DNA of 64,000 bases from the IMG/VR virus record IMGVR_UViG_2049941000_000054; one strand, written 5' to 3'. Positions 1 through 64,000 of this stretch are shown here, in pieces. The notes below the pieces were generated by a model. That model did not search any database. It was not told where the DNA came from and worked only from the letters and a program-made list of their open reading frames with translations. Made by a program: the position numbers and the translations under genes. Numbering within the stretch: position 1 is the stretch's first letter; every line of letters begins with the position of its first letter. This stretch comes from an uncultured virus (IMG/VR IMGVR_UViG_2049941000_000054) (lineage: Duplodnaviria > Heunggongvirae > Uroviricota > Caudoviricetes).

Positions 1-1018
1 TATCGGTGCTATTGCCGACAACATAGAGGGCTGGTCTGAAGTGTTTGGGAAAAACACGAAGGCTATCGACCGCCAAATAAAGGAGCAGTCCGACAATATC
101 GAAGAGCTTAAATATCAATACGACCGTCTCGGAGTGGCGATTGAGGACGCTTTTGGTTCTGATTATATTTATAATTTCCAAAAGCAGGTGGAGGTCTTGC
201 AGGCTCAGGCAGAGGCTTACCGTAAGCAGGCTGAACTGGAGCAGCAGAAGGGTGATAAGAAGAGGGATGATGAGAAGATCAAGGGCTACAAGAACTCGGC
301 TCGGGAGATTGAAGACCAGATAAAGGATATGCAAGGTCAACTTGCGGAGTTTTTCACTGGCACAGACCTTACGAGTGCGGCTCGGGATTTTGCCCAGGCG
401 TGGATTGAAGCATACAAGGAGTTCGGTAGTACCACGGATGCTATGAGGGAGAAATTCGACGAGATGATAGAGAATATGGTCGTTAATTCTCTCGCGGCAA
501 GACTTGTACAAGGCATTCTGAAGCCTATCTTCGACGAGATAGATAAGGCAGCGGGAGAGGGTGATCTCTCGGCTCAGAAGATCGGGGAGATTTCGGCACT
601 TGTTCCAACAGCAATCGAGAAAATCGACAATAGTTTGGGCACAATGGTGAGCCAACTCTCTACGGCCGGCATCAACCTTCGCCAGCAGGCTGGGCAGTTC
701 ACTGGCATTTCGCGCGACATCGCCGGGGCATCCGAGGAGTCGATTCTCGGGCTTGCAGCGGGCGTGAACACTGCGAACTTCTATATGTCTCACCTGCCTG
801 CGATTGCGGAAAACGTTGCCGCCTTGCGTGCTTACATCGTCGGAGATGCTGCAGCAACGGTCAGAACAACCGCTAGTGAGGGGCCTACGTATGAAGACCA
901 GATGCTTGGCTATGCGGCTAACTTGCCGATGATGAGGGACGATATGTATGCGGTAAGGTCGCTCCTGGAGAAGGTAATCAAGCCGGTAGGATCTGCCTAC
1001 TATGTTTTTGTTAGGTAG
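1..1018 (+). CDS. Tape measure protein, C-terminal part (truncated at window start)
   Basis: Long helical Ala/Glu/Gln-rich ORF open from the window edge, directly upstream of tail-tip genes. Confidence 0.75.
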   Translation, partial: IGAIADNIEGWSEVFGKNTKAIDRQIKEQSDNIEELKYQYDRLGVAIEDAFGSDYIYNFQKQVEVLQAQAEAYRKQAELEQQKGDKKRDDEKIKGYKNSAREIEDQIKDMQGQLAEFFTGTDLTSAARDFAQAWIEAYKEFGSTTDAMREKFDEMIENMVVNSLAARLVQGILKPIFDEIDKAAGEGDLSAQKIGEISALVPTAIEKIDNSLGTMVSQLSTAGINLRQQAGQFTGISRDIAGASEESILGLAAGVNTANFYMSHLPAIAENVAALRAYIVGDAAATVRTTASEGPTYEDQMLGYAANLPMMRDDMYAVRSLLEKVIKPVGSAYYVFVR

Positions 1019-1086
1019 ATGTTGCGCGATTGTTTAATCTTTAGTATTTTTACAACGTTACGCTAAACATCGAGACCAATTTTTGA

Positions 1087-1128
1087 GGGCGCCGTGGGTT
1101 GTGAAATTCGCGGCGTCCTGTTGTTTTT
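1087..1128 (+). terminator. Intrinsic terminator
   Basis: GGGCGCCGTGGG / TTCGCGGCGTCC hairpin followed by TGTTGTTTTT. Confidence 0.65.
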
Positions 1129-1143
1129 ATAGCTCCAACTCTT

Positions 1144-1151
1144 TATCTTTG
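1144..1151 (+). promoter_or_regulatory. Bacteroidetes sigma-A -7 element
   Basis: TATCTTTG matches TAnnTTTG, 7 nt before ATG 1159. Confidence 0.6.
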
Positions 1152-1158
1152 TGGTGCT

Positions 1159-1638
1159 ATGTTAACAGATTGGAAAAGACCGCTACGGCGTGAAGCCTCG
1201 CTACATGGTATGTGCGAGGAGAACCGTCATCTTCTCGAATCCGCAGAGACGAAGGATGATGTTATAGCACTATATACCAAGACGATAGACTGGGCACTGG
1301 AAGAGGGTTATCCTTCTATGACTGTTTTGCGCCAATACTTTTCGGACTGCGAGTATAAGGGGATCTTCATAGACAAGCATTTCAATGGTGAGACGCTCAT
1401 AGACCTTCCGGTATATGTATTCCATAACTGCACTGGCACGATCAAGACCGGGCTGAACATAGAGAAGAAGATTATCCCGATGCTTTACTTTGCAAACGGT
1501 TGCGATATGGATATAAGGGGCATCTCCGGAACCTATACTAGTCCGAGAGTTCCCCTGTATGTCTTCGGTCTCAATCGGATAAGCGGTGAGCACTCCGATG
1601 CTATCGATTGTATTACTTTCAAATTTGACACGAAATGA
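1159..1638 (+). CDS. Hypothetical protein (tail-module associated)
   Basis: 159-aa ORF with its own promoter; stop overlaps next start (ATGA). Confidence 0.7.
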   Translation: MLTDWKRPLRREASLHGMCEENRHLLESAETKDDVIALYTKTIDWALEEGYPSMTVLRQYFSDCEYKGIFIDKHFNGETLIDLPVYVFHNCTGTIKTGLNIEKKIIPMLYFANGCDMDIRGISGTYTSPRVPLYVFGLNRISGEHSDAIDCITFKFDTK

Positions 1639-1980
1639 TAAGGGTAAGGCTTAAAATAGGAGAAGACGGGGCGATCGTAGATACCGAGACCGCATACGGA
1701 TTCATCTACCTCTTGCTCATAGGCNNNNNNNNNNNNNNNNNNNNNNNNNNNNNNNNNNNNNNNNNNNNNNNNNNNNNNNNNNNNNNNNNNNNNNAATAAG
1801 GTAGAATTTTACAACGACTACAAGCGGCATAAGATTGTGGGGTATCCGCAGCCTATATCCGAAGCGACCGACTTTTGGAGAGACCGCAAGAACCAGCTCC
1901 AGGATATCGTTATCGTCGAGTTCCAAATAAGGGTGACAAAGCCTAGCCTGTGTGATTTTAATCTTCCTGCCGCATCATGA
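1635..1980 (+). CDS. Putative distal-tail-like protein (interrupted by N gap)
   Basis: MIRVRLKIGEDG... before the gap and ...KVEFYNDYKRHKIVGYP...VEFQIRVTKP after it; ATGA overlaps on both sides; position after the tape measure gene. Confidence 0.5.
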
Positions 1981-4900
1981 TCCCACAGATACAAGAGATA
2001 AATTTTCCGGATTATGTGACCCTGCATCAGGCGACGGTGAACTTTGCGACGATGGGCGACCGTTCCATCAGCACGCAAGTACGCATTGACGGAGATAGAG
2101 TCCCAGAGTTCGGTGTGACCGAGAACGGCGTATTCAAGCCGATGGAGTTGGTATTCCGCGGGGAGAGGTTTATCCTGCCGGTGAGAGAACCACAGGCGAG
2201 GAAGGACAACTCGACAAGGAATTCCCTCATTGACCTTAACTTCCAATCCTGGGTGGTATACCAGTTGAAGCGCTACTACTTTGTGGAGATGGCGTCGACA
2301 ACGTCCGGGACGGCCATAGCTGACAAGTACGAGGCTTCGCTTGTTCTTAATCTGGAGAATTTTGTCGATGCCTTCAACCTCGTGCTGGATCATTATTTCA
2401 ATGGAGAGATACAAATCTCCCTGTTCCAGCAAGGGCAGAATATATATCCGACGGATACGGTCGCCATTGAGATCAACTATTCGAAGATCTGGGATGTCCT
2501 CCAGAAAGTATACGAACTGTATAATGTCCGTTGGTGGATCGAATACAACTCTACGACCCATACCTATTACATAATGATGGGTTATGAGTCGCCAGCCATT
2601 GACGATCACGATTTCTCATACGGCTACCAGGGCGGTCTTATCAGCTTCGAACGCCAGGTGCAGGAAGAGGTGACCAACATCCTTCTTGGAAGGGGCGGCG
2701 AGAAGAATCTCCCGTACCGATATTTCAAGCGGGTAGATGAGCAGAACCCCGGCTGGACGGCAGATCCGGATGCTATTCCTGAGTTAGCGAACATTTACTT
2801 CGACAGGCTTAGGGACGCAACCTTCCGCTGGTATGTGAGAGGTTGGATGAAGAACTCCCACAGGGATACGAGTTGGGATTCTACGCACACATTCCCGTCA
2901 TATACCGAGACGGATATACCCGGTACGTCTGGCGATCCGCTCCACGATAACTATCTATTCGCCTTCCGCAAAGGCAAGACGGACACGAAGTTCGATCCGG
3001 TAGAGTACGTGCAGGATACGGACTCCATTGACATCTACGGCGAGATGTGGGGAGCCTTGGATAACAACGACGACATCTATCCTACTATACAGGGAGTGAA
3101 TCCGCCGAATGACAGCCCTGACGTGGGATTCGTCGATGTGGCTGTCGGTATCTCGCAGATAGTAACTGACGACATCCAGGCATATACACAGAACGCTGCG
3201 GTCGAGACGACCATTAAGGATATCCATCATAGTGAAACCGGGAGTATCGTTACACACTATGTGCTATTCTCGGATACATTTACGATTGCCGAGGGAGATA
3301 CGGGTAACATTACCTACCACCCATTGGCGAAGGATTCCGTCTGGCCCGCATATGTTTCGTACAACACGTCGGAGTCAAGTGTCGAGGTTATCCGAGAGTC
3401 TGACTTCCAGGTAATAAGTACAACGAACTCTTTTGACACGGCGGTTAACACTGGCGCAATCGCCGGTATTCCAGCAGGCACGTACAGACTGCGGCTGAAC
3501 CTTGTGCTTAATTGCACCGGTCCCGCTACGAGGGTGACCGGAACTTTTGGTCTTGAGAATATCGTCCTTACCACGTCGGCAATCAACACGAACGCTTGGA
3601 AGCCGACCTTCGACATCTGGGTAAAGAATATCTGGCAGACCACACAGGGGGCGAATGAGTCTGATACGGCATACTCAGAGAGGGTCTGGGGGCCGATCCT
3701 CGGAGACCGGGTAGGTAACCAGGCAAAGATAGTATTCTCGACCGGGCCGATGTCGATTTCGCAGGATTACGAATTTACGATAGCCAGTTATCCGGTTCCG
3801 GACAGGACAAGGACATATAACGGAGTCACTTCCGAATGGAGGATAACGGTCTACAAATGCGACGCGGAGTATCAAACGACCGGGCTGTACATTCCTAATG
3901 CTTCCTCGGCTCAACCGACCGCTGGTAACAAGTTCTTCTTCACTGGCATTGATATGCCGTTCCAGTACGTCCAGTGGGCGGAAGAGAGATTGAGCGCATA
4001 CAAGGCGACGCAGCTCGAGGATATGTCGGACGTAACTACGACCTGGGCTCTCAAGTTGGATAAAGTCCGCGTGCATACGCTCGAAGATGCAGATCTTGGA
4101 CAGTTGCTGGCAGACAGGCTGGATTCCGGCGTACTCATCAACACGACCGATCCGAGATTTACCCACGGCGACGTCTTGTCTCTTTACATCCAGTCCATAA
4201 CCTGGACTTGGAACGAGCCTACCAACGACAACCCTTACCTTGTGCCGGATATAGAGGTTGTGCTCGCAGACAAGGTCGTCGCAGTCAAGAGCCCGATAGC
4301 GGAACTGTCGGAAGAGGTTAACGTGATATCTGCGACCTATGTACAGACCCCGGATGTAGAGTCCGTGGTAAGGCGTGTCGCGGGGGCACTTTACCTGAAG
4401 AAGACTGGCGAGAGTGATACGTCTTCCTCTCCTACGAGTTTCTCAAGCAAGGTAACGAGCAGTAAGTTCAAGAAGGGAAGCATCGGCGGGCAAGGCTGGG
4501 GCTTCTATGAAGATAATTCACCTGCCTTCGATGTGCCGACCCANNNNNNNNNNNNNNNNNNNNNNNNNNNNNNNNNNNNNNNNNNNNNNNNNNNNNNNNN
4601 ACGACGGCAGCACTGATTCCAAGGCTGTCCTCGAAGTGGATAAACTCGTGGTGCGCGATGAACTGCACGTTAACGAATTGGTTGTGAACCAGGTCTCATA
4701 TCAAGGCGGCAAGGAGATTATCTCCGCTGCGGCGATGGAGGTTTCTATGGTTCGGGAAACCAATAATTCCTACATCTGCTATTTCGACCAAAAGCAGAAC
4801 ACTGTTGTCAACCTGTTCCAGGTAAATGACATCGCCTACGGGCAGGTGTGGAATGCCGATAATTCCGAACTGCGCTCATATAGAATGGTCGTGACGGCTG

Positions 4901-7038
4901 TCGACTCAAACAGCATCACGCTTTCGAAGGGCACGCGTTACGGCTCGGGTGCGCCGACGGTTGGCGACAAGATCGTCCAGTACGGCAACACGACGAATAC
5001 GTCCCGGCAGTATGTGATATTCCGCGATGTCATCGGTGGCGGCTATGAGCGGATGATCTCCGGTCTTAACTCCCCGTCGGCTTCCGGAACAGAGTATTAC
5101 TTCGCCGGAAGGGAAGGTAACAGTTCCCCGCGCTGGTTTGTCGGGCAGAAGACTAACGGCGAGTACGCGGAATGGGTTAACGGACACCTGAATATCAAGG
5201 GAGGCATTACGGTTACTTCCGGCTCTTCGGGTATGTCTAACTTCAGTGAGTATTCGGATCTCACAAGCAGTATAACATCGGTATCGAACAGTCTGACCAC
5301 ATTCCTCCAGACGACTTACCCATCAGACAAGCAAGGGCTCCAGGACGGGATGATCCAGACCTATTCCGGCACGAGTGCTCCCACGTGGACCGATGATAAT
5401 TCCAAGCACGTCGGGGATATCTGGTACGACCAAACCAACCAGATAACCAAGCGCTTTAGCGAGCAGTATACCTGGGAGCCTCTGACAGACGGCACGGCGG
5501 TAACTGCAGAAGCTCTGGCGCGGACTAAGTGTCGTGTGTTCTACGGACAGCCGACGGTACCTTACTCCCAGAACGACCTTTGGTTTAATAACGGCAAGGT
5601 ATATCGAGCCACGACGGGCAGAACTACGGGCTCATTTAATTCCGAAGAATGGGAGGAGGCTATCCTGCTCAATGCCAATGACAAGGCGGAGGTGAAGAGG
5701 GAGTGGCAGAAGATCCACGGCGAGGCGAATGTCACGGGGAATCCGTCGAACAAGGGGTCATATATCACGACTAAGAACATCGTAGAAAGCGCGGGGTACG
5801 GCGCTGAGGAGAACGTAGTTCTGACGTATGACGGCTATGTTCTGACATATGGCTCTAGCAATACCGACATCCTTCGCTATAAGGCGTCCGGTACTGCCGC
5901 ATTTGACGCTGCGTATAATGCACTCAAGACATATCTTACCACTTATACTCTGTATGACGGGAATGAGGAATGGCGGAGCGGCTATGATCCGGACGAACTG
6001 ACAAGATTGCTTACGGCATATTACACGGCGCAGACCGAGTTCCTCGCTAACGCACAGTTCTCCGTCGTCAGCGACCTCGAGTATCTGAAAGCGGCACTGC
6101 CGCAGGGGGCTTCTACCGACATAGAAGGGGGTGTCGTCCTCTCGACGATACTTGGTGTAAGGGACGAGAGTAACCACGTGACCGCCGGAATGAACGGGAA
6201 CGTCGGCGACCTCAACCCTATGCTCTGGGCTGGGTCCACGAACGCATCAACGATAAATAATGCCAAATGGCGCGTCTATAAGGATGGCCGGATGGTTCTC
6301 TGTGACAGCAGCGGAGGGAACTTCACTGTCATAGATGGTAACACCTACACCTTATCCGATGTTTTTGGCGCAGACGCGAGCAAGACCCTTACGGGCGGAA
6401 GCGCCACTGGTTCTGAGCCCCTTGTAGATGGCGGCGGACCTTTTGTCGTGACCATTAGCAATAATGTCCAGACTAACCTCGTTACCGACAAGGATGGCAC
6501 TTTTGCTTTCCCGAGCATAACTCTGTCCGGGAGGGTTGAGCGTTCAGACCCGGGCCAGAGGGTTACTGTCAATTCGGCACAGATAATGCTTAAGGTGGAC
6601 GGGCAAGAGGTCTCAAGTCTAAGCAATTCTTCCGTACAAGTCGGGTCTAACTTCTCGGATACGATTACCGGTGTGCAGATGTATCTTCCTGCCGGGACGC
6701 ATACGATTTCCGTGGAGGGTGTTTTCTATGGCGAGCACTATGGCGATGACCCTACCTTCACGACAAACTTTACCGCAGGCGTGACGTACGGAGGCAGCGG
6801 TACGCTGATTGTAAACCAGAAAAAAGCCCACCTGTGCTCCAACGGCTTCATCCTCGGGAAGTCGAACGTCGACTATATGCAGGCGACAGTCGACAGCAAC
6901 GGGATGAACTTCGTAGCCCGGAGCGGTAACGCAGGGGTAAAGGTCTATAATGGGGCATTAAAGCTCCTTCTTAACGGTTCGTGGTACACGGCATCGGAAG
7001 ACGGTGGATATTTGAAATTAACATCAACAACAGAATAA
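1977..7038 (+). CDS. Tail tip / host-specificity protein (ORFs 1977-4543 and 4601-7038 probably one gene across the N gap)
   Basis: N-terminal tail-hub-like region (LGRGGEKNLP), then LEVDKLVVR...V.GG.EIIS segment typical of Bacteroidetes phage tail proteins and HVGDIWYD/NDLW repeats; both frames run into the same gap. Confidence 0.7.
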
Positions 7039-7039
7039 T

Positions 7040-7285
7040 ATGGCAACAGAGAAATCAATCACTTCGGTGAGCGCTCTCAGTAATGAGGCAAACAACCTGT
7101 CCCAGTATTACTTTACAATGAGTAACTCTTCCGGAACGGCGGCAAGGCTTCCGGGCGGTAAGTTCGCCAATATCGTTATGGGTTCCGGCAGCCAGACCGG
7201 CATCAAGATCTGGGTTGGCACAAGCTCGAACCTTCCGTCAAGTTCCAACAGGGACTCGAATACGCTCTACTTCGTAACTGATTAG
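7040..7285 (+). CDS. Small tail-fibre-associated protein
   Basis: 81 aa ending in KIWVGT...RDSNTLYFV, a motif common in phage upper tail-fibre proteins. Confidence 0.5.
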   Translation: MATEKSITSVSALSNEANNLSQYYFTMSNSSGTAARLPGGKFANIVMGSGSQTGIKIWVGTSSNLPSSSNRDSNTLYFVTD

Positions 7286-7288
7286 GCT

Positions 7289-10052
7289 ATGTCGGTACTG
7301 TCAGGAAATAGTAATACGAATTTATCGACCATCCTCTACGGGGCTAACAAGACGGTCCAGGAGGTGTATTTGGGCAACGCCCTTGTCTGGTCTGCCCAGA
7401 GCACTTCCTTCTCTTTTAGCCCGACGACGTTATATAATCTGTCTAACGGCGGAGGATCTGTCGATATTACCTTCACCCCAGGTATAAGCGATTATGTTGC
7501 GGGTACTTGGCCGGCGTGGGTGTCTAGCGTAACGCCGACGGTCGTATCCGGTGTTACTACGAAGATTACGGTAACGTATGGGGAAAATGCGAGCACGAGC
7601 ACGCGAGACGGTAATCTAACTTTCTTCGCCGGTGGAGAAAACCGGACTGTTCCAATGAGCCAGCAGGCTGCAGATGTCACGGTCACGAGTGAATTGAACT
7701 TCGTGGGCGTAGGCGGGACGCAGAAGATCTATATTACAGGCTCATTCTCAAGTTGGCGGATTAATTCAGCACCTCTATGGGTGGATTATGCATCATCGAC
7801 AGGAACCACCTCTCCGATCGATATAACGGCAGACAGTAACGATACGGGTTCGTCAAGAGGTGGCACAATAAGTCTGACCGTTGATGGACACCTCTATTCT
7901 GTGGGTGTCATCCAAGCGGCGATAGAAGTCCATAAATTTAAGATCAATCCTACGCCTTCCAATGCGACGGTTCTTATTGATGGTCAGCAGAGGACTAATA
8001 ACGAGGCATACTTTGCCCCTACTACGGTAATCCCTTGGAGTGTTTCCGCGACCGGCTACGAAACGAAGACCGGGCAACTCCCGATGGGTTACACCGACTA
8101 CACGATGGACGTGACGCTGGTAGCGGCAACTTATACCTTATCCGTCAGTCCGACAAGCCGCGAGTTCGATTATGATGAGTACAGTTCTTCGGACGGGAAG
8201 TCTATCTCCATCACATCTAATCAAAGTTGGACTATTTCTGTCCCGACGGGATTCGCCATTTCCAGAAGCACGAGCGGCTCTGGTAACGCCACATTCAATG
8301 TATATCCGACATCGTATAACTCGGGCACGACAAACAAGACGGGCACGCTTACCATCACAGGGAACGATTCACAATTTGTGAATGTACAACTCACGCAGAA
8401 AGCCCTAATATTGACGATCGATCCTACCGAACTCAATGTATCTGCTTCCGGCGGATCGTACTCCGTATCTGTCGGTGATCCAAATAATTACGGATGGACG
8501 ATTTCGTCTAATCAGAGCTGGTGCTCTGTCGAGNNNNNNNNNNNNNNNNNNNNNNNNNNNNNNNNNNNNNNNNNNNNNNNNNNNCAACGCGACTGTTGCG
8601 GTCGGCATAGGCACGAATACGTCATCTAGTAGGTCTGCTACAATAACCTTGGCCTCCAGCACAGGCGATGGGACTAATCTGACTTGTTCCGTAGCCCAGT
8701 CGGCTGCACAGGCTATTACTTTCAGCCCGTCATCTGTCTCGTTTGCTGGCACGGGTTCCGAGGAAGTTATAGGCATCAATGGAACATTCTATGGGTGGGA
8801 GGTAACGTCTTGGCCTAATTGGTGTACCTGCGAAATGACTACGGGCGAGTCAAACAATCCGATACTGATAGAGGCGGGCGCAAATACGGGCAGTACAACA
8901 AGGACTGGCACTCTCGTGGTCGAAGTTGACGGCGTTGAGTATCAGATCCCTCTGTCACAGATAGCGGCATCGGCAGTAACCTACAACTTCATCGTCAGTG
9001 CTTCGCCGAGTGGTTGTACCGTATTGATTAACGACAGTGTGAGAACTAATAATACGTTTGCTTGCCCTGCCGGAACAGAAGTACGTTGGAGTGTTTCCAA
9101 GAGCGGCTATGTCACGCAGTCGGGAACATACACAATGACGGCCGAGAACCATACGGAGTCTGTTACCCTCGTGGCTGCCACTCTGTCTGTCACTACGCTT
9201 AACGGCACAAATAGTCTTACCTTTGACTACGATAAATATGGTTGGGCTAGCGGCTCGCAGTACGTTATAGTCAATTCCAATCAGAGTTGGACTATGACAA
9301 CTACAGGTGTCTTTAGGATAGGCTCGTCTGGGGCTACTACTATAAATAGGACTGCAGGCAATAATTCATACGACATCTTCCCAGCCTCAGCCAATACGGG
9401 CAGTTCGGCAAGGACCGGGACGCTCACCGTCACTGGTACTTATGGCGGCTCGGCTACAATTAACTTGACGCAGAACTACGATACAANNNNNNNNNNCACT
9501 CTTGATATTAATGATGCAAGTGCATACATGGAGGTCTATACGCCTTCCAATACGACACAGACAGGAGTCACTTGGTCTATCACAAGCGGTTCAAGTTATT
9601 GTACTGGTTCGGTCGAAGATGTCGGAGGCGGTGGAGATCCCTTTGTCCTCTATCCTACCAGCAGTGCCTATGTCGGTGCGACAATCACTATTAGGTGTCA
9701 GTCCACAGTCAATTCAAGCATCTATGCGACCAAGACAATAGCCGTAGTGGATGAGCTTGGGCCAGCCGTGGAACCGATTGATAGTGTCACAGTAAGTGGT
9801 TCCGACACAATCTATACTACAACTAATCAAGCCACCTATACGGCAACAGTTCTGCCTGCTACGGCAGAAGACAAATCAGTAACTTGGAGCGTGACAGGCC
9901 CGGATGCCAGTAAACTCAGCATCAATCAGAACGGAGTCGTGACGGTCAAGTCAACGGCAACCTATCTGGGACAGGCGAATGTTGTTGCAACGAGTAATGC
10001 CGACCCGACTGTTTCGGGAAGCCTGACAATCATGTTCAGATACAAGACATGA
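7289..10052 (+). CDS. Multi-BACON / Ig-like domain adhesin (one gene across small gaps)
   Basis: Repeated W...W...N.....R.G.I/L......V.Q units (BACON pattern), two PEGA-like units (P.NATVLI.G...W.VS..GY) and a C-terminal Big_2-like unit (ATVLPATAEDKSVTWS). Confidence 0.75.
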
Positions 10053-10426
10053 TAAAAGTCCTCTCATACCTTTGGCAGTTGCCCCAGAACCTCTTGGCTT
10101 TGGGGCTGCTGCTTCGCGGTTACGATGACGTGTTCCCGTACAAGGGTGCGATGGTCTATACCTGCACTTGGCTTAACGGAGGTGTGAGTCTCGGAAAGTA
10201 CATCTTGCTCAACACTCCCACAACCGTTGACATATGCCACGAATACGGGCATTGTAGACAAAGCAAGATGCTCGGCCCTCTCTACCTCCTTGTTGTCGGA
10301 TTGTGGTCTGCTATAAGGGCACAATTCCGACTATACAAGACCGGGAAATACTACAAGGGCTATCCGGAGGCTTGGGCGGATCGGCTCGGAGGAGTCGATC
10401 CTAGTCTGCGAGAAAATTGCATATAG
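10049..10426 (+). CDS. Membrane-associated protein with HExxH motif
   Basis: YLWQLPQNLL N-terminus, CHEYGH, LGPLYLLVVG hydrophobic segment, EAWADRLGG. Confidence 0.6.
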   Translation: MIKVLSYLWQLPQNLLALGLLLRGYDDVFPYKGAMVYTCTWLNGGVSLGKYILLNTPTTVDICHEYGHCRQSKMLGPLYLLVVGLWSAIRAQFRLYKTGKYYKGYPEAWADRLGGVDPSLRENCI

Positions 10427-10453
10427 CGCAGGTCGGCGTATTGACATTTTACT

Positions 10454-10461
10454 TATCTTTG
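10454..10461 (+). promoter_or_regulatory. Bacteroidetes -7 promoter element
   Basis: TATCTTTG upstream of ORF 10488. Confidence 0.55.
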
Positions 10462-10487
10462 CTACNNNNNNNNNNAGCAGAAAAAAA

Positions 10488-10844
10488 ATGGTTATGGATT
10501 GGGCAAACGGCATAGTGAATGAATCGGGCTGGAACGGCACCGGTTACAAATACGCTGTTGAGATAAACTGCAAGGACTTCAGTATGGATACTGACGACTG
10601 GACTATTACCGTAAAGAAAGGTAATAAGACGTTAGTATTCACCCCAGAGAATGCAGTGCATCATGTAGAAAACGAAGGACAGGAGAACGAGGTGTCGGAG
10701 TGGTATATCTGCGTCGAGTCCTCCTTACTGGGGCCGGGCACGTTAGAGGTGATATACGATGCTTGTGTTCCCGACGCTGACTTCCCTGACGGGATTCGCC
10801 ACGAAATTATTAAACAGAATTTGATTATTAACCAAAAGCTTTAG
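10488..10844 (+). CDS. Hypothetical virion protein (BppU N-terminal-like beta domain)
   Basis: 118 aa; PDADFPDGIRHE motif; tail-fibre context. Confidence 0.5.
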   Translation: MVMDWANGIVNESGWNGTGYKYAVEINCKDFSMDTDDWTITVKKGNKTLVFTPENAVHHVENEGQENEVSEWYICVESSLLGPGTLEVIYDACVPDADFPDGIRHEIIKQNLIINQKL

Positions 10845-10849
10845 TCTAA

Positions 10850-11068
10850 ATGGGATGCCTGAGCGTATCGCTACGGAGGATCGGCGGGATAACCGCGGAG
10901 GCCAGCAGGATCGGAGGAATGACAGCTTCCGCCAGGCGGGTCGGCGGGATGACTGCGCGCCTCGGACTGGTCTGCTCGACGGATCTTGGCGAATATATCC
11001 TTTGGGGACGTGACGGAATAATCTTCAACGTGTACGGTGATAAGATTTATTTAACTAAGAAACCATAA
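10850..11068 (+). CDS. Hypothetical protein with three 10-aa repeats
   Basis: RRIGGITA / SRIGGMTA / RRVGGMTA. Confidence 0.55.
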   Translation: MGCLSVSLRRIGGITAEASRIGGMTASARRVGGMTARLGLVCSTDLGEYILWGRDGIIFNVYGDKIYLTKKP

Positions 11069-11466
11069 TGGCGAAGGAGAGACTGACATACAACACCCCG
11101 GAGGTGCAGGCGATACTTGACTCGGTTGATGGGAAGGCATCCATCGAGCAGGGTACGACCGAATACTGGAACAATCGGACGGGGTACGTTCCGCCAGCAG
11201 GGACGATAATTGTCTATAATGACTATAAGAGCAAGGAAGTTGATGGCGAGACGATATATACTCCGGGCATCAAAATCGGCTCTGGTAACGGCTACGTCCA
11301 AGACTTAGCTTTCGTGGACGGCGACGTGTCAGATGCCTTGGTCAGCCACATCAACGACACTCTGGTTCATATCCAGTCCGGGGAACGGGAGTTTTGGAAC
11401 AGGAAATTGAACGTAGATGACAACATGGAAGTTGTAGATGAAACGTTGATATTTAACAGATTATAG
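11068..11466 (+). CDS. Tail-fibre N-terminal (hyaluronidase-N-like) domain protein
   Basis: W....YVP.AG.IIVY...KIG.G...V.DL.F and HI..GERE.WN motifs. Confidence 0.55.
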   Translation: MAKERLTYNTPEVQAILDSVDGKASIEQGTTEYWNNRTGYVPPAGTIIVYNDYKSKEVDGETIYTPGIKIGSGNGYVQDLAFVDGDVSDALVSHINDTLVHIQSGEREFWNRKLNVDDNMEVVDETLIFNRL

Positions 11467-11468
11467 AT

Positions 11469-12235
11469 ATGCCAAACATTAAGAAAGTAACGTTACCTTC
11501 GGGTAATACCTATGACCTCGTAGATGCGGGGGCGAGGGAGTTGATTTCAGCACTGAGCGGAAGCACGGCGTTCCNNNNNNNNNNGACCTGTCTTCCCTCG
11601 GAGACCTTGCCTATAAGGACACGGCAAGCGTCTCCTTCTCCGGCGGGACAACGGACAAGTGCTTGGGTTCTGATGCGACCTTCACGACTTCCGTAACTCC
11701 GACCACGACCAACATCAAGGCTACCGCATCAGGTACTGTGGTAGGAGCATCAAGTACGGACAAATGCCTCGGCAGCGATGCTACGTTCACTACTTCCGTA
11801 ACTCCAACAACGAGCAAGTTGGTTACGACCTCTGTACCGAATGTAACTGCGGCAGGGTCGGCCTCCACTTGGAGTTTCACGATGGGTACGGGGACTGATT
11901 CAGAGACCCTTATCATTTCGGGTGCGAACTCCACCGCCCCGACCCTCGGAACGGCTATCACGGCTGCGACTGGTTCGCTTGCCGCCAACGGTGGCGGAGC
12001 ATCCGTGGCAACGGGAATAACCTCGGCAACGACCACGACTAACAGTAAGGATGAAGTAACGGCTATCACGGGAGTATCTGTCACGACCCAGCCTACCATA
12101 GCCCTTGCGACTGGTGCAACCGCAGGGACTGGCGTTATCTCTGTCGCAACTGGGATTACCTCGGCTACGACTACTGCAAATAACAAGGATGAAGTAACAG
12201 CCGTGACCTCAATCGGAACGGGAACGGCATCATAG
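11469..12235 (+). CDS. Thr/Ser-rich tail fibre protein with internal repeats (across 10-N gap)
   Basis: MPNIKKVTLPSG.TYDLVD..ARE N-terminus; DKCLGSDATFTTSVTPTT twice; SVATGITSATTT..KDEVTA twice. Confidence 0.6.
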
Positions 12236-12246
12236 GAGGATAGACT

Positions 12247-14237
12247 ATGGCTATCAGCAAGGTTAAACTGCCGGACAATTCCTCGCAGGACATCAACGAT
12301 GCAAGAATAGCGTCCACGGATATAACCCAGTGGAACGGCAAGCAGGCCGCGCTCGTTTCGGGCACGAACATCAAGACGGTCAATAACGAGAGCCTTCTTG
12401 GTAGCGGGAACCTCACTATTACTGGGGAGCCAGGCGATGATGGTGTAGGAATTGCCTCGGTTGTGCAGACCGTCGAATCCACCACGCCGGGCGGAACGAA
12501 CGTCATCACCATAACCAAGACTGACGGAACAAGCAGCACGGTAAATGTGAGGAACGGAGATGGGGTCGGGACAGTGGCAATAGTGCAGACCACAGGAACG
12601 TCAACCACCTCTGCTATGAGTCAGGACGGAACGACAAAGGCTCTGACGGCCATTACCGATGAACTTGGCTATGCCGCATACGAAAAGACTCTTACTCCGA
12701 GCGACTACGCCAACGTGATATGGGGAGGTGACAAATGGTATGCCTCCAATGCGAATTTCAACGGTTACGTTGCCAAGGTACACGCAGGTGCGACGGTTAC
12801 GGTCAGCACAGTGCCTTCCACCAAGGGGCGAATCCTGCTATTCGCAGACAAGCCGGAGGTCGGGGTATCTACCCCTTCCGGCTCCTACATAGATCCTGGC
12901 AACGGAGCGTCTTACACTGTACCATTCTCATTTACGGTTCCAGAAGGCAAGGAATGGCTGTTCTTCGGCGTGACGTTATCCTCTACGACAAAGGATGTAT
13001 CCTTCTCCGAAACTGGGGGCGGCTTATTGCAAATGTATAAGGAGTTTACCGATTCAGGGGGAGGATCTGTCGATATTACCTTCACNNNNNNNNNNNNNNN
13101 NNNNNNNNNNNNNNNNNNNNNNNNNNNNNNNNNNNNNNNNCTAACTATTACATTACAACAGATTTCAGTCTTCCGATAAGATTTACTTATTGGACGGACA
13201 ACCCCGCTTCGGATATGAGCGGCTCCTCTCACAAGCAAATGTCCATTTCTGAGTATAACGGAGACACGTTCATCGCAAATCATTACTTCTACCTTGACGA
13301 GACCCACACCATAACTATCGCATCATTCAACAGTGCGACAACCCGTGTCTTGGTGTACGGAGCGACAGCCGTTGGCTCGGTTGTGAACTGCAAGATGACG
13401 ATGGAACATATCGGGACACTCAACGCTGAGTTGGAGACAAGGATAGAATCAGTCGGCTTGCGTGATTATAGCACCTTGAAATGCGTATGTCTCGGAGATA
13501 GTATCACCGAGAGTCTTGGCTCGGCAACGACATATCCCGACTACCTCCACAACATATCCAGGATGAGCGTCTATGGTTGCGGCTTCGGGGGTTCGGACTG
13601 GGCGCAAAGGGCGGAGCAGTCGGCGACACCGACATTGGCCAACGCTTACGCCGCCTATGACCTTGTAAACCTTGTAAAGAGCTGGTGCGACAACGACTTC
13701 ACCTATATAGATGCAGCCCAAGCGTTCCTTAGCAGCAACCAAGGTGATGATAATTCGGCACAGATTGCAAGGCTGAAAGCACAGACAGTTGCAAATACGG
13801 ATATGGTTATCATTATGTCCGGCGTGAATGATTTTACCAGGAACAAGGTTCTCGGAGATGCTGACAGCACCAACAAGGGAGAGGTGTCCGGGGCTATCAA
13901 TCTGGTAATCCAATACCTCTTGACTGCGAACCCGAACCTTACCATCTATCTGGTGAACAACAAGCGGTACTATGCCAACGGCAACTTCACCGATGCCGGA
14001 CTTTCGGATAACATCACTAACGGCCAGGGACTACATTTGAGCGACTACAACGAATGTATCGCAAGGCAGGCGGCGAAGTGGAATATCCCGATATGCGACG
14101 TTCACGATTCGCTCGGTTGGAATAAGTATAACCATAGTGTTTACTTCGCCAGCGACGGGGCGCACTGTACGAGCAAGGGATATGAGATTATTGCCCGAAA
14201 GATATGGTCATTTATCAAGGCAAACGAAATATTCTGA
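12247..14237 (+). CDS. Tail fibre/spike with C-terminal SGNH (GDSL) hydrolase domain
   Basis: KQAALVSGTNIKTVNNESLLGSGN fibre motif; the frame after the gap is open into the 13215 ORF; catalytic blocks GDSIT, GFGG, GVND, DGAH. Confidence 0.75.
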
Positions 14238-14241
14238 TAGT

Positions 14242-14469
14242 ATGAAAGACGTACTCAAAATAGTAATCTTCGCCCTCGCATTGGTCGGATTCGTGACACT
14301 CGTCATACACCTCCATTGGCTCGGAGCAATCGGAGTCCTCGGTGTGGTATGGGGCGACATCAAGCCGACAAGCGAGGCGGCAGACAGGACGATTGACAGA
14401 ATACTTGCCCTGTGGGACAAGTGGAAACAGAATAGAAAAGAAGTCAAGGAGGAAAATAGCGATGAATGA
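14242..14469 (+). CDS. Small two-TM membrane protein, holin candidate
   Basis: MKDVLKIVIFALALVGFVTLVI..WLGAIGVLGVVW, charged C-terminus, upstream of endolysin. Confidence 0.5.
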   Translation: MKDVLKIVIFALALVGFVTLVIHLHWLGAIGVLGVVWGDIKPTSEAADRTIDRILALWDKWKQNRKEVKEENSDE

Positions 14470-14956
14470 TTTGTTGTTACAGATTCTGATGCCGCTCGCA
14501 GGAGCCGTAGGAGGTGGCGGCATTGTCGAACTCCTGCACTGGAGATCTAACAAACGGAAGGCGGCAGCCGAAGCTACCAAGGCGGAGGCGGAAGCCGGTG
14601 ACACCCGCATCGATGCAATGAGCAAGCTGGTCGACCAAATGCAGGAGCAGGAGGACAAGTACATCGCACTCATCAACGATAAGGATGCCCGTATCGAGTC
14701 TGTCCTCCAGGACAATATCGCACTCAAGAGTGAGGCTACCAGCGCGGAGCTGCTGATGTGTGTCAACCTCGGATGCCCACTCCGCAAGCCTGTCCAGGGG
14801 CAGGGCAAGAAGTGGTACGAGGCCCATTCTGACTCGCCTGACATCGGAGCGAACTACACTCCTATCAACGTGCTGCTTAAGATGTACGGAGACCGCAAGA
14901 AACGGATGATCCAAGAAGCCGGAGAAGACAATGGGCAAGATGAAAATACTGATTGA
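14462..14956 (+). CDS. Holin-like protein (N-terminal TM plus coiled coil)
   Basis: MNDLLLQILMPLAGAVGGGGIV.., coiled coil, C...C..R.P motif; overlaps the endolysin gene. Confidence 0.5.
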   Translation: MNDLLLQILMPLAGAVGGGGIVELLHWRSNKRKAAAEATKAEAEAGDTRIDAMSKLVDQMQEQEDKYIALINDKDARIESVLQDNIALKSEATSAELLMCVNLGCPLRKPVQGQGKKWYEAHSDSPDIGANYTPINVLLKMYGDRKKRMIQEAGEDNGQDENTD

Positions 14957-15545
14957 CAACGGGCACGGATATAACTGTAAGGGTAAGGGTTCTCCTTGGA
15001 GTCTTTCAAAGACCCCTCCAGAACTTCCTTTCCGTGAGTGGGAATGGACACGTAAGTGTGCTTCTGCTATTGTAACTGCCCTTCGGAAGAAAGGCTATGA
15101 TGCTGAATTGCTCGTACCGGAAACGGTAGACGTTTCTCTGTCCACCAGGGTCAAGAGGGTAAATACGATCTGTGATAAACTTGGCGCGTCCAATGTCTGT
15201 CTTGTCTCCATCCATAACAATGCTGCCGGTAACGGCAAGAAATGGATGACGGCACGAGGCTGGGCTGGGTATGTCTACACGGTTGCATCTGCCAATTCCA
15301 AGATACTGGCGACAAAGATATTCGAAGCCGTTGAACGCAAGGGGGTAAAAGTCAGAAAGCCTTCGGTATACCAGAAGTTCTGGACGGAAAACTTCTACAT
15401 CCTTCGATACACTAAGTGCCCTGCCGTTCTTACAGAGAATCTGTTCCAGGACAACATCAGTGATGTGACCTATCTGAACTCTTCCGTAGGTTTGAACGAA
15501 CTTGTGGATGCCCACGTTGAGGGAATAATCAATTATGTAAAATGA
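14931..15545 (+). CDS. Endolysin, N-acetylmuramoyl-L-alanine amidase (Amidase_3)
   Basis: ILIDNGHG, E.EW, VSIHNNA, PAVLTENLF motifs. Confidence 0.93.
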   Translation: MGKMKILIDNGHGYNCKGKGSPWSLSKTPPELPFREWEWTRKCASAIVTALRKKGYDAELLVPETVDVSLSTRVKRVNTICDKLGASNVCLVSIHNNAAGNGKKWMTARGWAGYVYTVASANSKILATKIFEAVERKGVKVRKPSVYQKFWTENFYILRYTKCPAVLTENLFQDNISDVTYLNSSVGLNELVDAHVEGIINYVK

Positions 15546-16003
15546 GAGCGAAGTTACTCATAATGCCGATCCTCTTCTCCGTGCTGGCAGGATGCTGTCC
15601 GAAGGTCTTCACGCCGACGACGATAAAGGATTCAGTGCGTGTGGAGATCCGGGATCGTATCATACACGATACCACTACCGTGACCATCCCGGTCGAAGTC
15701 GAGAAGATAGTGACCCGGGATACCGTCTCTCATTTACAGAACACCTACGCCAAGAGCGATGCGGTTGTTTCCGGGGGATTTCTCTTCCATTCGCTCGAGT
15801 CTATTCCCCAGATCATACGTGTCCCATTCGACCGGGTTGTAACGGATACGCTATGGCGCGAATCTGTGACCGTAGAGAGCGAAAAAATAGTAGAGATAGA
15901 GAAACCCTTATCTTGGTGGCAAAAGTTCCGTATGGGGGCATTTTGGTGGCTTTCCGGGGCGGTATTGCTTTTGCTCGCCTGGACGTTTCGTAAATTCCTG
16001 TAA
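15542..16003 (+). CDS. Spanin candidate (lipoprotein with C-terminal TM helix)
   Basis: Lipobox LAG/C at residues 15-18 and C-terminal GAFWWLSGAVLLLLAW; directly after endolysin. Confidence 0.65.
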   Translation: MRAKLLIMPILFSVLAGCCPKVFTPTTIKDSVRVEIRDRIIHDTTTVTIPVEVEKIVTRDTVSHLQNTYAKSDAVVSGGFLFHSLESIPQIIRVPFDRVVTDTLWRESVTVESEKIVEIEKPLSWWQKFRMGAFWWLSGAVLLLLAWTFRKFL

Positions 16004-16212
16004 TATTTAACGGATGTCTAAGGCTCGCATAAAGGTTACCGTCAAAAAGACGACGGCTCGCGGAGGGAACCTGATAGCCAGGGTCCNNNNNNNNNNNNNN
16101 NNNNNNNNNNNNNNNNNNNNNNNNNNNNNNNNNNNNNNNNNNNNNAAGAACGCAACCCCAAGCGGGCAGAAACTTTATCAAACAAAAGCTCAAATCGCAA
16201 CACATCTATACC

Positions 16213-16611
16213 GTGGACAACGCCCCCAGACCTCTCGACTTAGAAGGGCTAATTAAGAAGTTAAGATCGGTTACACTTGCCGTACAATTAATTCCCTTCG
16301 TCTACAATGTCCTTTACATTTTGGCATTGATCATTTATTATGAGGGTTCTGAAACCGCAGCTCAAGTCGCAGACTCCTTTATGTACGTATCCCCTGTTAC
16401 CATTGTCAGCTTTCTCGTATTGTCGAAAATGCTAAAGCTGTGTAAGTGGCACAAAACCGCCTGCTGTATCCCCCTTGTCCCGAGCCTTGTTTCCTTTATC
16501 GATTACTATATCATTGAACTATCCGAAATAGCCGTGCTCGTGGAATTTTGTATGATCGCGGGCATGATAATCGTACTCTTAATATCCGCTTATAAAGTAT
16601 TCCTATGCTAA
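16213..16611 (+). CDS. Four-TM membrane protein
   Basis: Four hydrophobic segments, KLCKWH motif. Confidence 0.65.
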   Translation: MDNAPRPLDLEGLIKKLRSVTLAVQLIPFVYNVLYILALIIYYEGSETAAQVADSFMYVSPVTIVSFLVLSKMLKLCKWHKTACCIPLVPSLVSFIDYYIIELSEIAVLVEFCMIAGMIIVLLISAYKVFLC

Positions 16612-16886
16612 ATCCTAAGACTTATCTTGCCGAGATCCTCGATTATTACAAGTACAAGTTAGACAACAACCTCTGTACGATGGAAGAGATGAATTCCTTA
16701 GCGAAGACAATCCAAGAAAATATGGAGATACAGGGGACGATATCCGACTTCGCCAAGTTCTATGACCAGCCGGAATCCTCGGTTAGAGCGACTATCTCCC
16801 GTAAACTTTTAGACAAGCCCNNNNNNNNNNTATCCTTTCAATTCCTTTTCTAGAATCGTTCCAAATAAGTGGCATAAGAATAAGTA
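16605..16886 (+). CDS. Small putative DNA-binding (HTH-like) protein; 3' end uncertain (gap)
   Basis: TISDFAKFYDQPESSVRATISR resembles a helix-turn-helix. Confidence 0.45.
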
Positions 16887-16996
16887 GTTAGCATTAATAT
16901 GTAGCGAATTACCCTCCGCTATTTCTTCTTCCGAACTTTGCATTGACGATACGGCCTATCGCGATGCAAAGTTTAATTTTTAATGCTAACTAACTT

Positions 16997-17821
16997 ATGG
17001 CTGAAGACAAGACAATCATAATGCCCGACAACCAGAGCGGTTGGGGCAGTGTGCCTGCAGTGTGGGCGCTTAATAACGGCTATGGCTTTGGTAATGGCTA
17101 TGGCTTTGGTAACGGACTCTTCGAGATCGGAAGAGCGGTTCAGCAGGAATGCCGAGACCGATATCGNNNNNNNNNNTCAACGGGACGGATGCAGACGTTC
17201 GTCTCCTTGCTACAACCCTCAACAGCGACATCGACAGCGTAAGGCTTGCGATCAATACTGTCCAGGGTGCCGTCCAGCAGGTTGGCTCTACCGTAGGTCT
17301 TACCGGCCAGCAGGTCATCAACGCTATCCAGCAGGGCGATGCGGCTCTCGCTTCCCAGTTGTGCCAGTGCTGCTGCCAGACACAGCAGCAGATCGCGGCG
17401 CAGGGCTACGAGAATCAGCTCCGCACTGTCGAACAGACCAACACGCTCGGAAACGCCATCACCTTCAGCGGACAGCGTAACGTAGATGCCATCGCCGACC
17501 TTAAGACCACTATGGTCAAGGAATTCTGCGACCTTAAGGAGCGTGACATGCAGGAGAAGATCAATAGCCTCACTGCTAGCAACTCTCTCCTCCGCAGCCA
17601 GATCGATAACGCTGCTCAGACAGCCACTATTGCCGGTCTCANNNNNNNNNNTCGCTCCTGTAGCCAAGGAGGTGGACGACATCAAGTGCAGGATGCCTCA
17701 GACGGTTCCGGTGCAGTGGCCTCAGTTGACCGCAGTTAACACCACTCCTTATGTGAGCGGTGGATTCTACGGTAACGGATGGAACAACTTCGGATTCGGA
17801 AACAACGGTCTCTATTTCTAA
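16997..17821 (+). CDS. Conserved phage protein with Gly/Asn-rich ends and CQCCC coiled coil (across gaps and adapter)
   Basis: NNGYGFGNGYGFGNG N-terminus; ALASQLCQCCCQTQQQI; C-terminal GGFYGNGWNNFGFGNNG. Confidence 0.65.
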
Positions 17822-17834
17822 AAGAAGGTAGGCT

Positions 17835-18167
17835 ATGTTCGGATGCGTTAATGTAACAACCAACGTGAATGGCATCCCGTACCTTCGCACCACTGGCGTA
17901 ACGGTCGGTAGCGATTCGGTGGATTTCTCTCTGGGCTTCCGGAGGATTCCGCCGGTCGGCTACCTGACCATCAACATCGCAGATGCGATTCCCGATGGTA
18001 CAACAGGCACATTGCCGGTGCGATTCACTCTGAACGGGCAGACCCGTGCCCTTACTTCCTTCGGCGGGGTAACAGTAACTGCCGCTGATCTCTCAGAAAC
18101 CGGCATAATCCAGGTCTTCTACGACTGGTACAATGGTTTCCTTCAAGTAACATCACCAATCATTTAA
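17835..18167 (+). CDS. Hypothetical beta-sandwich protein
   Basis: 110-aa ORF in operon; NVNGIPYL...GTLPV. Confidence 0.7.
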   Translation: MFGCVNVTTNVNGIPYLRTTGVTVGSDSVDFSLGFRRIPPVGYLTINIADAIPDGTTGTLPVRFTLNGQTRALTSFGGVTVTAADLSETGIIQVFYDWYNGFLQVTSPII

Positions 18168-18179
18168 TCAACAATAACA

Positions 18180-18695
18180 ATGCTCAGCAATTTACGTCCT
18201 GGTACGCCGGTTTACATCCTTTATAAGAATGGACCACGCGTCGCAACCGCAAAGGTCGCGCAACTTAGCAGTCAGTATCCACCACAGTTTAACTTCCAGA
18301 TGCCGCCTAACGGGGTCAACCCCGGGCCGATGTTCGACCTGACGATCGAAGTCGACGGGAAGACGGAACTCTATCCGAAGATCCCGACATCTTCTTCTAT
18401 AGCCGAATTTCCGGACAAGGGTGTCATCATCAGTGAGACGAGGGATGGAATAATCAACGAAGTCAATGCCATCAGAAGCGCCAGCGTTACCGCGCTTGAA
18501 CAGGTAGATGCTCACAAAGGGGTTATCGCATCTTGCGACCAGCTCTTGCTGGAACTGAACCCGCAACTAAAGAGGGAGCAAGAACAGGCGAATGAGATCG
18601 CGACTTTAAAGCAACAACTGGCCGGAATGAGCGACCAGATAGCGGCTCTGACCGGGATGCTATCTAAGTCGCTGGGTAAGAAAAAGGAGGAATAA
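18180..18695 (+). CDS. Hypothetical protein with C-terminal coiled coil
   Basis: 171-aa ORF, A-rich leader. Confidence 0.7.
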   Translation: MLSNLRPGTPVYILYKNGPRVATAKVAQLSSQYPPQFNFQMPPNGVNPGPMFDLTIEVDGKTELYPKIPTSSSIAEFPDKGVIISETRDGIINEVNAIRSASVTALEQVDAHKGVIASCDQLLLELNPQLKREQEQANEIATLKQQLAGMSDQIAALTGMLSKSLGKKKEE

Positions 18696-18698
18696 ATA

Positions 18699-18959
18699 AT
18701 GGGATATTCTATCTATAATCTAAGGAGCGGATACCGCCACGAAGAGGACGAGTCTGAAGAGTTCTTCGAAGCCGCCGAGAAGGCACGCAGAGCTGTCGAG
18801 AAGATGCACGATCTCGCCTGTGAGATGGAAGACCGCTATTCCGAGCGCTATTATGGCGGAAGGGGTGGCTACGGTCGCCGCGATCGTGAAGGCTGGGACG
18901 AGATGGACGGGATGTATGGAATGCGCCGTCGTCGCGACAGTCGTGGAAGATATATGTAA
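18699..18959 (+). CDS. Small protein with Arg/Gly/Tyr-rich tail
   Basis: YYGGRGGYGRR...GMRRRRDSRGRYM. Confidence 0.7.
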   Translation: MGYSIYNLRSGYRHEEDESEEFFEAAEKARRAVEKMHDLACEMEDRYSERYYGGRGGYGRRDREGWDEMDGMYGMRRRRDSRGRYM

Positions 18960-19004
18960 TACCAAGGGGCGGGTCTTGCTCGCCCCATAAACCGTTAAAG
19001 GAAT

Positions 19005-19406
19005 ATGACGAGGCTTGATTATTACGATATACTGCCTGCAGGAATGGATGCCTATCTCTCCAACTATGGGTGGCACTTTTCCAAGCCCTTGTGCGAATGG
19101 GCAGTAGACAAGATGCGGGATAGGAACGGAGAACGTGTGAAGATGAAGCCGAAAGAAGAGGTCGATGCCATTCTCAAAAGGAATAACATCGAACTTGTAA
19201 ACGACTACGCATATGATGCGACGTACGTAATGCATATGGGTCTGGCGGATTACTTCGGCAGTTCTGTCGTAGACGAAGCACACTTGGCAAAATATGTCAA
19301 GGACGTACTGGACGACGAGGACGGTTATGACGGGGTCGCCCTTACCCGATTCCTCGCGGACTGTAACGCCAAGGGGATACCTATTGTTTGGCAAGACGTG
19401 ATTTAG
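19005..19406 (+). CDS. Conserved Bacteroidetes phage hypothetical protein
   Basis: YL..YGWHFS..LCEWAV..M and ..DD.DGYDG...RF.AD motifs. Confidence 0.7.
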   Translation: MTRLDYYDILPAGMDAYLSNYGWHFSKPLCEWAVDKMRDRNGERVKMKPKEEVDAILKRNNIELVNDYAYDATYVMHMGLADYFGSSVVDEAHLAKYVKDVLDDEDGYDGVALTRFLADCNAKGIPIVWQDVI

Positions 19407-19408
19407 TT

Positions 19409-19813
19409 ATGACTATTCGTAGGACGAGGATCCGGCGCTGGAATATCGTGTTCTATTTCTCCTTCGACATATACGACAAGGAGCGTATCTACGACGCCCT
19501 GGTCTGGGCGAAGGCGCCCAATTCTGTCATTTCCCAAGTGTTAGAGAATATCAGCGCCGGACGTCTTAACGAGGGCTTTTGCTATAGCAACGCTAAACTG
19601 AGGAGAACGGTTCTGGGAACCGGCATAGCAAGTTCCGGCCCGGAAGTGATGAACTCTATGGTCCACGAAATTATACACATATGCCAGCATATAGCGGAGG
19701 AAGACGGGCTGGATCCCTACGGAGAGGAATTCGCCTATCTGGGTGGAGATATAGCACGGGAGGTGTCAGATATTGTCTGCGTGCTCTCGTGCCCTCATTG
19801 CAGGGGTAAGTAG
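19409..19813 (+). CDS. Putative zincin-like metallopeptidase
   Basis: VHEIIH (HExxH) plus downstream GEEFAYL.G; C-terminal CPHC. Confidence 0.55.
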   Translation: MTIRRTRIRRWNIVFYFSFDIYDKERIYDALVWAKAPNSVISQVLENISAGRLNEGFCYSNAKLRRTVLGTGIASSGPEVMNSMVHEIIHICQHIAEEDGLDPYGEEFAYLGGDIAREVSDIVCVLSCPHCRGK

Positions 19814-19822
19814 CCCTTGCAT

Positions 19823-19862
19823 AATAGCCCGTCAGTTTTGCGGTTCTGGCGGGCTATTCTTT
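19823..19862. terminator. Bidirectional terminator between convergent gene blocks
   Basis: AATAGCCCGTCAG / CTGGCGGGCTATT stem at the strand-switch point. Confidence 0.75.
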
Positions 19863-20077
19863 TAGTAGTCGGAAGGTTCGAGGGATTCAATGTAGATCCT
19901 GGCGATAGGGATGCCGGTCTCTCGGCTGAAGGCGTCGATTGTTTTTGGCTTCGGCCAACTCTGCCCTACCTCGATCTTCCATAACGCAGATGGAGTCAGT
20001 CCTAATTTGGATGACATAGCCTTAAGGGTGACTTTGTCCTTTTGGCGTGCTTTTAGAAATACTTGTCCTATATTCAT
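19862..20077 (-). CDS. XRE/Cro-family HTH regulator
   Basis: TLKAMSSKLGLTPSALWKIEVG...PK..TI. Confidence 0.85.
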   Translation of the reverse strand: MNIGQVFLKARQKDKVTLKAMSSKLGLTPSALWKIEVGQSWPKPKTIDAFSRETGIPIARIYIESLEPSDY

Positions 20078-20123
20078 ATCTTGGTCTTATGAAAGTAACT
20101 TTCCTTTGCGATAATGGACGCAA

Positions 20124-20567
20124 TCAGCGCATTCGAAGTCTGTCGATTTCTTCTTTTGTGACATGCCGCTCTGGCATTGAATTCAGCAGGTCGAACAGTT
20201 GCTGCTCCTGCTCCGGGGTGTGACACCGATCCATAATAAGCAGAAAGATGATCGCCATTTCACTAGCCGTTGCTAGGAAGCTGTCGTATTTCTTACCGTT
20301 CCCGAACAGGCCAGACTCGATAGGGTAGTCTCCGTAAAGGAAGGCGTCCTCAAAGAGCCGGCGGATCTCCTCTGCGTTTTGGTGAATCCTGTTCAACTTG
20401 TGCTTCTTATCGTGGACAAAGCCGAATCCGATTTTCTTCATTCGGATCTCTGACTCCTTCCGCATCCGATCCATCACCTCCGCCGCCTGGACGAAGGAGT
20501 TTACGAAGACGGCACAATTCAGGGTCTCTTCGTCGTATTGCGCCGTAGTATTCTCTTCCTTTGTCAT
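20124..20567 (-). CDS. Hypothetical protein
   Basis: 147-aa ORF in a chain of overlapping genes. Confidence 0.65.
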   Translation of the reverse strand: MTKEENTTAQYDEETLNCAVFVNSFVQAAEVMDRMRKESEIRMKKIGFGFVHDKKHKLNRIHQNAEEIRRLFEDAFLYGDYPIESGLFGNGKKYDSFLATASEMAIIFLLIMDRCHTPEQEQQLFDLLNSMPERHVTKEEIDRLRMR

Positions 20568-20993
20568 TTTGCCTGTTTTAAGAAATCGAACAATCCCTTC
20601 ATGCTTNNNNNNNNNNTAATGTCCTCAAAATCCTTTGGGGCAACCTCAAAACTCATAGAGACTACACATGTATAGTCAGGAACCCTAATAGGAGCGGATA
20701 TTTCAAAATTATTTATCTGCACACCTTTGTCAATAGCTTCAATCAAGGCGCAAAGCAGATTTTTTTCATCAAGTGTCATTTCGTCAGTTTTAAGCAATCG
20801 AATATACCCCTCACGACGCTGTCCTTGGTAACGCTGTACCCTTCCGTGATTTGAAGGTTAACAGTCCATCCTCCATTGATGCTATCGGTCTCACACTTGA
20901 TGCCCATGATGTCCGCGCCTGGGTTTCCGTCAAGCATCACAACGGCATCGTCTGGTATCATCGTCATATACCATTTCAGTTCTTTTCCTGTAA

Positions 20994-21355
20994 TCATATC
21001 CAATCTCCGTTAATAGTTCTAATTGGTCGTGTAATGTTCCGCTCACCTTGCGCAATAAACATCCAGTCATCGTCAAAGTGGGACTTGTCAACCTCCATCT
21101 TCTTCGGTATTTCCTTGCGTCTCTCGTATGGTATTCTTCCCGACAGGCATCCGCAAGACCTAACCGATCCGTATTTGAGGTTGTTGCCGAGGACTGTTTT
21201 CTCGGCTCCGCAGTCGCACTTGCATCGCCAATAGACTCTGTTGTGTGTGTCCCATTCGGGCGTTTCCGCGAGTCCGATTACTGTGAGCCTTCCGAACCGT
21301 TGTCCCGTGAGGTCGTTAATCGGCCTCTTGCTGCCGGGTCTATAAACTTTCTTTG
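20994..21355 (-). CDS. Cys-rich DNA-binding domain of HNH/AP2-type homing-endonuclease family (5' end in gap)
   Basis: DLTGQRFGRLTVI...WRCKCDCG...L..G..RSCGC. Confidence 0.7.
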
Positions 21356-21795
21356 NNNNNNNNNNNNNNNNNNNNNNNNNNNNNNNNNNNNNNNNNNNNN
21401 NNNNNNNNNNCTGTAATCCTAATTTGTAGAAATACATCGCTATTCCTCTGATTTCTTCTGCGTTCATCGAATCAAGAGTCGAAACCCACACTTTGTCAAG
21501 TTCTTTATCCACCCATTCATATTCTTCATCCGTGAGTGAATCCATAAAGGTCTCGAACCATTCATCAATCTCTTGTTGGCGTTTGTAGAAAGCCTCCAGT
21601 TCTTCTTTATCTGTTACCATAGTACACTCGTTATTTAATTCTCATCCTTACCTAATTTGTAGAACTTCTTGGCTACGAGCTTGCCCCACCGAAGTAACAC
21701 GTCTGAAAGTTGATTGTAATCTATGCGCGCGACACCCTCACGAGGGCATATCAGGTGTTCTTCCACCCATTTGTCAATCTCTTGGTCGGTCATCG

Positions 21796-22206
21796 TCAGT
21801 CCTCCTTTACGATGATGATGCGAACCTTGTCACCTAATTTGAATTTATCTTCGTTAATAACACGGATTGTCTTGGCGCATAGGCTTCCACTATACCGCAT
21901 TTGTATTTCTCCTTCCACCGCATCCTTCATCATCTGCTCCTTCTGCCATTCTGCAAAGTGGCGGGCGACTATTGCTATCAAGAGTTTATCCTCACCCCTC
22001 TTATATCCATACTCCTCAATGAACTTTTTGATTTCATCATTCAAGTCCTCTGACGGCTTTTCTTCTGGCAGGGTGTCGATGAAGTTTGATATGGTTGCCA
22101 GACCAGTGAAGTAACCATCGTCAAAGCCACATTGCTGGTCGTGCTTTGGCGCTTCGCTATCATATAGCCTTTCAATCTCTTGGCGTATCTTTTCAATGTT
22201 GCTCAT
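21796..22206 (-). CDS. Hypothetical Bacteroidetes phage protein
   Basis: IEKIRQEIERL...ARHFAEWQKEQMMKDAVEG...GDKVRIII. Confidence 0.65.
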   Translation of the reverse strand: MSNIEKIRQEIERLYDSEAPKHDQQCGFDDGYFTGLATISNFIDTLPEEKPSEDLNDEIKKFIEEYGYKRGEDKLLIAIVARHFAEWQKEQMMKDAVEGEIQMRYSGSLCAKTIRVINEDKFKLGDKVRIIIVKED

Positions 22207-23287
22207 TTCTTTTCCTCCTTGAATAGTTTACATTGGCCATCGTAGCCTTTCGTGGTATCTGCATCTTCGTCGCAAATGAACATATATGGGCCATTGGTAT
22301 AATCAAAGAAGATGTCCGTACAATGCTGGCAGAAAAAACAACTATTCTCTGCTGCCTGCACGGAATAATACTCGCATTTATATTCTTTCATTTCTTTTCC
22401 TCCTTTGCTTTTTTGAATCTCCGTAGGACTTCCTCAAAAAACTCTTGACTTGAATTGAATTTTCTTCCCTTTGACTCTTCAACTTGACACTCCATAGCAT
22501 AGAAATCAAGTAATTGAACATCCTCCCAAGTCAGTGCAAGGTCTTTCTCGGCTTGTTCGTAGCCAGCCACGAAGTCATAGTTGATATTCCAGAACTTGAA
22601 ATCATCATCGGATAATACCGCATCTCCTCCCATTACTCTTGGACCATGTGCTACTAACTGATAGGCTATTGATGCTTTTTCTGCTCTTGTCATTTCTGTT
22701 CCTCCTTAATCGTTATCTTGGGTATATCAACTCCTTCGCATCGCAATGTTGGGCTTCGATAAACATTATCTATTTTCTCATTGACAGTACGGACGTGTAT
22801 CATTTCACGATAAATGGCATAGGTCGCTGCCTGAAAGTATGAATAGGCTTTATTCTGATGTCCTCCACACCAGCTGTAACTTTGGTTGAACGATAGCTCA
22901 GGGAAAGATTGCTCTTTGAGTTTGACAAACAAGTCGCGGTCTATCTTATGCGGCACAATCTGGTCAAGTTCTTCAACTTGCCCTACGGAGATCCGATGCG
23001 CTACCTCTGTGCAAAGAGCGATGAGATCATACTGTTCTTCCGTCAGTTCAAGTGTGTACTTTTTCATTTGTCAATTACTTTAATTCTCATTTCAACTTCG
23101 ATTGCCTTACCCTCTGGGAGTTCAAGCAGCCCTTCGTAGTCAGATGCTTCCCTTGGCATAATTCCAGCAACTCGGTAACTATAATTGTTGTAGTCTTGCC
23201 AGAACACACGACCACACGTCTTCGGTTTCGATGTGAAGAACAGAATCCTGTTCCCTTGCCTAACTACATATCTCTTAAAGGTTGGCA

Positions 23288-23947
23288 TTATCCCTCCGCT
23301 TTTAATGTTGATGTGCCAGAGTTGGTGTTAGGAGTTATAATGACATCAGTATAGCATTGGGGAGACTTGTATGCAACTCCAGGTGGAATAGGATCTGGAT
23401 AGTGATAAGCTACTGACTCATTATACCTTTTCTCGGCGTCCTTGTAGCCATTGGTATATCCTCGGATATAGTCTTCATGGCTTGCTTCTTGGCCCCTTTT
23501 GAATGCCTTGTTCAACTCATCTTTCAGCCAAATGGGTAACTTATCAGGATTACACTCAAAAGTCCTTTCAAGGTCAGCCATCGCTTCTATTGCCGGATTG
23601 CTTTCGTCAGCATAGGAGAGTAGTTCCTTCTTGGCAACGATAAGTAGGGATTTGGCCAACTTCCTTGCTTCTTCATTACTCACGCTCACAGCAAAAGTCA
23701 TTGAACCATCAGACGCAGTATGTGTAAGAATATCTTGAATTATATCCTTGACAGATTGCTCAAACTCCGTCAGCCTTGAGAGTTTTTTCTGGACGAAGGC
23801 TTCTACATCATCAAGATTATCTGATTTGAAAGCTTCTTCCAATGCACCACACTCTATATTTGAGCAGCACATTGTTCCTTCTGGTCTTTCCCTGTCAATC
23901 AACTGCACAAGGGCAGTTGTAAGTGTCTTTGCTAATTCGTGGTTCAT
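23288..23947 (-). CDS. Hypothetical protein
   Basis: 219-aa ORF in the overlapping (-) chain. Confidence 0.6.
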   Translation of the reverse strand: MNHELAKTLTTALVQLIDRERPEGTMCCSNIECGALEEAFKSDNLDDVEAFVQKKLSRLTEFEQSVKDIIQDILTHTASDGSMTFAVSVSNEEARKLAKSLLIVAKKELLSYADESNPAIEAMADLERTFECNPDKLPIWLKDELNKAFKRGQEASHEDYIRGYTNGYKDAEKRYNESVAYHYPDPIPPGVAYKSPQCYTDVIITPNTNSGTSTLKAEG

Positions 23948-24156
23948 AGTGAATTTATTTTATCTATAATTTCTTGCATTACAAGTTTGGTCAATGGATG
24001 GCTGTAACCTTGTAGTATCTCTATCAGAGCATCCCTGCGGATGTATTCCTCGCTCGGAACGCACCTCGCTCTTTGTTCAAACCACATTTTGTGAAATCCG
24101 CTACTTTCCTCGTCACGGATTTTGTGTAAATAAATCTTATCTGGTGCTTTCATACC

Positions 24157-24918
24157 CTATAACTTTTTGAGTTGTACGTAGAGGTCACGGAGTTTATCTT
24201 TGAGTCCACCGTAGAACTGCATTTCTTCAAGATACATGGCAGTATGCAATGCCTCCATCTGTTCCTCGCTGGGTTTCCAAGAAGGACGGAGGAGTTTGAT
24301 GAAGTCTTGGAGTTCAACCGCCTCCTTATCACCAATTATCCGCTTTGATGAACCAAATGGCTTTTCATCTGCTGCCTGACCAAGAATCTCATAAATGCGA
24401 TTAAGTTTTCGTTTGTCCTCCTCGCTCCACTCTGCATCATTTTCGTGACCGCACGAAATTGATACGGGCTTCTGCTCTTTCTGCTTTTCCTTTTCGGCAC
24501 GAATCCTATGCAATTCTTCAAGATTTGCTTGCAGACGCTCTTCGGCGTGAGCAAGTTCCTCTTTTGCGGTAACTATCCAAGGAGTCTTGTCACGAAGTCT
24601 TTTGTGAGACTCTTTCTGCTTTTCAAGCCAAGCAAGACATCTCTTCCAATCCTCAATAGATTCTTCAAGGTCTGGGTCGTGTCCTTTTATGCCATCATAG
24701 ACAGATTGTGCGAGGTCGTTAGTTTCATCCTCTATATTTCTATGCACTTGCCATACAAGCAATTTTCTTATCTTCTCGTCCTCGCTCTCGAATCTTTCTA
24801 ATTCCTTGTCTATTGAGTCAAGGGCTTCACGCACCTTGCCTTTAGAGTATTTTAGACAGGGTTCCAGTACCGCCCTCGCCTCTAATAATGCTTCCTTGTA
24901 TTTTTCTTCCTGTGTCAT
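24157..24918 (-). CDS. Hypothetical protein with WSEED / WKPSEEQM modules
   Basis: ESEDEKIRK, AWLEKQ, WSEED, WKPSEEQMEAL motifs recurrent in Bacteroidales phage early genes. Confidence 0.65.
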   Translation of the reverse strand: MTQEEKYKEALLEARAVLEPCLKYSKGKVREALDSIDKELERFESEDEKIRKLLVWQVHRNIEDETNDLAQSVYDGIKGHDPDLEESIEDWKRCLAWLEKQKESHKRLRDKTPWIVTAKEELAHAEERLQANLEELHRIRAEKEKQKEQKPVSISCGHENDAEWSEEDKRKLNRIYEILGQAADEKPFGSSKRIIGDKEAVELQDFIKLLRPSWKPSEEQMEALHTAMYLEEMQFYGGLKDKLRDLYVQLKKL

Positions 24919-25112
24919 AATATCAGTCCTTTACTTCTTTGGCTTTGAAAGGCTTTTCACGACCTTCCACAAGGTGGATTATCTCTGTATTCTCGTCGCC
25001 GACAGGGAAGAACACGACATCGCCTTTGCTTGCTACGATGTCCACTTCGCACTCGGCATATTTCTCAAATCGCTTGATTAGTGTCTTGTATTTCATAATC
25101 TTTCCTATCAAA

Positions 25113-25133
25113 ACGGGAGGCTATATCTCCCGT
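25113..25133 (-). terminator. Possible intrinsic terminator
   Basis: ACGGGAG/CTCCCGT stem followed by TTT on the minus strand. Confidence 0.4.
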
Positions 25134-25360
25134 AATTGCACGATAAAGTTGACATAAATACTATCCCCATATAGCGAGGTCACTTGTTATTCTGACGGTT
25201 GTAATATCCCTGTAACGCAAGCGCGATGTCCTTGTTAAATCTGTCATCAGCAAACGCCGTGGCTATATTCGTCCTTTCCTCATTGTCAAGCACGATGCTC
25301 ACACGGCCTCTGTGGTTGCGCACGGTCTCGACCGTTATCCTCTGAAAGTTGTCAAGCATA

Positions 25361-25750
25361 TCAAATAAGTTCTTTATACAACAGCTCCGCGAGCACGTCG
25401 ATATTCATCATAATCTGCTCGTGGACATCTATCTTATAATCATTCTCCCGTGCAGGCCAGCCGTGAATAATCATCTCCCATTCACTTCGCGACCAAAACA
25501 TATAGAGGGACTCCTTCTCTATGAATACCTTCATCTCCTCTAATGTCGCCGGCACTCCGAAATGTTTCTTCAGCTCCGGATCCGCGGCNNNNNNNNNNNN
25601 NNNNNNNNNNNNNNNNNNNNNNNTCCGCTTGCTTTTACTTTTTGCCTTTCTCTCGGCAAAACAATCCCGGAAGTAAGGGAGAACGTCATAGTGCTTTAGA
25701 CTATCACTATTGAAGTCCCAGATCAAAACATAATAAAACTTCTTGGCCAT
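25361..25750 (-). CDS. Conserved phage hypothetical protein
   Basis: YDVLPYF...Y.FWSR.EWEMI...W...KIDV.EQI..N. Confidence 0.65.
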   Translation of the reverse strand: MAKKFYYVLIWDFNSDSLKHYDVLPYFRDCFAERKAKSKSKRXXXXXXXXXXXXAADPELKKHFGVPATLEEMKVFIEKESLYMFWSRSEWEMIIHGWPARENDYKIDVHEQIMMNIDVLAELLYKELI

Positions 25751-26044
25751 TATTCCACCCTTTTTGTCAGTTCATAAACATATCCGTCTTTAACGATCAC
25801 ACAGTCGTCTAACTCCGAGAGCCGGACGTTACTGGGTCTGTCTATCTGTTCCAGCCTTGGATATCCAAACACGGACCGGTGGATAACAAAGGCGATACTA
25901 TGATTATTGTGGGATACCTTACAGCAGTTATGTACGATACCCGCGAATGCATCGGCAGACTCTCTCTTCAGAAATTTCGTCTTGCCGCTTCCTAAGATTG
26001 TTCTAAAAAATTCTTTTGTACCCATATTGTGATTTGTATGTTAG

Positions 26045-26132
26045 TTCCCTCCCCGGGAGTCGAACCCGTATAGAGCATTGGCAATTTCAGCGAAAAAGAC
26101 TTGATGACGCTGCCCGTGCAGCACAGGAGGGA
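26045..26132 (-). ncRNA. tRNA-like element lacking a canonical anticodon arm
   Basis: Acceptor stem TCCCTCC/GGAGGGA plus A, T-arm CGGG-TTCGACT-CCCG, D-like hairpin GCTGC-ACGG-GCAGC; intergenic. Confidence 0.5.
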
Positions 26133-26417
26133 ATAGGCGCATCACTGCGGCTAGATTTCTATTTTCCAAGGATCGAAGTCAGTTTCCTCGCCATCTTCGT
26201 GCGAAAATCCATCGACCACCCAGTCAGTGACTACTGGCTGCAGATAAGATTCCCTCGCACCGAGATGCTCGACCCCANNNNNNNNNNGTAAACCTTCTCG
26301 TACTCGACCGTGGACTTCACGTCTGCCCAGAACGGCCCGTACTCCCAAACTCCATTATGACCTTCCTTAATGTATTCCCCAAGGTTTCTGTAAACCTCAT
26401 CTGTAACATGTACCATA

Positions 26418-27188
26418 TTAATTTTGCCTCCTTATTTCCTGAATCCATTTCGATAGGGTGCAAGCATTCATCTTGCATCCTTCCCTTGTCGAGAATCCCG
26501 CGAGTCCCATCTCGTGGAACTCATTGAACTCCCGTAAAATATCTTTCTGTAGCCTTCCCTTTTGGACTTGCTTCTTTATCCAGCGATATCCGTCACTGGA
26601 TTCCCGCCAAGCCCTCGCCTCGTCGGCTTTGTTCCGGGCTTGCACGGCTGCGGCCGCGGATACGTCGACACCCTTTTCGTTGCCGAGATGCTTACGCCAA
26701 TGACCGGACTTAGAGAAGAACCCTCCATTCTTTTCGATCTGCTTCTTACGCTCGGCAAGGGCAAGCTGAGTCTTAACCCTAATCATAATTGCCTGGCGTT
26801 CTGCAACCGCGAAGAGAACAGTAAGAACGAACCTATCCGCCGTAGGCACATCGCATATTACAACATTGCTTTCCCCTACGGCGTCAAGAATCTCGAGAGC
26901 TTCCTGTACATTTCTCAGACGGTCAAAGGCTGGGATGCAGAGCAAAAGATTATTCTGCTTACACATCTCTATGGCTTCCCAGAGTCCCTTGCATTGCCTC
27001 AGTTTTGTGCCCGAGAAGACGTCGGTGAAGATTGCTACTGGATCCTTGCCCATAAACATCTTCGCGATAGCCTCTTGAGCTTCCAATCCCAATCCGCTTT
27101 TCCCTTGCTTCCCGGTAGATACCCTTTTCCATAGGACATATTCTCGCCCTTTGTGGAGAGGTGCTATATCAATTTTCTTCTTCGACAT
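26418..27188 (-). CDS. Serine recombinase (resolvase/invertase family)
   Basis: RVST catalytic motif, QGKSGLGLEAQ, D..SG, DRL.R, A..E...I..KT..AL. Confidence 0.9.
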   Translation of the reverse strand: MSKKKIDIAPLHKGREYVLWKRVSTGKQGKSGLGLEAQEAIAKMFMGKDPVAIFTDVFSGTKLRQCKGLWEAIEMCKQNNLLLCIPAFDRLRNVQEALEILDAVGESNVVICDVPTADRFVLTVLFAVAERQAIMIRVKTQLALAERKKQIEKNGGFFSKSGHWRKHLGNEKGVDVSAAAAVQARNKADEARAWRESSDGYRWIKKQVQKGRLQKDILREFNEFHEMGLAGFSTREGCKMNACTLSKWIQEIRRQN

Positions 27189-28418
27189 AATCTGATAAGC
27201 CAGATACTATCTATCGCCTTGCGAGCATATCATCCAGATATGCTATGCACATAATAATAAAGAACATAAATTTATCGTTTTTCGTTAAACGCCTCGGGGA
27301 TGAACGCCAAGGCGCAGATGATGTAAATTAACAGAAACATGATATGAATGCTTTAATGTTGTTGTAAGTGCGTACCCAGTCCGCCTGGGACTGGCTCTCA
27401 TAGAATCCGAAGGGCAGATAGTCTCCATCCGTATCATCTCCGCGCAGGAAGATGTGTCCAGTAATCCCCAGTTCATCCGGCTCATCGCCCGCGTCCGGAT
27501 CGGCTTTCCAGTAGCGCGCATTGATTTCAAAAGCATGTACGCCATTGACCATTGCCTCCGCCTGAAGTGCGGTGAGATTGCTAAGCATCTCCAAAGTTCT
27601 TTCCTTTTCCATAACGATTAATTTACTTGCAAGAAATATGCCACTACTTAAGGCGAGTGACGGAGCCTACCGAAGTTCGGTCATCCCGAATCTTAAACGG
27701 AATGGTCTCGCCGATCTTCAGCTTCATTATACTGTCGGTGATTTCCCNNNNNNNNNNAGTAGTACCACTCATACTCAGTACCGTGGTCCATATCCTCATG
27801 GCGTTTCGGAAACTCCAGGACTCCCGAGATAGGCACCCCCGCTTCCGTGACGCAGAAGCCGAGGGTAATGCGAGGAATGCGGCCATCAAGCCACTCCTCG
27901 AAGTCTGTATCGAGGTTCTGCTCATAGCGTTTCTTGCACCAGTCGATGTATTCGATGATATCCTTCGAGGTGTAGCCCTCATCGTAAAGCATGTAGTACA
28001 CGGCATCGGCCTCGTGGATAGAGAAGAGGTGTTTGAGCGTCATGTTAAGTTTGTAGTCGTCGAGTTGCATGTTAGTTAAAAGATATAGTTATACGTTAAA
28101 GTGATTTACTTATACGGGAGAGCCGTTTCTTTGCGTTCGCCAAATTGAGTGCTTGAATGTACACGCAATCCGGCTCTTTTGTCACGGTGGTCTTGAAGAC
28201 GGGTTTCCCGTCAATTCCGATCTGTACCTCTCTGCGAAGTGGTGCTTGTTTCCATTCTCCCGTTTTAGTGTTATAGGAGAAAAGGATGTGTCCACGCGTC
28301 TTCTTCTCGCTTCCTACGAAATGGTATTCCGTAGGTGCTTGCCGTTCCTCTTGTTGCTTGTTCGGCTTAACAGGCGAAGGTATGTCAGGGACTATCTTCA
28401 TAAGTCAGCGAATTATGG

Positions 28419-28799
28419 CTATTTCTTCTGTGATTTAACTATCGTTACTTTCTTGCCTGCCTCAGCAAGGATCTTGACCGCCTTCCATATGTCTGCATCC
28501 ATCTGGTCTGCGAAGAAGTGGAAGTCATCGGCGCCGTGATAGCAGTCATCCTTCATCGCACGCTTGAGATGACCAGTGTCACACCAGAACCCGATGAGCT
28601 GCACCCTCTTGTCGCCTTTCTTTACTTTCGTGCCGAAATCATCGTAGTCTTCCTTAGCCTTGTAGAAGTACATGTCCGCCCACAGGTCAACGTTGGCGTG
28701 ACACATCCAGTTCTTAAATTTCCTTTCCGGCTCATCCGGCCATTTCTCGGTCTTCGTGTAGTAACCGATGCGATTTTTGTAACTTACTCTGAGTGCCAT
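28419..28799 (-). CDS. Hypothetical early protein
   Basis: 126-aa ORF in the (-) early block. Confidence 0.6.
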   Translation of the reverse strand: MALRVSYKNRIGYYTKTEKWPDEPERKFKNWMCHANVDLWADMYFYKAKEDYDDFGTKVKKGDKRVQLIGFWCDTGHLKRAMKDDCYHGADDFHFFADQMDADIWKAVKILAEAGKKVTIVKSQKK

Positions 28800-29398
28800 A
28801 ATTAATCCTCCGTAAGATTATCCATAATGTCATCCGGTCCGTAAGCACCACCTCTGAACGCCCCGGCTTCGTCCAGATCGAGTAAGAATTCATAGAGCCG
28901 ATCCTTGAATATTTCATATGGGAGATCTGGCTCTGCATAGTCTTCGTAGATGTCTCTAAAGGTCTTCATTAGTAGTCCCACGCCTCCTTTGCGCCACTTG
29001 TGAGTTGAAAATAGATGTTAACATAACGGTCGCGTTCCGCACCTTCCGAATGCATAATGCAATCAAGGTATTTTTGAATTGCAAGACCGCGCTCCATTAC
29101 TTCCTGCTGATTGTAACAGGTCACGACCACGAGGTCAACCTTTCTTCTTCGTGCCATATCAGTATCCTAGATTAAGAAATTTAAATGTCAGTTCGTCAAT
29201 GAGCGGTGCGGCCTCGTGCATCAACGCTATGCACTTCTCGCGAGAATCCTCATCAAAGACGTCGCCATCCTCGCACCAACCCTCAAAACATTCCACGCCA
29301 TTGTCTTCAATGACGTTGTTGTATAGCATATTAATGTAATGCTGAGTGACTGCGATCACGACAGCCTTCTCCTCTTCGGGCAGTTCTCTGAACATATC

Positions 29399-29704
29399 CT
29401 ATCCCTCCACAAGTCCGATGAACGATGTCAGAGTGAACGACCTCCAAGCCTTCTTCTCGAGATCCCAGTAGCCAAGCGTGGTCGGGCACTCCGGCTTTCC
29501 GCTAGTCTTGAACTCATACTGCTGCCCATCCTCCTGGACCATCATCTCAAGGTTGCGAGTTCCGACCGCATCCCTAATCGTGCCGTCCTTCTTCTTGAAC
29601 TGGAACTTAACTGCCTGCTCAACCATCTTCTCCTGAAGGAGCATAATCTCATCGGCCTTGAATCCCTCAATGCCAAGGTTAATCAAATCTTCTCTTGTCT
29701 TCAT
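29399..29704 (-). CDS. WYL-like SH3 domain protein (DUF2693-like)
   Basis: VKFQFKKKDGTIRDAVGT...YWDLEKKAWRSF. Confidence 0.75.
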   Translation of the reverse strand: MKTREDLINLGIEGFKADEIMLLQEKMVEQAVKFQFKKKDGTIRDAVGTRNLEMMVQEDGQQYEFKTSGKPECPTTLGYWDLEKKAWRSFTLTSFIGLVEG

Positions 29705-30528
29705 AACTCAATTACTTTTAGTGTTGTTTTGTATGTACTGAATGTTCTTAAATCTTTGTTAAATACGAGGATAGTACCATCCTCATTAATCCTGCTGACT
29801 CGGTATAAGTAACGCGTGCCAGCATCGTCGTGCTGCCAAGGAATCAAGAAGGAAGAACCCTTCTTGAGCGAGCCGAGAGTTTTCATTTCTTATACTTATT
29901 GATGAACTCCTCAATAGTGTTATACTCCTTTTCTAACCTCTCGCGGTTCGCGTCCGGAGTCTGGAAGTCATAGTAGCTGAATGTGCATGAGCAATATCCC
30001 ACGAACTCATTATCCTCGGTCATCTCCTCGGTCGAAACGAACACGGACAACCACGGTCTATTCTTCACGTCGGAATACCTTGAATGGATATTCATATTGA
30101 CATTAGTCTCCAGTGTAGCGAGCTGCAACGCTTGCAGCCTAATCAAATACTCTTTAATCATTTTTTAGCCCTCCAAAAATTTAATTTGTTCCTCAAGTTC
30201 TGCTATTCTCTCCAAGAGTTTCTCCGGAGTATCAAAAGCCCGCCATCCNNNNNNNNNNTTCCGTTCCCCACCGTTTTGCCTGCTGGACTGCGGTAACAGA
30301 TACTCCCAGTAACTTCGCTGCCGCATACTCCGATGCAACAGTCTTTTTTACCTTGCCCTTAACAAGGATCGTCTCTCTTTGTGCTCTTGCCATTTTTGAT
30401 TCTGTCTATATATTTTTTCCACTGGGCGGCCGTATCGAAGGTCAGCACTTCTTTGCCGATGACGGAGCGGTAGCCGCCTGCTGCCCGCTCCATCAACTGA
30501 TAACCCTCATAACTTAGAAGATAACCCA

Positions 30529-30762
30529 TCATGACTCGTACACCTCCGTGATATTGTCATTGGCATCCTCGATACTGGAGTGAGCATCCTCCATCGTAGA
30601 GATAAACTCTTCCATCTGCTCTCCCCTCTCTCCGTACTGGATGCTCTCGGGGAGATTGTCATACGCATCCTGCTCTTCGTCAATCACCTCCTGGAGGCGA
30701 TCCATCAAGGCGACCAACTCATCGCTGATCGCTTCAAGCTCTTTCCTTCTTGCTTTGTTCAT
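30529..30762 (-). CDS. Widespread small acidic phage protein
   Basis: MNKARRKEL...EEQDAYDNLPESIQYGERGEQMEE. Confidence 0.7.
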   Translation of the reverse strand: MNKARRKELEAISDELVALMDRLQEVIDEEQDAYDNLPESIQYGERGEQMEEFISTMEDAHSSIEDANDNITEVYES

Positions 30763-31335
30763 TGCTAAATGTATTTAAGATTAAACCACTGGCGAGGCAG
30801 AACATAAGAAAGTTCGTAGGCTCGCCCCAATAGATTCCCAGCGCCACAAACGAGGCTGCTAGGATAAGTTTCAATGTCTTCATCGCCAAACTTCCTTTTC
30901 GACCATAACATTCCACTTGAACTCCACCTCCGCAATCTGCTCGCGGATGCATCGCTTGGCAAACTCTATCGCAGAATCCTTGTTGGTTCTCCTGCCGACC
31001 TCCGAGAACCACTCGCCCGAGTAAATCTTGTAACCTCCTTTGAAGCGGTCAACCTCGGCGTACTTCCTACCGCTCTGCTTGTCCTTGAAGAGCCAGTACT
31101 TCCCGTACGGGTTCTTGCATTCAGTGATTGTGATTGTTGTCATATCAATCAGTGTGCTTTTATAACTTGTCCACGAGTTCAATATTCGCCGAACCATGCT
31201 CGGCCTCATAGAATCCTTGCTCAGCGTATTCTCCGAGATCTTCTACAGCATTCTCATACCGTGTTGCAATCTCTCTCAGCGTGTCCGCAACGAATCCCTC
31301 GTCGCAGTTGATAACGACCCTAACTTCTTTCATAA

Positions 31336-32023
31336 TCAGTGTGCTTCAAATAAGATTGTTTCACCATTCTTTGCGCCCCAACAACCAGTCCACGCTTCGG
31401 CGCACTCTTCGCATGAACCAGGACACATAAACTGCTTGTCCGTGCAGTGCGGGCCCTTCGTCCCGTCCGGCCACAAAGGACTACTCACCGGCAGGTTGTA
31501 CGGATTCTCGAACTCCGCACCACGCCAGTCCGAGAAGATGATGTGCAGATTCTTAGGCAGAGGACCGTGCTCAGCAATCCACTTATTGAAAAGACCATAC
31601 CTTTTCGTAAAAGCGAGTGATTCACACTGCGGGTTTTCTTCAGCCGCCTCGACCATACCTCGAAGATAGTTCTCGTCCTTCACATCACCGCCCACGTGCC
31701 ACCTGAAGAAGCGTAGGTATCGCATCGCTTTCTTAATCTCGGACATATACCGCTCTGGGTCCATCTGCCAGATCGCGCTATTGTTTGCCCTGCTCTTCTG
31801 CACCGTCTTCTGGAAGCAGACGTTCCGAATATCGTAGCATCCCTTCGCGCATACCTTGCAGTTTCCGCAGTCGGCCACTGGGATTAGCGATACGCTCGGG
31901 ACAAGTGCCCCGGTCTTGCGATTGCCGTAACTCAGCTTTACGTGAGACTCCTCCACGTTTACCTCGTCCCTAAAAGCCAGCATCTGCTGGACTCTGTGCT
32001 TGATTGCTCCGAGCGAAAACTCG
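31336..32023 (-). CDS. Gene-88 (GP88)-like Cys-rich protein (5' end in gap)
   Basis: GNRKTG..SL.P...C...C.KGCY, FFRWHVGGD, PKNL.I.FS, CPG.C..C....GCW. Confidence 0.75.
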
Positions 32024-34648
32024 NNNNNNNNNNNNNNNNNNNNNNNNNNNNNNNNNNNNNNNNNNNNNNNNNNNNNNNNNNNNNNNNNNNNNNNNNNNNN
32101 NNNNNNNNNNNNNNNNNNNNNNNNNNNNNNNNNNNNNNNNNNNNTCAATTTCTTCTATAAATCCTACGCCGTGCTCGACTTCAATCCAGTCGGCCACGCC
32201 CATTTCGTGTTCATACTCCGAGGCGATTCGCATCAGAGTTTCTGCGATATACTCTCGCTCGCAGTTGACGACTATCCTAATGTCCTTCATCGTACAAAAT
32301 TTATTATCGTTTCTAAATCGCCATCGTCTGCAATGTGCATCAGATAGTTGTATGCATAGTCGTCCCAATTGCTAGATAACTCGGCATATACACAATCCGT
32401 ATCCGTTCCCTCGGACCATCCAAAGGCATCCGAATTGATTATTTCAAGCAAATCTCTATCATATAGAGCACACAGAATCGCTCGGAACTTGTACGATGCC
32501 CTTGACCAAGCTGTGTTTATCTTTTCTACTAAATTCTTGTCGTGACTGTTGGATGTGTCCATAATGCCATAGTAGCGTACCACTTTCTTCACTATTTCTT
32601 CCGGAATGTGTAACGTCTTGACCCAAAAGCCTCCGTCTAGTTCCTCATCGTTGTAGTCCTCTTCGAAGTCATCCGCATTTCTGATGTATTGGTCGAGGTC
32701 GCCCCTATCCCCATAGNNNNNNNNNNCCTCCTATATACACAAGATGTTCATCAAATAGTCCGGCTCGATGCCGAGATAATCTACTATCGCGTCAAACGGA
32801 TCGCTGATACTGCCGTCCAACACTGACTCGCGGAAGCTTTCAATCTCTCTGCGCGCTTCCTTCTCGCTGAGGTCGCAATTCCGAGCGACCAAGTCTACTA
32901 CGTTACTCATACCCATTCAACTATTATTGGTTCATACCCAGGCGTGCAGATTAACCGCTTGCCAAAATAACATTTGTCGTAATACGGCCTGTCCTTCCAG
33001 AACACGCCCCACAAGTACTTGCACTTATGGTCCACATATAACCCGATATATGGACCCGTGTCGTGCGCATAAAACTTACACTTCATTATTCATACGTTAT
33101 ATATTGCACATCCGTCATGTAATAGATATCGTCCAGCCTGAGGTCTTTTTCATCCTCAAGCCAACGCTCAACCTCTTCCGTAGTGTCCATCTCGGGTGCC
33201 TCATATATTGCAGCCTCCGAGATAGCATAATTCAATACTGCTATTTTCATATTAAAAGTCCTCCTCGACAAATTCAACTCCGTTATACGCTTCAAAAATC
33301 NNNNNNNNNNCCGGGACGATTGCATCCGCGTTCTCAAGGTCCCCATAAGAAGGGGCGTTATATTCCGCGCCTGTCACTTCGGCATACTTCCCCTCGTCGG
33401 CAAGTGCGCATAGATATGCCTGCTTGAGCTCCAACAACTGGTCGCTCCTCAAGTCTGTTACTGTCATACTCTGTTACTTTTATTTCCTGTAGGGTTCTTT
33501 CAATCCCCCATCTTGTTAGCATTCCCATATTATTCCTTCGTCTCCTTCGATAATATCCTCGTAGTCCCAGTCCTCATTGTTGACCTCATTGTCGTCACAC
33601 CACTCGTCGATGGCATCCGAAATCGCATCAAACAACTCCGAATCCGCGAACCTCAAGGAGCAGCGCATCCGCTCCATCTTGTTCAATGCCAGCTGGAGCC
33701 TCTCCTCGAAAAACTCCACGTTGTTCCGCACATAGGCGGCAAGTTCTTTCGTTTTCATTACGCAACCCTTATTACAATTACTCCAAAAAAGTCAAAGTCA
33801 TCCAACATCCCGCCAACATTCATCCCATCAATCCGCTCAATAGCCTCCACATCAAATCCCAAATCAGAAAGGTCATCAATGCCGACAGTTACAACGCTCC
33901 AGCGATTGTCGTTGTTATAATCCGTAGTGTTAATCACTGCGAATACTCTTGTATCTCCTTTCATAAACTCTTAATGATTAAATCGTGAATTTTCTCGCCA
34001 TACACTGGCTGTAAGAATTCAATGTTCAGCAGAAAACTCTTCTGCAGTTCCCCCTTCATTCGGTTGAACAACTCAATTACTTGGTCGTGATGCCCGTTCT
34101 CGTACGACTGAACTATATATCCGTAGTACTCCCTCGGGCAGTCAAAGTCGTACTCCTTTACCAAGCGGTCGATGTCCNNNNNNNNNNGTTCCTCGCTGGC
34201 CGTGATTAATCCTCGCTCTCATATTCTTCCTCTTCAATGATTTCACGATAGTCGCGCAACGCATCTCGCAGGCCGGACGGGAAAATGATTGTACCGGCGA
34301 AACCAACGACCTTCATACCTGTAGCAAGCCATTTAGGATAATCGCCCACATAAGCCTCATTGAACCCCGTGCAAACGAAACCGATGCTCACGACAGTGAG
34401 TCCGACAAAAAGGATGACGCCTATGATGACGTCGATTTTAAAATACTTTTTCATAATGCTTGTTTTAATAGACATAGTAGTGAGTTACATAATATGGATA
34501 TCTATCCAACTCCTTTTGAGGAATTGTCTTTCCGAATAAAGTCCGATTGCGGAGTCTCCAAATATGCTCGTAAACTCCACAATCGATCCTTCTTGGCTCT
34601 TCAATAACATCTAGGTGCCCCTCGTTGATTAACCGGAAGAACTCCTCT

Positions 34649-34918
34649 TTACTGACCTCTGTCATCGTCTTCGTCCTCCTCCTCTTCGTATAAGTCAATC
34701 TCGAACTCGTTGGCCAATTCAATGACCGAGTATTCATAAAACATCTCTTCTACCTCGTCCAAATCGTCAGAGTAGTCCTCAATCTTGTTCAGAGCCTCCT
34801 CCCAATCGAGGGCACGGCTAGCCAACTCCTGCAGAGTATTCTCGCTCTGCTCTCTGAAGAAAAAACGTCGTACGGACGGATTCGCCCATACCTGACTAAA
34901 TGTGATTTCTGCTTTCAT
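34649..34918 (-). CDS. Small highly acidic protein
   Basis: 89 aa with Asp/Glu-rich C-terminus (YEEEEDEDDD). Confidence 0.6.
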   Translation of the reverse strand: MKAEITFSQVWANPSVRRFFFREQSENTLQELASRALDWEEALNKIEDYSDDLDEVEEMFYEYSVIELANEFEIDLYEEEEDEDDDRGQ

Positions 34919-35071
34919 ATTTCCTCTTCCGTTAGTTCATACCATTCAACATCCGGCTGGTCAAGACCAAACCACCGGATGACATAATCCCTGTCGAAAT
35001 CCCCATAAAGGGACGGCTCAAGGATCGAGTCACTACCCACTTCCTTGAGCCTCACCCTCCAGACTTTCATT

Positions 35072-35491
35072 CTACTTGACCTTTACCTCTGCCTTCCCGT
35101 CAGTCGCCTTGTCGACGAGGTCGCCCAGGTCGGTTACCCACAGGCATTCATCTTCGTACCCTAGAGTCACGACCAACACCTTGCCGACCGCGACCTTCTT
35201 CGCCTGCTCTTCCTTGCTGTACGCCTTGAGGAAGACCAACTGCTGAATCACTCCGACTTCTTCCTCATTCTTCGGGATGACCACATACGAGGTGTTATCG
35301 TCGCAACCGCTGCCGTAGAACAACTCGCACTCGCTCTTCTGAACAAGTGACATTTTTGACAGCCTAATCTTCAGCACGCCCAGCGCACTCTTCTCGTACG
35401 CCTCGCACTCGCCCTGGATGTCGAACTCCGTTCCGTCCGCTGCGACATAGACATTCTTGTAATCCTTGATTTCAATCTTCTTTGTTTCCAT
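35072..35491 (-). CDS. Hypothetical early protein
   Basis: YVAADGTEF....EC.AYE motif; A-rich leader ATTAAAACAAAAGCATT. Confidence 0.7.
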   Translation of the reverse strand: METKKIEIKDYKNVYVAADGTEFDIQGECEAYEKSALGVLKIRLSKMSLVQKSECELFYGSGCDDNTSYVVIPKNEEEVGVIQQLVFLKAYSKEEQAKKVAVGKVLVVTLGYEDECLWVTDLGDLVDKATDGKAEVKVK

Positions 35492-35699
35492 AATGCTTTT
35501 GTTTTAATTGTTAATATTATCTCATTTTGGTCGGCTCATACTCGCCCAACTTCTTCAGCAATTTAACTTCCTCCTCGATCAGCGTGTCACCGACCGTCCA
35601 CCAATAGTCTCCTGCCCTCTCTGCATTCGCATAAAGTGAGCGGGCCATCTTTCTTAAGATAGCCCACTCGCGGTCACTCAACTTCATCGCCTCGCCCTC

Positions 35700-36014
35700 C
35701 TAGTCCATATAATCCGCCCATATCTTCCGGCCATCCCACTTGCTGAGATACCGATGGTTGTATCGTCCACCGGTCTGCCAATGGCCTTCCCAGTCCAGGC
35801 AAGGCTTCGCATAGACCTCCTTGAATTCACCAAACCTCGGTCTGTGAGGAAACAGTGGTTCCTCGTAACCCTGCTGACCTGTACAAGTCTTCTCAACCTC
35901 GTACATCTTGATGCCCTTCGCGGTCACCTTAGTGACTTTGTAAAAACAAGGGATTACCATCGAGTAACCCCACGTTCCGGCGAGAATGTCGCCCACTTTG
36001 ATTGTTGTTTCCAT
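35700..36014 (-). CDS. Hypothetical early protein
   Basis: KVGDIL..TWGYSM....FYKV motif common in phage early genes. Confidence 0.65.
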   Translation of the reverse strand: METTIKVGDILAGTWGYSMVIPCFYKVTKVTAKGIKMYEVEKTCTGQQGYEEPLFPHRPRFGEFKEVYAKPCLDWEGHWQTGGRYNHRYLSKWDGRKIWADYMD

Positions 36015-37016
36015 AACCTTATATTCTTTCAATAAAACAATACTTCCCATAACGAGCCTTCAGGCAAACNNNNNNNNNNNNNNNNNNNNNNNNNNNNNNN
36101 NNNNNNNNNNNNNNNNNNNNNNNNNNNNNNNNNNNNNNNNNNNNNNNNNNNNNNNNNNNNNNNNNNNNNNNNNNNNNNNNNNNNNNNNNNNNNNNNNNNN
36201 NNNNNNNNNNNNNNNNNNNNNNNNNNNGCTATCATTTTCCTTGCTCGCTTCTCGCTCTCGAACGTGCCCACCTCGATCCGGCAGCCGTTCAACATCCTGT
36301 AAACTCTAAACATGACTATTCACTCTTTTCTGGTCTGCTCCCAGCAATCAGAAGCATCCCGATTAAACATACAATCTGTAACATAGCTATTTCTCGTAAA
36401 ATTTACCGCCCTCAATCCCCCAATGGTTGTTCAAGAGCTGTTCGACCTGCCACTGCTTGCTGCACAATGCAATCGCCTCGCAAAAGTTGCTAATCATCAT
36501 CTCTTTCTGCCAATCCAATTCGGGCATCTCTACGTTCTCCGGCAATTCGAACACAAACGTCCGACCGCCCATTGTTCCGGCTATCTTATGGCCGTGAATG
36601 CTGCAAAACTCCTTGTACGGAGCAATCTGAATACTACGCATAATTCCTATCCTATTTACCAAAGAATCCAACGACCAGGGCTGCAACCATCGCTACCCCG
36701 AAAACTGCTATTAACACAATCGCTGCAATCGTTGCCCCAAAATGACCGCAAACGATAGCACCAAAGAAGCTGAGTAACCCTACAATCATCAGGGCTACCT
36801 CAATGTAATCTCGCTTTTCCATATTATTCGCTTTTCAACTGCCTATCGAAAATGTACTGCCTTATCCTAAACGCTCGGGAATAATTCTCCCACTCGTTTA
36901 GGGAAAAACCCTCAGCATTCGCCCATATGGCAAACAACTGCTTGCATCTGGCATTTGCCTTATCCCAAAGCATCTGCCACTTGTCTCTATTCCTCATAAC
37001 TCATCGTTATTGATTC

Positions 37017-37740
37017 GTGGGCGCATCGGGTATCGCTCAACCGACTCGCCCAGCCGTTCGCCGTTCAGCTGTCTTAACTACTTTGCCCACTTTGGGCATC
37101 CCTTCCTCTGAACCGCCATAGCCATACAGTCGCTCGGGATCTTCGGCTCCCTTGCAACTCATCAGTTCGTTTAAGGCTGTGTTTCGGTCACCCTACTCCA
37201 CTTATATGCACCCCACACCGGCCTCACCTCGACTTACTCATTATTCAGGCTACCTTCAGCACTCTCACTCCTCATCCTCTCGCTCGGCAGTCCTATCCGC
37301 TCTTTCTCGTCGTTCTATCGTGCATATCGTCCAGCTTCCTTATCATCGGGTCGGGTCGCATCATCGTCCCATCAGATGCAACGCCCTACAAGGCTTTAGC
37401 AGTGGCTGGCCACTCTCTCGTTTAAAGTCCCTTATTAACTGACCTAATTATTCTTTTTCCGCGGTTCCAACGCCCAGGACCCACCCCTGGCACGAAGATC
37501 TGCGACGCCACCCCTGTGGCTGGCGCTGGTCGGCTGCTCTTACTCGGTCGGGTCGTTCGGATACAATCCGCCCTTTCAAACATACCGTTCCAGTCATTCG
37601 CCGTCGCGTTACTCCACTGTTCGGGCAGTCTTTTCAGGACTTGTTCAGACGGCAATACATACGCCCGCCAGCCGTTCGGCCGTCGTTCGTCGTTTGCCTA
37701 TGTCGTTCAATGTCTGCCTATTCGACAGACGGAATGCATA
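37017..37740 (-). ncRNA. Candidate large structured RNA / long early leader
   Basis: >700 nt with no credible ORF, purine-rich on the minus strand, many short hairpins, ends ~20 nt before the first early ATG. Confidence 0.35.
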
Positions 37741-38950
37741 CNNNNNNNNNNNNNNNNNNNNNNNNNNNNNNNNNNNNNNNNNNNNNNNNNNNNNNNNNNN
37801 NNNNNNNNNNNNNNNNNNNNNNNNNNNNNNNNNNNNNNNNNNNNNNNNNNNNNNNNNNNNNNNNNNNNNNNNNNNNNNNNNNNNNNNNNNNNNNNNNNNN
37901 NNNNNNNNNNNNNNNNNNNNNNNNNNNNNNNNNNNNNNNNNNNNNNNNNNNNNNNNNNNNNNNNNNNNNNNNNNNNNNNNNNNNNNNNNNNNNNNNNNNN
38001 NNNNNNNNNNNNNNNNNNNNNNNNNNNNNNNNNNNNNNNNNNNNNNNNNNNNNNNNNNNNNNNNNNNNNNNNNNNNNNNNNNNNNNNNNNNNNNNNNNNN
38101 NNNNNNNNNNNNNNNNNNNNNNNNNNNNNNNNNNNNNNNNNNNNNNNNNNNNNNNNNNNNNNNNNNNNNNNNNNNNNNNNNNNNNNNNNNNNNNNNNNNN
38201 NNNNNNNNNNNNNNNNNNNNNNNNNNNNNNNNNNNNNNNNNNNNNNNNNNNNNNNNNNNNNNNNNNNNNNNNNNNNNNNNNNNNNNNNNNNNNNNNNNNN
38301 NNNNNNNNNNNNNNNNNNNNNNNNNNNNNNNNNNNNNNNNNNNNNNNNNNNNNNNNNNNNNNNNNNNNNNNNNNNNNNNNNNNNNNNNNNNNNNNNNNNN
38401 NNNNNNNNNNNNNNNNNNNNNNNNNNNNNNNNNNNNNNNNNNNNNNNNNNNNNNNNNNNNNNNNNNNNNNNNNNNNNNNNNNNNNNNNNNNNNNNNNNNN
38501 NNNNNNNNNNNGACTATAAATTTTGATAAAACGTTAATTATCTGATTTTCAATAACTTACAAACAAAAACTTTAAAAAATGACACATATACGCGCGTATT
38601 CCTCTATATGACTCTAAAATTGTATCAGTGTATTAATGTACTAATACACCAAACGACAACCAGCGATCAGGACGTGTACTACCTTACTAATACACCCACA
38701 CTGACGGCAGATCCGGATCGGCTGCCCGCTGCCTTAGTGCACTATCTTGCTAGTACACCTCCTGGGCGGTCTAAGATATGCTATTTTTATATGGTTTGTA
38801 ACGTTCGTAACGTACTACGTAAGTATAGGGAAGGGAGGCACTTAAAACGTTTTATTTTTGAAGGCAATTCCAAAGGGTAGCGAGGCTTCGCCGGAAGCGA
38901 AAGGCCAGACGCGGGGGTGCGACTCTGAAATTTTTTTTTCGTTTTTGTCG

Positions 38951-39229
38951 GTGTAGCCTGGTGTAGCCCGAAGTGCGTAAAAGTTACCAACCCTCATCCG
39001 AACTACATCCTTCATTATATTAAATATTAATAACTTATGATTTTTAGTGTAGGAATGTAGTTAGGTATTAATAAATAAAACACAAGTTGTTGCTCTTATA
39101 CGTGTATAAAAAGAATGGCATTTCAGACTACACTCCTACACTGGATCTCTGTAACTGCCGTGAGTATCAGTGCGTTAAGCCGGTGTAGTCTAAAATGTAG
39201 GGTATACACTGCCCTACACTGACTACACC
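38951..39229. repeat. Iteron-like (G/A)TGTAG / CTACA(C/T) repeats around an AT-rich core; putative replication origin
   Basis: At least 11 copies in both orientations; 15/17-bp inverted repeat 39046-39062 / 39126-39142; just upstream of the primase-helicase gene. Confidence 0.65.
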
Positions 39230-39277
39230 TGGCACGGGAATTGCAGCGCTCGGCGGATTAAAAAAAACGAATGGTCT

Positions 39278-39433
39278 ATGGACAAGAGAGAATTAAGGTT
39301 AGGTGACGAGGTGCTCTGGAACGGGCGCGTTGCGGTTGTTGACACATTGACGCAGACGTGTGTCGCGTTGGTGTGCATGGATAATGACGACTACGTGATC
39401 GTGAGTTATGCCGACGTTCAGCGGAAGAATTAG
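39278..39433 (+). CDS. Small hypothetical protein
   Basis: MDKRELRLGDEVLWNGRVAVV... (51 aa), first gene of the rightward arm. Confidence 0.5.
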   Translation: MDKRELRLGDEVLWNGRVAVVDTLTQTCVALVCMDNDDYVIVSYADVQRKN

Positions 39434-39517
39434 GNNNNNNNNNNNNNNNNNNNNNNNNNNNNNNNNNNNNNNNNNNNNNNNNNNNNNNNNNNNNNNNNNN
39501 NNNNNNNNNNNNNNNNG

Positions 39518-39967
39518 AGGTCAGTGACCTGGGGGTCGTCTACAGTGACGGGATGCCCCTGGCTGCGATCGGCGGAGTCGGTGTGAACCTCGGCGGGAAG
39601 CGGGTGAAGATCGCGGAGCTGGTTGCCGGGGCTTTCCTAGAGAAGGAGGAGGGGAAGTGCTGGGTGCGGCACCGGAACGGGGATGTGCGGGACAACCGGG
39701 TCTGCAANNNNNNNNNNNNNNNNNNNNNNNNNNNNNNNNNNNNNNNNNNNNNNNNNNNNNNNNNNNNNNNNNNNNNNNNAGGAGCCGAGGGGGCGTAGGA
39801 GCACGGAGCGGGTTGTGCGTGCGTTGCGTTTCGACGGCGAGGTGGTCGGTCAGTGGCGGAGCGTCCGGGAGGCGAGTGATGCGAGTGGTGTGAAGGCTGA
39901 GGGGATCAGGGCTTGCCTGCGAGGTGCGAGGAGGAGCAGCGGCGGGTTGCTCTGGATGGAGTTGTGA
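39518..39967 (+). CDS. HNH endonuclease-like protein with NUMOD1 domain (gapped, possibly degenerate)
   Basis: VSDLGVV...LVAGAFL...VRHRNGDVRDNRV; C-terminal FDGEVVGQWRSVREAS...IRACL.G..RSSGG..W. Confidence 0.6.
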
Positions 39968-40140
39968 ATTTGTGAGGNNNNNNNNNNNNNNNNNNNNNNN
40001 NNNNNNNNNNNNNNNNNNNNNNNNNNNNNNNNNNNNNNNNNNNNNNNNNNNNNNNNNNNNNNNNNNNNNNNNNNNNNNNNNNNNNNNNNNNNNNNNNNNN
40101 NNNNNNNNNNNNNNNNNNNNNNNNNNNNNNNNNNNNNNNN

Positions 40141-41830
40141 TTTCTTCAAGGTGGATGATGATGACCAGCTCTTCTTGTTCAACGGTCGTCACTACGAGGT
40201 GGCGAAGGAGGAGATATTGCAGGAGATCATCATCGAGGTGATGGAGGAGATGGAGGTCGGGATCGTCTATCTGGCGAACAGTGCCAAGGGGATCAAGGAC
40301 TTGTGCATGAACAAGCTGAAGACGGACGAGAGGTGTCGCTTTGTGGCGGACCGGAGGTATGTCTGTTTCCGCAATGGGGTGTTCGATTGTGTGACCGGCA
40401 AGTTGCTGGGTTTCGACGTGCGTTACAAGACGGACATCATCTTGGATTTCGACTATAAGGATGGTGCGGTGAGTGCGTTGTGGGACAAGGTCTTGGCTCA
40501 GACTGTGCCGGATGTTAATATGCGTGAGACGTTCCATCAGTTCTGCGGTTGTTTTTTAGCGAAGAGGGAAGAATACAAGATCGAGTATATCTGTTTTGTC
40601 GTGGGCGAGGGGCAGAATGGCAAGAGTATCATCTGCAAGGCGGTTATCAACACTCTCGGGAGGGGTGTCGCGAGTGCGTACAGCCCCGAGCAGCTGTTCA
40701 AGAGCAGCCAGGCGGAGTACCATCTGGCCGATGTGAACGGGAAGATAGTGAATTACTGTGACGATGTGAGCAAGAAGGACTTCTCCGGAGGCGATTTCAA
40801 GCAGTTCGTGAGTGGCGGGGGGGTTACNNNNNNNNNNNNNNNNNNNNNNNNNNNNNNNNNNNNNNNNNNNNNNNNNNNNNNNNNNNNNNNNNNNNNNNNN
40901 NNNNNNNNNNNNNNNNNNNNNNNNNNNNNNNNNNNNNNNNNNNNNNNNNNNNNNNNNNNNNNNNNNNNNNNNNNNNNNNNNNNNNNNNNNNNNNNNNNNN
41001 NNNNNNNNNNNNNNNNNNNNNNNNNNNNNNNNNNNNNNNNNNNNNNNNNNNNNNNNNNNNNNNNNNNNNNNNNNNNNNNNNNNNNNNNNNNNNNNNNNNN
41101 NNNNNNNNNNNNNNNNNNNNNNNNNNNNNNNNNNNNNNNNNNNNNNNNNNNNNNNNNNNNNNNNNNNNNNNNNNNNNNNNNNNNNNNNNNNNNNNNNNNN
41201 NNNNNNNNNNNNNNNNNNNNNNNNNNNNNNNNNNNNNNNNNNNNNNNNNNNNNNNNNNNNNNNNNNNNNNNNNNNNNNNNNNNNNCGGATGACACGGAGG
41301 GGTATTTCCGGCGTTTTTTGATTATACTGGCTCCGAATCACATTGACGAGCGGGACAAGGATGTCACTTTGGAGGCGAAGTTGCAGGCGGATGATGTGAA
41401 GGCGGCTATTTTCAACTGGATTTACGAGGGGTATAAGGCTTTTGTGGCGAACGGGGGCAAGATCGATGTGGCGTCGACCGTCAAGGACGTGATAGAGGAG
41501 ATGCGCGCGACGAGCAACTCGCTGCGGAGGTGGTTGAGTGAGTACAATTACGGGAAGGTAGAGCCGGACGGGTCTGGCGATCCTAGATGGAAGCCTCTGA
41601 AGGCTTGGTGCAAGGAGTACATAGAGTACTGCCAGGACTTCGGGGAGCAGCCGAAGAACAAGAATGCCGTCACGGAGATGTTCAAGAAGATGGGCTTGGC
41701 GAAGACGAGGAGGAGCGACGGTATGTGGTATTGCATGGGCGTTGTCGAGGAGCCGAAGCCTCGCAGGAAGGAGGAAAAGGAGGATGATATGCCGAATTTT
41801 GCTGAACCTTTGAATTATTTGCCGTTCTGA
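40141..41830 (+). CDS. D5/P4-type primase-associated SF3 helicase (gapped)
   Basis: FRNGVFD D5-N region, Walker A GEGQNGKS, Walker B NYCDD, GYFRR arginine finger. Confidence 0.85.
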
Positions 41831-42803
41831 TGGGGAAGGAAGATAAATATAGGGCGATGTACGATCCTGTGGCTGCGCTACGGAACGCTCCCCGTCTGTT
41901 GGGGATGGAGTTGACGGAGCATGGGGGCGGTCTTCAGGGAGGATATTACCTCAACGGGGATCGGCACGCATACAGGAGGGATAAGTTGAAGGTCTTCATA
42001 AGCCGTGGCGGTGTCTGGGTCAGTGAGGAAGGCGGGAGATGTGTCTCGTTGGTGCAGTGGCTGATTGAGTTCGGTGGTGCTTCGGACTGGAAGGATGCCT
42101 TGAGGATGATAAAGGGCGAGAAGCAGGCGATCNNNNNNNNNNNNNNNNNNNNNNNNNNNNNNNNNNNNNNNNNNNNTGGAATCGGGAGGTGCGTGAGAGG
42201 TCGAAGAGGGAGCTGCGGTATGTGAGCCCGGATGTGCTGATCGGGGCGAAGGGATATGACTTGAAGAGATGTGCTTTGTTTAGGTGGATGTGCGGTTTGT
42301 TCCCGGAGGAGAAAGTAAGGGAGGCGTGGAATCTGTATAATGTGACGACTGACGCGAACGGGAATGCAGTATTTTGGTATGTAGATCAGAATGGGAAGAT
42401 ATTATATGACAAGAGGATATATTATGGAGAAGATGGTCATAGGGACAAGCGGTTCTTCCCGGGAAGGAAGTTCAGAGTTGGTGACGGATATGCAGGAAAG
42501 GCTTATTTCGGAGCGTGTATTGCGAGTGACGGGCGAAAAACCTTTATTGTTGAGTCCGAAAAATCAGCGCTGCTCGGCTTCTTATATTATGGACGACGTT
42601 TTTTGGCTACCGGCGGGAAGGGCAATCTCCGTGAGGTGGAGGAAGGTATGATGCTGGTGCCGGATATGGACGCCCGGATGGAGTGGGAGGAGAAGGGAGA
42701 GGTCTGGCCTTGGTGGCGTAAGTGGGGCTTGCCGGAGTCTGAGATCGGAGATCACGCGGATATTGGCGATATGATTGTAGACAAAATACAGAAAGAGAGA
42801 TGA
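41830..42803 (+). CDS. Toprim-like primase partner (DUF6371-like), across gap
   Basis: VFWYVDQNG, YFG, IVESEKSA, LATGG, PDMD, DIGD motifs. Confidence 0.65.
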
Positions 42804-43462
42804 AGAACGCTTGGGACGGGATATGCAACGCTTATTTGAGGGCGTTTTGTAAGAAGCACCTGCTGGATATGAGCGAGGCTTACTGGGGGCACGATGATCC
42901 GGGCACGATTGCGTGCATCGAGGGTTTTTTCGTTGAGATGGATGTGATCCGTTATGATATTGACAACGATGTTGCTCCGGAGGTGTTCTGGCGATGGTAC
43001 AATTACGACCTGGATATTTGCGAGCTGGAGGAGGATTTCCGTTATTATAAGGACGAGAAGGTTTTTATCCATATAAGTTACGCCAGTTTCTGTAAAGGTG
43101 CTCCGCTCCCTTATTCCTTGCAGGAAATTTCGGATATGAGGCGCGAAATTGCGGCTATGAAGGGTCCGGTAGACCACGGGAAGGAATATATAAAGATAAT
43201 GTCGGGTATAGTCGGGACTGACATAACGGTGAGGAGTCGGAAAGCCCAGGTAACTTGGCCGAGATACCTTGTTATGTACCAGTTGAGGAAGGACGGGCTG
43301 TCGTTTCCGAAAATCGCACGCGTCTTCGGGGTGAATCATGCGACGGTGGTGCATGGGGTGAAGGGAGTGCAGGCTATGCTGGATATGCCGAGGATGTATC
43401 CCGATGAGATCAGGTTGTGGCAACGTTTTCAAAAAATAATTAAAGATGAGCAAGTTTTCTGA
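42800..43462 (+). CDS. Protein with C-terminal DnaA domain-IV-like HTH
   Basis: RSRK..V.WPRY..MY.LR..GLSFPKIARVFG.NHATVVHG. Confidence 0.7.
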   Translation: MKNAWDGICNAYLRAFCKKHLLDMSEAYWGHDDPGTIACIEGFFVEMDVIRYDIDNDVAPEVFWRWYNYDLDICELEEDFRYYKDEKVFIHISYASFCKGAPLPYSLQEISDMRREIAAMKGPVDHGKEYIKIMSGIVGTDITVRSRKAQVTWPRYLVMYQLRKDGLSFPKIARVFGVNHATVVHGVKGVQAMLDMPRMYPDEIRLWQRFQKIIKDEQVF

Positions 43463-43931
43463 CAAAATCAAGACATTCTGGTTGTTCAATCTCCAGAATC
43501 CGGTAGTCCGTAAGGGGGAGGCCGGCGGTTTCAAATGGACATTCAGGCGTTACTGGCTGACGATAGAGACGGTCAGCGGCAATTTTAAGGCGCGGTTCAC
43601 GGCGGCGGAGCATCCTTTCGGGTATCTGTTGACCGGTAAGGATAACTCGAACATTGAGGGTTACTGCCAGATGCTGTATGCGGTCGGGATGCTGCTGACC
43701 ACGGACCAGGGGCTGGTGAACGACATTACCAAGGCGTTCCAGAAGTACGACAAGAGAAGTACTCCGAAGACTGTCGAGGAAGACGAGGGCGAGGAGATCG
43801 CTGCAATCAAGGAAGTACAGGCTGTGCAGGAGCATATCGAGTTACCTAAGGCCGAGAGGAAGAAGAGGGAGAGGGATATCAACGGGCGTTTTGTTTCGGC
43901 TGTAAAAAAAGCAGAGAAACTTGCAGAATAG
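43446..43931 (+). CDS. Hypothetical protein
   Basis: 161-aa ORF overlapping the previous gene. Confidence 0.65.
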   Translation: MSKFSDKIKTFWLFNLQNPVVRKGEAGGFKWTFRRYWLTIETVSGNFKARFTAAEHPFGYLLTGKDNSNIEGYCQMLYAVGMLLTTDQGLVNDITKAFQKYDKRSTPKTVEEDEGEEIAAIKEVQAVQEHIELPKAERKKRERDINGRFVSAVKKAEKLAE

Positions 43932-43959
43932 CAAGATATTCTCTATTTTTGCACAGTAA

Positions 43960-44046
43960 GGTATGTGAGAGATACCGAGTGAAATTTTACAGCCCCTGTT
44001 AGTAGACGGTTGCTCTCACCTGCCGTTGAACGCGGGGGATTGTTTA
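43960..44046 (+). ncRNA. Kissing-loop RNA leader, copy 1
   Basis: Hairpin loop GTGAGAG complementary to second hairpin loop CTCTCAC; lies between TATTTTTG promoter (43944) and HNH ATG (44053). Confidence 0.65.
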
Positions 44047-44052
44047 TTATCC

Positions 44053-44598
44053 ATGGGGAAAGAAATTTGGAAACCGGTGGTCGGTTATGAGGGGCTATAT
44101 GATGTAAGCANNNNNNNNNNGCAAAAAAACGGGAAAAGAATTAAGATTAGAGAGCGAATTCTTAAGCCGGCTATTCAGAATAGGGGTTATGAGTTCGTGT
44201 CTTTATCAAATTCTTTAGGGCAAAAATTAAAGCTTGTCCACCAGCTTGTAGGCAAGGCATTTATACCAAACCCGGATAATAAACCGTTTATAGATCATAT
44301 CAATGGCAACAGGAGGGACAACCGAGTTGAGAATTTGAGGTGGTGCACGCCTAAAGAGAACAATAACTTTGAGCTCGCGAGAAAGCACGCTTCGGATGGT
44401 CTCCTAGGGAAAACCGGTTGGTTGTGCCCTAATTCTAAAAAGGTCAATCAATATACATTGGACGGTACTTTTATTAGAAGTTACTATGGCACTCGTGAGG
44501 CAAGTAGGGAAACTGGTATAAGAAATATATCACGAGCGTGCCTAAGCCCAACTAGGACAGCTGGCGGCTATATATGGAAATATGATAATATTAAGTAA
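44053..44598 (+). CDS. NUMOD4-HNH-NUMOD1 homing endonuclease
   Basis: EIWKPVVGYEGLYDVS, VHQLV..AFIPNP, IDHINGNRRDNRVENLRW, VNQYTLDG..I. Confidence 0.9.
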   Translation: MGKEIWKPVVGYEGLYDVSXXXXQKNGKRIKIRERILKPAIQNRGYEFVSLSNSLGQKLKLVHQLVGKAFIPNPDNKPFIDHINGNRRDNRVENLRWCTPKENNNFELARKHASDGLLGKTGWLCPNSKKVNQYTLDGTFIRSYYGTREASRETGIRNISRACLSPTRTAGGYIWKYDNIK

Positions 44599-45002
44599 TA
44601 TGAACCTCGAAATTATTCTAGATCGCATATTTGATGCGGAATGTGCAAGAAGGGCGGGTATGAATGACATGTATAACCAGATTCTTGCAAGATTAAACGG
44701 GCTATATCCGGATCTTAAAGATTATATCAGAAAGGCCATAGAGGTCTACGGGGAGGTAGGTGATTCGCTCACCGAGGCCAGAAGTCAGTATCTGAAGGAA
44801 CATAGAAGTTCTTTAAAATTAAGGTATCGATGAATAAAAGAAAAAACCAAGGAGGTTATGAAGGATGTGCAGAAGGGGTCAGACAGTGATGTATAACGGT
44901 GTCGAGTACAGGCTGACGTGGAAGGGAAGGCTATATGCGGCTTGGCTTTGCTTTTTGGAACGCATCAGAAAATAGTTATATCGATAACATTTTGTTAATT
45001 TT

Positions 45003-45542
45003 ATGGAAGATCAAAGGAACATTCATTACCGCGTGGGTGGGAAGCTCACTCACTGTGGTGTCGAGGTTCTTCCTGGCGGGAAGGACATCGAGAGAATTAT
45101 CATTGCTCGTATTGAATACAAGGAGAGCGAAATGATCAATGGTAGGACGGAGAACGGCGTATGGGTTGCACATTTTGCGCAGAACCCCTACACGTCGCTT
45201 CCGTTGATTCTTAATGCGACCAACCGGAAGAGGCTGGTTAAGTTATTCCCGGACTGTGACGGTTACATTGCAAGGCTAGAGAACGTGCCGGTAAGGCTGA
45301 CCAAGGAGAAGACCCGTGACGTGCAGGACGGTGGGGAGACCTGGGGACTCAGAATCAGTAAAATTCCGGCTTCGCCGGAGGCTGCTGCGCCTCAGAAGAA
45401 GGTTATTACAGCCGATAAGGTCGATGTTATTATCGAATGGGCGAAAAATCAGGGCTTCGGTATTGATAATGTCGCAAAAATGTACGATTTTGCGGACGAT
45501 ACCATCAAGAAGAAGATTAATGACGCCTTAATTGACGACTTG
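45003..45542 (+). CDS. Putative recombination / ssDNA-binding partner of the exonuclease
   Basis: PLILNATNRKRL and GLRI motifs; adjacent to a YqaJ-like nuclease. Confidence 0.45.
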
Positions 45543-45553
45543 NNNNNNNNNNT

Positions 45554-46276
45554 AAGGAAACAAGGTGGTTAAAGAAAAGGCTGGGAATGATTACTGCCAG
45601 CGAGCTGGGGAATATTACTTCTGCCAGCGGAAAGATTATTGACGGTAACTTAAGTTACATTAGGGCGAAGCGTTGGGAGCGGAAGCACGGCTTCTCGCAT
45701 CCCGTAAGCGCAAGGGCTATGGAGATCGGCAACGAGCAGGAGCCGATGATTTTCGAGTGGTCGAAGGCTAATCTCGGGTTTAGTGAAATCATTTATTCGA
45801 AGGATCTCGAGGAGATTCCGTTCTGGATTGCGACAGACTGCCCAGTAGGGGCCAGCCCTGATGCTTTCACTCCCGACAAGAGTATTGTCTTCGAGTTTAA
45901 GACTCTTGTGGGTGCGACGTCGATCGAATACTTCGCCGACGAGTACACCCCTTACGAGGAAAAGAAACTCGCAGTATGGAAAGACCACGGCGACCAACTA
46001 CTTGGGCAGTTTATTTCCAACTCCGCCATCGAGGAGATCTGGCTGATTAAGTATATCTATCAGGACGATGATATCCTGCAGGATACGGACAGCCCTTTGG
46101 CACCTTGGCGCGGTCTCGTCTTTAAGTTTGCCCGGAAGGATTTTGAAGCATCTATCGATGAGATGAAACAGAGGATTCTTCTTTTTGACAAGATGATCGA
46201 CGCGCCTCTCAGCCCGTCGGAGTTCAAGAAGGGCGAGTGGTATGTCGATGCGGGCGGTTTGTTAGTTAAAAAGTGA
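45554..46276 (+). CDS. YqaJ/lambda-type exonuclease (start in gap)
   Basis: W...R.GMITASE, AMEIGNEQEP, GASPD, EFK, Q...Q. Confidence 0.8.
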   Translation, partial: KETRWLKKRLGMITASELGNITSASGKIIDGNLSYIRAKRWERKHGFSHPVSARAMEIGNEQEPMIFEWSKANLGFSEIIYSKDLEEIPFWIATDCPVGASPDAFTPDKSIVFEFKTLVGATSIEYFADEYTPYEEKKLAVWKDHGDQLLGQFISNSAIEEIWLIKYIYQDDDILQDTDSPLAPWRGLVFKFARKDFEASIDEMKQRILLFDKMIDAPLSPSEFKKGEWYVDAGGLLVKK

Positions 46277-46447
46277 TGCTATGGAAGAGCCCGGGAGTTA
46301 CGTGATTAAGGACGATAATGGTAATGTACTAGCGAGAGTATATTATAATGGTCGGAAATTCCAAGTTTTTCGTCATCCTGCATGTTCTCTCGGGACGTTC
46401 TTCCATATCATACTGTTCCTAGAGGAGCAAGGATACGATTTACAGTT

Positions 46448-47062
46448 ATGAGTTCATCTCCGCTTAACCGGAAGACAGCGCCGCAGATCCTGCGGCTCTG
46501 TGCGTTATGCCTTAAAAATGGGGTGCTGGACGCCTATGAGATGGGCGATGATTATGCCGTTGAGGAATTCCTCCGTAAACATAAAGAGGGCTGGACATAC
46601 GGTGTTCTAGGCGAGCCGGACGACTACGACTGGAAAATGTGGAGATTTTCTCTTTATAAATGGTGTAGAAGGAATGCTCTTTCTCAGTTTGCGGACAATT
46701 ATCTGTACGAGGTAAAACGATATAACTATCTCTATTGCCCGATTCTGCTAAGCATGAGGTTCTATTTGATGGGGATTGAGGAATGGCTATCTTATCCCAA
46801 TCCCAGCGGAATAGAAATCTATCGGCAGAACACTAACCTGCACTGGTGGAAAAACGGGTCGGGGAGCAGAAAGATCACGAAGCGAGAGCTCATCATAGAA
46901 GCGCAGGGGATGGCTTATGAATACCGCAGGGTCCCCGAGGGGAAACGGGTCATCTCGTATTCCGTGCTGGATGAGTTCTGCTCGGCAATACACGATCTAA
47001 CAAGCAAATATATCTATAAAAAAAGAATAATCATTGATGGAAAAGCAGTCCAAAACCTATAA
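46448..47062 (+). CDS. Hypothetical protein
   Basis: ORF starting MSSSPLNRK in an overlapping chain. Confidence 0.6.
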   Translation: MSSSPLNRKTAPQILRLCALCLKNGVLDAYEMGDDYAVEEFLRKHKEGWTYGVLGEPDDYDWKMWRFSLYKWCRRNALSQFADNYLYEVKRYNYLYCPILLSMRFYLMGIEEWLSYPNPSGIEIYRQNTNLHWWKNGSGSRKITKRELIIEAQGMAYEYRRVPEGKRVISYSVLDEFCSAIHDLTSKYIYKKRIIIDGKAVQNL

Positions 47063-47387
47063 AGTTCAACACTTGGAGCCTTCTACTCCTTGGTTGGGTT
47101 TTATCTTACTTCCATATGGGGAGTTTTACAGACCGACTAAGGATTTATTGAAGGCGAAGCCTGGCGATATCCTACGTTTTTTTCAGGGCTCGGATTATAC
47201 CATAGAACGGGTAATGAAAATCCCGCAGGATAGCGTCTGCGATATGCTCTGCCGTATCGCATATGGTATACCGTGGGCGGTAGCACTTAAGAAATGGCAG
47301 TCGTACGCCATGCTCGAGGGGAATGACAGAAACGTTATTAGTTCAGATTATTGTTTGTGGGTAATATATGACACCAATCAACATTGA
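47034..47387 (+). CDS. Hypothetical protein
   Basis: 117-aa ORF. Confidence 0.6.
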   Translation: MMEKQSKTYKVQHLEPSTPWLGFILLPYGEFYRPTKDLLKAKPGDILRFFQGSDYTIERVMKIPQDSVCDMLCRIAYGIPWAVALKKWQSYAMLEGNDRNVISSDYCLWVIYDTNQH

Positions 47388-47660
47388 CGCAAAATTCTCC
47401 GACAGAATTCTTATTCCCGGAGAGGCTATCCCGCCGGGTTGCCTTAGTGGAGTCTGTTTGAAAACGTCTGACGATGTAATTTGTCTGGCATATTTTTTGT
47501 CCACTTGGGACAACGGCCAGCGTCGCTATTATGACGAGCTTGACCGCCTCTGCCATCGTCAATGGAACTGCAGTTTTGATCTGATAGAGACGATGTGGCA
47601 GGGTAGGTTGGGACAAGTAGGCGACATCTGGCATTATATGGAACTTAAAAGGGTATAAAG

Positions 47661-48056
47661 ATGAAGACAGAAGATTTGTTCAAGTATGGCGTGACCCCGA
47701 AGGAGGGCAAACGCAAGGGGGAACGGTTTAGGGTTCTCCAGATTTATCCCGACAGGCTGATTGTGACTGACTGGGAAACGGAGGAAAAGAATGAGATATT
47801 CTATCCCGGGACTTATGATTTGTGGCGCCCGGCGAAGACTCTTTTCGAGGATGACTCCATCAAGCCGACCTGGGGAAATCTCAAAAAGGCTGTCGAGGCT
47901 AATGGTTTGTCGGACGACACTTTGATTGTGACCGATCCTACGACATACGACATCTTCAGCCTCCTATCTCCGCGCTATAGGCTCGGGGCTAGAGCTCGCG
48001 TCGTGAAGCACACGAAGGACAACGGCGAGGAAGAGCCTGCTATAATGATTTATTGA
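47661..48056 (+). CDS. Hypothetical protein
   Basis: 131-aa ORF. Confidence 0.6.
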   Translation: MKTEDLFKYGVTPKEGKRKGERFRVLQIYPDRLIVTDWETEEKNEIFYPGTYDLWRPAKTLFEDDSIKPTWGNLKKAVEANGLSDDTLIVTDPTTYDIFSLLSPRYRLGARARVVKHTKDNGEEEPAIMIY

Positions 48057-48316
48057 TGAACACTGCTATTGCTTTCCATTTGCTTGAAAAGGGAGAGGCG
48101 TGCTGCTTGTACGCCTCTATCCTTATTATGCGTGTAGGGGATCGGTGTTATATTTCTTTTGACGGGGAGAACTGGGAGGAGACCGACAGTGAGCTGATTA
48201 AGGAACAGATATGATTAAGCTCCGAGGATATCAGGAGGCTCTTATTGCAGAGGCTCGCCAAGCACTGGCAAATTAGATATTTGGTTTTTGAAAAATTCTT
48301 CTTATCTTTGCATAAA

Positions 48317-48406
48317 CATTGTGTCGCAGACAATGAGTAGAAATATAACACCCAGAATGAGTAGTGCAGAGCTGCGACCTCTGTATGAAAGTTCTGGGAT
48401 TGTTTT
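48317..48406 (+). ncRNA. Kissing-loop RNA leader, copy 2
   Basis: Hairpin loop GTCGCAG complementary to second hairpin loop CTGCGAC; lies between TATCTTTG promoter (48303) and HNH ATG (48415). Confidence 0.7.
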
Positions 48407-48414
48407 TTATAGAG

Positions 48415-48941
48415 ATGGAAGAAATTTGGAAGCCGATTGAAGGGTATGAAGGGAAGTATGAGATTAGTAATCTCGGCAGAGTAAACAGCCTAAATTACCT
48501 TGGGACTGGAAAGCCAAGAATAATGAAGCCATATAAGAACATTAGCAAGCATGGGAATGTTCCTTATCTTCAAGTAGACTTGTATAAGGACGGTGTTGCG
48601 AGGTCTTTAAAAGTTCACTTTCTCGTTTGCCGGGCGTTTCATGGCTCGCGCCCTGCATCTATTAACGGCGACACTAATGTAGAGGCGATGCACTTGAACG
48701 GTAATTCTCTCGATAATCGTGCCGAAAACCTTTCTTGGGGTAGGCACAGCGATAATGTCCGCGAGAAGACTTTTGTTGAAAAACAAGCCGCAGCACAAAG
48801 ACGGAGGTGGGCTTCTGGAGAATATGAATATCAAAAGAAGGCCGTGGTTCAAATGTTGCCGAGTGGCGAGTTTGTTGCAAGGTATGCTTCTGCGTGGGAT
48901 GCTCAACGAGTTACTGGTTGTAAGATGCTCTGCGCGCCATT
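48415..48941 (+). CDS. NUMOD4-HNH-NUMOD1 homing endonuclease (3' end at gap)
   Basis: EEIWKPIEGYEGKYEISNLGRV, VHFLVCRAFHG, HLNGNSLDNRAENLSWG, VVQM..SGEFVARY.SA. Confidence 0.85.
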
Positions 48942-49016
48942 NNNNNNNNNNNNNNNNNNNNNNNNNNNNNNNNNNNNNNNNNNNNNNNNNNNNNNNNNNN
49001 NNNNNNNNNNNNNNNN

Positions 49017-50514
49017 GGAAATCCTGGAGCAAGATGCAGGCCACGCTCGCAAATGGGGTATAGAAGTCGCAGAGGTCTTTGCGAAGACGCGCAAGATGCC
49101 AGAGACACGATGTGTAACAATGATGGCGCAAACGCTTCGTCAAAGGCTGAAGAAGGTGGACTGGGCAGACTGGTTCTCTTCATTCGGGCTGATAATCTTA
49201 GACGAATGCCACAGGGCGGAATTCGACTTTGTCTTTGACAGCATCGACGACAAGGTCTTTGTTGTGGGGTTGTCTGCTTCCCCGGCGAGATATGGTCAGA
49301 TGCGCCAATTAGGGCTGGATTACGGGGCTGTTGTTATCGGTCCCCAGGTACAGGAGTTGATTGACGGCGGTTATCTCTGCCGCTGTAGGNNNNNNNNNNN
49401 NNNNNNNNNNNNNNNNNNNNNNNNNNNNNNNNNNNNNNNNNNNNNNNNNNNNNNNNNNNNNNNNNNNNNNNNNNNNNNNNNNNNNNNNNNNNNNNNNNNN
49501 NNNNNNNNNNNNNNNNNNNNNNNNNNNNNNNNNNNNNNNNNNNNNNNNNNNNNNNNNNNNNNNNNNNNNNNNNNNNNNNNNNNNNNNNNNNNNNNNNNNN
49601 NNNNNNNNNNNNNNNNNNNNNNNNNNNNNNNNNNNNNNNNNNNNNNNNNNNNNNNNNNNNNNNNNNNNNNNNNNNNNNNNNNNNNNNNNNNNNNNNNNNN
49701 NNNNNNAGAGAAGACTCTGGTATTCTGTTGTTCCTCGGAGCAGACTATCGAACTGACAAAGGCTTTCTGCGACGCCGGTATTGACGCAAGATACTGTCTG
49801 TCCGGCGATTTCGACGAAGATGAGGAGTACAGTGGCGATCGGAAAGGTGTCGTAGATGCCTTCGCGAGAGGAGATTTCCCCGTCCTCGTAAATTTCGGCT
49901 TATTTACGACGGGCATAGATATTCCGGACATCAAGGTCGTAATGCTTATGTTCTCCACGACATCGCTGGTGAAATACCTTCAGTGTCTCGGTAGAGCCTC
50001 GAGGATTGCGGACGGTAAGAATAATGAGTTCATCTGCCTCGATTTCGGGCGTAACTATGAGAGGTTGGGCAGATATGAGGATCGCCGGGAGTGGAGTGTC
50101 TGGCATAACACTTCTGCGGGTGGTGGCGTACCACCTACGAAGGAGTGCCCGCAGTGTGGGAGGCTTGTGCCAGTGTCGTGGACGGATTGTAAGTTTTGTG
50201 GATACCATTGGCCGACACAGCAGGAAACATACGTTGCGGAATTGCAGGAGGTGGTTGCCAGAGAGGATGACGAGACGATCGAGGGGTATGTCGCGAGGAA
50301 AAAACTGGAAGGGAAGAATAATAACTGGATCCTGGTTCAAGTCTGTATCAAGAATCCAGATAATCAGAAGGATGCTTTTATGCGGGCTATAGAAGTACTG
50401 AGAACAAAGCACGGGGCGAATATCAGCCCGAAATACTGGTATTTTTTTAAGAAGGAGATATTGAGCAAGGTTAAGGTTAAGAAAGAAGATAGCGATTCTG
50501 TATTATGGAAATAG
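49017..50514 (+). CDS. SF2 DEAD/DEAH-box helicase with C-terminal Zn finger (gapped)
   Basis: LIILDECH, GLSASP, TGIDIP, QCLGRASR, KECPQC...CKFCG. Confidence 0.88.
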
Positions 50515-50709
50515 GCGATAGGGTCAAAGTCGCCAGGCTTGACCAATACACACTTGATGTTATTATGGCGACTAACGCCAAGTCTCCGATAGGGATGACT
50601 GGAACTATTATAGAGAAGTATTATAATCATAATATGAGAAGGGATGAGGTGGTCGTAGAGGCGGATGGCACTTGGGATAAGTGGCTTTGGACACCNNNNN
50701 NNNNNTCAT

Positions 50710-50905
50710 ATGCGGACATTGATAGAGGCATATGGGGTTAGCAGGACTCGCGACAAAAAAAGGCGTGATTGTTAAGCAGACGACTCTCCCGTGGGTAAAC
50801 TGCATCCATACCAATGTTGGCGGAGGGTGGAAGACGATGGAGGTATTAATATTGGAGGTATATGCAGATAGGGAACTTACTCCCGCCGAGACAGATCGGA
50901 TTTAA
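50710..50905 (+). CDS. Free-standing TRD-like module 1 (start 50732, or 50710 with a slip in the A7 run)
   Basis: ...KKGVIVKQTTLPWVNCIHTNVGGGWKTMEVLILEVY... Confidence 0.55.
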
Positions 50906-51035
50906 TAATCCTCAAGAAGGTAGGATTTATTCCTTGGACGATGTGGGACCGACAATTCGGAACGATAGCAGATATTGGATATTAGAGGTATATGATGAAG
51001 ATAGCGGCGTACAACATAAAGAAACAGCGGAATGA
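50862..51035 (+). CDS. Free-standing TRD-like module 2 (57 aa)
   Basis: MQIGNLL...FNNPQEGRIYSLDDVGPTI...WILEVY; the NPQ.GRIYS...PT pattern is typical of C5-MTase variable regions. Confidence 0.7.
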   Translation: MQIGNLLPPRQIGFNNPQEGRIYSLDDVGPTIRNDSRYWILEVYDEDSGVQHKETAE

Positions 51036-51195
51036 ATACGGCCGCCAGATCCGCAAGGATTACGAGGCTCATAGGCTTCCTGGGGTTCGCCGTAAGGATA
51101 TAAAGGAACTAGTGCCGATGTTTGATGGTGTTTGTCGGACGATAACGACGATAGTCGAGGATAATTTATTGTTAGAGGTGTATGAAGGTGATTAG
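50992..51195 (+). CDS. Free-standing TRD-like module 3 (67 aa)
   Basis: RNEYGRQIRKDYE...DGVCRTITTIVEDNLLLEVY. Confidence 0.7.
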   Translation: MMKIAAYNIKKQRNEYGRQIRKDYEAHRLPGVRRKDIKELVPMFDGVCRTITTIVEDNLLLEVYEGD

Positions 51196-52382
51196 TTGTG
51201 CTCTTCGCGGTAGAGGGGGCGTGTCTGGGCGAAAGGACTCTTGGCATCTCCGGCTCGAATTAGGGGACGAGGATGTAAGCAATACGATAGACACTGTTCA
51301 AAAAGACTATTTGATAATGGAGATTATAGCGATAAAGAACCCGCTGAAAGGCAAGACGGGGTATGGCTGGCATTTTGAGCAGAATGTGTACGAAATTGAC
51401 TCGCTGGTACGGTCTTTGAAGGCTGGGGAGGGTTCAGGGAATATACCGAAAATTATTGATATGGCAAAACATTACAGAATTAGGAAGCTCACTCCGACGG
51501 AGTGCCTGCGATTGATGGGTGTGAGCGACGAAGACATCCAGAAGATGAAGGATGCAGGCATTAGTGACAGTCAGTTGTATAAGATGGCGGACAACAGCAT
51601 AGTTGTGCCCGTGCTTGAGGGCATCTTCCGCAATATGGGATTCACAGAGAAACCGCTACGCGTGTTCGAGGCGTTTGCGGGCTACGGCTCGCAGAGNNNN
51701 NNNNNNNNNNNNNNNNNNNNNNNNNNNNNNNNNNNNNNNNNNNNNNNNNNNNNCTCTTCGGAACATCGGCGTCGATCACGAGGTGGTCGGTATCAGCGAG
51801 ATCGACAAGTATGCGATTATGGGCTATAACGCCACGCACCCGGAAACGAAGAATTTCGGAGACATCAGCGAGATAGACTGGCAGGAAGTGCCGGATTTCA
51901 ACCTGTTTACCTACAGCTTCCCTTGTACGGACATCTCGAATGCGGGCGCACAGGCTGGATTTGAAGAAGGGAGCGGCACTAGGAGCAGTCTTTTGTGGGA
52001 GTGCAAGAAGGCTATCGAGGAGAAGCATCCGAAATATCTGCTGATGGAGAACGTGAAGGCAATCACGAGCAAGAAGTTCCTACCCGGTATTTTAAGATGG
52101 CAGGAGTTCCTGTCGAAGCAGGGATATGTCAACTTCATCGATGTGCTGAATGCGAAGGACTACGGGATTCCGCAGAATCGGGAGCGGTGTTTCTTGGTTT
52201 CTATCCTGGATGCTGCGTGGTATCAATTCCCCGAGCCAGTGGAACTGACGCTGAAATTGAAAGATATCCTAGAACCCACTGTCAGTGAGAAATATTATCT
52301 TGACCAAGCGAGGGTTGACAAATTTATAGCGGGACTGAGTGATGAAAAACGAGCTGCACTTGAAGAAGGTCGTACCGATTAA
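51182..52382 (+). CDS. C5-cytosine DNA methyltransferase, circularly permuted (two TRD-like modules, motifs IX-X, then I-VIII); across gap
   Basis: RKLTPTECLRLMG (IX), YKMADNSIVVPV (X), FEAFAGYG (I), SEID, GDIS, SFPC (IV), ENV (VI), YGIPQNRER (VIII). Confidence 0.9.
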
Positions 52383-52518
52383 CGCAACGCCAGACGGCTT
52401 TTGCCGGACTATAAAAGCACAGTATTACAAAAATGGATTCCGCAATTTCACATTTTTCGAAGACGGCGGTTTTGGCGCGACGGGAGTGCTTGAAATGTAT
52501 GAAGAGGACGATAAATAA
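52342..52518 (+). CDS. Free-standing TRD-like module 4 (58 aa)
   Basis: VPINATPDGFCRTIKAQYYK...FGATGVLEMY. Confidence 0.65.
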   Translation: MKNELHLKKVVPINATPDGFCRTIKAQYYKNGFRNFTFFEDGGFGATGVLEMYEEDDK

Positions 52519-52702
52519 TGAGACCCCGGTTGCGAAGATTTTTAATCTGGGTGATGGAAGGTTTGCGATGAATGCTCCGGACGGCGTTGCGTGTACACTA
52601 ACTGGTGCCCATCACTTTGCTGGAAATATAACTCATCCTCGACAGGGGTTTAGACAGATGGGAGTATTGGAGATTGAGGATACGCCGGAGGATTCCGAAT
52701 AA
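52499..52702 (+). CDS. Free-standing TRD-like module 5 (67 aa)
   Basis: AMNAPDGVACTLTG...GFRQMGVLEIE. Confidence 0.65.
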   Translation: MKRTINNETPVAKIFNLGDGRFAMNAPDGVACTLTGAHHFAGNITHPRQGFRQMGVLEIEDTPEDSE

Positions 52703-52708
52703 TTTTCT

Positions 52709-52716
52709 TATCTTTG
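52709..52716 (+). promoter_or_regulatory. Bacteroidetes -7 promoter element
   Basis: TATCTTTG before ORF 52733. Confidence 0.55.
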
Positions 52717-52947
52717 CAAAAACCGTAAAGATATGATAATTAATTTTACAGGCTCTCCTTACGACTACGCAAAGAGCCTTCCCAAAAAGGAACTGCGAGC
52801 TTTGATCCGCGAGTGTAAGAAGGCGCGAGAGCAGGATTACAACGAGTGGACTGACCGTTGTAGAGTATGCTTTGAAAGGGTCGCATCGGGGGACGACGAG
52901 CAGGCTCGTTGGTGGAGTAACCACGCAGAATTTGTAAGACCCGGCGA

Positions 52948-53349
52948 ATGATCATAGAGACCCCCGAGCCGCAGAGGAGGAGAACGCACCATTCAAACGA
53001 GGGTAGGATCCAGGCAGAGTGTTTTGCTTGGTTTTGGAATGAATTTCCCCAATACAGGAAGCTATTGTTCCACGTTCCAAATGAAAACGACAGAGCCGAC
53101 AGTAATCCCATCCAGGGTGCAATCAGAAAGAGTCTTGGGGTCGTCCCGGGTGTTTCCGACCTTATTTTGCTTGTTCCTCGCGGTTCCCACGGCGCGCTTC
53201 TTATCGAAATGAAGGACGAAAAGGGGACTCAGAAGCCTGCGCAAAAGGAATGGCAAACCATAGTGGAGGCCCAGGGATACAAGTACTGCTTGTGCCGTAG
53301 TTTGGCACAATTTAAAAATGTGATCTCTGACTATTTGAATCTCAAATAA
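52948..53349 (+). CDS. VRR-NUC domain nuclease
   Basis: E..IQ, FHVPNE, GV.PGVSDL, IEMK...G.Q...QK.W. Confidence 0.9.
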   Translation: MIIETPEPQRRRTHHSNEGRIQAECFAWFWNEFPQYRKLLFHVPNENDRADSNPIQGAIRKSLGVVPGVSDLILLVPRGSHGALLIEMKDEKGTQKPAQKEWQTIVEAQGYKYCLCRSLAQFKNVISDYLNLK

Positions 53350-53389
53350 TTATCGCCATCTTTGCCTCATAAATTAGAATGACCGCATT

Positions 53390-54400
53390 ATGAGATATGT
53401 TCTTGATGAGCAAGGGCGTCGTTTCCCGAGCCTTTGGAAAGCCACGAAAGCCAATGGCGCAACATGTGGCGGAGCGTTACTAAAGAGGTTGAACAAAAAG
53501 GGTATTGTCAGGTCTGGAGGGCACACCTTCTATCTATATGAAGATGACCAGCCCATAACTCCTACGACGACAAATGTGGTCGTGCAGAAGGACCCTACCA
53601 TGGAGCGTTTGAGAAAACGTTATTCCGATTCTGAGATAGAGGCCATCGCTAGGGGAGAGGGGATCGAACGTAGGATTATCGTTTTTCCGGAAATTCGGCT
53701 TACTGGTAAGCACCATAAGTTTGTAGTGATAAGCGACACCCACGTCGGCAGCGTCTATTCCCCGTATGAGTGGCATAATGTCGTTTCTGATTATGTTAAT
53801 AATAATGGTATCGAAGCCGTCCTGCATTGCGGAGACCTTGTGGAGGGGATGAAAATCCAGAGGATAGGCACACAGATATACGAATTGTCGGATATAGGAT
53901 ACGAGGCACAGAAAGCGAGAGCTGCGGAATTGTTATCAAAATACAAAGTTCCTATATATATGATCAGCGGAAACCACGATTTTTACTATCAAGAATATGC
54001 CGGGGCTAATATAATAAAGGCGCTATCCGACAGTTTGGATAATCTGACATATATCGGGCACGATTCCGCAGATATAGATGTTGATGGTGCCACAATACGC
54101 CTTTTCCACGGAGGAGATGGCTCGAATTCCTACGCGGTTTCGTACCGGCTCCAGAAGTTATGCGAGGCGATTACTGGCGGAGAAAAACCGAATATCCTTA
54201 TTGCCGGGCACGTCCATAAGTTCTGCTATATATTCGAACGCAACATTCACGCGATCTCGGCTCCTTGTATGCAGATGCAGACCAACTTTATGAGAGGGAA
54301 GAAGTTGGCAGCGCATACGGGCTTCCTTGAATTAGAGTTCGATGTGAACGACAAGAATATCTGTAACCTCGGTGTTAAATTCTTCCCTTTTTACGCTTAG
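53390..54400 (+). CDS. Calcineurin-like metallophosphoesterase with N-terminal HTH-like domain
   Basis: SDTH, GDLVEG, GNHD, FHG, GHVH motifs. Confidence 0.85.
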   Translation: MRYVLDEQGRRFPSLWKATKANGATCGGALLKRLNKKGIVRSGGHTFYLYEDDQPITPTTTNVVVQKDPTMERLRKRYSDSEIEAIARGEGIERRIIVFPEIRLTGKHHKFVVISDTHVGSVYSPYEWHNVVSDYVNNNGIEAVLHCGDLVEGMKIQRIGTQIYELSDIGYEAQKARAAELLSKYKVPIYMISGNHDFYYQEYAGANIIKALSDSLDNLTYIGHDSADIDVDGATIRLFHGGDGSNSYAVSYRLQKLCEAITGGEKPNILIAGHVHKFCYIFERNIHAISAPCMQMQTNFMRGKKLAAHTGFLELEFDVNDKNICNLGVKFFPFYA

Positions 54401-54403
54401 AAA

Positions 54404-54955
54404 ATGGCAACACCACTGATTCCATTACGACCACAGGGCTATGTGTCTGACCTTAAGCCCGAGCAGCAGCTCGCGCTATCTTGGTTCGTATTGTCGAAAT
54501 GCACGAGGAAGGAGGCTTTTATCCGCTTTGCCAGACCAGACCTAGCACTATCTAGCTCTGCACCTGCATTAGATAACCACGTCAAGGAGTTTTTTGCGTC
54601 CAAAAGTGCGAAGGAGTATATTGAAGCGTACACGAAAACAATAGAAAATTTTCTACACCCCGCTCCTGCCGCGGAGTCAAAGGCGAAGGGCAGTATGGAA
54701 GAGCGGAAGGCGAGGGCAAAGACAAAACTGGTAGAGTTCGCTATGAGCCTTGCCGATAATATCGAAAACGCTGGCGATCCCGAATTCGTCCTCAAAATAG
54801 CCGACAAGGCAGGGCTTCTCGATATGGAGGATAAGGTCGAGGAGCAGCCGAGGCGATATCTCCCCGAGACATGCGATGGCTGTGCATATCGAAAATTTGT
54901 CGAGGAGAACTGCGAAATAGTTGAGGACGGCACAGAAATTGAAGGGAAAGAGTAA
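54404..54955 (+). CDS. Putative terminase small subunit
   Basis: Helical protein upstream of terL; C-terminal YLP..C..C motif. Confidence 0.45.
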   Translation: MATPLIPLRPQGYVSDLKPEQQLALSWFVLSKCTRKEAFIRFARPDLALSSSAPALDNHVKEFFASKSAKEYIEAYTKTIENFLHPAPAAESKAKGSMEERKARAKTKLVEFAMSLADNIENAGDPEFVLKIADKAGLLDMEDKVEEQPRRYLPETCDGCAYRKFVEENCEIVEDGTEIEGKE

Positions 54956-54969
54956 TATTTGTGTAGTAT

Positions 54970-55296
54970 ATGGAAATTATTGGAAAAATCATTGCAGTCC
55001 CTCCTGTTGAGAGGGGTATGTCACAGAGGGGACCCTGGGCAAGGGCGACTGTGGTTGTAGAATATGAGTCCGGGCAGTTCCCGAAAAGTATCGCTTTGCA
55101 GAACTCGAAAGATGCTGAAAACTTCGCGAAACTTTCGATAGGCCAGACTGGAAAATTTTATTTCGACACAAAGACCCGCGAGTATAACGGGAAATACTAT
55201 ACGGACATTAANNNNNNNNNNAGGTGCAGGGGGCACAGAATACCGCCCCGTCAGTGCCTGGAGCACCTTTCTAACAGAAACATACCTCGTACTTAG
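54970..55296 (+). CDS. DUF3127 OB-fold (SSB-like) protein; 3' end uncertain
   Basis: MEIIGKII...G.S..G.W....V.E....QFPK.I...REYNGKYY. Confidence 0.8.
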   Translation: MEIIGKIIAVPPVERGMSQRGPWARATVVVEYESGQFPKSIALQNSKDAENFAKLSIGQTGKFYFDTKTREYNGKYYTDIXXXXRCRGHRIPPRQCLEHLSNRNIPRT

Positions 55297-55344
55297 TTCT
55301 GAGTTTGCCATGACCCGCCCCGGACGAAAGTTCGGGGCTTACTA

Positions 55345-55375
55345 TTTGCAAACATTGTAATTCTTCCTACATTTG
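55345..55375 (+). promoter_or_regulatory. Bacteroidetes promoter (-33 TTTG, -7 TACATTTG)
   Basis: TTTG 55345-48 and TACATTTG 55368-75 with 19-nt spacing; follows a GCCCCGGAC/GTTCGGGGC hairpin. Confidence 0.6.
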
Positions 55376-55381
55376 CATTGT

Positions 55382-57127
55382 ATGTTCCGACTCAAGAATA
55401 AAGATGCTGTTTTCCCACCTCTTTACGACCACGTAGAGAGGCAGTTAGCATCTGTTTCCGATAAGGGTTGGGACAAGGTTGGCGATTTTACACTGAGGGA
55501 GGGTATCGATTTGATCCCCCAGGTCGGGTTGCAGGAAGACGTCTGCAGATGCACGTCCAATTTGATCTTCGCGTGCGGAATGGCGACTTCCGGGAAGAGT
55601 TTTAGTATCTTTCTTAAGGCTTTGCAGGGAATCGGTAAGCCGGGATACACCGGTCGTCTTATTAATGTCCGTAAATTGGACTCTGCAAAGGGTACATCAA
55701 TGTTTAGGGACGCAACTGCCGTATGGGGAGATTTCTCCGGATGTCAAGTGACATATGGCGAGCTCCCTACCTTCGCATGGCCACAGTGGAACAACGCAAT
55801 CCAGATGATCCACGCCAACTTCAATGCGGACAATCCCGGAGAATGGGCGGAATTCATTGAGTATATAAAGAAACAGCAGGCGTCCTTTATCGCAATAGAC
55901 GAGGCGACCGCTATCCGCCAGTTTAAGATGTTTACATACATCTTCTCGAGAAATAGGGATTCCTCCGGTGTCACTCCTCAGATGCTCCTTACCTTCAACC
56001 CGGAATACGAGCATTGGACAACGAGGATGCTGTTGTGCGCCGGCTATCTGGATGAAAATACTTGGACGATTAAGCCCGAAATGGATGGCGTGGAACGCTA
56101 TTTCTACATCCAGGGCAACGAGCCGGAAGAAATGGTATGGGGAGATTCAAGAGAAGAAGTGGTGCACGCGGCCCATATCAAACTAAACAAGGACGATATC
56201 GCAGCGGGACTTAAGGCGGAAGATATGGTTAAGTCCTTCTCTTGCTTCACTGGGACTGCCGCAGGTAACAGGAAACTGGTATCCGCCACGAAAGGCCAGT
56301 CTGTCGCTAACCTGCATAATGTCGGAGGAAAGCAAAGAGCCGTCCTTGCCGAGGCTTACTTCGGTCCGATCGAGAATGAAGAAATAAGCGTAACCAAGCA
56401 GATGGTGCGCTCACTGCCTTCCAATCCGATCAATGACGATGAGAATCTGTACGCGACAATGGATATCTCGGGTGGTAATACAGACAGCGATAACTGCCCG
56501 ATGATTATCTGGAAGGGCCTCCGTATAATCGGGATAGAGATGTTCCGTGGGGATCCAAAGCAACTCGTTGAATGGATCGATGCTATGTTGGTCAAATATG
56601 GCGTGCCCGTCCAAAATTTTGCCTTTGATGCGACTGGCATTGGTAACTACTTAAAAGCATATACGAGCGGTTGGCCGATAACGGCAAACAAGACTGCGAT
56701 GCAAGAATATGACGAGCAGGGCAACCAGGTGGTCTTTGAACAATACTTCAACCTTCGCTCACAACTTCTCGGCAAGATGAAGGTGCTTTTTGAGACTGGT
56801 AAGATCTCCTCGGCTCTTCCGCTTGAAACGCGGATTCCATACGGGAAGAAGGGCGAGACGCGCCGACTTGAGGATATCCTATATGACGAGATCGACCTTT
56901 TTGCAGTCACCACCCGTAATAAACGTATATATTATAGGAGTAAGGATGAATACAAGTCCAAACACCATCATTCTCCGGACTTGATGGATGCCATTACACT
57001 CCGCTCTGTCTGGGAGTTGGATGCAAGACCGAAAAAGCAGCCGATGCCCGAGATAGAGGACGATGCATATGATGATATTTTTGTTGACTACGCTGGCGGA
57101 CGCGCTGGAAGTGTAGTCTGGGTTTAA
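55382..57127 (+). CDS. terL: Terminase large subunit
   Basis: PQ.G.Q, Walker A GMATSGKS, Walker B IAIDEA, TFNP, nuclease DISGG / DATGIG / SPD..DA. Confidence 0.88.
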   Translation: MFRLKNKDAVFPPLYDHVERQLASVSDKGWDKVGDFTLREGIDLIPQVGLQEDVCRCTSNLIFACGMATSGKSFSIFLKALQGIGKPGYTGRLINVRKLDSAKGTSMFRDATAVWGDFSGCQVTYGELPTFAWPQWNNAIQMIHANFNADNPGEWAEFIEYIKKQQASFIAIDEATAIRQFKMFTYIFSRNRDSSGVTPQMLLTFNPEYEHWTTRMLLCAGYLDENTWTIKPEMDGVERYFYIQGNEPEEMVWGDSREEVVHAAHIKLNKDDIAAGLKAEDMVKSFSCFTGTAAGNRKLVSATKGQSVANLHNVGGKQRAVLAEAYFGPIENEEISVTKQMVRSLPSNPINDDENLYATMDISGGNTDSDNCPMIIWKGLRIIGIEMFRGDPKQLVEWIDAMLVKYGVPVQNFAFDATGIGNYLKAYTSGWPITANKTAMQEYDEQGNQVVFEQYFNLRSQLLGKMKVLFETGKISSALPLETRIPYGKKGETRRLEDILYDEIDLFAVTTRNKRIYYRSKDEYKSKHHHSPDLMDAITLRSVWELDARPKKQPMPEIEDDAYDDIFVDYAGGRAGSVVWV

Positions 57128-57147
57128 CATAGAATCGCGATTTACCT

Positions 57148-59008
57148 ATGAATGTTAGTGATTACATCAATCCCGCTAAAAAGAAGCCTTGGTTGAGGAG
57201 GGTAGCCGACGAATCTCCTGCCAGTGCGGGGATTGGCTTCAGAATGCAGATAATGACGCAGGATGATTTCTTGAACGAGGTCTATTCTGCCGCCCACAAG
57301 ATCAACTCCCCGATGATGTCGCGGAGACCGATTTACGGTCCCTCTGGTGTCAAGGACGCAAAGGGGAAGGAGAAGTGGACGATCGTCGGATACGACGATG
57401 TCGAAACTGTTCCAATCAGCAAGCAGGAATCCATTATCAGCAAGAAGATATCACATTTTGCGGCTAATGGTTTCTGGACGGCTTCGGAATCCCCGGACGA
57501 AGATAGGTTCAACACCCTTATGTCCTGGGCGGATACCGTTGGACTGAAAACCGCCTTCCTAGAGGTAACCAAATCTGCGATGAGGACCGGAGATGGCGCG
57601 ATTTACCTCTACCAGACAGAGGATGAAGCAGACCCTATCCAGTATGAGGTCTATGGATACGAAGAGGGCTCGACATTGTTCCCTCACACAACATTCGATG
57701 GTAAGAAATCCCTCGCAAGAAAGTATAAATATGAGGGGCACGATGCGGTCGATATCTTTACGACCCAAAGCATAGAAACCTGGATGATGCTTGACGACAA
57801 CGGCGACGAAGACATCATCGGTCTTACCGGGCGGGTGAAAAGCGAAGATGGCTATACCCTTGTAAGGGCTAAAGCAGCGCAGGCGGGTAGCGACCTCTGT
57901 CAGTGCATCTATTTCCGTTTCGACGATATCCCCACCGGACCAGCCCAGGCACAGATTGAAAAACTGGAAGATGCCNNNNNNNNNNATGTCGGGGAACATC
58001 TGAAGGGCACGGCTATGCCTATTCTGTTTATGAAGGCAGAGAAAACAACCAGCCTTCCTCCTTCTAGCCTAGCGAATAAGGCTATCGGCGTCAAGGGTAC
58101 TGCGGACAGCATTGCTCACGCCGACGCAAAGTGGCTTGCTCCGCCGGATGCTAGTAATANNNNNNNNNNNNNNNNNNNNNNNNNNNNNNNNNNNNNNNNN
58201 NNNNNNNNNNNNNNNNNNNNNNNNNNNNNNNNNNNNNNNNNNNNNNNNNNNNNNNNNNNNNNNNNNNNNNNNNNNNNNNNNNNNNNNNNNNNNNNNNNNN
58301 NNNNNNNNNNNNNNNNNNNNNNNNNNNNNNNNNNNNNNTTGACGGGCTTGAAGATGATATCCGCGAAGCCTGCCTCTCCGTAAAGATTGATCCGGAGATT
58401 ATCAAGCAGGGGAGCGATTCTTCCGCCACCATGAAAATCCTGTATGCTCCCGAAGTGCAGTGGGCACAGATCCACTGGCCGGAAGTATTCAAATCAGTCA
58501 AGCAGCTTATGCTCGTGTTCAAAACCCTTGTCGGCAAGGTCGAGGGGGATACCGTCGGTTACAATAAGATGAGGATATCTGTTGGACAGAATATTTTTAT
58601 TCCTCAAAACGAGTCCGAAGCGCTTAAGATGGAACTGGATCAGGTCTATGNNNNNNNNNNNNNNNNNNNNNNNNNNNNNNNNNNNNNNNNNNNNNNNNNN
58701 NNNNNNNNNNNNNNNNNNNNNNNNNNNNNNNNNNNNNNNNNNNNNNNNNNNNNNNNNNNNNNNNNNNNNNNNNNNNNNNNNNNNNNNNNNGAGTCAAGTC
58801 TAGAAGGTCTGCTATGCAGGATATCGAAAATGCACATAAGGGCGATTATGAGCAGATCCAGAAAGAGTGGGAGGAAGAGTTGCGTATTAAAGCGGAAATT
58901 CCGGCAGAAGCGAAGGCTAAGTACGGGGTTGATGCTACTGACACCACCCCAAAAAGCAACCCGGCCAACGTAGATAATAACGCTCCCGGGAAAAGTATAC
59001 AGGACTAA
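57148..59008 (+). CDS. Portal protein (fragmented by gaps)
   Basis: Follows terL; QDDFL.E...AHKINS, TGDGAIY, MKILY.PE, FIPQNE motifs of SPP1-like portals. Confidence 0.75.
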
Positions 59009-59400
59009 TTTAATGTAGCCACTTTTTTTGTAAGTACTTTTTTCATATTTTTGTCGCTAGAATCCAATTCTAACTTTAATGTATATATANNNNNNNNNNN
59101 NNNNNNNNNNNNNNNNNNNNNNNNNNNNNNNNNNNNNNNNNNNNNNNNNNNNNNNNNNNNNNNNNNNNNNNNNNNNNNNNNNNNNNNNNNNNNNNNNNNN
59201 NNNNNNNNNNNNNNNNNNNNNNNNNNNNNNNNNNNNNNNNNNNNNNNNNNNNNNNNNNNNNNNNNNNNNNNNNNNNNNNNNNNNNNNNNNNNNNNNNNNN
59301 NNNNNNNNNNNNNNNNNNNNNNNNNNNNNNNNNNNNNNNNNNNNNNNNNNNNNNNNNNNNNNNNNNNNNNNNNNNNNNNNNNNNNNNNNNNNNNNNNNNN

Positions 59401-59875
59401 GGAAGGGAAACTCAAGAAGTTCGAAAATCAGGGAGAAGACGAGGACGACAAAGGAGGTTCGGATGACAAGGGCGATATCGCAAAGACTATCGCCGACGCC
59501 ATAGCCGCAGCCGTAAAGCCTTTGACGGAGAAAATCGAATCTCTGGAAAACGTCAACTCAACCAAGGCCGCTCTTACAGGAGCCCGTGAATCTTTCTTCG
59601 GCGGCGATTACGCCAAGAAGTACAAGGACGAAGCGGACTATGCTTGGGAAAGGGCTGTTGAGGTAAATGAGTTGACCGGGAATAAGATGACCGCCGAAGA
59701 GCTGGCAGAAAAAGCCACCGGCTACTTCAATAAGGCTGTCTCGAAGAAGGGCGTGGATACCTCGAAGCCGTTTAAGGCAGATCCGCCGGAGAACGACGAG
59801 GAGGGCACGACCGATTGGAGTGCTGAAAAGAAGCGCCTGCAGGACGCTGGTCGTCTTCCCAAAGACCAACAATAA
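59401..59875 (+). CDS. Capsid scaffolding-like protein (5' end in gap)
   Basis: Acidic linker, IADAIAAAVKPLTEKIE coiled coil, between portal and capsid genes. Confidence 0.55.
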
Positions 59876-59899
59876 GTTTAACCCAAAATCTATTCAGAA

Positions 59900-60413
59900 A
59901 TGAGTAATTACGGAAACGCATTTTTCTCTCCTGAATCGAAGCAGTATCCGGGCAGCGTAATGCCTGTATGGCTCGAGGTTAAGGAGCGCAAGATCGCGGG
60001 TGGTACCTTCAGCCTTAGCGGCGTAGCGAAGGGCACCATCTTCGCTGCCGGAATGCCCGTGCGTCTTGACAAAATGGGTGGTACGNNNNNNNNNNNNNNN
60101 NNNNNNNNNNNNNNNNNNNNNNNNNNNNNNNNNNNNNNNNNNNNNNNNNNNNNNNNNNNNNNNNNNNNNNNNNNNNNNNNNNNNNNNNNNNNNNNNNNNN
60201 NNNNTCGTCATCGTCAGCGCTGCCGGTGCGAATAAGGCTGCTACCCTGCCTAACGGTCTGTCTTGGCGCCAGGTCGTCGTCGATTCCGACAACGCTACCT
60301 ACGGCACCATCGCAGTTGTCACCAAGGGACAGGTTCTCGGCGACCGTATCCCGGCTATGCCAGAGGAGTATAAGGCTGCAATGCCTGGCATCACTTTCGA
60401 GTATGAACTTTAA
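59900..60413 (+). CDS. Head decoration-like protein (gapped)
   Basis: Position before the major capsid gene; GG......GT...AG.P and DRIPAMP motifs. Confidence 0.5.
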
Positions 60414-60430
60414 TATAGGAGGAAAGAATT

Positions 60431-61603
60431 ATGGCAAATAAATACAGCGAAGGTTTTTACACCCTCATGGAAGAAGCTGGAATCCTTTCCGCCAAGAGTT
60501 TCAGCACTTATATCAGGGACGTCATCGGATTCGGCAATCTGCAGGATCTGAATCTTGACGGTTTCTCCTGGGACCCCGTTTCATCCCTTACCTTTGACTA
60601 CGAGCAGCTGATCGTCAGCAATCGCCTCAAGGTAATGGCAACCTACACTGACAAGGATTCCGAGGCCATTCCTTTCGGAACTGAAGGCTTCGAGGCCGCC
60701 CGTGGCGTTGTCCCTCGTCAGAAGGCTCGCTTCATCTGGGATGAGGACGACTATCGCAAGTATCTCGACGCTGTCCGCAAGCTGGACTTCCAGAACACCA
60801 CTGCAAAGCAGTATGCTCTCGACCTCCTCTTCAACGGCCTCAGCGACATCAAGAACGCTCACGAGTTGTCTATGACCTATCAGCGCGACCAGATGGTTTC
60901 CAACCGTCAGCTCACCCTTACCGCCGACAACAACCCTCGTGGTATCCAGGGCCTTACCTTCTTGGCTCAGGTTCCTGACGCTAACGTTACTACCCTCTCC
61001 GGCAATAACCGTTGGTACACCAGCACGACCGATAAGGATTCCGATCACGAAGGCTCCACCGCCGACCCTGTGAAGGATATCCGTACCATCGTCCGCGCAA
61101 TGCGTCGCAAGGGCTACACCAACATCGTTCTCGAGGTTGATGAGCAGTCTTGGTATGACGATATGGATCACAGTGCATGGCGTACCGCCATCGGCTATCA
61201 GCTTCGTCCAGACCTTGTGCTTGCCGCCAGCAATGACGCCAATGCACTCGCCGTCGGTAGGGCTGCAGGCGACGACGCCGTCCGCCAGGCTTTCGCACGG
61301 ATCATCGGCATTCCTCTCGCAAACATCAAGTTCCGCGAAGGTCTCGCTGCCGTCGAGAAGCTCCAGGGTAAGGGCCCGGATGCGAAGTTGGTTCGCACCT
61401 CTATGCGTACCTTCAACGCCAACACCTACGTGTTCTATCCAGCCGGTCCTCTGGGAACCATTAAGTCCGTCCTTCCTCTCGTTCCGGACAGCAAGGCTAT
61501 GTATGCTACCTTCTTCGGCGGCAAGGGCCTCATCCAGTACGANNNNNNNNNNNNNNNNNNNNNNNNNNNNNNNNNNNNNNNNNTCACCTATTCCGCTAAC
61601 TAG
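60431..61603 (+). CDS. Major capsid protein
   Basis: ~390 aa, strong C/T-ending codon bias, lambda-E-like layout (VMATY.D.DS, NNPRGI, W....ADPV.DI). Confidence 0.8.
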   Translation: MANKYSEGFYTLMEEAGILSAKSFSTYIRDVIGFGNLQDLNLDGFSWDPVSSLTFDYEQLIVSNRLKVMATYTDKDSEAIPFGTEGFEAARGVVPRQKARFIWDEDDYRKYLDAVRKLDFQNTTAKQYALDLLFNGLSDIKNAHELSMTYQRDQMVSNRQLTLTADNNPRGIQGLTFLAQVPDANVTTLSGNNRWYTSTTDKDSDHEGSTADPVKDIRTIVRAMRRKGYTNIVLEVDEQSWYDDMDHSAWRTAIGYQLRPDLVLAASNDANALAVGRAAGDDAVRQAFARIIGIPLANIKFREGLAAVEKLQGKGPDAKLVRTSMRTFNANTYVFYPAGPLGTIKSVLPLVPDSKAMYATFFGGKGLIQYXXXXXXXXXXXXXXXTYSAN

Positions 61604-61616
61604 AATCTGAAGTAAT

Positions 61617-62015
61617 ATGACAGTCGAAGAATATCTGCGTAGTTTAGTCCCGGGGTTGGATCTGCAGGACAATGTTGTTGAACGATGTGCAATCAGTCCC
61701 ATCGAAGTCGACCTTGACCCTTTGGAACTGGATGATGATGTCGACGGTGACACTTTAGCGGACGAAGAATTCCGGATGCGTCTGGACTATGCTTCTTCGA
61801 CGGTCTATTATTCGGTGTTGGGGGTTTTTGCTGGTGGCGGTTATTCGGAGCAAGTCGGAGATGTCCGAGCCTCAAGAGGCGGGTACACCATCACTATGGC
61901 TGACCGTGCAAGGTTTAAGTCTATGGGCGATGCGTTGCGTGCCAAGTGGGGCTGGGAGATCGAAGACGACGAGTCATCGAGCGAAATGTATGACGCAACT
62001 TATTTGAGACGATAG
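61617..62015 (+). CDS. Head-tail connector
   Basis: MTVEEYLR..V..., acidic, directly after capsid. Confidence 0.6.
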   Translation: MTVEEYLRSLVPGLDLQDNVVERCAISPIEVDLDPLELDDDVDGDTLADEEFRMRLDYASSTVYYSVLGVFAGGGYSEQVGDVRASRGGYTITMADRARFKSMGDALRAKWGWEIEDDESSSEMYDATYLRR

Positions 62016-62018
62016 TTT

Positions 62019-62352
62019 ATGCAGTTCATCGGATTTCGTGACACATGCACTATCAGCCGGGAAACGGGTGCGAAAGATGAGTGGGATAACCCTATAAGGA
62101 CCACTATCTACAGCGGGCCTTGCCTCTATGAGGAAGGCGGCACTGGATACTCGAGGTCAATTATTACAAGAGCCCCTACTGTCTNNNNNNNNNNACGATG
62201 TCCTGGTTTATATCAACGATGCCGTGACCGTAACCACAGAAATGGGGCGCGAAATAAAGGCAATCGCCAGAATAGTCCGGGATGTCAATATGCCTTGGAG
62301 GGTAAATGTACGAGTTACGAGGATCGAACTGAAACAGGCACAAGGAGAATAG
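62019..62352 (+). CDS. Head-closure protein (across gap)
   Basis: F.D.CTI.R....DEWDNP....IYSG.C. Confidence 0.55.
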
Positions 62353-62355
62353 GAG

Positions 62356-63009
62356 ATGCCAAAATACGGATCACATCCACGGAATCAGAGATATCAGAAC
62401 TGGGGTAAGACCTATAAGGCTTGCTCCATGGCGATCCTTGGTGCAGGGAAGGCCCTAAACCAGATCGCCACTGAAGAGCTAAACGATGTGGCACGTCGTT
62501 TTCTCCGCGAGCAAGATGCCCAATGGCCTCATAGCACCCAGGCGAAAAGCAAGAAGTCTGGAAAGACTATGCTATTCGGTGGAGACGCCGAACATCCTTG
62601 GTATTCGGGACAGTTGCACGACAGTGTCGCTGTTAGGATAATGCAGAAGAACAGGATCACAGGTGTCCATTATATGCCGCCGTCCCCGGCCACGGGCGAA
62701 CCTCAGCATACTGCGACAATACAACATATCGTAGGTGCGGAGTGGGCTCACGATATAGCAGAGAGACACGGGGCAAGATATTTTCTCCCGGGCGTGCAAG
62801 TCCAACTTATCGTCGCCGTTCCGTATGCGGAAAAGGTGAATGAAAGCACTCGCCACGCTGGCTTTGTCGACGATCTTGCAGATGAACTCTTTTCCTCTGT
62901 GAATCAATGGGTGTTCGACGGGGGGCTTGTCCGTCCTACCATTGTCGCAGATGGTAAAACCGTGAAAGTTGTCAATAAGTCTAACGTTTCAAACAGAAAG
63001 ATTCAATAA
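62356..63009 (+). CDS. Neck / tail-completion protein (HK97 gp10-like)
   Basis: P.YSGQLHDS and AVPYA..V motifs. Confidence 0.55.
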   Translation: MPKYGSHPRNQRYQNWGKTYKACSMAILGAGKALNQIATEELNDVARRFLREQDAQWPHSTQAKSKKSGKTMLFGGDAEHPWYSGQLHDSVAVRIMQKNRITGVHYMPPSPATGEPQHTATIQHIVGAEWAHDIAERHGARYFLPGVQVQLIVAVPYAEKVNESTRHAGFVDDLADELFSSVNQWVFDGGLVRPTIVADGKTVKVVNKSNVSNRKIQ

Positions 63010-63449
63010 TGAAACCATCCACTATAGAACCCGATGTCGAGTTGAAGAACTACCTTGCCGGACAGATCCGTGTAGGGAGCGGGAATACCGCCCCTATCGT
63101 CACGGTCTATTCGGACTGGGAGCGTCCGACCAATCAACTGCCCGATGACTTTATCGTGATCTACATTAACGGTGATATCGAGGGTGTTGCGATGGATATG
63201 CCATTTGCGAAGGGTTACTTGATGGTGAACTTATACTGCAAACTGAACGACGATGGCTCCGTAAAGAAGAATAGAGTAAAGAAACTGCTCACACAGTTTG
63301 ACGAACTCATAGAGAAAGCCATAACGGCTCATTATCACTTTGAATACGACGCCAGTAGATTTATAACTCCCACTACACCGAATCAAACTTCAGGTTACTC
63401 AGTTACAAGCCTCAATTTGAGGTGGACAACAACAAGCAATTTTAACTAA
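63009..63449 (+). CDS. Tail terminator-like protein
   Basis: Position before the major tail gene; RP...LPDDFIV..NG...VNLY. Confidence 0.55.
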   Translation: MKPSTIEPDVELKNYLAGQIRVGSGNTAPIVTVYSDWERPTNQLPDDFIVIYINGDIEGVAMDMPFAKGYLMVNLYCKLNDDGSVKKNRVKKLLTQFDELIEKAITAHYHFEYDASRFITPTTPNQTSGYSVTSLNLRWTTTSNFN

Positions 63450-63465
63450 AAACTCTTTTTGAAAT

Positions 63466-63677
63466 ATGGCTGATATCATTGGCAAAATCGATGCCGCAAC
63501 CGTCCCGTTTGTAGGACAGGGCGACCTCATTATCTTTGACGCAATAGATAACTACTCTAGCGCCACTCTCGCGACTCTTGCAAATCCTAAGTCCCTTGGA
63601 CAGATCGTCCAGGACTCTACTTCCTGGGAGGGCGAAGACGTCTCCACTGACCAGATCCTCGACGAGCAGGGTAACAT
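63466..63677 (+). CDS. Major tail protein, N-terminal part (runs into gap)
   Basis: MADIIGK...SLGQIVQDSTSWEGED.S...ILDEQG. Confidence 0.6.
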
Positions 63678-64000
63678 NNNNNNNNNNNNNNNNNNNNNNN
63701 NNNNNNNNNNNNNNNNNNNNNNNNNNNNNNNNNNNNNNNNNNNNNNNNNNNNNNNNNNNNNNNNNNNNNNNNNNNNNNNNNNNNNNNNNNNNNNNNNNNN
63801 NNNNNNNNNNNNNNNNNNNNNNNNNNNNNNNNNNNNNNNNNNNNNNNNNNNNNNNNNNNNNNNNNNNNNNNNNNNNNNNNNNNNNNNNNNNNNNNNNNNN
63901 NNNNNNNNNNNNNNNNNNNNNNNNNNNNNNNNNNNNNNNNNNNNNNNNNNNNNNNNNNNNNNNNNNNNNNNNNNNNNNNNNNNNNNNNNNNNNNNNNNNA

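Follow-up and report, generated by a model that had tools for sequence, protein, structure and literature searches.

A circularly permuted phage C5 cytosine methyltransferase with small, exchangeable and putatively free-standing target-recognition modules

We describe a rumen-phage locus in which a C5 cytosine methyltransferase core is flanked by five small overlapping open reading frames (ORFs), as seen in the ORF listing and in three-frame translation. The locus lies in a 64,000-nucleotide stretch of DNA from an uncultured virus of the Caudoviricetes (IMG/VR IMGVR_UViG_2049941000_000054), which was analyzed as a whole and is referred to as the window. The array comprises seven modules of the target-recognition (TRD) kind, five being separate ORFs in shifted frames and two being fused to the core. 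This architecture is conserved in related phages, its modules are under purifying selection, and cassettes turn over at the junctions between them. Judging from these sequence data, we favor the reading that the modules are specificity subunits, each translated on its own, to which we assign a probability of roughly 0.6. A sequence-only reading had proposed separate, exchangeable subunits conferring up to seven specificities; the split layout, the homology to TRDs, the selection and the use of the junction as a breakpoint speak for the former, whereas "up to seven" would simply be the number of modules.

The core (51182..52382, plus strand like all features of the locus) was delimited by matches of Pfam PF00145 to both of its halves and by its motif order. 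It begins with two fused TRDs (TRD 4, 51182-51322; TRD 5, 51323-51460), followed by motifs IX-X (51461 to about 51640), motifs I-VIII (about 51650-52200) and a post-VIII tail reaching to 52382. The stretch 51182-51696 matches PF00145 positions 234-322 (E 8.5e-9) and 51756-52382 matches positions 22-211 (E 3.4e-44), and motifs I (F.G.G), IV (PC), VI (ENV) and VIII (Q.R.R) were all found by pattern. Within this C5 methyltransferase core, IX-X precede I-VIII in the window and in six relatives. A run of 57 N at 51697-51753 interrupts the core, and its halves lie in different frames; the window contains 43 N runs. The orthologue P0162 is a single continuous chain of 382 aa, 94-95% identical to the core, and has just 3 residues where the window has the 57-N run, so that the run does not keep the length. 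Judging from motif order and this orthologue, the core is circularly permuted and forms a single chain of ~382 aa in P0162, through which M.MpeI (E 2e-37) and M.HhaI (E 1e-33) were matched in the PDB.

All five mini-ORFs of 57-67 aa that had been claimed around the core are present. Module 1 (50732..50905, 57 aa, NCIH type) ends in ..LILEVY and then continues into a 13-aa tail. It is followed by module 2 (50862..51035, 57 aa, GRIYS..GPTIRNDSRYW type), which measures 130 nt as a junction-to-junction cassette, and by module 3 (50992..51195, 67 aa, RNEYG..CRTITTIVEDN type). Downstream of the core, module 6 (52342..52518, CRTIKAQYYKNG type) has 58 aa from its ATG, or 59 aa from the alternative GTG start at 52339 in the ORF listing, and its start overlaps the last 13 core codons in the +1 frame. 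Module 7 (52499..52702, NLGDG..ACTLTGAHHF type) has 67 aa from the junction ATG, although its frame is already open upstream, from the ATG at 52433. It closes the array, its end (..VLEIED..) being followed by no further junction. The modules follow one plan: a basic strand (MK..P.N) forms the N-terminus, a variable and putatively DNA-reading middle comes next, and a common C-terminal strand (..LE[VIM]Y) leads into a tail that is short and acidic. Each small gene holds one such TRD module of ~45-60 aa.

Three-frame translation and tblastn showed that the two modules said to be fused to the core are genuine. In the tblastn search, the single-chain enzyme of L006 has a TRD that aligns with module 3 (E 7e-10), and the single-chain multi-TRD enzyme of L046 has one that aligns with the fused module 4 (E 8e-7). 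These matches support the homology of the modules to the TRDs of single-chain multispecific enzymes. The free chains of the window gave no PF00145 match at E up to 1, and the conserved methyltransferase motifs of the window are confined to the core chain. Monomer folds and a profile search lent no structural support: a mini-protein folded alone reached a mean pLDDT of 59.7, which is low confidence, the fused TRD of P0159 stayed below 50 as a monomer, and a module 6 profile against PDB sequences returned only a chance-level lectin match (E 0.59).

Module 1 of the window has been shifted out of register with its conserved N-terminus by an A7 homopolymer at 50755..50761; six relatives in the DNA alignment and run X5 have one base fewer there. 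In these six relatives and X5, the conserved N-terminus AYG(V/I)SRTRDKKG is in frame with module 1. In the window, its ancestral start persists as a remnant at 50710..50775 that reads M..LIEAYGVSRTRDKK before the frameshift in the A7 run cuts it off. Like A7, the TAT by which the ATG at 50732 arises is found in the window alone. The X5 contig omits one base at 50755, and the X1 and X3 contigs from the window's own sample match the window. A second peculiarity concerns the motif X Asp codon (51593..51595), which falls in the motif's GN dipeptide and is Gly in all aligned relatives; the window reads ADNS versus AGNS in P0162 and in 55 of 55 permuted cores, where this residue (G90) is invariant. 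Because of the Gly-to-Asp exchange and the lost N-terminus of module 1, the window copy may be weakened. The permutation of the core, the motif X Asp and the shifted module 1 had been overlooked in the earlier reading.

The four junctions at which the next ATG was said to sit inside the Tyr codon in the +1 frame are all in place and belong to one family of 18-nt direct repeats (50850..50867, 50980..50997, 51170..51187 and 52487..52504). The first encodes ..LEVY with the ATG at +1, and the third leads into the core ORF. The pattern TNGARRTNTATGA has four matches in the window versus 0.17 expected, a number reached in none of 100 shuffles. Three of the matches are junctions (all but junction 1, which falls outside the pattern), and the fourth is a minus-strand match at 14303. 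A junction census counted 29 TATG(+1) junctions that follow a strand-like end, in 8 of 10 split loci, versus 0 of 34 ATGs at +2 offset. The junction ATG is the first ATG of its ORF in 22 of the 29, and the step between TRDs is +1 in every case. ACG replaces ATG at two junctions (L023 and L045), and the core-to-module-6 junction has GAT instead of TAT. In fused junctions ..LE[VIL]Y-MAKHY is read in frame, whereas the ATG of split junctions lies at +1, so that an indel of 1 or 2 bases separates one state from the other. We rejected the GGAGGT at the junction as Shine-Dalgarno evidence: a motif of this type lies upstream of 6 of 32 long window ORFs versus a 13% background, and since the window makes little use of such motifs, GGAGGT does not testify to a ribosome site.

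The suggestion that the junction acts as a cassette-shuffling site is supported by contigs that lack a cassette or carry another one, with the junction as the natural breakpoint. A contig from another study (X5; 39 kb, depth 71) skips 50848-50979 (130 nt, junction 1 to 2), and the cassette missing from this strain is module 2, exactly junction to junction. The X6 contigs have 191 other letters in place of 176 nt and 99 other letters in place of 229 nt, and one of them departs from the window at junction 3 into a different module. As the ATG of a mini-gene sits one base inside the final Tyr codon of the preceding module, each cassette has 3n+1 bases, and its loss, gain or exchange at the junction therefore leaves the adjoining modules undisturbed. 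A repeat search of 50400-53000 found only short and weak inverted repeats and no signal of an invertible shufflon or recombinase.

Permuted cores with free modules were also found in L001-L004 and L023, the five closest of 44 viral loci, and in L045. A different layout is seen in L005, L014 and L022, in which I-VIII and IX-X are encoded by two separate genes, accompanied by 6-12 mini-ORFs. All six TRDs of L022 are free, its core-to-first-module step being -1, and L014 likewise has no fused TRD. The split organization, for which comparison with related phages had been suggested, is thus kept in relatives from independent assemblies and with other module sets. Orthologues of module 1 (NCIH) are free in L003, L004, L023 and L022 and fused in L045, an FDDYN module is fused in L001, L002 and L023 and free in L004, and the module 2 type is core-fused in P0160, P0176 and P0196. 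Some modules are internally frameshifted and broken, namely module 1 of L002, several in L005 and L014, and FDDYN of L003. Typing of modules by all-against-all BLAST was discarded, as types merged through multi-module segments and out-of-frame matches.

Beyond these loci, the IX-X mini-gene is matched by 824 clusters of 42-135 aa; among the best 120 of them, 35 are IX-X only (mostly 68 aa) and 55 are "one TRD plus IX-X" genes. Twelve of 63 permuted cores among the best 120 matches begin directly at motif IX without a fused TRD. Module 6 has 14 small homologues of 48-92 aa, and its type recurs in 147 representative clusters, 106 of which are at most 130 aa long; 105 of these 106 short database homologues begin with M. 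A blastn search against GenBank phages yielded no match.

Purifying selection acts strongly on the modules, each in its own frame: omega lies between 0.008 and 0.17 in the 8 module pairs with estimable dS. For module 1, the comparison of the window with L023 gave 16.5 synonymous versus 1.5 non-synonymous differences (omega 0.008), and the window and L001 gave omega 0.038 for module 3 and 0.043 for module 7. Synonymous sites were saturated in the other pairs, where dN was 0.05-0.31. Indel errors, the concern raised earlier about the split frames, are an unlikely source of the split ORFs, because a second, independent assembly from the window's own sample agrees with it in all 991 bases of 50706-51696 and unrelated assemblies share the +1 junctions.

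In the reading that we favor, the locus would encode a phage anti-restriction C5 cytosine methyltransferase assembled from parts. The core chain of ~382 aa would hold the entire catalytic scaffold, with two fused TRDs, IX-X and then I-VIII, and each of the five mini-genes would provide one TRD, started at its own junction ATG. The mini-proteins would be made separately and would dock singly, one at a time, between the post-VIII segment and motif IX, a gap that would correspond to the TRD's place in a normal enzyme. The outcome would be mixed holoenzymes methylating several different sequences, and one enzyme would probably shield the phage DNA from many host restriction enzymes. We know of no experiment in which an enzyme was shown to accept a TRD of 50 aa in trans, and a search of the open-access literature found no description of free-standing TRD genes.

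Other explanations account for part of these data. If the frameshifts were errors of assembly or inactivating mutations in a multispecific methyltransferase gene undergoing decay, the small ORFs would be meaningless; this would agree with the 43 N runs, the motif X exchange, the shifted module 1 and the broken modules in some relatives. This view is highly improbable and already largely refuted by the identical same-sample assembly over 50706-51696, by the recurrence of +1 junctions in 8 unrelated assemblies, by purifying selection in every shifted frame and by the complete small proteins that make up hundreds of database clusters. A silent cassette library, in which only the in-frame fused TRDs are active and the free mini-ORFs form a reserve, has more in common with the observations. 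Recombination at the junction repeats, or small indels in the TA-rich junction (TATATG fused, TATG split), could bring modules into the fused position; the occurrence of the same module types both free and fused, the distance of 1 or 2 bases between the two states, the loss and replacement of cassettes at junctions and the broken state of some free modules are all consistent with it. We nevertheless consider a silent library unlikely. Omega values of 0.008-0.17 in free copies would be strong for unexpressed DNA, the ATG is kept at 29 junctions, and the stretch 50400-53000 has no inverted repeats beyond short, weak ones and no recombinase signals. Moreover, L022, L014, the 12 of 63 permuted cores and the 35 IX-X-only mini-genes among the best 120 have no fused TRD, and under a silent library these enzymes would therefore be dead although they are conserved.

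The +1 frameshifting that the sequence-only reading had offered as an alternative fares less well and appears quite unlikely. It would yield one long multispecific chain, by a +1 shift at every ..LE[VI]Y junction or by four-base reading of TATG, and the product would resemble the single-chain enzymes of L006 and L046. Indeed, all TRD-to-TRD junctions are +1, two junctions have no ATG (L023, L045), and joints that are read through resemble single-chain relatives, e.g. ..LEIY-KTLKIPQATKKGY versus ..VAEP-KLAIRQATKKGY in L006. However, the A-site codon at the junctions is GAA, GAT or GCA, none of them a stop and none obviously slow as at a programmed site, and Tyr or Val tRNA should be unable to re-pair on ATG or TAT in the +1 frame. 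The core-to-module-6 junction has GAT rather than TAT, the first step in L022 is -1 rather than +1, and zero-frame tails continue for 3-14 codons to a stop. Furthermore, 6-12 shifts in succession would leave nearly no full-length product, and recoding would not need the conserved ATG. A tRNA scan of the window found no genes, so that there is no candidate for a four-base decoder.

Several known systems share single aspects of this locus. SPR and phi3T are names of Bacillus phage multispecific C5 methyltransferases. In such anti-restriction enzymes of temperate phages, tandem short TRDs are thought to confer one specificity each (Trautner et al. 1996, as cited in an excerpt of PMC12707154). The window likewise has several tandem TRDs, with modules 3 and 4 homologous to those of L006 and L046; however, the Bacillus phage enzymes keep all their TRDs within a single polypeptide of canonical motif order, placed between VIII and IX, whereas the window has a permuted core and five of its seven modules form overlapping genes of their own. 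Natural circularly permuted C5 methyltransferases are M.BssHII, M.Alw26I, M2.Eco31I, M.Esp3I, M2.BsaI and 22 more in REBASE (PMC5944983, in excerpt). As in their Type H order, the window core has IX-X before I-VIII in one chain with the N-terminus in the variable region, and because the permutation site lies there, the chain starts with a TRD. As described in that excerpt, those enzymes are self-contained and lack an array of free TRDs; 12 of 63 relatives here (among the best 120) have a TRD-less core.

Precedent for assembly from chains comes from natural two-chain C5 methyltransferases and from fragment complementation with splits in the variable region (excerpts of PMC3404938 and PMC5944983). 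M.AquI consists of two chains split in the variable region that assemble into an active enzyme, and M.EcoHK31I requires a small second polypeptide for activity (both from the excerpt of PMC3404938). The "one TRD plus IX-X" genes (55 of the best 120) resemble the small subunit of M.AquI. By the same excerpted account, both M.AquI chains carry conserved motifs and serve one specificity, whereas the free pieces here are several and TRD only, and the layout of L005, L014 and L022 needs three kinds of chain rather than two. The small chain of M.EcoHK31I provides motif IX and not a TRD, again for one specificity. With Type I HsdS, as covered in the excerpt of PMC12707154, the locus would share the principle of a catalytic methyltransferase with a separate exchangeable specificity subunit, module exchange leading to new specificities. 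HsdS differs in belonging to an unrelated adenine N6 class with much larger TRDs, and its shuffling uses inverted repeats and recombinases, of which none were seen in 50400-53000.

Whether gut and rumen phage C5 methyltransferases in general are Type I-like, with a constant scaffold, free TRD subunits of 50-60 aa, 3n+1 cassettes and a TATG junction of dual role, is in our estimate an even call; the TATG junction would then be both start codon and recombination joint. If the mini-proteins act in trans, they would provide the first case of a detachable specificity subunit in a C5 methyltransferase, as well as the smallest portable methyltransferase DNA-recognition module known. Such a role would give a function to hundreds of small "hypothetical proteins" from metagenomes, and a swappable 50-aa TRD with a fixed core would be a handy tool for targeted or programmable m5C marking. 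For the phages themselves, the model accounts for how those infecting restriction-rich gut and rumen bacteria may track host defences through cassette turnover between near-identical strains: a lineage would add, drop, swap, fuse or silence single specificities and leave the enzyme untouched.

The plus strand of the window encodes, at 50710-52702, seven target-recognition-like (TRD-like) modules, numbered 1 to 7 from 5' to 3', and one C5 cytosine methyltransferase (C5-MTase) core. Modules 1 (50732-50905), 2 (50862-51035) and 3 (50992-51195) precede the core as separate ORFs, modules 4 and 5 are fused to it as the N-terminus of an ORF starting at 51182, and modules 6 (52342-52518) and 7 (52499-52702) are separate ORFs downstream. 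Each free ORF overlaps its successor, and at four boundaries the ATG of the next ORF begins one base into the Tyr codon of a common ending (ILEVY, ILEVY, LLEVY and VLEMY). A repeat search placed these four junctions in a single 18-nt direct-repeat family. A degenerate junction pattern matched four times in the 64-kb window (0.17 expected), and three of these matches are junctions, junction 1 being unmatched. Thus, ORF reading, repeat family and pattern count all bear out the small overlapping ORFs and their ATG-in-Tyr junctions. The remaining match, at 14303-14315 (minus strand), lies outside the methyltransferase locus and may be due to chance.

The core is circularly permuted, which the sequence-only reading had overlooked. 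Its first part (51182-51696) matches positions 234-322 of Pfam PF00145, towards the C-terminus (motifs IX-X), and its second part (51756-52382) positions 22-211, towards the N-terminus (motifs I-VIII). The two halves lie in different frames and are separated by 57 N (51697-51753). An orthologous database protein, P0162, shares 95% and 94% identity with the respective halves and forms a single chain of 382 aa with three residues at the position of the N run. The run is therefore not length-preserving, and a single ORF is the best reading of the core; only then does the distance from junction 3 to junction 4 obey the frame logic. The window contains 43 N runs, 20 of them exactly 10 long; judging from the core, their lengths are unfaithful, and frames across them are not trustworthy.

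The split layout is not an assembly artefact. A 6-kb contig from sequencing run X1, an independent assembly possibly of the source sample, is identical and gap-free over 50706-51696, and the same layout occurs in unrelated assemblies, which speaks against indel errors in a continuous ORF. Among 44 viral loci with a gene related to the core, the five nearest ones (L001-L004 and L023; 74-85% identity) combine a permuted core with free modules, as does L045, from a metagenome-assembled genome. The more distant L005, L014 and L022 have the canonical motif order and are cut further, with a motif I-VIII gene, a row of six to about twelve TRD mini-ORFs and a 77-83-aa gene for motifs IX-X alone (L022, 2914-4751; L014, 2917-5280). 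The split organization is thus common to these relatives, while still more distant loci (L006, L046, L007 and others) encode ordinary single-chain enzymes, some with many TRDs. A census of ten split loci, eight of which contributed, yielded 29 junctions where an ATG begins at +1 within the Tyr codon closing a strand-like ending, and this ATG is the first of its ORF in 22 of 29 cases; at an offset of +2, such an ending was found at 0 of 34 ATGs. Of the seven boundaries in L022, the first alone is -1, with +1 at the other six.

The TRD character of the modules is supported by homology of modules 3 and 4 to TRDs of single-chain enzymes (E 7e-10 and 8e-7). Orthologous modules from different phages keep their amino acids while changes at synonymous sites approach or exceed saturation. 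For the module 1 type (NCIH), comparison of the window with L023 gave changes at 16.5 of 23.2 synonymous and 1.5 of 84.8 non-synonymous sites (omega 0.008); other estimable module pairs gave 0.033-0.17. With module 6 as query, 1.84 billion representatives yielded 147 clusters, annotated at source solely as hypothetical proteins; 106 are of at most 130 aa, and 105 of these begin with Met. Monomer structure models of the TRD parts were not informative.

Several observations bear out the proposal that the junction is a point of cassette exchange. A 39-kb contig from another study (X5), with about 92% identity to the window, is missing precisely the 130 nt between junctions 1 and 2, i.e. module 2. 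In contigs of run X6, other sequence takes the place of array stretches of 176 nt and 229 nt, and one contig departs from the window just behind junction 3 into a different module. Successive junctions lie 130 or 190 nt apart, 3n+1 in either case, and gain or loss of a cassette therefore keeps all other ORFs intact. Module types also change their attachment: the otherwise free NCIH is fused in L045, FDDYN, a type occurring in relatives, is fused in L001, L002 and L023 and free in L004, and the module 2 type is fused in the proteins P0160, P0176 and P0196. The best 120 database matches to a TRD-less core query include 63 permuted cores, carrying one fused TRD (44, of many different types), several (7) or none (12). 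Modules occur free, paired and core-fused. The pairs are natural in-frame fusions in small proteins of 90-126 aa (P0002, P0010, P0090 and P0015); in P0090 the acidic tail is the linker between the two modules.

The best reading of the free modules, and their most likely mode of action, is that each is translated on its own and serves as a specificity subunit of a common scaffold. This reading draws its strongest support from the many relatives without a TRD in any chain bearing conserved motifs; such enzymes are conserved, yet would be inert without TRDs in trans. All six TRDs of L022 are free, and motif IX is where the 12 TRD-less cores among the 63 begin. For the IX-X mini-gene there are 824 clusters of small homologues, the best 120 of which comprise 35 with IX-X only, 55 with one TRD plus IX-X, 14 with a short extension and 16 unclassified by pattern. 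Precedent comes from natural C5-MTases made of two chains and from complementation between fragments split in the variable region (PMC3404938, PMC5944983). In the proposed docking, the basic N-terminal and acidic-tailed C-terminal strands of a module would occupy the space that the post-VIII segment and motif IX leave between them.

Reading of the array into one chain by frameshifting is unlikely, as the junction holds no slow codon, zero-frame tails continue for 3-14 codons, and six to twelve successive shifts would leave little product. Moreover, the junction ATG is conserved, and the core-to-module junction has GAT in the window; in L022 the corresponding step is -1. It is possible that the free modules form a reserve of silent cassettes, which would fit the interconversion of fused and free forms and the broken state of some modules, but is hard to reconcile with the low omega values and the TRD-less enzymes. 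Decay or artefact is largely excluded.

Several modules of L002, L003, L005 and L014 carry internal frameshifts. ACG replaces the junction ATG in L023 (about 2617-2630) and L045 (about 2420-2440), and the otherwise intact modules behind it are either silent or translated another way. Judging from these sequences, single modules are evidently often lost or switched off. In the window, motif X reads ADNS (Asp codon at 51593-51595), compared with AGNS in P0162 and in all 55 aligned permuted cores, and this loss of Gly may impair cofactor binding. The A7 run of module 1 (50755-50761) exceeds that of six relatives and X5 by one base, thus placing the conserved N-terminus AYG(V/I)SRTRDKKG out of frame, and a TAC-to-TAT change (50730-50734) creates a new +1 ATG at 50732 that restores the ORF for the remainder. 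This could represent an on/off or re-start variant. With both changes, the window copy looks weaker than its relatives.

A Shine-Dalgarno-like motif precedes 6 of 32 long ORFs in the window (background 13%). Given this low usage and the binning of L045 with Bacteroidales, the junction GGAGGT probably reflects Leu-Glu-Val codons and not a ribosome site. The window has 49% G+C and matching metagenomes are from bovine gut; the host is probably a rumen bacterium, perhaps of the Bacteroidales, that does not rely on Shine-Dalgarno pairing. Immediately downstream of the array lie genes for a VRR-NUC nuclease (52948-53349) and a calcineurin-like phosphoesterase (53390-54400). L004 and L045 likewise have VRR-NUC behind the array, which means that synteny holds in the flanks even though the array itself differs. 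Upstream is a helicase ORF (48364-50514; Helicase_C, UPF0547 zinc ribbon), in which N runs may hide a gene boundary. Its N-terminus carries a homing-endonuclease-like NUMOD4 and HNH_3 domain (48412-48939), and the helicases of L002, L003 and L023 begin without it.

We could not find free-standing TRD genes in a cassette array described in full-text open-access papers and preprints. Multispecific tandem TRDs, circular permutation in the variable region and splitting into chains are each shared with known C5-MTases. The window system combines these three features and adds an apparently undescribed one, namely a standard cassette array of free-standing TRD genes.
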